Notes under the pieces: generated by a model
Told to the model about the DNA's origin: nothing
Databases searched by the model: none
What the model saw: only the letters and a program-made list of their open reading frames with translations
Translations under genes and position numbers: made by a program
Shown: positions 1-19,435 of the stretch, piece after piece
Numbering within the stretch: position 1 is the stretch's first letter
Layout of the letters: each line of letters begins with the position of its first letter
Source: Gemmatimonadales bacterium
GTDB taxonomy: Bacteria > Gemmatimonadota > Gemmatimonadetes > Gemmatimonadales > GWC2-71-9
Length of the DNA: 19,435 nt
Assembly: GCA_039794085.1 (NCBI GenBank)
Contig: JBDIWC010000063.1
Location: 1 to 19,435, forward strand
Direction of reading: 5' to 3'

Positions 1-85
1 GTGTCGGGCCGCATCTGGTCTTGGGAGTAGGAACCCCGCAGACCGCGAGCATACCCGGGCAGTATCTGTGGCTCCGAGTGTGTAA

Positions 86-115
86 GCCTCTTTGGTTCCG
101 GCTCTGCCGGCTTAG
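86..115 (+). mobile_element. Right end of the TAG-bounded non-coding element family (interior differs from the two full copies; left part outside window)
   Basis: gcctctttggttccggctctgccggcttag matches the terminus of the copies at 12437-12747 (+) and 1974-2299 (-). It contains the hairpin CCGGC-tct-GCCGG followed by CTTAG. Confidence 0.7.
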
Positions 116-173
116 GGAATAGGGAGTAGGGGATAGGGAGACACCCTTCGAACTTCACATGTCAAACTTCGTC
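113..173. repeat. Heptamer tandem arrays: (TAGGGRR)x4 then (CTTCRNN)-type array
   Basis: TAGGGAA TAGGGAG TAGGGGA TAGGGAG at 113-140. CTTCGAA CTTCACA TGTCAAA CTTCGTC at 146-173 overlaps the TM2 gene stop codon. Confidence 0.85.
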
Positions 174-539
174 CTTCTCACGACCGCCTTCGCGGGTACC
201 GGCCAGCAGCCGTTCGGTGAAGTCGAGCCGTTCCTGGAGGTCGGTCACATCCTGCCGAAGATGGTAGACTTCATCGAGCAGCTCGGGAGGGATGGTGTCG
301 AGTGCATCGATGTCCTCCGGGCTCCATCGGGAGATCCGGCGACCGTCGATGTCGCGGAATCCGCCGCTCGCCACCAGGATGACGTCGTAGAGGTACCAGA
401 TGCCGAGGCCCCCCATGGTCACCAGCTGGAGAAGGCCGGTGCCGACCTTGCCGGCGTAGAATCGGTGGGCGCCGAATACGCCCAGGGTCAGGGCGAGTGC
501 GAATGCCACACCGCGGGATCGGTCGGAGGGTCCGGGCAT
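162..539 (-). CDS. TM2 domain-containing membrane protein with C-terminal coiled coil
   Basis: TM2 signature LGVFGAHRFYAGKVGTGLLQLVTMGGLGIWYLYDVILV; C-terminal heptad segment LRQDVTDLQERLDFTERLL. Confidence 0.9.
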   Translation of the reverse strand: MPGPSDRSRGVAFALALTLGVFGAHRFYAGKVGTGLLQLVTMGGLGIWYLYDVILVASGGFRDIDGRRISRWSPEDIDALDTIPPELLDEVYHLRQDVTDLQERLDFTERLLAGTREGGREKDEV

Positions 540-592
540 GGCCCCAAGTTATGGCTGTGGCGCGCCGAACGACACCCCCCGATCCCCACGAC

Positions 593-1825
593 TCAGAACC
601 CGACCCGAATGTCCACCTGAAGGCGGTGGAGTGTCGGATTGGATTGTCCCCCCGGAACCCGGACCAGGGTCGCCAGATGATGCTTGGCGGCAAGGACGAC
701 GCCGGTCGCCGCCTGGTACTCCAGTTGGAGCATCCAGCCCTTGGTGTTCGTCCCGCCGGACCGTCCGAGGTCGCTGTAATTGAAGGTCGAGAGCACGGCC
801 TCTTTCTCCGTCCGTCCCCAGGCGGCCGCCGCGGTCCAGTCTCCCGGCTTCCGCCTCTGCCCCCAGCCCGCACCGACCCAGACCGCCGTGTTGTCGTCGT
901 CTGCCTGCGTGTTGTGGGCAAAATCCACGAACGCGCTGAGGGGGCGGGTTGAGGGCCCGGGAGTGATCACCATGGCCGCCGATGCGGTGACAACGGTGAA
1001 CCGGCTCACGAAACCGGTGATCGGGTTGTCCGGATCGGGGACGAAGGGCACCCCCCCTTCGACCATGGTGCCGTCGTCGAGGCGCACGCCATTGGTGACG
1101 ACCAGGGCACTGTTGTCATTTCGCGCCCTGGCGATGCGGTCGGGTTCGGTGAAACGCAGCACTCCGCCCGCGAGGGTCAGGTCGGGCACTCTCCCTCCCG
1201 GGGAGAGCCGCAGCACCCCTTGGGCACCCAGCACCCAGGCGTCATCCCCGCCGCTCACCTCATCGACGATCCACTGATCCCCGTGAAGCTCGAGCCGACG
1301 TACCAGGCCGGAGGACCGGGCCACTGCCGTCACCTCCTGGTGGAATCCCTCGACCGACACGTCGTTGTCGAGAACCAGTTCGGATTGGAGGACCGCCGCG
1401 GGGCGGAAATGGGCCGGGCCGAACTTCCCACCGGTCAGCCGAAGCACCGGTCGGTCGGACCCGAAGAGCGATCGGGGGGAAAACTGGATGAAGGCCCGGT
1501 CGATTTCAATCGACTTGCGGGTGAAGGCGTTGTCGAAGCTCTGATTCGACGAGGTGACATTCCCCTCCTCTCCCGAGGCGAGCCGGAATCCCGCTTCCCA
1601 CTCGGGATTGATGGTCGCCGTGAGCCCCAGACGATAGCGGAACCGAAGTCGGTTGCGCGAGTCCGCCCCGTCCTGGAAGAAGCCTTCGTCCCGCATCCGC
1701 AGGTCGCCGCTGACACGGATCCGCTCCCACCACGGAACCGGGGCGTCCTGCGCCACCAGCGGGCTGACGCCGCCCGCCACGAGCCCCAGGCCCCATGACA
1801 GAAGTAACGAACGGGTGCCGAACAT
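593..1825 (-). CDS. Putative outer-membrane porin (Porin_5-like beta-barrel)
   Basis: Signal peptide (…PLVAQD); N-terminal SGDLRMRDE…RNRLRFRYRLG…GFRLASG…SSNQSF pattern; alternating beta-strand residues; C-terminal LQVDIRVGF ending in Phe; GGAG RBS upstream of the ATG. Confidence 0.85.
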   Translation of the reverse strand: MFGTRSLLLSWGLGLVAGGVSPLVAQDAPVPWWERIRVSGDLRMRDEGFFQDGADSRNRLRFRYRLGLTATINPEWEAGFRLASGEEGNVTSSNQSFDNAFTRKSIEIDRAFIQFSPRSLFGSDRPVLRLTGGKFGPAHFRPAAVLQSELVLDNDVSVEGFHQEVTAVARSSGLVRRLELHGDQWIVDEVSGGDDAWVLGAQGVLRLSPGGRVPDLTLAGGVLRFTEPDRIARARNDNSALVVTNGVRLDDGTMVEGGVPFVPDPDNPITGFVSRFTVVTASAAMVITPGPSTRPLSAFVDFAHNTQADDDNTAVWVGAGWGQRRKPGDWTAAAAWGRTEKEAVLSTFNYSDLGRSGGTNTKGWMLQLEYQAATGVVLAAKHHLATLVRVPGGQSNPTLHRLQVDIRVGF

Positions 1826-1913
1826 GTGATCTCCAGCGTCGATTGTGACGAAGCGGGACGAATAACGGGCTGGTCAGTCACGAGAAAGGGTGATTTGTGT
1901 CACGATCGGGTAA

Positions 1914-1976
1914 CGAAGTGCGAAGGACGCATACATAGGACATAGGACAACATAGGACATGATGTCCTATGTCCTA
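1914..1976. repeat. Heptamer arrays (CGAAGTG-type; CATAGGA x3 with inverted GTCCTAT arm)
   Basis: cgaagtg cgaagga … catagga catagga caa catagga cat ga tgtcctat gtccta. The GTCCTAT array resumes at 2300 after the inserted element. Confidence 0.85.
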
Positions 1977-2299
1977 AGCCGGCAGCGCCGGAACCACAGA
2001 GGCGCCTCGGGGTCGCGCGTGGGTTTTCTTCGGCATGGGTTCCGGTCCTGCCCGAGTACCTCTCCCCACCCCCAGAGCCAACCACAAGAAGCACAAAAGC
2101 ACAGAAACCTCTCTCGCCCCTGGTGGGACCCCATGCGCACCGAGGTGGGCCTCTTGTGACTTCTGTGCTTTTTGTGGCCATTCCCCTTGCACGGCGCGGC
2201 CGATGCGATCGCCGTGACCCGAACGGTCGGCGGGGGGGGGGCGGGAGTCGCCCACAATATTGTTGCCGCCTTGCGTTCAATCTTGTCCGTAAGGGACCA
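1974..2299 (-). mobile_element. Non-coding dispersed element, copy A (326 bp), non-autonomous
   Basis: Reverse complement aligns end to end with 12437-12747 (8 mismatches in the 120 nt from 1971 by manual count; more divergent elsewhere). It interrupts a GTCCTAT array and has an internal (cacaaaa)n…(ttttgtg)n hairpin. Confidence 0.85.
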
Positions 2300-2368
2300 T
2301 GTCCTATGTGCTGCCTGTTGCCCGACACCGTCCTTGCCATTCCCCCACGAGTCCCCCACGATAAGGGC

Positions 2369-3184
2369 ATGTCCCGCATCCCCCTTGTCGGTCTCTGCTG
2401 GGATGGCTCCGTATCCCACCGCCCGGGCGCGGCTCTCGGCCCCGCGCACATTCGCACGGCGCTGCATGACCCCGCCGGGAACGGCTGGAGTCGCCATGGT
2501 GTCGATGCGGTCTCCCTGATCACCGACTTCGGGGACATCACCGTCGCTCCCGACACCTCCACCGCCGGGGCGATGGACGCGATCGCGGACGCGCTCGACG
2601 ACCGCCTCCCGGACCAGGTCACGCCCCTGCTGCTCGGCGGCGACCACTCGGTCACTCTCCCCGTTCTGCGAGTGCTCTCCCGCCGCGGCCTGCGACCCGC
2701 CATCCTGCACCTCGACGCCCACCCCGACCTCTATCCCGATTTCGAGGGGGACCAGTACTCCCACGCCTGCCCCTTCGCCCGGATCCTGGAGGAGGGACTG
2801 GCCTCGGCGCTGGTGCAGGTGGGCGTCCGGACCATGAATGACGTCCAGCGCAACACTGCCCGGCGCCACGGCGTGCGCTCCTTTCTTCCCGATGCATGGG
2901 AAGAAGGGCTCGCCTCCCTTACTGCGGGCCCGCTCTATCTTTCCATTGACCTCGACGCGCTCGACCCCGCCTTCGCACCCGGCGTGGCCCACCCCGAACC
3001 GGGAGGGCTGTCGGTTCGCGAGGTCCTGGGCCTCATCGACCGCCTGCCGCCGACCCTCATCGGCGCCGACATCGTGGAATACACTCCGGCCTGTGACCTG
3101 AATGGAACGACGGCACGGGTGGCGGCGCGGCTGGTGAAGGAACTGGTGCCGGTCTTAAGCCAGGGAGTAGGCGAAAGGGAGTAG
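2369..3184 (+). CDS. Arginase/agmatinase (ureohydrolase) family protein
   Basis: Mn-binding motifs GGDHS, HLDAHPD, SHACPF, SIDLDALDPAFAPGV, EPGG. Start moved to ATG 2369 (MSRIPLVGL) because the longer ORF begins inside the repeat element. Confidence 0.93.
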   Translation: MSRIPLVGLCWDGSVSHRPGAALGPAHIRTALHDPAGNGWSRHGVDAVSLITDFGDITVAPDTSTAGAMDAIADALDDRLPDQVTPLLLGGDHSVTLPVLRVLSRRGLRPAILHLDAHPDLYPDFEGDQYSHACPFARILEEGLASALVQVGVRTMNDVQRNTARRHGVRSFLPDAWEEGLASLTAGPLYLSIDLDALDPAFAPGVAHPEPGGLSVREVLGLIDRLPPTLIGADIVEYTPACDLNGTTARVAARLVKELVPVLSQGVGERE

Positions 3185-3520
3185 GCGGTAGGGATGAAGG
3201 TCCTAGGTCCTATTAGGTCCTATGTCCTAAGTCCCGGGTGTTGGGGACTGGGGGCTGGGGGCTCGGCCGCGGAGTGGCCGAAGAGCATTGCCCAACGGCA
3301 AATCCTGCATCTGTCCTCTAAGTCCCACGTGCTGGGTGTTGGGTGTTGGGGGCTGGGCCCAATACCCAATACCCGGACACGTTGGCACAGGCTTTTTCGG
3401 GGTCCCCCCACACTTCGGATACGACCCCCAACCGTAACCAATTGTCACTCTTCGACTTCTAACCGGACAGTAGTGATACCCGGAACCCAATACCCGGCGG
3501 TCTGTGTCGGGGGCTGGGTT
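3161..3520. repeat. Mosaic of heptamer arrays between convergent genes
   Basis: agggagt/aggcg units at ~3162-3193; (GTCCTAN)n at ~3200-3233; (TGGGGRY/TGGGTGT)n at ~3242-3262 and ~3333-3357; (CCCAATA/CCCGGAA)n at ~3358-3378 and ~3476-3497. Confidence 0.8.
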
Positions 3521-4224
3521 CAGAAGGGCAAATCGAGCGCCTTGCAGAGGAACCTCATGAACGGCTTGGCGGTGAGGAACGATTCCGCCGCCCGGTCGGC
3601 CAGACCGGGGTCGTGGATCTCGGCCGGGCGCAACTCCTCCACGGCGATGAAGTCGGTGCGGCGCAGATCCTCGATCAGAGGGTGATCGGGATTGATCCCC
3701 GCGGGCGCTCGCTTGAGGCTGTCGCCGTCCAGGGCAAAACGCTGCCGGAACGGGTCATGGTCCCGGGCGGCGAGCCAGGCCTTCGGTCTCTGCTGGATCG
3801 CCGTGCGAATCGCCGCGAGGACCTCGCGCTCCGGATGCCACACCCCGGCGGCCAGAAAGGTGGAACCGGGCTCGATGTGCAGGTAGAACCCGGGCGCATG
3901 GACGTCCTTTCCCGCGGCGTGGCGGAACTGGATTCCCACATTGGTCTTGTAGGGCCGCTTGTCACGCGAGAACCGGGTGTCGCGGTGGATCCGCATCAGT
4001 GAGCCCCCCATCTTCCGGCTGTCGGCCACGATGTGCCTGGAGATGGTGCGAAGCCGAGGCTGCATCGCCTCGATGAAGGCGAGAGCGGGGTCCCTGACGT
4101 CGCGCTCGTAGCGTTCCTTCTGGCCCGCAAACCACTCTCGCGTATTATTCTGCTTCAAATCCGTGAGGAATTGGACCAGAGAACGGTCGAAGCGGGTGAA
4201 AGGATCTGTCGGGAGACGGGGCAT
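3520..4224 (-). CDS. DUF2461 / TIGR02453 family protein
   Basis: FLTDLKQNNTREWF, MRIHRDTRFSRDKRPYKT and PGFYLHIEP motifs. Start at ATG 4224 (MPRLPT); the upstream ORF extension is translated repeat. Confidence 0.92.
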   Translation of the reverse strand: MPRLPTDPFTRFDRSLVQFLTDLKQNNTREWFAGQKERYERDVRDPALAFIEAMQPRLRTISRHIVADSRKMGGSLMRIHRDTRFSRDKRPYKTNVGIQFRHAAGKDVHAPGFYLHIEPGSTFLAAGVWHPEREVLAAIRTAIQQRPKAWLAARDHDPFRQRFALDGDSLKRAPAGINPDHPLIEDLRRTDFIAVEELRPAEIHDPGLADRAAESFLTAKPFMRFLCKALDLPF

Positions 4225-4229
4225 GACAA

Positions 4230-4325
4230 TCGAAGTTTGAAGTGTGAAGTTTGAAGTGTGAAGGATGGACTGGGAAAAGGCAAATTCAAACTTCGAACAA
4301 CTTCGAACTTCGAACTTCAAACTTC
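4230..4325. repeat. Inverted heptamer arrays (NNGAAGT)x5 … (ACTTCRA)n in divergent promoter region
   Basis: TCGAAGT TTGAAGT GTGAAGT TTGAAGT GTGAAGG at 4230-4264; complementary attcaaa cttcgaa caa cttcgaa cttcgaa cttcaaa cttc at ~4284-4325. Confidence 0.9.
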
Positions 4326-4340
4326 CCCAGGGAACCCGCC

Positions 4341-5891
4341 ATGCGCCCGCAGCCCCGACTCCGCACCGCCACCCTCACCGGCCTCCTGCTCCTGCTCGCC
4401 ACTCCCCTCCTCTCACAGGAGGATCGCCCTGCTTTTCGAGACCGGATCACCGCCTGGCGGCAGCAACACGAGGGGACGATTCTGCGGGAACTCGCCGATT
4501 TGCTCGCCCTGCCGAACGTGGCCTCCGACTCCGTGGCGATCCGCGCCAACGCCGTTCACCTCCTCGGCATGCTGGAGCGTCGAGGTATCGCCACCCGGTT
4601 GCTGGAATCCCCGGGGTCTCCCCCGGCGGTGTATGGTGAGTTGCGCACCCCAGGGGCCACCCGCACGGTGATGTTCTATGCCCACTACGACGGCCAGCCG
4701 GTGGACTCGTCCCGCTGGACCACCCCGCCATGGCGACCGGTGCTCCGGTCCCGGGCGCTGTTCGAGGGCGGCGTGGAGATTCCCCTCCCCGGTCCCGGCG
4801 AACGGGTGGACCCCGAGGCGAGGCTCTATGCCCGGTCGGCCAGCGATGACAAGTCGCCGATCGTGGCCTTGTTGGCGGCACTCGATGCCATGCGGGATCT
4901 GGGCATCTCCCCCTCGGTCAACCTCAAGATTTTCCTCGAGGGGGAGGAGGAGGCGGGCTCCCCGCACCTCCGGGCCATGCTAGAACGTCACCGCGATGTC
5001 CTGGCGGCGGATCTCTGGCTCTTCGCGGACGGGCCGGTCCACCAGTCCCGCCGGCCCCAGGTGGTGTACGGCGTGCGGGGCGTGATCGGGCTCGGCCTCA
5101 CGGTGTATGGCCCCCGCCGTCCGCTGCACTCGGGCCACTACGGAAACTTTGCGCCCAACCCCAACGCCCGGCTCGTTCACCTCCTCTCCTCGATGCGCGA
5201 CGCCGACGGGCACATCACCATCGCCGGCTTCCTGGACGACGTGCTTCCGATCACCGCGGCGGATCGCCAAGCCTTCGCCTCCATCCCCGACATCGACGAC
5301 GCCCTTCGCGCCGAATTCGGCCTGGCCCGTTCGGAGGCGGACAACGCCCCCCTCGCCGAGCGCCTGATGCTGCCGGCAATGAATATCGACGGTCTCCAAG
5401 GAGGCGCCGTCGGGGCGGGCCACGCCAACGTCATCCAACCCCGCGCGGAGGCTGCCATCGACATCCGGCTGGTTCCCGGCCAACAGGTGGCCCGGGTGCG
5501 GGAACTGGTGGAGCGCCATATCCGGGGGCAGGGGTATACCATCGTCACCGAGGAACCCGACAGCGCGATGCGCGCACAGCACGACCGTCTGATCCGCGTG
5601 GAGTGGAGTGGCGGCTACCCGGCCACGCGGACCGCGCTCGATCACCCGATGGCCCGCACCGTCGCCGCCACCGCCACCGCCACTCTCGGCACCCCGGTGA
5701 TCGAAGTCCCCCTCCTCGGCGGGAGTCTCCCGCTCTTTCACTTCGCCGAGGTGCTGGGCGCCCCTCTCATCGTGCTCCCCATGGTCAACCACGACAACAA
5801 CCAGCACGGGGCGGACGAAAACCTCCGGATCGCGAACTTGTGGGAGGGGATTGTCCTGTACGCCGGGATGCTGGAAAGTTTCGAAGTGTGA
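4341..5891 (+). CDS. M20/M25/M40 family metallopeptidase, exported (ArgE/DapE-like fold)
   Basis: Signal peptide; zinc-ligand motifs YAHYDGQP, RSASDDKSP, EGEEEAGS, FADGP, HSGHYG, NQHGADEN. Confidence 0.93.
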   Translation: MRPQPRLRTATLTGLLLLLATPLLSQEDRPAFRDRITAWRQQHEGTILRELADLLALPNVASDSVAIRANAVHLLGMLERRGIATRLLESPGSPPAVYGELRTPGATRTVMFYAHYDGQPVDSSRWTTPPWRPVLRSRALFEGGVEIPLPGPGERVDPEARLYARSASDDKSPIVALLAALDAMRDLGISPSVNLKIFLEGEEEAGSPHLRAMLERHRDVLAADLWLFADGPVHQSRRPQVVYGVRGVIGLGLTVYGPRRPLHSGHYGNFAPNPNARLVHLLSSMRDADGHITIAGFLDDVLPITAADRQAFASIPDIDDALRAEFGLARSEADNAPLAERLMLPAMNIDGLQGGAVGAGHANVIQPRAEAAIDIRLVPGQQVARVRELVERHIRGQGYTIVTEEPDSAMRAQHDRLIRVEWSGGYPATRTALDHPMARTVAATATATLGTPVIEVPLLGGSLPLFHFAEVLGAPLIVLPMVNHDNNQHGADENLRIANLWEGIVLYAGMLESFEV

Positions 5892-6155
5892 AGTTCGAAG
5901 TTTGAAGGTGGCAGCAGCCCACCTGGCAGGGGAGTCCGTCATCGCGAGGGCCCGCAGGGCCCGTGGCGATCTCGTGAACCGAGGCTGGGGATCGTCGAGG
6001 ATGGCGGGCCTTCATGCCAGCCCCCCTGGTCTGGCTCCGGCGGGATGGCCAACCACACGTCGCGCCAAGCAGGCATCGGCTCACGGGATCGCCACGTCGG
6101 CTTCGCCTCCTCGCGATGACAGCCTCCCCTTCAAACTTCGAACTTCGAGCTTCCA
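5881..6155. repeat. Nested inverted repeat: heptamer arms enclosing a 183-bp palindromic element
   Basis: Outer (NNGAAGT)x4 at 5881-5908 pairs with (ACTTCRA)x4 at 6128-6155. Inner GTCATCGCGAGG (5938) … CCTCGCGATGAC (6120), and CGTGGCGATCTCGTGA … TCACGGGATCGCCACG. Confidence 0.9.
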
Positions 6156-6156
6156 C

Positions 6157-6185
6157 GCAACCCTTCCGCCCGCCCATGTGTCTGA
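6157..6185 (+). promoter_or_regulatory. Putative ECF-type (autoregulatory) promoter
   Basis: GCAACC-N17-GTCTGA immediately upstream of the ECF sigma gene; matches the general ECF -35 AAC / -10 GTC pattern. Confidence 0.6.
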
Positions 6186-6204
6186 CTGAGCGGTACCGAG
6201 AACC

Positions 6205-6771
6205 GTGTCCCTGAGCCCTCCGGAGCCTGTGGATCAAGACACCCTGGTATCCCGGGTTCTGGCCCGGGATCCTGCCGCGGAGCGCGAGCTCTACGACCGC
6301 CATGTGGACCGCATTTACCGGCTGGTCTACCGCATGGTGGGGGACGCCGACCGGGCGGCCGAGTACACCCAGGACACGTTCGTCCGGGGGTTCGAGCGGC
6401 TGAGGGAGTTCCGGGGGGAAGCGGCGCTCGGCACCTGGCTCACGTCGATCGCGATCTCGGTGGTGTACAACGCGCAGCGAAAGCTGAAGCGGATCCGGAG
6501 CCGGGAGCAGGATCTCGAAGCCGCGGAGACGCTGGGCCGGGAGGACCCGGTCCCCAACCCGATCCTCCGGGATCGATTGAACGCCGCGGTGGGGGAGCTG
6601 CCGGAAGGATACCGGACCGTTTTCCTGATGCACGATGTGGAAGGGTTCACGCACCGGGAGATCGCGACCGCGCTGCAGGTGCAGGAGGGGACGTCGAAGG
6701 CACAGCTCTCCAGGGCCCGGGCTCAGCTCCGGGTGGCCCTGGCGGATCTCGCAGGAGAATGGGTGACATGA
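6205..6771 (+). CDS. ECF RNA polymerase sigma-70 factor
   Basis: Region 2 (ELYDRHVDRIYRLVYRM…AAEYTQDTFVRGF…FRGEAALGTWL) and region 4 (LPEGYRTVFLMHDVEGFTHREIA…GTSKAQLSRAR). The GTG start is slightly uncertain. Confidence 0.95.
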   Translation: MSLSPPEPVDQDTLVSRVLARDPAAERELYDRHVDRIYRLVYRMVGDADRAAEYTQDTFVRGFERLREFRGEAALGTWLTSIAISVVYNAQRKLKRIRSREQDLEAAETLGREDPVPNPILRDRLNAAVGELPEGYRTVFLMHDVEGFTHREIATALQVQEGTSKAQLSRARAQLRVALADLAGEWVT

Positions 6772-7421
6772 CTGACGACACGAACACCGAGAATCCCATG
6801 GCCCGCCTCATCGGGGAGGAGTATCATGTGCCTCCCCCGGTCCCGCGCGAGGAGATGTGGACCCGGATCAGGGCCACCCTCGATGCCGGACGATCGACCC
6901 CGGTGGTTCCCCTCACGCGGGCACGCCTCCGCACCCGCCCGGGGGTGGTGATCGCCGCGTGGATCACCGGGATCGCGGCCCTCCTCGCCCTCGGTGTCGG
7001 GATCGGGCGGTTCACGGTGGGAGACGGGTCCCGTGCACCAACCACAGCCGGGCCAACCGGAACCGGCACTCCGACCATGGCTCTCTCTGCCGCGACGGTG
7101 GAGCACCTGAGCCGGGCCGCCTCCTTCCTGACCACCTTCCGGAGCGATACTGAAGCTGAAGAGGAGACCTTCGACGCTCAGGCCCGAGCCCTCCTCACTA
7201 CCACGCGTCTCCTGCTCGACACCCCGGCCGGCCGGGACCCCCGTCTCCGGTCCGTCCTCGACGACCTCGAGTTCATTCTCGCCCAGATCATCCAGATCCC
7301 GGCCGACCGGCCGGAGGATCGCGATCTCATTACCGACGGCCTCGAGACCCGGCAGCTCATGCCCCGTCTCCGGACCGCCATCCCGCCCGGGACCTCACCC
7401 CGGCCTTTCGGAGCCTCCTGA
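6768..7421 (+). CDS. Putative transmembrane anti-sigma factor
   Basis: ATGA overlap with the sigma stop; short N-terminal domain with PREEMWTRI; one TM helix (WITGIAALLALGVGIG); helical extracytoplasmic domain. Confidence 0.75.
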   Translation: MTDDTNTENPMARLIGEEYHVPPPVPREEMWTRIRATLDAGRSTPVVPLTRARLRTRPGVVIAAWITGIAALLALGVGIGRFTVGDGSRAPTTAGPTGTGTPTMALSAATVEHLSRAASFLTTFRSDTEAEEETFDAQARALLTTTRLLLDTPAGRDPRLRSVLDDLEFILAQIIQIPADRPEDRDLITDGLETRQLMPRLRTAIPPGTSPRPFGAS

Positions 7422-9064
7422 TGCGCACACTCTCGCTCGCCCTGATCACGGGCCTCATCATCCCCACCATCTTCCCGCCTGCCTCGGTCGCGGCCCAGGC
7501 CCGAGCGCGGGACCGGACGATCGAGGTCACGATTCCCGATCTCGACCTCTCGACCCTCGTGACGGATGCTCTCTCGAGCGCGCGGGTGGGACTGGCGATG
7601 GCGGGTCCGACGCTCGCCAACCTGCGGCTGCAACTTGACAGCCTCCGCGACGAGTTCCGTTCGGCTCCCTGGACAGGAAGCCTCGCGTGGGATGCCACCC
7701 CCGGGTTCCCGTTCGAGATCTCTCGTCGGATTCCCCCCGCCCCGGTGGACGCCCAGGATCCCGCCGATTCGCTCTACCGCGCGGGGCGTCAGGCCTTGAA
7801 CCGGAGCAACTACGGCGAGGCGGCCACCCTCTTCGAGCAGATCCGCACTCGGCATCCCCGCAGCAGCTACACGCCCGATGCCTGGTACTGGGAGGCATGG
7901 GCGCGCTATCGCCGAAGCAGCGGGAATGACCTCGCCACCGCGGTCCGGCTCCTCGACCAGCAGGCCGAACGGCACCCGGACGCCGCCACCCGGGGCGACG
8001 CCTCCGAACTCCTCACCCGGGTGCTGGGCGAGTTGGCCCGCCAGGGAAACGCCGATGCCTCCCGCCGGGTCTCTGCCATGGCGAGCGAGGCCACGGTGAG
8101 GCCGGCCCGCCCTCCCAGGCCACCCCGAACACCCCGTCCCCCGCGGGTCCGCGGCACCCAGGACCCCTGCCGCGACGAGGGGGACGGGGTGCAGTCGGCG
8201 GCGCTCAACGCCGTGCTCCAGATGGACGCCGATCGCGCGGTGCCCCTCCTCAAGCGGGTGCTGGAACGGCGGGATCCGGAGAGCGCCTGCCTCCGGCGCC
8301 GGGCGGTGTTCATGCTGTCGCAACACGAGACAGCGGAAACGAGCGGTCTCCTCGTGCAACTGGCCAAGACCGATCCCGATCCGGAGGTTCGCCATCAAGC
8401 CGTCTTCTGGCTCTCCCAGGTTACGGGCCCCGAAGCGGTGGCCGCCCTGCGCGACATCCTGGCCACGAGCACCGACCGGGAGCTTCAGGAAAAGGCGATC
8501 TTTGCCCTGTCGCAGCACGAGGGGCCCACCGCCTCCCAGGCCCTGCGGACCTACGCCGGCCGCACCGATGTTCCCGATGAGCTGCGGTCCAACGCTGTTT
8601 TCTGGCTGGGCCAGCAGGGAAGCGCCGAGAATGCGGCCTTCCTGCGGGAGCTGTTCGGTCGCGCGACCGATCGGGAGCTCAAGAACCGCATCCTCTTCTC
8701 CGTCTCCCAGATGGAGAGTGCCGAATCGGGCCGGTGGCTGGTGGAGGTGGCGAAGGACACCCGGCAGCCGACGGAGATCCGGAAGCAGGCTCTTTTCTGG
8801 GCGGGGCAGTCCGATGCGCTGACCACAGCCGACCTCAAGGGGCTGTACAGCACCATGCCCGACCGGGAACTCAAGGAACACCTGATCTTTGTGCTGTCGC
8901 AGCAGGACGGGCCCGCGGCGGTGGACGAACTCATCGCCATCGTGCGCACCGAACCCGACGCCGAACTCAAGAAGAAGGCGATCTTCTGGCTCGCCCAGTC
9001 CGATGACCCGCGCGTGGCCGAGGTGCTCGCCAAGCTCCTCGCCGCGCCGACCCGGAGGCCCTGA
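7421..9064 (+). CDS. Exported TPR-like + HEAT-repeat protein
   Basis: TGATG coupling; signal peptide; TPR-like pair (DSLYRAGRQALNRSNYGEAATLF…DAWYWEAWARY); Pro/Arg linker; eight repeats of the RxxA(V/I)F(W/x)L(S/G)Q type. Confidence 0.9.
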   Translation: MRTLSLALITGLIIPTIFPPASVAAQARARDRTIEVTIPDLDLSTLVTDALSSARVGLAMAGPTLANLRLQLDSLRDEFRSAPWTGSLAWDATPGFPFEISRRIPPAPVDAQDPADSLYRAGRQALNRSNYGEAATLFEQIRTRHPRSSYTPDAWYWEAWARYRRSSGNDLATAVRLLDQQAERHPDAATRGDASELLTRVLGELARQGNADASRRVSAMASEATVRPARPPRPPRTPRPPRVRGTQDPCRDEGDGVQSAALNAVLQMDADRAVPLLKRVLERRDPESACLRRRAVFMLSQHETAETSGLLVQLAKTDPDPEVRHQAVFWLSQVTGPEAVAALRDILATSTDRELQEKAIFALSQHEGPTASQALRTYAGRTDVPDELRSNAVFWLGQQGSAENAAFLRELFGRATDRELKNRILFSVSQMESAESGRWLVEVAKDTRQPTEIRKQALFWAGQSDALTTADLKGLYSTMPDRELKEHLIFVLSQQDGPAAVDELIAIVRTEPDAELKKKAIFWLAQSDDPRVAEVLAKLLAAPTRRP

Positions 9065-9819
9065 TGCGGAACAGAGCAACCCTGGCGGGCGCGGTCGCCC
9101 TGGTGGCGCTGCCCGCCCTGCTCGCCGCGCAATCGCTCCAGGACCGGATTGCCGGAGTGTCGAACGGAACGGTCCGGCTGAGTTATGCGGCCCGGGAAGG
9201 GGTCTGCGGCCATGGCACCAGCGTGAACCTGCGGCGCGGTGACGATGAATGGGAGTCCGCCTGTGACGACGGGCCGGTGCGCGTCTCCCTGCGGATCCGC
9301 GACGGTCGGGTCATCGGTGCCCGGACCCGGGTCGGGGGCCGCTGGCGGAGCGAGACCGGGGTCACCGACCTGGGGATGGTTCCGGCCGCCGAGGCCGCGA
9401 CGACGCTCCTGGCGCTGGCGGAACGGGGGGATCCGGGCGGGGACGACCTCGTGTTCCCCGCGGCGATTGCCGACAGCGTGACGGTATGGCCCGCAATGCT
9501 CCGGATCGCGAAGACCGAGCCGCTCCCCCGGAAAACGAGGACCAGTGCCGTGTTCTGGGTGGCGCAGGCGGCGGGTGAGGCGGCGACCGCGGGTCTCGCC
9601 GAGATCGTGGACGACACCAGCGGCGATCGCGAAGTACGTGAACACGCGGTCTTTGCCCTCTCCCAGCTTCCGAAGGACACCGGTGTCCCGGTCCTGCTGC
9701 AGGTGGCGCGGACCAACCCCGACCCGGGTCTTCGCCGGAAGGCGATCTTCTGGCTGGGCCAGTCGGAGGATCCGCGGGCGCTCCGGTTCTTCGAGGAGGT
9801 GCTCGTGCCGCGCGGGTAG
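9064..9819 (+). CDS. Exported HEAT-repeat protein
   Basis: TGATG coupling; signal peptide (…LLAAQS); N-terminal beta domain with a Cys pair; three repeats AVFWVAQ / AVFALSQ / AIFWLGQ. Confidence 0.9.
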   Translation: MRNRATLAGAVALVALPALLAAQSLQDRIAGVSNGTVRLSYAAREGVCGHGTSVNLRRGDDEWESACDDGPVRVSLRIRDGRVIGARTRVGGRWRSETGVTDLGMVPAAEAATTLLALAERGDPGGDDLVFPAAIADSVTVWPAMLRIAKTEPLPRKTRTSAVFWVAQAAGEAATAGLAEIVDDTSGDREVREHAVFALSQLPKDTGVPVLLQVARTNPDPGLRRKAIFWLGQSEDPRALRFFEEVLVPRG

Positions 9820-9960
9820 GGGGGGGTTGGGGGTTGGGGACTGGGGGTTGGGGACTGGGGGTTGGGAACTGGGTATTGGGGGTTGGGGGCTGGGGGCTGG
9901 GGGCGGGGGGTGAGAGGCCCGCAACCCAATGCCCAGAACCCAGTACCCGGGGTGTTGGGG
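9820..9960. repeat. G-rich heptamer array (TGGGGGT/TGGGGAC…) with short inverted arm
   Basis: About 11 consecutive TGGG-NNN heptamers right after the stop codon, then cccaatg cccagaa cccagta ccc. Similar in unit to cyanobacterial STRR1 (CCCCART). Confidence 0.9.
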
Positions 9961-9967
9961 CTGTCGC

Positions 9968-9985
9968 TTGTGAAATATTTCACAA
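9968..9985. promoter_or_regulatory. Perfect Rex-type operator
   Basis: TTGTGAAATATTTCACAA is a perfect 18-bp palindrome matching the established Rex consensus TTGTGAA-N4-TTCACAA; strongly AT-rich for this sequence. Confidence 0.75.
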
Positions 9986-9996
9986 AGTTTCCTTCC

Positions 9997-10030
9997 CCTT
10001 CCAACTTCGAACTTCGCACTTCAAACTTCG
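9997..10030. repeat. (ACTTCRN) heptamer array
   Basis: ccttcca acttcga acttcgc acttcaa acttcg; same family as 4230-4325 and 5881-6155. Confidence 0.85.
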
Positions 10031-10095
10031 ATTACCTTTCCGTCAGGAGATCTCCGAAGCGCCCGGGAACGTCTCTCCCTGAGGGGGGGAACGTG

Positions 10096-10133
10096 GTCCC
10101 CCGTCGCCGAAGCCTCAGCGTCGGACGGGGGAC
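10096..10133. repeat. GC-rich REP-like hairpin
   Basis: GTCCCCCGTC (10096-10105) and GACGGGGGAC (10124-10133) form a perfect 10-bp inverted repeat; no U-tract. Confidence 0.6.
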
Positions 10134-10206
10134 ACAGAATCCCGGGAGGGGGAAATTCCGTAGGGTAGAGCTGAACCGGCCGATGGCCACACCTGGGAGA
10201 CGTTTG

Positions 10207-11811
10207 ATGACGCGCAAGACCTGGACAACGATGGGGGCCCTGGCCCTGCTGCCACTGATGGCCGGGGCATTCATGCTCCAGAGGCCGGCACCCTCTTCTC
10301 CGCGCACCACCGCCGAGGGCGAGCGTCTCTTTGCCCAGGTCCTGGAGCATGTTCGGACCAGCGCCGTCGATTCCCTCTCCGAAGCCGAGATCTACGAGCG
10401 CGCGGCCCGCGGGCTGGTGGACGGCCTCAAGGACCCCTACGCCGAACTCTACTCCCCCGCCCAGCTCGCCTCGTTCCAGCGGAACACGATGGGGAACAAC
10501 TACGGCGGCGTGGGGATGCAGATCGAGGACCAGAACGGGCGGATCAATGTGGCCAAGGTGTTCCCCAATACCCCGGGCGAGGCCGCGGGCGTGTTGTCGG
10601 GCGACCGGATCGTGCTGGTGGACAGTGTCCCGGTGTCGGGCCTGGCGCTCGAGGAGGTGTCGAACCGGCTGACCGGACCGGCGGGCACCAAGGTGAAGGT
10701 GACGTTTGCCCGCGAGGGGGTGGCGGAACCGATCCGGACCGAGATCACCCGGGCGGTCATCCGGGTTCCCGCCGTTCCCTTCGCCCTCCGGGTTACGCCG
10801 AAGATCGGCTACATCCCCCTGCAGCGCTTCAACACCTCGGCCGCGCAGGATGTGCTGGCGTCGATCCGGGCCCTGCGGCAGCAGGGGGTCGAGTCGTTCA
10901 TCCTCGATGTCCGCGGCAATCCCGGTGGCGACCTGGAACAGGCGCTGGAGATCGGGGACCTCTTCCTCAAGCCGGGGCAGGAGATTGCCCGGGTGAAGCA
11001 CCGGGGTCAGTCCCCGCAGATCCAGGTGGCACAGCGCCCCTCGGTGGTCGATTCCCTTTCCCTGGTGGTTCTGGTGGACGGGGGCTCCGCGTCGGCCTCC
11101 GAGATCGTGGCCGGCTCGCTCCAGGATCATGATCGGGCTCTCGTTATCGGTACGCCGTCCTTCGGCAAGGGCTTGGTGCAGACGCTCTTCCCGCTGCAGG
11201 ACGGCTGGGCCATCAAGCTCACCACCGGCAAGTGGTACACGCCGAGTGGCCGGTCGATCCAGGGGGAGCACAAGCAGCTCGCCGATGGACGGTTCGTCGA
11301 GTACGCCCCCGATTCGGAGGAGAGCGATTCGAGCCGGAGGGCGCGGCCGGTCTTCACCTCGGATGCGGGTCGTGTCATCTACGGGGGTGGGGGCGTCACC
11401 CCGGACCTGATCGTTCGGCAGGACACCGCCACGACGGTCGAGCAGAAGTTCCTCCGTGCCGTGGCCCCGAAGTCGCAACAGGTGGTCCTCGCCATCTACG
11501 ATGTGGCGCTCAAGCAGAAGGGGAAGGTGCGGTACGATTTCACCGTGCAACCCGCCTGGCGGGATCAGCTCTTCGAGCGGTTCGTCCGGGACAGCATCCC
11601 GGTGACACGGTCCGAGTTCGATGCCGTCCAGCCGATGATCGACAACCTCATCACGCAGCGGGTGGCGAGTCTCGCGTTCGGGGACTCCCTCATGTTCCGG
11701 CGTTCGATCCCGACCGACACCCAGATGCAGAAGGCCATCGAGATGCTGGAGCGCGGGGTGTCGCAGCGGGAGCTGCTTGCTCTCGCGAGCAAGGCCTCCC
11801 CGCAGGAGTGA
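10207..11811 (+). CDS. S41 family C-terminal processing peptidase with PDZ domain (CtpA/Prc-like)
   Basis: LKDPY, PDZ GGVGMQI, LDVRGNPGG, catalytic GSASASEIVAG and FGKGLVQ, WYTPSGRSI, GGGVTPD. GGGAGA RBS precedes ATG 10207 (alternative ATG at 10183). Confidence 0.95.
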   Translation: MTRKTWTTMGALALLPLMAGAFMLQRPAPSSPRTTAEGERLFAQVLEHVRTSAVDSLSEAEIYERAARGLVDGLKDPYAELYSPAQLASFQRNTMGNNYGGVGMQIEDQNGRINVAKVFPNTPGEAAGVLSGDRIVLVDSVPVSGLALEEVSNRLTGPAGTKVKVTFAREGVAEPIRTEITRAVIRVPAVPFALRVTPKIGYIPLQRFNTSAAQDVLASIRALRQQGVESFILDVRGNPGGDLEQALEIGDLFLKPGQEIARVKHRGQSPQIQVAQRPSVVDSLSLVVLVDGGSASASEIVAGSLQDHDRALVIGTPSFGKGLVQTLFPLQDGWAIKLTTGKWYTPSGRSIQGEHKQLADGRFVEYAPDSEESDSSRRARPVFTSDAGRVIYGGGGVTPDLIVRQDTATTVEQKFLRAVAPKSQQVVLAIYDVALKQKGKVRYDFTVQPAWRDQLFERFVRDSIPVTRSEFDAVQPMIDNLITQRVASLAFGDSLMFRRSIPTDTQMQKAIEMLERGVSQRELLALASKASPQE

Positions 11812-11882
11812 CCGCGGGTGGAGTTCGGGAAACCGTGGCGGCCCGGGTCGATGATCCGGGCTGTTTCACCATAGAGAACCTC

Positions 11883-11915
11883 AAGTTCCGGAACTTCGCC
11901 CTGTCTCACGGCGTT
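11883..11915 (+). promoter_or_regulatory. Putative ECF promoter upstream of doxX-family gene
   Basis: GGAAC (11890) -N18- GTT (11913), the SigR/SigH-type spacing. The -35 lies in the palindrome AAGTTCCGGAACTT (11883-11896). Confidence 0.5.
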
Positions 11916-11962
11916 CAGGCTACAATACAACACGATTCTCCAACTTTCTCGGAGGAGTGATC

Positions 11963-12430
11963 ATGTCCGACTCTCGCATCGCGTGGGCCCCGGTGCCCAT
12001 CCGGCTCGTTCTCGCCCTCGGCTTCCTGATCCACGGATGGCCCAAGGTCTTCACCGCCGCGGGGAACCAGCAGTTCCAGGGGATGTTGCAGGGGATTGGT
12101 GTTCCGATGCCGGGCCTCATGAGCTATGTCACCGGCGGTGTCGAGGTACTCGGCGGCCTGGCCCTCCTGCTCGGCGTCTGGGCGAGCCTGGCATCGATCC
12201 CCCTCATCATCATCAACCTGGTGGCGATGTTCACCGTCCACATGCCCAACGGATTCAGCTTCATCCATGTGACCGGCATGGGAGAAAGCGGTCCCATCTT
12301 CGGGATGCCGGGCTACGAGGTGAACCTGCTCTACATCGGCGGCCTCCTGGTGGTGGCGTTGATGGGGCCGGGGGCGATGTCGCTGCGACCAGGGAAGCGA
12401 GAGAGCCGCGATCGGAGTGCGACCCTCTAG
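11963..12430 (+). CDS. DoxX family membrane protein
   Basis: IRLVLALGFLIHGWPK, EVLGGLALLLG, AMFTVH, GYEVNL, GPGAMSL motifs; GGAGGAG RBS before ATG 11963. Confidence 0.93.
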   Translation: MSDSRIAWAPVPIRLVLALGFLIHGWPKVFTAAGNQQFQGMLQGIGVPMPGLMSYVTGGVEVLGGLALLLGVWASLASIPLIIINLVAMFTVHMPNGFSFIHVTGMGESGPIFGMPGYEVNLLYIGGLLVVALMGPGAMSLRPGKRESRDRSATL

Positions 12431-12436
12431 AGGGAG

Positions 12437-12747
12437 TAGTCCCTTACGGACAGGATTGAGCACAAAACGGCAGCAATGTTTCGGGCGACGCCCGACCCCC
12501 CGTCAGACACGTCGATCGCAACGGCCGCTCCGTGCGAGGGGAATGGCCACAAAAAGGCACAGAAGTCACAAGAGGCACACCCTCGGTGCGGAGAGGCCCT
12601 CCCAAGGCGAGACTTTTGTATCTTTTGCGCTTCTTGTGGTGGGCTCTGGGGCTGTGGAGAGGTACTCGGGCAGGGCCGGAACCCACGCCGAAGAAAACCC
12701 CCGCGCGACCCCGAGGCGCCTCTGTGGTTCCGGCTGTGCCGGCTTAG
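12437..12747 (+). mobile_element. Non-coding dispersed element, copy B (311 bp)
   Basis: Runs from TAGTCCCTTACGGACAGGATTGA to GGTTCCGGCTGTGCCGGCTTAG; homologous to 1974-2299 in opposite orientation; TAG at both ends. Confidence 0.85.
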
Positions 12748-12880
12748 GACAGAGGACAGAGGACCCGGGAAATAGGACTCAGTTTGGGTCGTTCCTCCTT
12801 GGCCATGCCATGCCTGGGTTCGGGGCCTATGTCCTTTGTCCTCTGTCCTCTGTCCTCTGTCTTTTGTCCCTTGTCCTCTC
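12746..12880. repeat. Inverted heptamer arrays (AGGACAG)n … (CTGTCCT)n
   Basis: aggacag aggacag aggac at 12746-12764; atgtcct ttgtcct ctgtcct ctgtcct ctgtctt ttgtccc ttgtcct at ~12829-12877. Confidence 0.9.
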
Positions 12881-12959
12881 TACCGGGTGTCAACTTTTTA
12901 ACAGTTGCCGTCGGCGAGGTTCCCTCCATATTGTTCCGGATCCCTGAACCGGAGCCCTC

Positions 12960-13481
12960 ATGAAGCCCCTCACCCTCCTCGGTGTCGCCTTCCTGGTCAC
13001 GACCACCACGCTGCATGCACAGCGGGAGCGGGCCATCCAACTGAGCCTCCTCACTCCGGCTCAGCTCTTCCCGGAAACCGACGCGGTGGGCGGGGTCCGG
13101 ATCAATTTCCTCTATGGCCGCAATACCTGGGTCCACGGTCTCGACCTCGGCCTGGTCAACCATACGACCCAGGGAACTTCCAAGGGCCTTCAGATTGGCG
13201 TGGTGAGCCTCAACGACGCCAATTTCACCGGGTTTCAGTACGGCGCGGTAAACCTGGTGGAGGGGAAGTTCGAGGGCTTCCAGTATGGCATCTACAACGG
13301 GAACGACGAGGGAAGCGGCCTCCAGATCGCATTTGTGAACACCTCGCAGAACATGAAGGGCGTCCAAATCGGCATCGTGAACTATGCGCGGCGCATGAAT
13401 GGACTGCAGATCGGCATCGTGAACATCATCAAGCAGGACGGGGCTTTCCCGGTCTTCCCGATCGTCAACTGGTCATTTTGA
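12960..13481 (+). CDS. Exported GLQxGxVN-repeat protein (LA_2272/VC2662-like)
   Basis: Signal peptide (…LHAQ); about eight 14-16 aa repeats (GLDLGLVN, GLQIGVVS, GFQYGAVN, GFQYGIYN, GLQIAFVN, GVQIGIVN, GLQIGIVN); C-terminus FPIVNWSF; GGAG RBS. Confidence 0.85.
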   Translation: MKPLTLLGVAFLVTTTTLHAQRERAIQLSLLTPAQLFPETDAVGGVRINFLYGRNTWVHGLDLGLVNHTTQGTSKGLQIGVVSLNDANFTGFQYGAVNLVEGKFEGFQYGIYNGNDEGSGLQIAFVNTSQNMKGVQIGIVNYARRMNGLQIGIVNIIKQDGAFPVFPIVNWSF

Positions 13482-13502
13482 ACAGCAGGCCATGACGCAC
13501 CG

Positions 13503-16460
13503 TTAGCCCGCCCGGTCCGCGGCGCCTTCCTCCTCGATGGTGAGCGGTGCCTTGGGCGGAATACGGAGCCTCAACCCCGGGCGAAGACCCAGCGAGGAGC
13601 CACCGAGTGCCGATCGGTTGGCCAGCCAGATCTTGGGCCAGAGGCTGGAATCTCCGTAGACTTCCCGCGCCACATCCGACAGGTCCCGGTCCCGCGGGCT
13701 CACCACGTACCAGATCGCGTCAGGTTTCTGGTGGCCCGAGGGGACTGTCCTGGGGGACATGACCTCGCCGGTGGCGATGATCCGGACTGGTCGCACTTGT
13801 TCCGACGCGGTGAGGGCCACACGCTCCGCATGGCCGGGCCGCAGCGTGAGGATGAGGCTGTCGTTCGGCAGGCCCCAGTGGGCAGGCAGCGCAGCCTCGC
13901 CGAGCCGGAGGATCCAGCGCCCCGGCCGGAGCCCTGTCAGCTGAAACTGGCCATCCGCATCGGTAAGCCGCCGCACGACGGTGCCTGCCCCCGTCAGTTC
14001 GACGAGCGCATTGCCCACCGGTCGCCCGGCCGGATGCAGTGTGTCGTTGACGGCGCTCGGGTTCGCGGTCGGGGCGAGACGGAGCGCGCCCGAGATGCGG
14101 GCGGCCCGGGTGACCTCGAACACGACGTCGACCACGAGCCCCTCGCGCACGTCAATGGCGCGCGGCGACGTACCAAGCACGATCCGCTCGGCGCCGATGC
14201 TGGTGAGATCGAGGTCGACCAGATGACTCCCGGGCACCAACCCGGAAAAGACATAGCGTCCGGAGCCATCGGTGAGCACGGACTGTCCCCCGATCCGGAC
14301 GAGCACATTGCTGAGGCCGCGTCCCGATTCCACATCGAGCACCCTACCGGTGACCCGGGCGCCGCCGGCATCCCGCGGAAGGGGCACTCCGAGACGAACC
14401 ACATACTCGATGAGCACCTGGGATGGACCCTCCGAGCCGGACTCGTCGGTGTATCGGGTGCGGCCTTGCAGCACCAGCCGGTGGCCCCAGGGAAGCCCCT
14501 GGTCCAGCATGGCGTCCACGGTTCCGGTTGCGCTGCGAATGCCCTCCAGATCCCGGATGCCGCTCAGCGAGACGCGCACCCGGGTCTGGGCAAACAGACG
14601 CGTCGCGAGGTAGAACGAGCCGGCCAGGTTCCGGCGGGACTTGGCGGCGGCCACGTCGCCGGACGCATACTCGGCGGAGGCGTGGAGAAACGTGCTTCCC
14701 GACTGGAGGCTGGCCTGCATCCCGACGCGATGAAAGGGGCGACGGGTGGCCGCCAGACGATTCTGCAGTTCTCCGATCTCCGCTGACGGGTACAGGGCAA
14801 CCGGCCCCAATCTCCCCCCCAGGCGCACGCGAATGGAGGTCCCGGATTGGTCGGCCGAAGGCGTGCCGCCGATTCCATGTCTCGAGGCGCTGTGCCGGAA
14901 CTCGAGCGTCACCCGATCGGCGAATCCCAGGTATCCCCAACCGGTGACCCTCCGGTATCGCACGCCGGTCGCGGCATTCTTGAGGGGGGAGTTCTCATCG
15001 CGTCCGACGGAGGCCCCCATCTGGAAGGCGCGCCACGGTTGAACCCCCAGGCTCGCAAAATCCCGGCGTTGGCCTCGGAAGCTTCCCGGATACTCCGGAT
15101 CAACTCGAAGGTGCTGAAGATCGTACCAGATCCTCGAACCGACCCCGGTGGCGTGCGCGGAGAATGCTTGCTCTGTCCGATACCTCCCAACGCCCTGCCC
15201 ATACTCCAGATCGACGGCGAGCGCGCGAAATCCGGTCGTGCCACGCACCGTCCAGAGGCTTCCCCGGTCCCCGCCAGGATGAGTGAGACCCTGGGCCGAA
15301 AGGGTGACGCCACCGACCGGCGCAACGGACAGGAAGCCGGCCTGTTCCTCCTGGGCTCGGGTGGTCCCCCGGGGACGACTCAGGAATCCGCCGACGGTCA
15401 CGGGACCGATCCGGGCGCGCCCCTCACCCCCGACGGCGTATCGCCCGAGTTCCGAGAGGGGCGAGAGGGAGTACACCTGATCGCCGGCTCGAAGGGTGAA
15501 CCTCTCAGTCACCAGGCTGATCTGGTATTCCTCACGGGCGCCGTTCAGGGATGGCCCCCGCTGCGGCCCACGGGCCAGAAAATCCAGGCGGGCGGTCCCT
15601 CCCGGGGAAAGCGTTCCTCCACCAAAAACCTCGAAGGCCGATTCCGCGTCCCGCGGAGAGCCGGCACGAAGCCTCAGCTCCACCGGCAATCTTGGGCTCG
15701 GTGGGCTGTTGGAGCTCGCTCGGGGGATGATCGCCACCAGCGTGGTGACGCTGGGTCCTGGTGTGGCGCCCTCCCCGTGATCCTCGCCGGCCTCGTGAAC
15801 CCGGAGTTCCACCCGGTGGTTGGTCGTGCGATCGACCTGGTCCGAGGTCGAGACGACGACAGGGATCGTCCGGGAGGTGCCGGCGGAGAGTTGGAAGGAG
15901 GTGGAGTCGACCCGGGCGGGAAGCTGATCGGCGCTCACCAGTTCCAGTCGAATGTCGGCACTGGCATTGCCGAGATTGGTCAGTTCGAAGGTCAGTCGGT
16001 ACTCATCTCCCGCCGGGGCGAATCGGGGCGCGCTCACCTGGAGGAGACGGAGTTGCCGCCGCCGACCGACCAAGATGACGGCCGAATCCCCCGCGAGCGG
16101 CAGGTCGGTACCGGGCCGGACGACCTCATACCGGATGAGGTAGGGTCCCGGCGGCGCGCGGGCCGGAATGCTCGCCGCGAGGAGCCGGGTATCCCCCATC
16201 CCGGGAGGAAGGGTAAACGGAGGGTCGGCCATGACGGCCCTCCAGCCGGGCGGCAGGCTGACACGCGAACGGAGGGGGGTGCTCGTGGGTCCCACGTTGA
16301 TGACCCGCATGACCAGGGTAGTCGTGGTGCCCGGCTCGGCCTCGATGATCGAGTCGCTCAGCCGGACGACACGCGGCCCCTGGGCGGCGGCGCCCTGCCC
16401 GATCAGGGCGAGCGCGAGGCCGGAGGCGAGGGCCGCGCGGGACCAGTCCAGGCGGCGCAT
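13503..16460 (-). CDS. Usher-like outer-membrane protein: two N-terminal Ig-like (NEW3/COG1470-type) domains, predicted beta-barrel, two carboxypeptidase-regulatory-like domains, C-terminal LysM
   Basis: Signal peptide MRRLDWSRAALASGLALALIGQGAAA; LPPGW Ig motif; long amphipathic beta-strand region; VTGRV…TDGSGRYVFSGLVPG and TDADGQFQLTGLRPG; LysM-like WYVV…DLSDVAREVYGDSSLWPKIWLAN…LRPGLRLRIP. Start could instead be ATG 16484. Confidence 0.8.
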   Translation of the reverse strand: MRRLDWSRAALASGLALALIGQGAAAQGPRVVRLSDSIIEAEPGTTTTLVMRVINVGPTSTPLRSRVSLPPGWRAVMADPPFTLPPGMGDTRLLAASIPARAPPGPYLIRYEVVRPGTDLPLAGDSAVILVGRRRQLRLLQVSAPRFAPAGDEYRLTFELTNLGNASADIRLELVSADQLPARVDSTSFQLSAGTSRTIPVVVSTSDQVDRTTNHRVELRVHEAGEDHGEGATPGPSVTTLVAIIPRASSNSPPSPRLPVELRLRAGSPRDAESAFEVFGGGTLSPGGTARLDFLARGPQRGPSLNGAREEYQISLVTERFTLRAGDQVYSLSPLSELGRYAVGGEGRARIGPVTVGGFLSRPRGTTRAQEEQAGFLSVAPVGGVTLSAQGLTHPGGDRGSLWTVRGTTGFRALAVDLEYGQGVGRYRTEQAFSAHATGVGSRIWYDLQHLRVDPEYPGSFRGQRRDFASLGVQPWRAFQMGASVGRDENSPLKNAATGVRYRRVTGWGYLGFADRVTLEFRHSASRHGIGGTPSADQSGTSIRVRLGGRLGPVALYPSAEIGELQNRLAATRRPFHRVGMQASLQSGSTFLHASAEYASGDVAAAKSRRNLAGSFYLATRLFAQTRVRVSLSGIRDLEGIRSATGTVDAMLDQGLPWGHRLVLQGRTRYTDESGSEGPSQVLIEYVVRLGVPLPRDAGGARVTGRVLDVESGRGLSNVLVRIGGQSVLTDGSGRYVFSGLVPGSHLVDLDLTSIGAERIVLGTSPRAIDVREGLVVDVVFEVTRAARISGALRLAPTANPSAVNDTLHPAGRPVGNALVELTGAGTVVRRLTDADGQFQLTGLRPGRWILRLGEAALPAHWGLPNDSLILTLRPGHAERVALTASEQVRPVRIIATGEVMSPRTVPSGHQKPDAIWYVVSPRDRDLSDVAREVYGDSSLWPKIWLANRSALGGSSLGLRPGLRLRIPPKAPLTIEEEGAADRAG

Positions 16461-16491
16461 GCCACCGAATGGGGGCCCGCCCATTGCTGCA

Positions 16492-17346
16492 TCACAACCG
16501 CAGAGTGTACTGCGCCCCGAAGACATCGTCCCGACCGGTGTCCACGACGACCAGCGCCTTGTAGGACCCGCGGGGCACCCCGGTGAGATCGAATTCCTGG
16601 CGGAGGGCCGTTCCGGGGTAGAGGAGACCGCGCTGTTGACGGAAGACTCCCGCCGGGGATCCGGTCGCCTCATCATACAGTTCGAGCCGAATCGCAGGGC
16701 GATACGCCCGCTCACCGCTGTTGGTCAGCGTGAAGAAAAGAGCTCGATCCCCGGTGGGAATCCCCAAGATCTCCGGATCACCGAAGGCCGCATCGGTCTT
16801 CCCCGGAGCCACCAGGTGGGTCGCGATCTGGACGGCGTATCGGACTCGAGTCGAGATCCCCACCTGCACCTCCGGCGCACCGGACCCTTGGCGGGAGTCG
16901 ATTGCCCGCGAGGGCACGCCTTCCACCATGATGATGCTCCAATAGGTGCCGGAGGGTGACGGCACGCCGGGAGGGACCGTCACCGTGTAGGCGATCGCCT
17001 CCTGCCGGCCGGGCTGTACGACGAGGCGCGCTGGTGTGACCCTCGTCCACGGGGCATTGGACCGTTCGCCGGTACCGGGTGGGTCGTAGAAGCTCCGTCC
17101 GTCGGCGAGGAATCGGTAGTCGGTCTGGTACACCACGATCTCCTGGGGTTCGCGGCCCAGGTTCTCCACCACGATGCTGCCGGAATAGGAGGCCCCCGGT
17201 CCGATCGATCGTTCCTCCACGGCCGGGCTCACGAGGCTCAGCTGGCCCGCAGCCGTAGAGGGAATGGCACAGGCCATGAGGACGGCCACCCCGGTGATTG
17301 CACCCGGAGGCCGAGGGTGAATGCCGGTGTGAGGGGTCGCAGGCAT
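16492..17346 (-). CDS. Periplasmic pilus-chaperone-like protein (two Ig domains)
   Basis: TGATG coupling to the upstream pilin-like gene; signal peptide; GSIVVEN, SNAPW, SGTYWSIIMVE, RYAVQI, TNSGER, LYPG pattern resembling two-domain fimbrial chaperones. Confidence 0.75.
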   Translation of the reverse strand: MPATPHTGIHPRPPGAITGVAVLMACAIPSTAAGQLSLVSPAVEERSIGPGASYSGSIVVENLGREPQEIVVYQTDYRFLADGRSFYDPPGTGERSNAPWTRVTPARLVVQPGRQEAIAYTVTVPPGVPSPSGTYWSIIMVEGVPSRAIDSRQGSGAPEVQVGISTRVRYAVQIATHLVAPGKTDAAFGDPEILGIPTGDRALFFTLTNSGERAYRPAIRLELYDEATGSPAGVFRQQRGLLYPGTALRQEFDLTGVPRGSYKALVVVDTGRDDVFGAQYTLRL

Positions 17347-17822
17347 CAGGGAGATGTCACGGTAAAGGTTACGGATGGTGCCGCGGTCGTCACCACGCCC
17401 GACGCGGACGTGGCGGTCAACCGGTAGGTAATCGTGAGATTGGTGTAGTCTCCGGTCGGAATGCCGGTCACCATGTCCTGGTCCGTGAGGCCAAGCGTGA
17501 CCGCCCCACGAGAAGTCCCGCCGGCCGGGGCCTGGAGCGTGGCCTCGAGTGTCACGCCGGCCGGGGGGGGGGCGCTCAGCCGGGCCAGGATCCGAAGCGA
17601 GCCATAGGTCGTGGACACGTTGTAGGTGGTGCTGTTCTCGGTTACGGCGGAGGGCGGGAGCCCCGGGACCGCGGACACGATTTGGAGCAGCCCAGGATCG
17701 CCGGACAGCGTGAGACTTGCCGTCTGGGCCCGGAGCGAAGGGACCGTCAGGCCCAACCACCCTAGAGCGAAGAGCTTCGCCACGCGGAGCGAGGGACCGG
17801 GAGAGCTACCATCGACGGGCAT
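17346..17822 (-). CDS. Pilin-like subunit 2 (paralogue of 17907-18383)
   Basis: Signal peptide; Thr/Ala/Gly/Ser-rich beta protein sharing SGDPG, PAGVTL, LQAP, D(M/L)VTGI, ITYxLxAT, GVV and VT(F/Y)TV with the upstream gene. Confidence 0.8.
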   Translation of the reverse strand: MPVDGSSPGPSLRVAKLFALGWLGLTVPSLRAQTASLTLSGDPGLLQIVSAVPGLPPSAVTENSTTYNVSTTYGSLRILARLSAPPPAGVTLEATLQAPAGGTSRGAVTLGLTDQDMVTGIPTGDYTNLTITYRLTATSASGVVTTAAPSVTFTVTSP

Positions 17823-17906
17823 GGGGAGGACTCCCGAGCACGGGCATGCGCAGGATAGGCCACCGTGGGCCCACCCCGCGGCACGCTTCTCGCGCCGCGT
17901 TTTGGA

Positions 17907-18383
17907 TCACGTTCCGGCCACCACGGTGTACGTGACGACCTTGCTGCCGCTCACCACGCCGGCCGCTGCGGTAGCCGAGAGACTATAGGTGATCGTCTTG
18001 CCGCTTTCGTTGAGCAGGGTGATGCCCGTGACCAGGTCGGTGGCGACGGTGGTCAGGACAACGGCGCCCGCACTTGTGGCGGCCGTCGGGGCCTGCAGGT
18101 CGACCGTGAGGGTGACGCCGGCCGGCATGTTGGTGGCCAGGGCGGCCTGGACCTTGGCCCCGGTCTGGTTGGTGGTGAAGTGCCAGGTCGTCGTCGCATC
18201 CGTGACCGAGGTCGGCGGGCTGCCGGGGGTCGCGGTCGTGATGGTGAGGGCCCCGGGGTCTCCCGACACCGCCATCGTGTTGATGGCATTGACAGCGTAG
18301 GTGACAGTCTGGGTCTGGGCCGACGCAGTGGTCGCCAGAGCCAGCAGTGCCAGGGCCAGAAGGGGAGTTGTTCGTCCTCCCAT
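17907..18383 (-). CDS. Pilin-like subunit 1 (probable major subunit)
   Basis: Strong RBS GAGGAGGA; signal peptide ending ASA|Q; ~136-aa mature Thr/Ala/Val-rich all-beta protein without Cys; first gene of the operon. Confidence 0.85.
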   Translation of the reverse strand: MGGRTTPLLALALLALATTASAQTQTVTYAVNAINTMAVSGDPGALTITTATPGSPPTSVTDATTTWHFTTNQTGAKVQAALATNMPAGVTLTVDLQAPTAATSAGAVVLTTVATDLVTGITLLNESGKTITYSLSATAAAGVVSGSKVVTYTVVAGT

Positions 18384-18483
18384 GGCGGTATCCTCCTCGT
18401 ACAGGTGGGCAGCGCAGAGCGCCGCAGCCCCCAACCGAGCGCAGGGGGACACGCAAGAGGTGTCGGCAGAGCGAGGAAAATCC

Positions 18484-18510
18484 TGAAGTGAAGTTTGAAG
18501 TTTGAAGGGG
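18484..18510. repeat. (TTGAAGT)-type heptamer array
   Basis: tgaag tgaagtt tgaagtt tgaaggg; same family as the other GAAGT arrays. Confidence 0.75.
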
Positions 18511-18517
18511 GGGAGCG

Positions 18518-18620
18518 ACAGTCAACCTCGGGCCACCCTGTGGGTGCCCCGAAGGCCCATTGGTGCGCCATGAGCCTGTGGGTGCCCTTCCGCCGAAGGT
18601 GAGGGAGGTTTCCCGACCGT
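18518..18620 (-). promoter_or_regulatory. Candidate structured 5' leader with duplicated GGGCACCCACAGG motif
   Basis: Closing stems ACGGTC/GACTGT and AACCTC/GAGGTT enclose two exact 13-nt repeats (plus strand 18537-18549 and 18575-18587) and internal hairpins. Confidence 0.45.
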
Positions 18621-18755
18621 GTGAGAGGAGGGCAGGTGAAAGAACACCGGATTCTGGTCGGCCGACTGCCGAGCGGTGGCGATCGCCGCCTTGCCGTATT
18701 GGCCAGCCAGATTCCGATGTCCCCACCCCACATCCCCTGCGGTTCCCTGTCTAGC

Positions 18756-19433
18756 TCAGGGCAGGTACCTGAGCGGGTCCAGGAAGTTCATCATGACCCG
18801 CGTCACACATTCGGTGACCACATCTGTGTTGGTTCCGATGGTAACCTCCGAAGAGGAGATCACCGGATACGGCCACACGGTCGAGCGAGTGGTGATAAAG
18901 CACCTCAGCCCGTTGGTGTCATCATACGTCCCCTCCCTCCATGTCATCCGGGAGCCGGTGGGATCGATTTGCGGTATCCCGAAATCGAAGGGGGCGAACG
19001 GGGACCTGAATCCGAGCATCTGGGCAAAACGACCGGTGAAAGTCGTGTCCGATCCGCTGACGGGACCGGTGGACACTCGATGCGCCGAGAACCTGACACG
19101 CGGGACACTGTCCACCTTCTGGAAGAGGGCAGTTGTCATCAGGAACAGGTGGCCCTCGGCGATGATGAAGAGGTCACCATCCGGTGCCCACACGACCCCG
19201 GAGCCGAACTGGGGGACGAGTGGAGTGCATGAAGCTGGCAGCACAGGTGACGGTGTACCGGACGCAAGGTCGATGCGCCATATTTCGGCGCATGCGTCCG
19301 ACGCATCGTGAACCCGGATCCTGCAATGGAGGGATCTGAGATAGATGCGAAACACCGTCTGCGGCCTTATTTTGTGCGGACTTCTTCGCGGAAGTATCCT
19401 CACAAAACGGAGGCACCCAGACGGTGCGATCAC
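18756..19433 (-). CDS. C-terminal part of a beta-propeller-like (TolB/PD40-like) protein; 5' end unresolved
   Basis: EIWRIDLASG, VVWAPDG and PQIDPTGSRMTW blade-like motifs. The frame is open to the window edge, but the first ~40 codons overlap a long hairpin and look non-protein-like. Confidence 0.5.
   Translation of the reverse strand: MIAPSGCLRFVRILPRRSPHKIRPQTVFRIYLRSLHCRIRVHDASDACAEIWRIDLASGTPSPVLPASCTPLVPQFGSGVVWAPDGDLFIIAEGHLFLMTTALFQKVDSVPRVRFSAHRVSTGPVSGSDTTFTGRFAQMLGFRSPFAPFDFGIPQIDPTGSRMTWREGTYDDTNGLRCFITTRSTVWPYPVISSSEVTIGTNTDVVTECVTRVMMNFLDPLRYLP
19353..19426. repeat. Long imperfect hairpin (74 nt)
   Basis: Nested pairings CACCGTCTG/CAGACGGTG, GCCT/AGGC, TTTTGTG/CACAAAA, GGA/TCC and CTTC-gcg-GAAG. 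Confidence 0.8.
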
Positions 19434-19435
19434 AT

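Follow-up and report, generated by a model that had tools for sequence, protein, structure and literature searches.

The two homologous stretches at 1974-2299 and 12437-12747 of the window, the whole 19,435-nucleotide stretch of DNA analysed here, are copies of a real, polymorphic, multicopy element with conserved asymmetric ends and empty orthologous sites. Comparison of their ends with those of gene-bearing elements in other genomes makes it very likely that the copies in this genome (G000) are non-autonomous miniatures of an apparently unnamed insertion sequence (IS) family that encodes a protein of about 500 amino acids. This protein, carried by IS elements of 1.62 to 1.69 kb, probably moves the miniatures in trans in a rolling-circle-like manner, a mechanism that we hold less surely than the family membership.

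Copies in the window and across the genome

The initial annotation described two homologous copies in opposite orientation (A minus, B plus), copy B bounded by TAG…TAG and copy A by TGG…TAG, with dissimilar left and right ends and no terminal inverted repeats. All of this was borne out, the coordinates and cores being correct. The features in the window are:

1974..2299, minus strand: copy A, complete miniature with its two cores; the element proper spans 2296..1974 and the target-side core TGG lies at 2299-2297
2250..2296, minus strand: copy A left end (TCCCTTACGGACA plus a second conserved block), conserved in 99 left ends; putative start (ori-like) end
2297..2299, minus strand: copy A target-side core, TGG instead of TAG (the left core is TAG in 90 of the 99 left ends of the genome)
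2081..2179, no strand: copy A inverted 9-mer arrays of the CACAAAAAG/CACAGAAG type, probably captured cargo
1974..2003, minus strand: copy A right end, TGGTT-CCGGC-GCT-GCCGG-CT-TAG; 5-bp stem 1979-1991, terminal TAG 1976-1974; putative stop (ter-like) end
1933..1976, no strand: TAGGACA/TGTCCTA heptamer arrays in both orientations beside copy A, continuing at 2300-2309; related arrays at the empty G001 site
12437..12747, plus strand: copy B, complete miniature including both cores; target TAG 12437-12439, element 12440-12747
12440..12486, plus strand: copy B left end, from sequence comparison
12545..12639, no strand: copy B inverted 9-mer arrays (cargo module)
12718..12747, plus strand: copy B right end; stem 12730-12742, terminal TAG 12745-12747
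12746..12764, plus strand: AGGACAG heptamers that follow copy B, with their inverted partner array at 12826-12879
1..115, plus strand: 3' part of a long non-coding form of about 640 bp, truncated where the contig begins; stem 98-110, terminal TAG 113-115
86-115, plus strand: third right end in the window, belonging to the long non-coding form
113..140, plus strand: TAGGGAA/TAGGGAG heptamer array (period-7 repeat) after the third right end

Copies A and B are 82% identical over 326 nt (E 6e-86), and their outer flanks are unrelated. Copy A is flanked by genes for a putative porin and for an arginase-family protein, and copy B follows a DoxX gene. The reported lack of a credible open reading frame extends to the whole genome, in which the element is always non-coding and 1,140 translated interior frames gave no transposase-profile match (best E 2.2). 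The subterminal hairpin fared less evenly: a terminal 5-bp stem is conserved, yet in copies A and B it is no stabler than in shuffled sequences (z 0.03 and -0.85, respectively); the value for the third right end is -1.99. The suggested Rfam search, at E ≤ 1, gave no match on copies A and B, its sole row lying elsewhere in the window (9813-10045).

A filtered search of the genome located 99 left ends and 91 right ends, the right-end filter having left out three ends with a TAT core, and looser pairing of ends yielded 56 complete copies of 192 to 527 bp. The element is therefore multicopy well beyond the window, with about 100 miniatures in this genome, all of them non-coding, and the same ends in other genomes. 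The assembly is 94.7% complete in 115 contigs, and elements account for 72 of its 230 contig ends. Many contigs terminate in the same 112-nt sequence, which overlaps contigs that bear left ends and so indicates one non-coding unit, the form of about 640 bp, that is collapsed at contig breaks. The left-end pattern was found in one of 40 relatives (G001, a congener, with 23 matches) and the right-end pattern in two of 401 sampled genomes of the phylum, G000 and G001; close variants of the right end are also present in G413 and G414, two genomes that were arrived at differently.

Only the first ~45 and the last ~25 nt are common to all copies. The interiors fall into several groups with a median pairwise identity of 0.4, and they contain modules that also occur on their own: a 9-mer module is found 52 times inside or near element ends versus 39 times away from them, and REP-like palindromes 18 times inside elements versus 76 times outside. 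The interiors probably derive from other repeats of the host that became enclosed by a left and a right end. Bacterial MITEs are likewise short, non-coding and high-copy and have ends in common with a full-length IS; terminal inverted repeats and target duplication are classical for them, whereas the present elements have neither, and their interiors are other host repeats instead of remnants of a deleted gene.

The variable interiors also bear on the idea that these are IS110/IS1111-like elements whose interior encodes a guiding bridge RNA. Ends without inverted repeats, a short core and a preference for repeats are traits of IS110 elements that recur here, and the long non-coding form holds TGGGAGTAGG (window 21-30), which resembles its own target. 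This explanation is largely refuted and carries hardly any weight, since PF01548 has no match in this genome, the long coding elements have no DEDD domain, copies A and B match nothing in Rfam, and the interiors are unconserved and shrink to 42-87 nt in distant miniatures. The TGGGAGTAGG at window 21-30 is probably a captured piece of an array.

Empty sites, cores and heptamer arrays

Empty orthologous sites, which the initial annotation had suggested looking for, were found in two sources. Copy A is absent from the orthologous site in G001, where related arrays are present, and both copies are missing from contigs of a related strain (runs X5 and X7 of one study), which pass over 12382-12774 in the case of copy B; these data are contigs and not raw reads, in which a circle junction and tandem copies give the same joint. 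Among the matches listed, run contigs matched to the left end showed known interiors only. The 17 element loci of G001 gave nine complete elements, and the orthologous sites in G000 are element-free for five, shared for two and unresolved for two. At one of them (L015) the empty site in G000 reads …GGGGTTC TAG GTGGTGGGG, with exactly one TAG where G001 has TAG-element-TAG. The remaining empty sites sit in variable arrays or diverged DNA and are not readable to the base.

The right core in this genome is TAG in 68 and TGG in 16 of 91 ends, and it is followed by G in 87 of 91, as it is in all 21 right ends of the gene-bearing genomes G427-G429. In G427 and G429, the left TAG is preceded by T and the right TAG followed by G in all 13 copies. 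Core variants separate the two triplets. Copies with a TCGG loop have TGG as right core in 11 of 11 cases, with varied flanks after it, and TAG as left core in the four visible cases; the near-identical copies C17 and C41 have a right TAT in common and diverge directly after it; and copy A has a left TGG within a group having right TAG. On the basis of these variants, the right triplet is assigned to the element and the left triplet to the target, the third core base being placed by one near-identical pair and one more copy of the same cluster. Read in this way, the sequences place insertion at (T)TAG^G without target duplication, and TAG…TAG is neither a duplicated nor a shared target, one TAG being the element's own end.

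The initial annotation had also held that removal of copy A, leaving one core, restores an uninterrupted array. Three GTCCTAT units do result if the right-end core is kept, whereas keeping the left core gives GTCCTAT GTCCCAT GTCCTAT; because the left core and not the right is target-derived, the restoration is qualified. The notion that read-through carried a heptamer along in the TAT-core copies was dropped on account of the divergence of C17 and C41 right after TAT. A possible TTAG-TNN-CTAA stem across the left core is perfect in G427 and pOLGA1 and mismatched in G000.

All three right ends in the window enter period-7 repeats (113-139, 1962-1976 and 12746-12764), as had been described. In a genome-wide comparison of array fractions at intergenic TAGG sites, based on rough gene calls (79% coding), an array follows 48 of 87 right ends versus 24% of 2,885 sites, or 23% of 2,632 sites when element flanks are removed from the background. 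At the hexamer-matched sites TAGGGA/TAGGAC, arrays are present at 42 of 68 ends versus 46% of 787 sites, a 1.3-fold difference; p-values for array enrichment are inflated because the copies cluster. TAGG(C/T) is taken by two of 87 ends, though it makes up 41% of intergenic TAGG, and arrays of TAGGCGG and of TAGGACA are equally frequent (77 of each). Arrays follow right ends in nine of 12 cases in G414 and three of 11 in G413, and in one of 120 distant cases. The proposal that heptamer arrays are landing pads is supported by the roughly twofold enrichment in this genome and by the recurrence in two related ones, but it is overstated, as the target is TAG^G and a single one of the 120 distant sites has an array. 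Arrays pre-exist and are not obligatory, and they mostly supply TAGG(G/A) in intergenic DNA; a modest further array bias of unexplained cause remains.

Arrays might conversely be a product of the element, as footprints or through slippage at the nicked TAG, which would fit their presence beside 35 of 49 complete copies in this genome and their frequency after the G414 right ends. We regard this as most improbable: about half of the 751 heptamer arrays in the genome have no TAG (364 have it on either strand), empty orthologous sites already hold arrays, and next to none of the distant copies has one. The evidence thus favours arrays as pre-existing targets. A general association of distant miniatures with 7- or 9-mer repeats inside the right end was also considered and is unsupported (6 vs 2 and 1 vs 2 of 105).

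The 751 arrays have many unit types (among them ACCGCCT, ACATAGG, AAACTTC, AACTTCG and ACTCCCT), and the element does not explain their origin. Intergenic arrays mark variable sites: in the array-rich intergenic stretch at window 3227-3520, positions 3234-3520 are shortened in the X5/X7 contigs, and in place of that at 9818-10045 these contigs have 3,262 other letters. Window 5928-6130, with a 58-nt inverted repeat of the GTCATCGCGAGG…GATCTC type between GAAGTTT heptamer arrays and a high summed contig depth in four runs, represents another multicopy repeat family. A minus-strand cluster at window 13503-18452, with low contig depth in runs X5 and X7, encodes several small proteins that have a signal peptide and no Pfam match, together with one of 1,070 aa that contains carboxypeptidase-regulatory-like domains. 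Elsewhere in the genome, a four-helix-bundle gene (PF05635; G000:C34:9908-10851, L275-L280) precedes four fragments of its own family, three of which are spaced at 133 bp and each of which contains a TGA, and GxxExxY nuclease genes are also present.

Gene-bearing relatives and their protein

An estimate from 2 of 64 parts puts the right-end motif at about 4,400 stretches across GTDB genomes, spread over many phyla, and at 12 distant loci a related open reading frame begins just inside the right end on the opposite strand. Among 99 loci with at least 250 nt available, 23 have the left-end motif TAGT[ACG]NCT[TA]A[CT] upstream. The distance is 1.62-1.67 kb in five of these, about 1 kb in two and 42-322 nt in 16; control sequences of 268 kb and 228 kb gave no match to this motif. 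In L047, L055 and L067, TAGTCCCTTA[CT] lies just past the stop codon of the parent gene, and TAGTCCCTTA[CT]…TTGGTTCCGGCTnnnCCGGnTTAG bound the gene-bearing elements (L047, L055 and L067/G428). Related ends are present in G427, G429, G430 and pOLGA1. Parent elements of 1.62-1.69 kb with the gene for the ~500-aa protein are multi-copy and occur in many phyla.

Three genomes that were chosen by protein and not by end motif (G427, G428 and G429) have copies that all terminate in GGTTCCGGCTnnnCCGGnT-TAG. G427 contains seven identical copies of 1,646 nt in seven different flanks, sharp at both ends and without flank capture; the ends are borne by six of six examined copies in G429, and by eight of eight right ends in G428. 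In G414 (Longimicrobium sp.), the left end abuts the C-terminus of the gene within a TAGGGAA array, and the genome has six right ends of the gene type alongside six of the miniature type. Two divergent members of the family in G428 form a 3.5-kb composite joined by one TAG (e.g. L265-L274, C5:682000-686400), which has many copies and was seen at four of four examined sites with different outer flanks; the single forms number five copies of member B and one of member A. The second, divergent member in G428 has unrelated ends that likewise border TAG.

More than 15 metagenome loci (L174, L177 and similar) contain two left-end-like sequences head to head, TAGTCCCTTACGGAC and, after ~35 nt, GTCCGTAAGGTACTA. 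They have no hairpin end and no parent gene, one of them precedes an apparent tRNA gene, and they may represent a related short palindromic element or a chance likeness.

Neither a single protein nor a profile detected the parent gene in G000, G001 and G002, this genome and two congeners. Nor was it found in the 1,140 frames of element interiors in G000 or inside the element ends at contig breaks; G414, where fragments of the partner occur together with a miniature, does show such traces. Parent-gene matches were found in two of 61 sampled genomes of the order. A metagenome scan with the 16-nt left end of G000 gave 63 matches, most of them apparently due to chance, with two true miniatures and no coding element. 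We propose that the driver of the G000 copies has been lost, is unbinned or is extrachromosomal, and the link between these miniatures and their driver rests on shared ends and target. The element had been described as non-autonomous and mobilised in trans, which agrees with its lack of inverted repeats and genes, its fixed short target and the ends that it has in common with gene-bearing elements.

The initial annotation went further in suggesting HUH-type mobilisation (IS200/IS605, IS91 or REP/RAYT) and long copies with an HUH transposase or a tyrosine recombinase. IS200/IS605 elements such as IS608 and the REP/RAYT systems have asymmetric ends, subterminal hairpins, insertion 3' of a short sequence and intergenic non-autonomous derivatives, and the present element resembles them in all of these respects. 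A host Y1 enzyme of the RAYT or IS200 type could in principle move the miniatures as REP-like elements are moved, given that this genome has five Y1_Tnp matches while the parent gene was not found there, that 46 of 99 left flanks are GTAG, and that some copies contain REP-like palindromes. We consider this very doubtful. The small Y1 HUH enzyme of those systems is not linked to the ends here (no element end lies within 1.5 kb of any of the five Y1 loci), the G of GTAG belongs to the target arrays, with T usual elsewhere, and most REP-like modules stand outside the elements (76 vs 18 inside). Both ends, moreover, match elements coding a non-HUH protein, so the long copies carry neither of the expected enzymes and have in their place a protein with a predicted TBP-like (Rep_trans-like) fold.

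Homologues of this protein number at least 8,000 at 90% clustering and 7,081 representatives, fragments included, at 50% clustering; where named, they are labelled MarR regulator or hypothetical. Pfam, NCBIfam and PHROGs gave weak winged-helix matches only and no transposase name. At E ≤ 0.01, Pfam showed no HUH transposase, DEDD domain or Rep_trans in three parent proteins, and Rep_trans (PF02486) and DUF7845 are not among the best 25 of 50 Pfam families for 95 members. A search of solved structures by sequence returned nothing for the single protein and winged-helix matches only for the profile, ESM Atlas matches are to unnamed clusters only, and one query of viral_contigs found no relative.

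In an AlphaFold2 model (pLDDT 95.9), residues 398-514 form a winged helix (Z up to 9.6). A separate model of the N-terminal 385 residues resembles TBP (VIA Z 8.1-8.4), RepDE (4CWC; VIA Z 7.3, rmsd 5.0 Å, 179 aligned) and RepSTK1 (4CIJ; VIA Z 7.1, rmsd 5.0 Å, 194 aligned). RepSTK1 4CIJ is also the best Foldseek match (E 1e-4 to 3e-4), and matches among viral structures are to TBP-fold proteins and inovirus Rep. These middling scores (TM about 0.25-0.33, with TBP itself scoring as high as the Rep proteins) indicate fold and not function. Strong conservation is seen at D31 (93/93), D259 (102/103), Y329 (101/103), K331 (100/103), R337 (102/102) and E339 (99/102), and the consensus HYY replaces H-U-H. 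The conserved residues, matched by sequence order, follow the order of the Rep_trans motifs, which according to PMC5714925 are an N' D, RxD, YxKxxE and W/LxRxE; the parent protein lacks the R of RxD and also the E of YxKxxE. True Rep_trans genes sought for a profile comparison amounted to two weak fragments, which were left out. We predict from the model that the protein is a Rep_trans-like tyrosine nicking enzyme.

Two known groups come close to it. The Rep_trans (PF02486) initiators and the MOBT relaxases, with RepSTK1 4CIJ and RepDE 4CWC, have the TBP-like fold that is predicted for the parent protein and, going by sequence order, may share with it the conserved N-terminal D, second D, YxK and RxE; the parent protein in contrast has no Pfam match to them, incomplete RxD and YxKxxE motifs, ~500 aa with a C-terminal winged helix, and a location in multi-copy IS instead of plasmids, phages or ICEs. 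Rep_trans enzymes have a TBP fold and are unrelated to HUH, according to PMC13107129, which also describes archaeal Rep-Arvir as a fusion of a TBP-like nuclease to a MarR-like winged helix. This Rep-Arvir/DUF7845 arrangement resembles that of the parent protein, and the BFVD entries A0A345MNV4 and A0A2N9QVX7, named in the same paper, also match the parent-protein model; Rep-Arvir proteins differ in being initiators of archaeal replicons (viruses, plasmids) with a further C-terminal domain, whereas the parent protein is bacterial and IS-borne. The parent protein therefore resembles both groups without meeting their sequence definitions. No description of the family and no report of a Rep_trans-like nicking enzyme acting as a transposase was found in the literature covered, which left subscription journals and ISfinder outside.

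Proposed mode of movement and its significance

By analogy with IS91, the left end would serve as ori and the right end as ter. At the left end, which adjoins the 3' end of the gene, the enzyme would nick a single strand 3' of TAG and hold the 5' end (TCCC…) on Tyr329. Displacement of that strand would run as far as the hairpin end, where a second cut would be made 3' of the TAG that belongs to the element; the freed strand would then be joined, probably via a single-stranded circle, to a TAG^G target, and nothing would be duplicated. Each insertion would create a new TAG^G at its right end, accounting for tandems in which one TAG links the copies, and heptamer arrays would be used because they offer dense TAGG(G/A) sites in intergenic DNA.

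IS91, as presented in PMC13181058 and PMC5714925, has no terminal inverted repeats and causes no duplication, its target lies beside oriIS downstream of the gene, and a similar sequence is found at the palindromic terIS upstream of it; failed termination moves adjacent DNA (PMC13181058). The present elements are like IS91 (IS91, IS801, IS1294) and ISCR in these points, with a short target beside the end downstream of the gene and, as the G428 composites suggest, co-movement of adjacent DNA. They differ in that IS91 has an HUH enzyme, whereas here a TBP-like fold is predicted, with a tyrosine at a strand end and no HUH motif, and in that the target is TAG^G and not CTTG/GTTC. By this comparison, the element works like IS91 and is not a member of it.

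Four right ends in G000 are joined to a left end via one TAG, and 14 more lie 6-22 nt away from one. At G000:C52:4835-6435, four elements are joined by single TAGs, two 320-nt units being identical, and a fifth follows three heptamers further; this tandem is a concatemer, the outcome of repeated re-targeting or an assembly artefact.

The same parent and enzyme could also operate without a rolling circle, either by IS608-like peel-and-paste on single-stranded DNA or by conservative strand exchange across the 3-bp core. The fixed short core, the absence of duplication and the small hairpins at both ends would fit such modes equally well, as would the seven of seven G427 copies that are sharp at both ends without flank capture. 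The 3.5-kb composite of G428, which moves as one unit, fits instead a read-through of the inner end; together with the C52 tandem of three units, of which two are identical, and the fact that the solved relatives of the fold are rolling-circle initiators, it makes these alternatives rather unlikely.

Rolling-circle-like movement by the parent protein remains the preferred reading, and on balance we incline, with some reserve, to a broader form of it. The elements may constitute an unnamed, very large class of bacterial IS in which a tyrosine nuclease transposase of TBP fold (Rep_trans-like) represents an independent invention of rolling-circle transposition. Such elements would need only ends of ~45 and ~25 nt and a TAG^G target and could carry arbitrary DNA, and in this lineage an active preference for G-rich heptamer arrays as safe harbours may have accompanied the spread of ~100 cargo-bearing miniatures.

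If the enzyme is confirmed, a class of transposase would be added beside the DDE, HUH, serine/tyrosine recombinase and IS110 types, and thousands of 'MarR regulator' genes would be re-annotated. The miniatures would define the minimal ends required in cis and fix the cut at TAG^G, and they appear to tolerate unrelated cargo of 42-640 bp, with the composite in G428 reaching 3.5 kb. Their ends and target provide a substrate for an assay and, possibly, a tool for duplication-free insertion.
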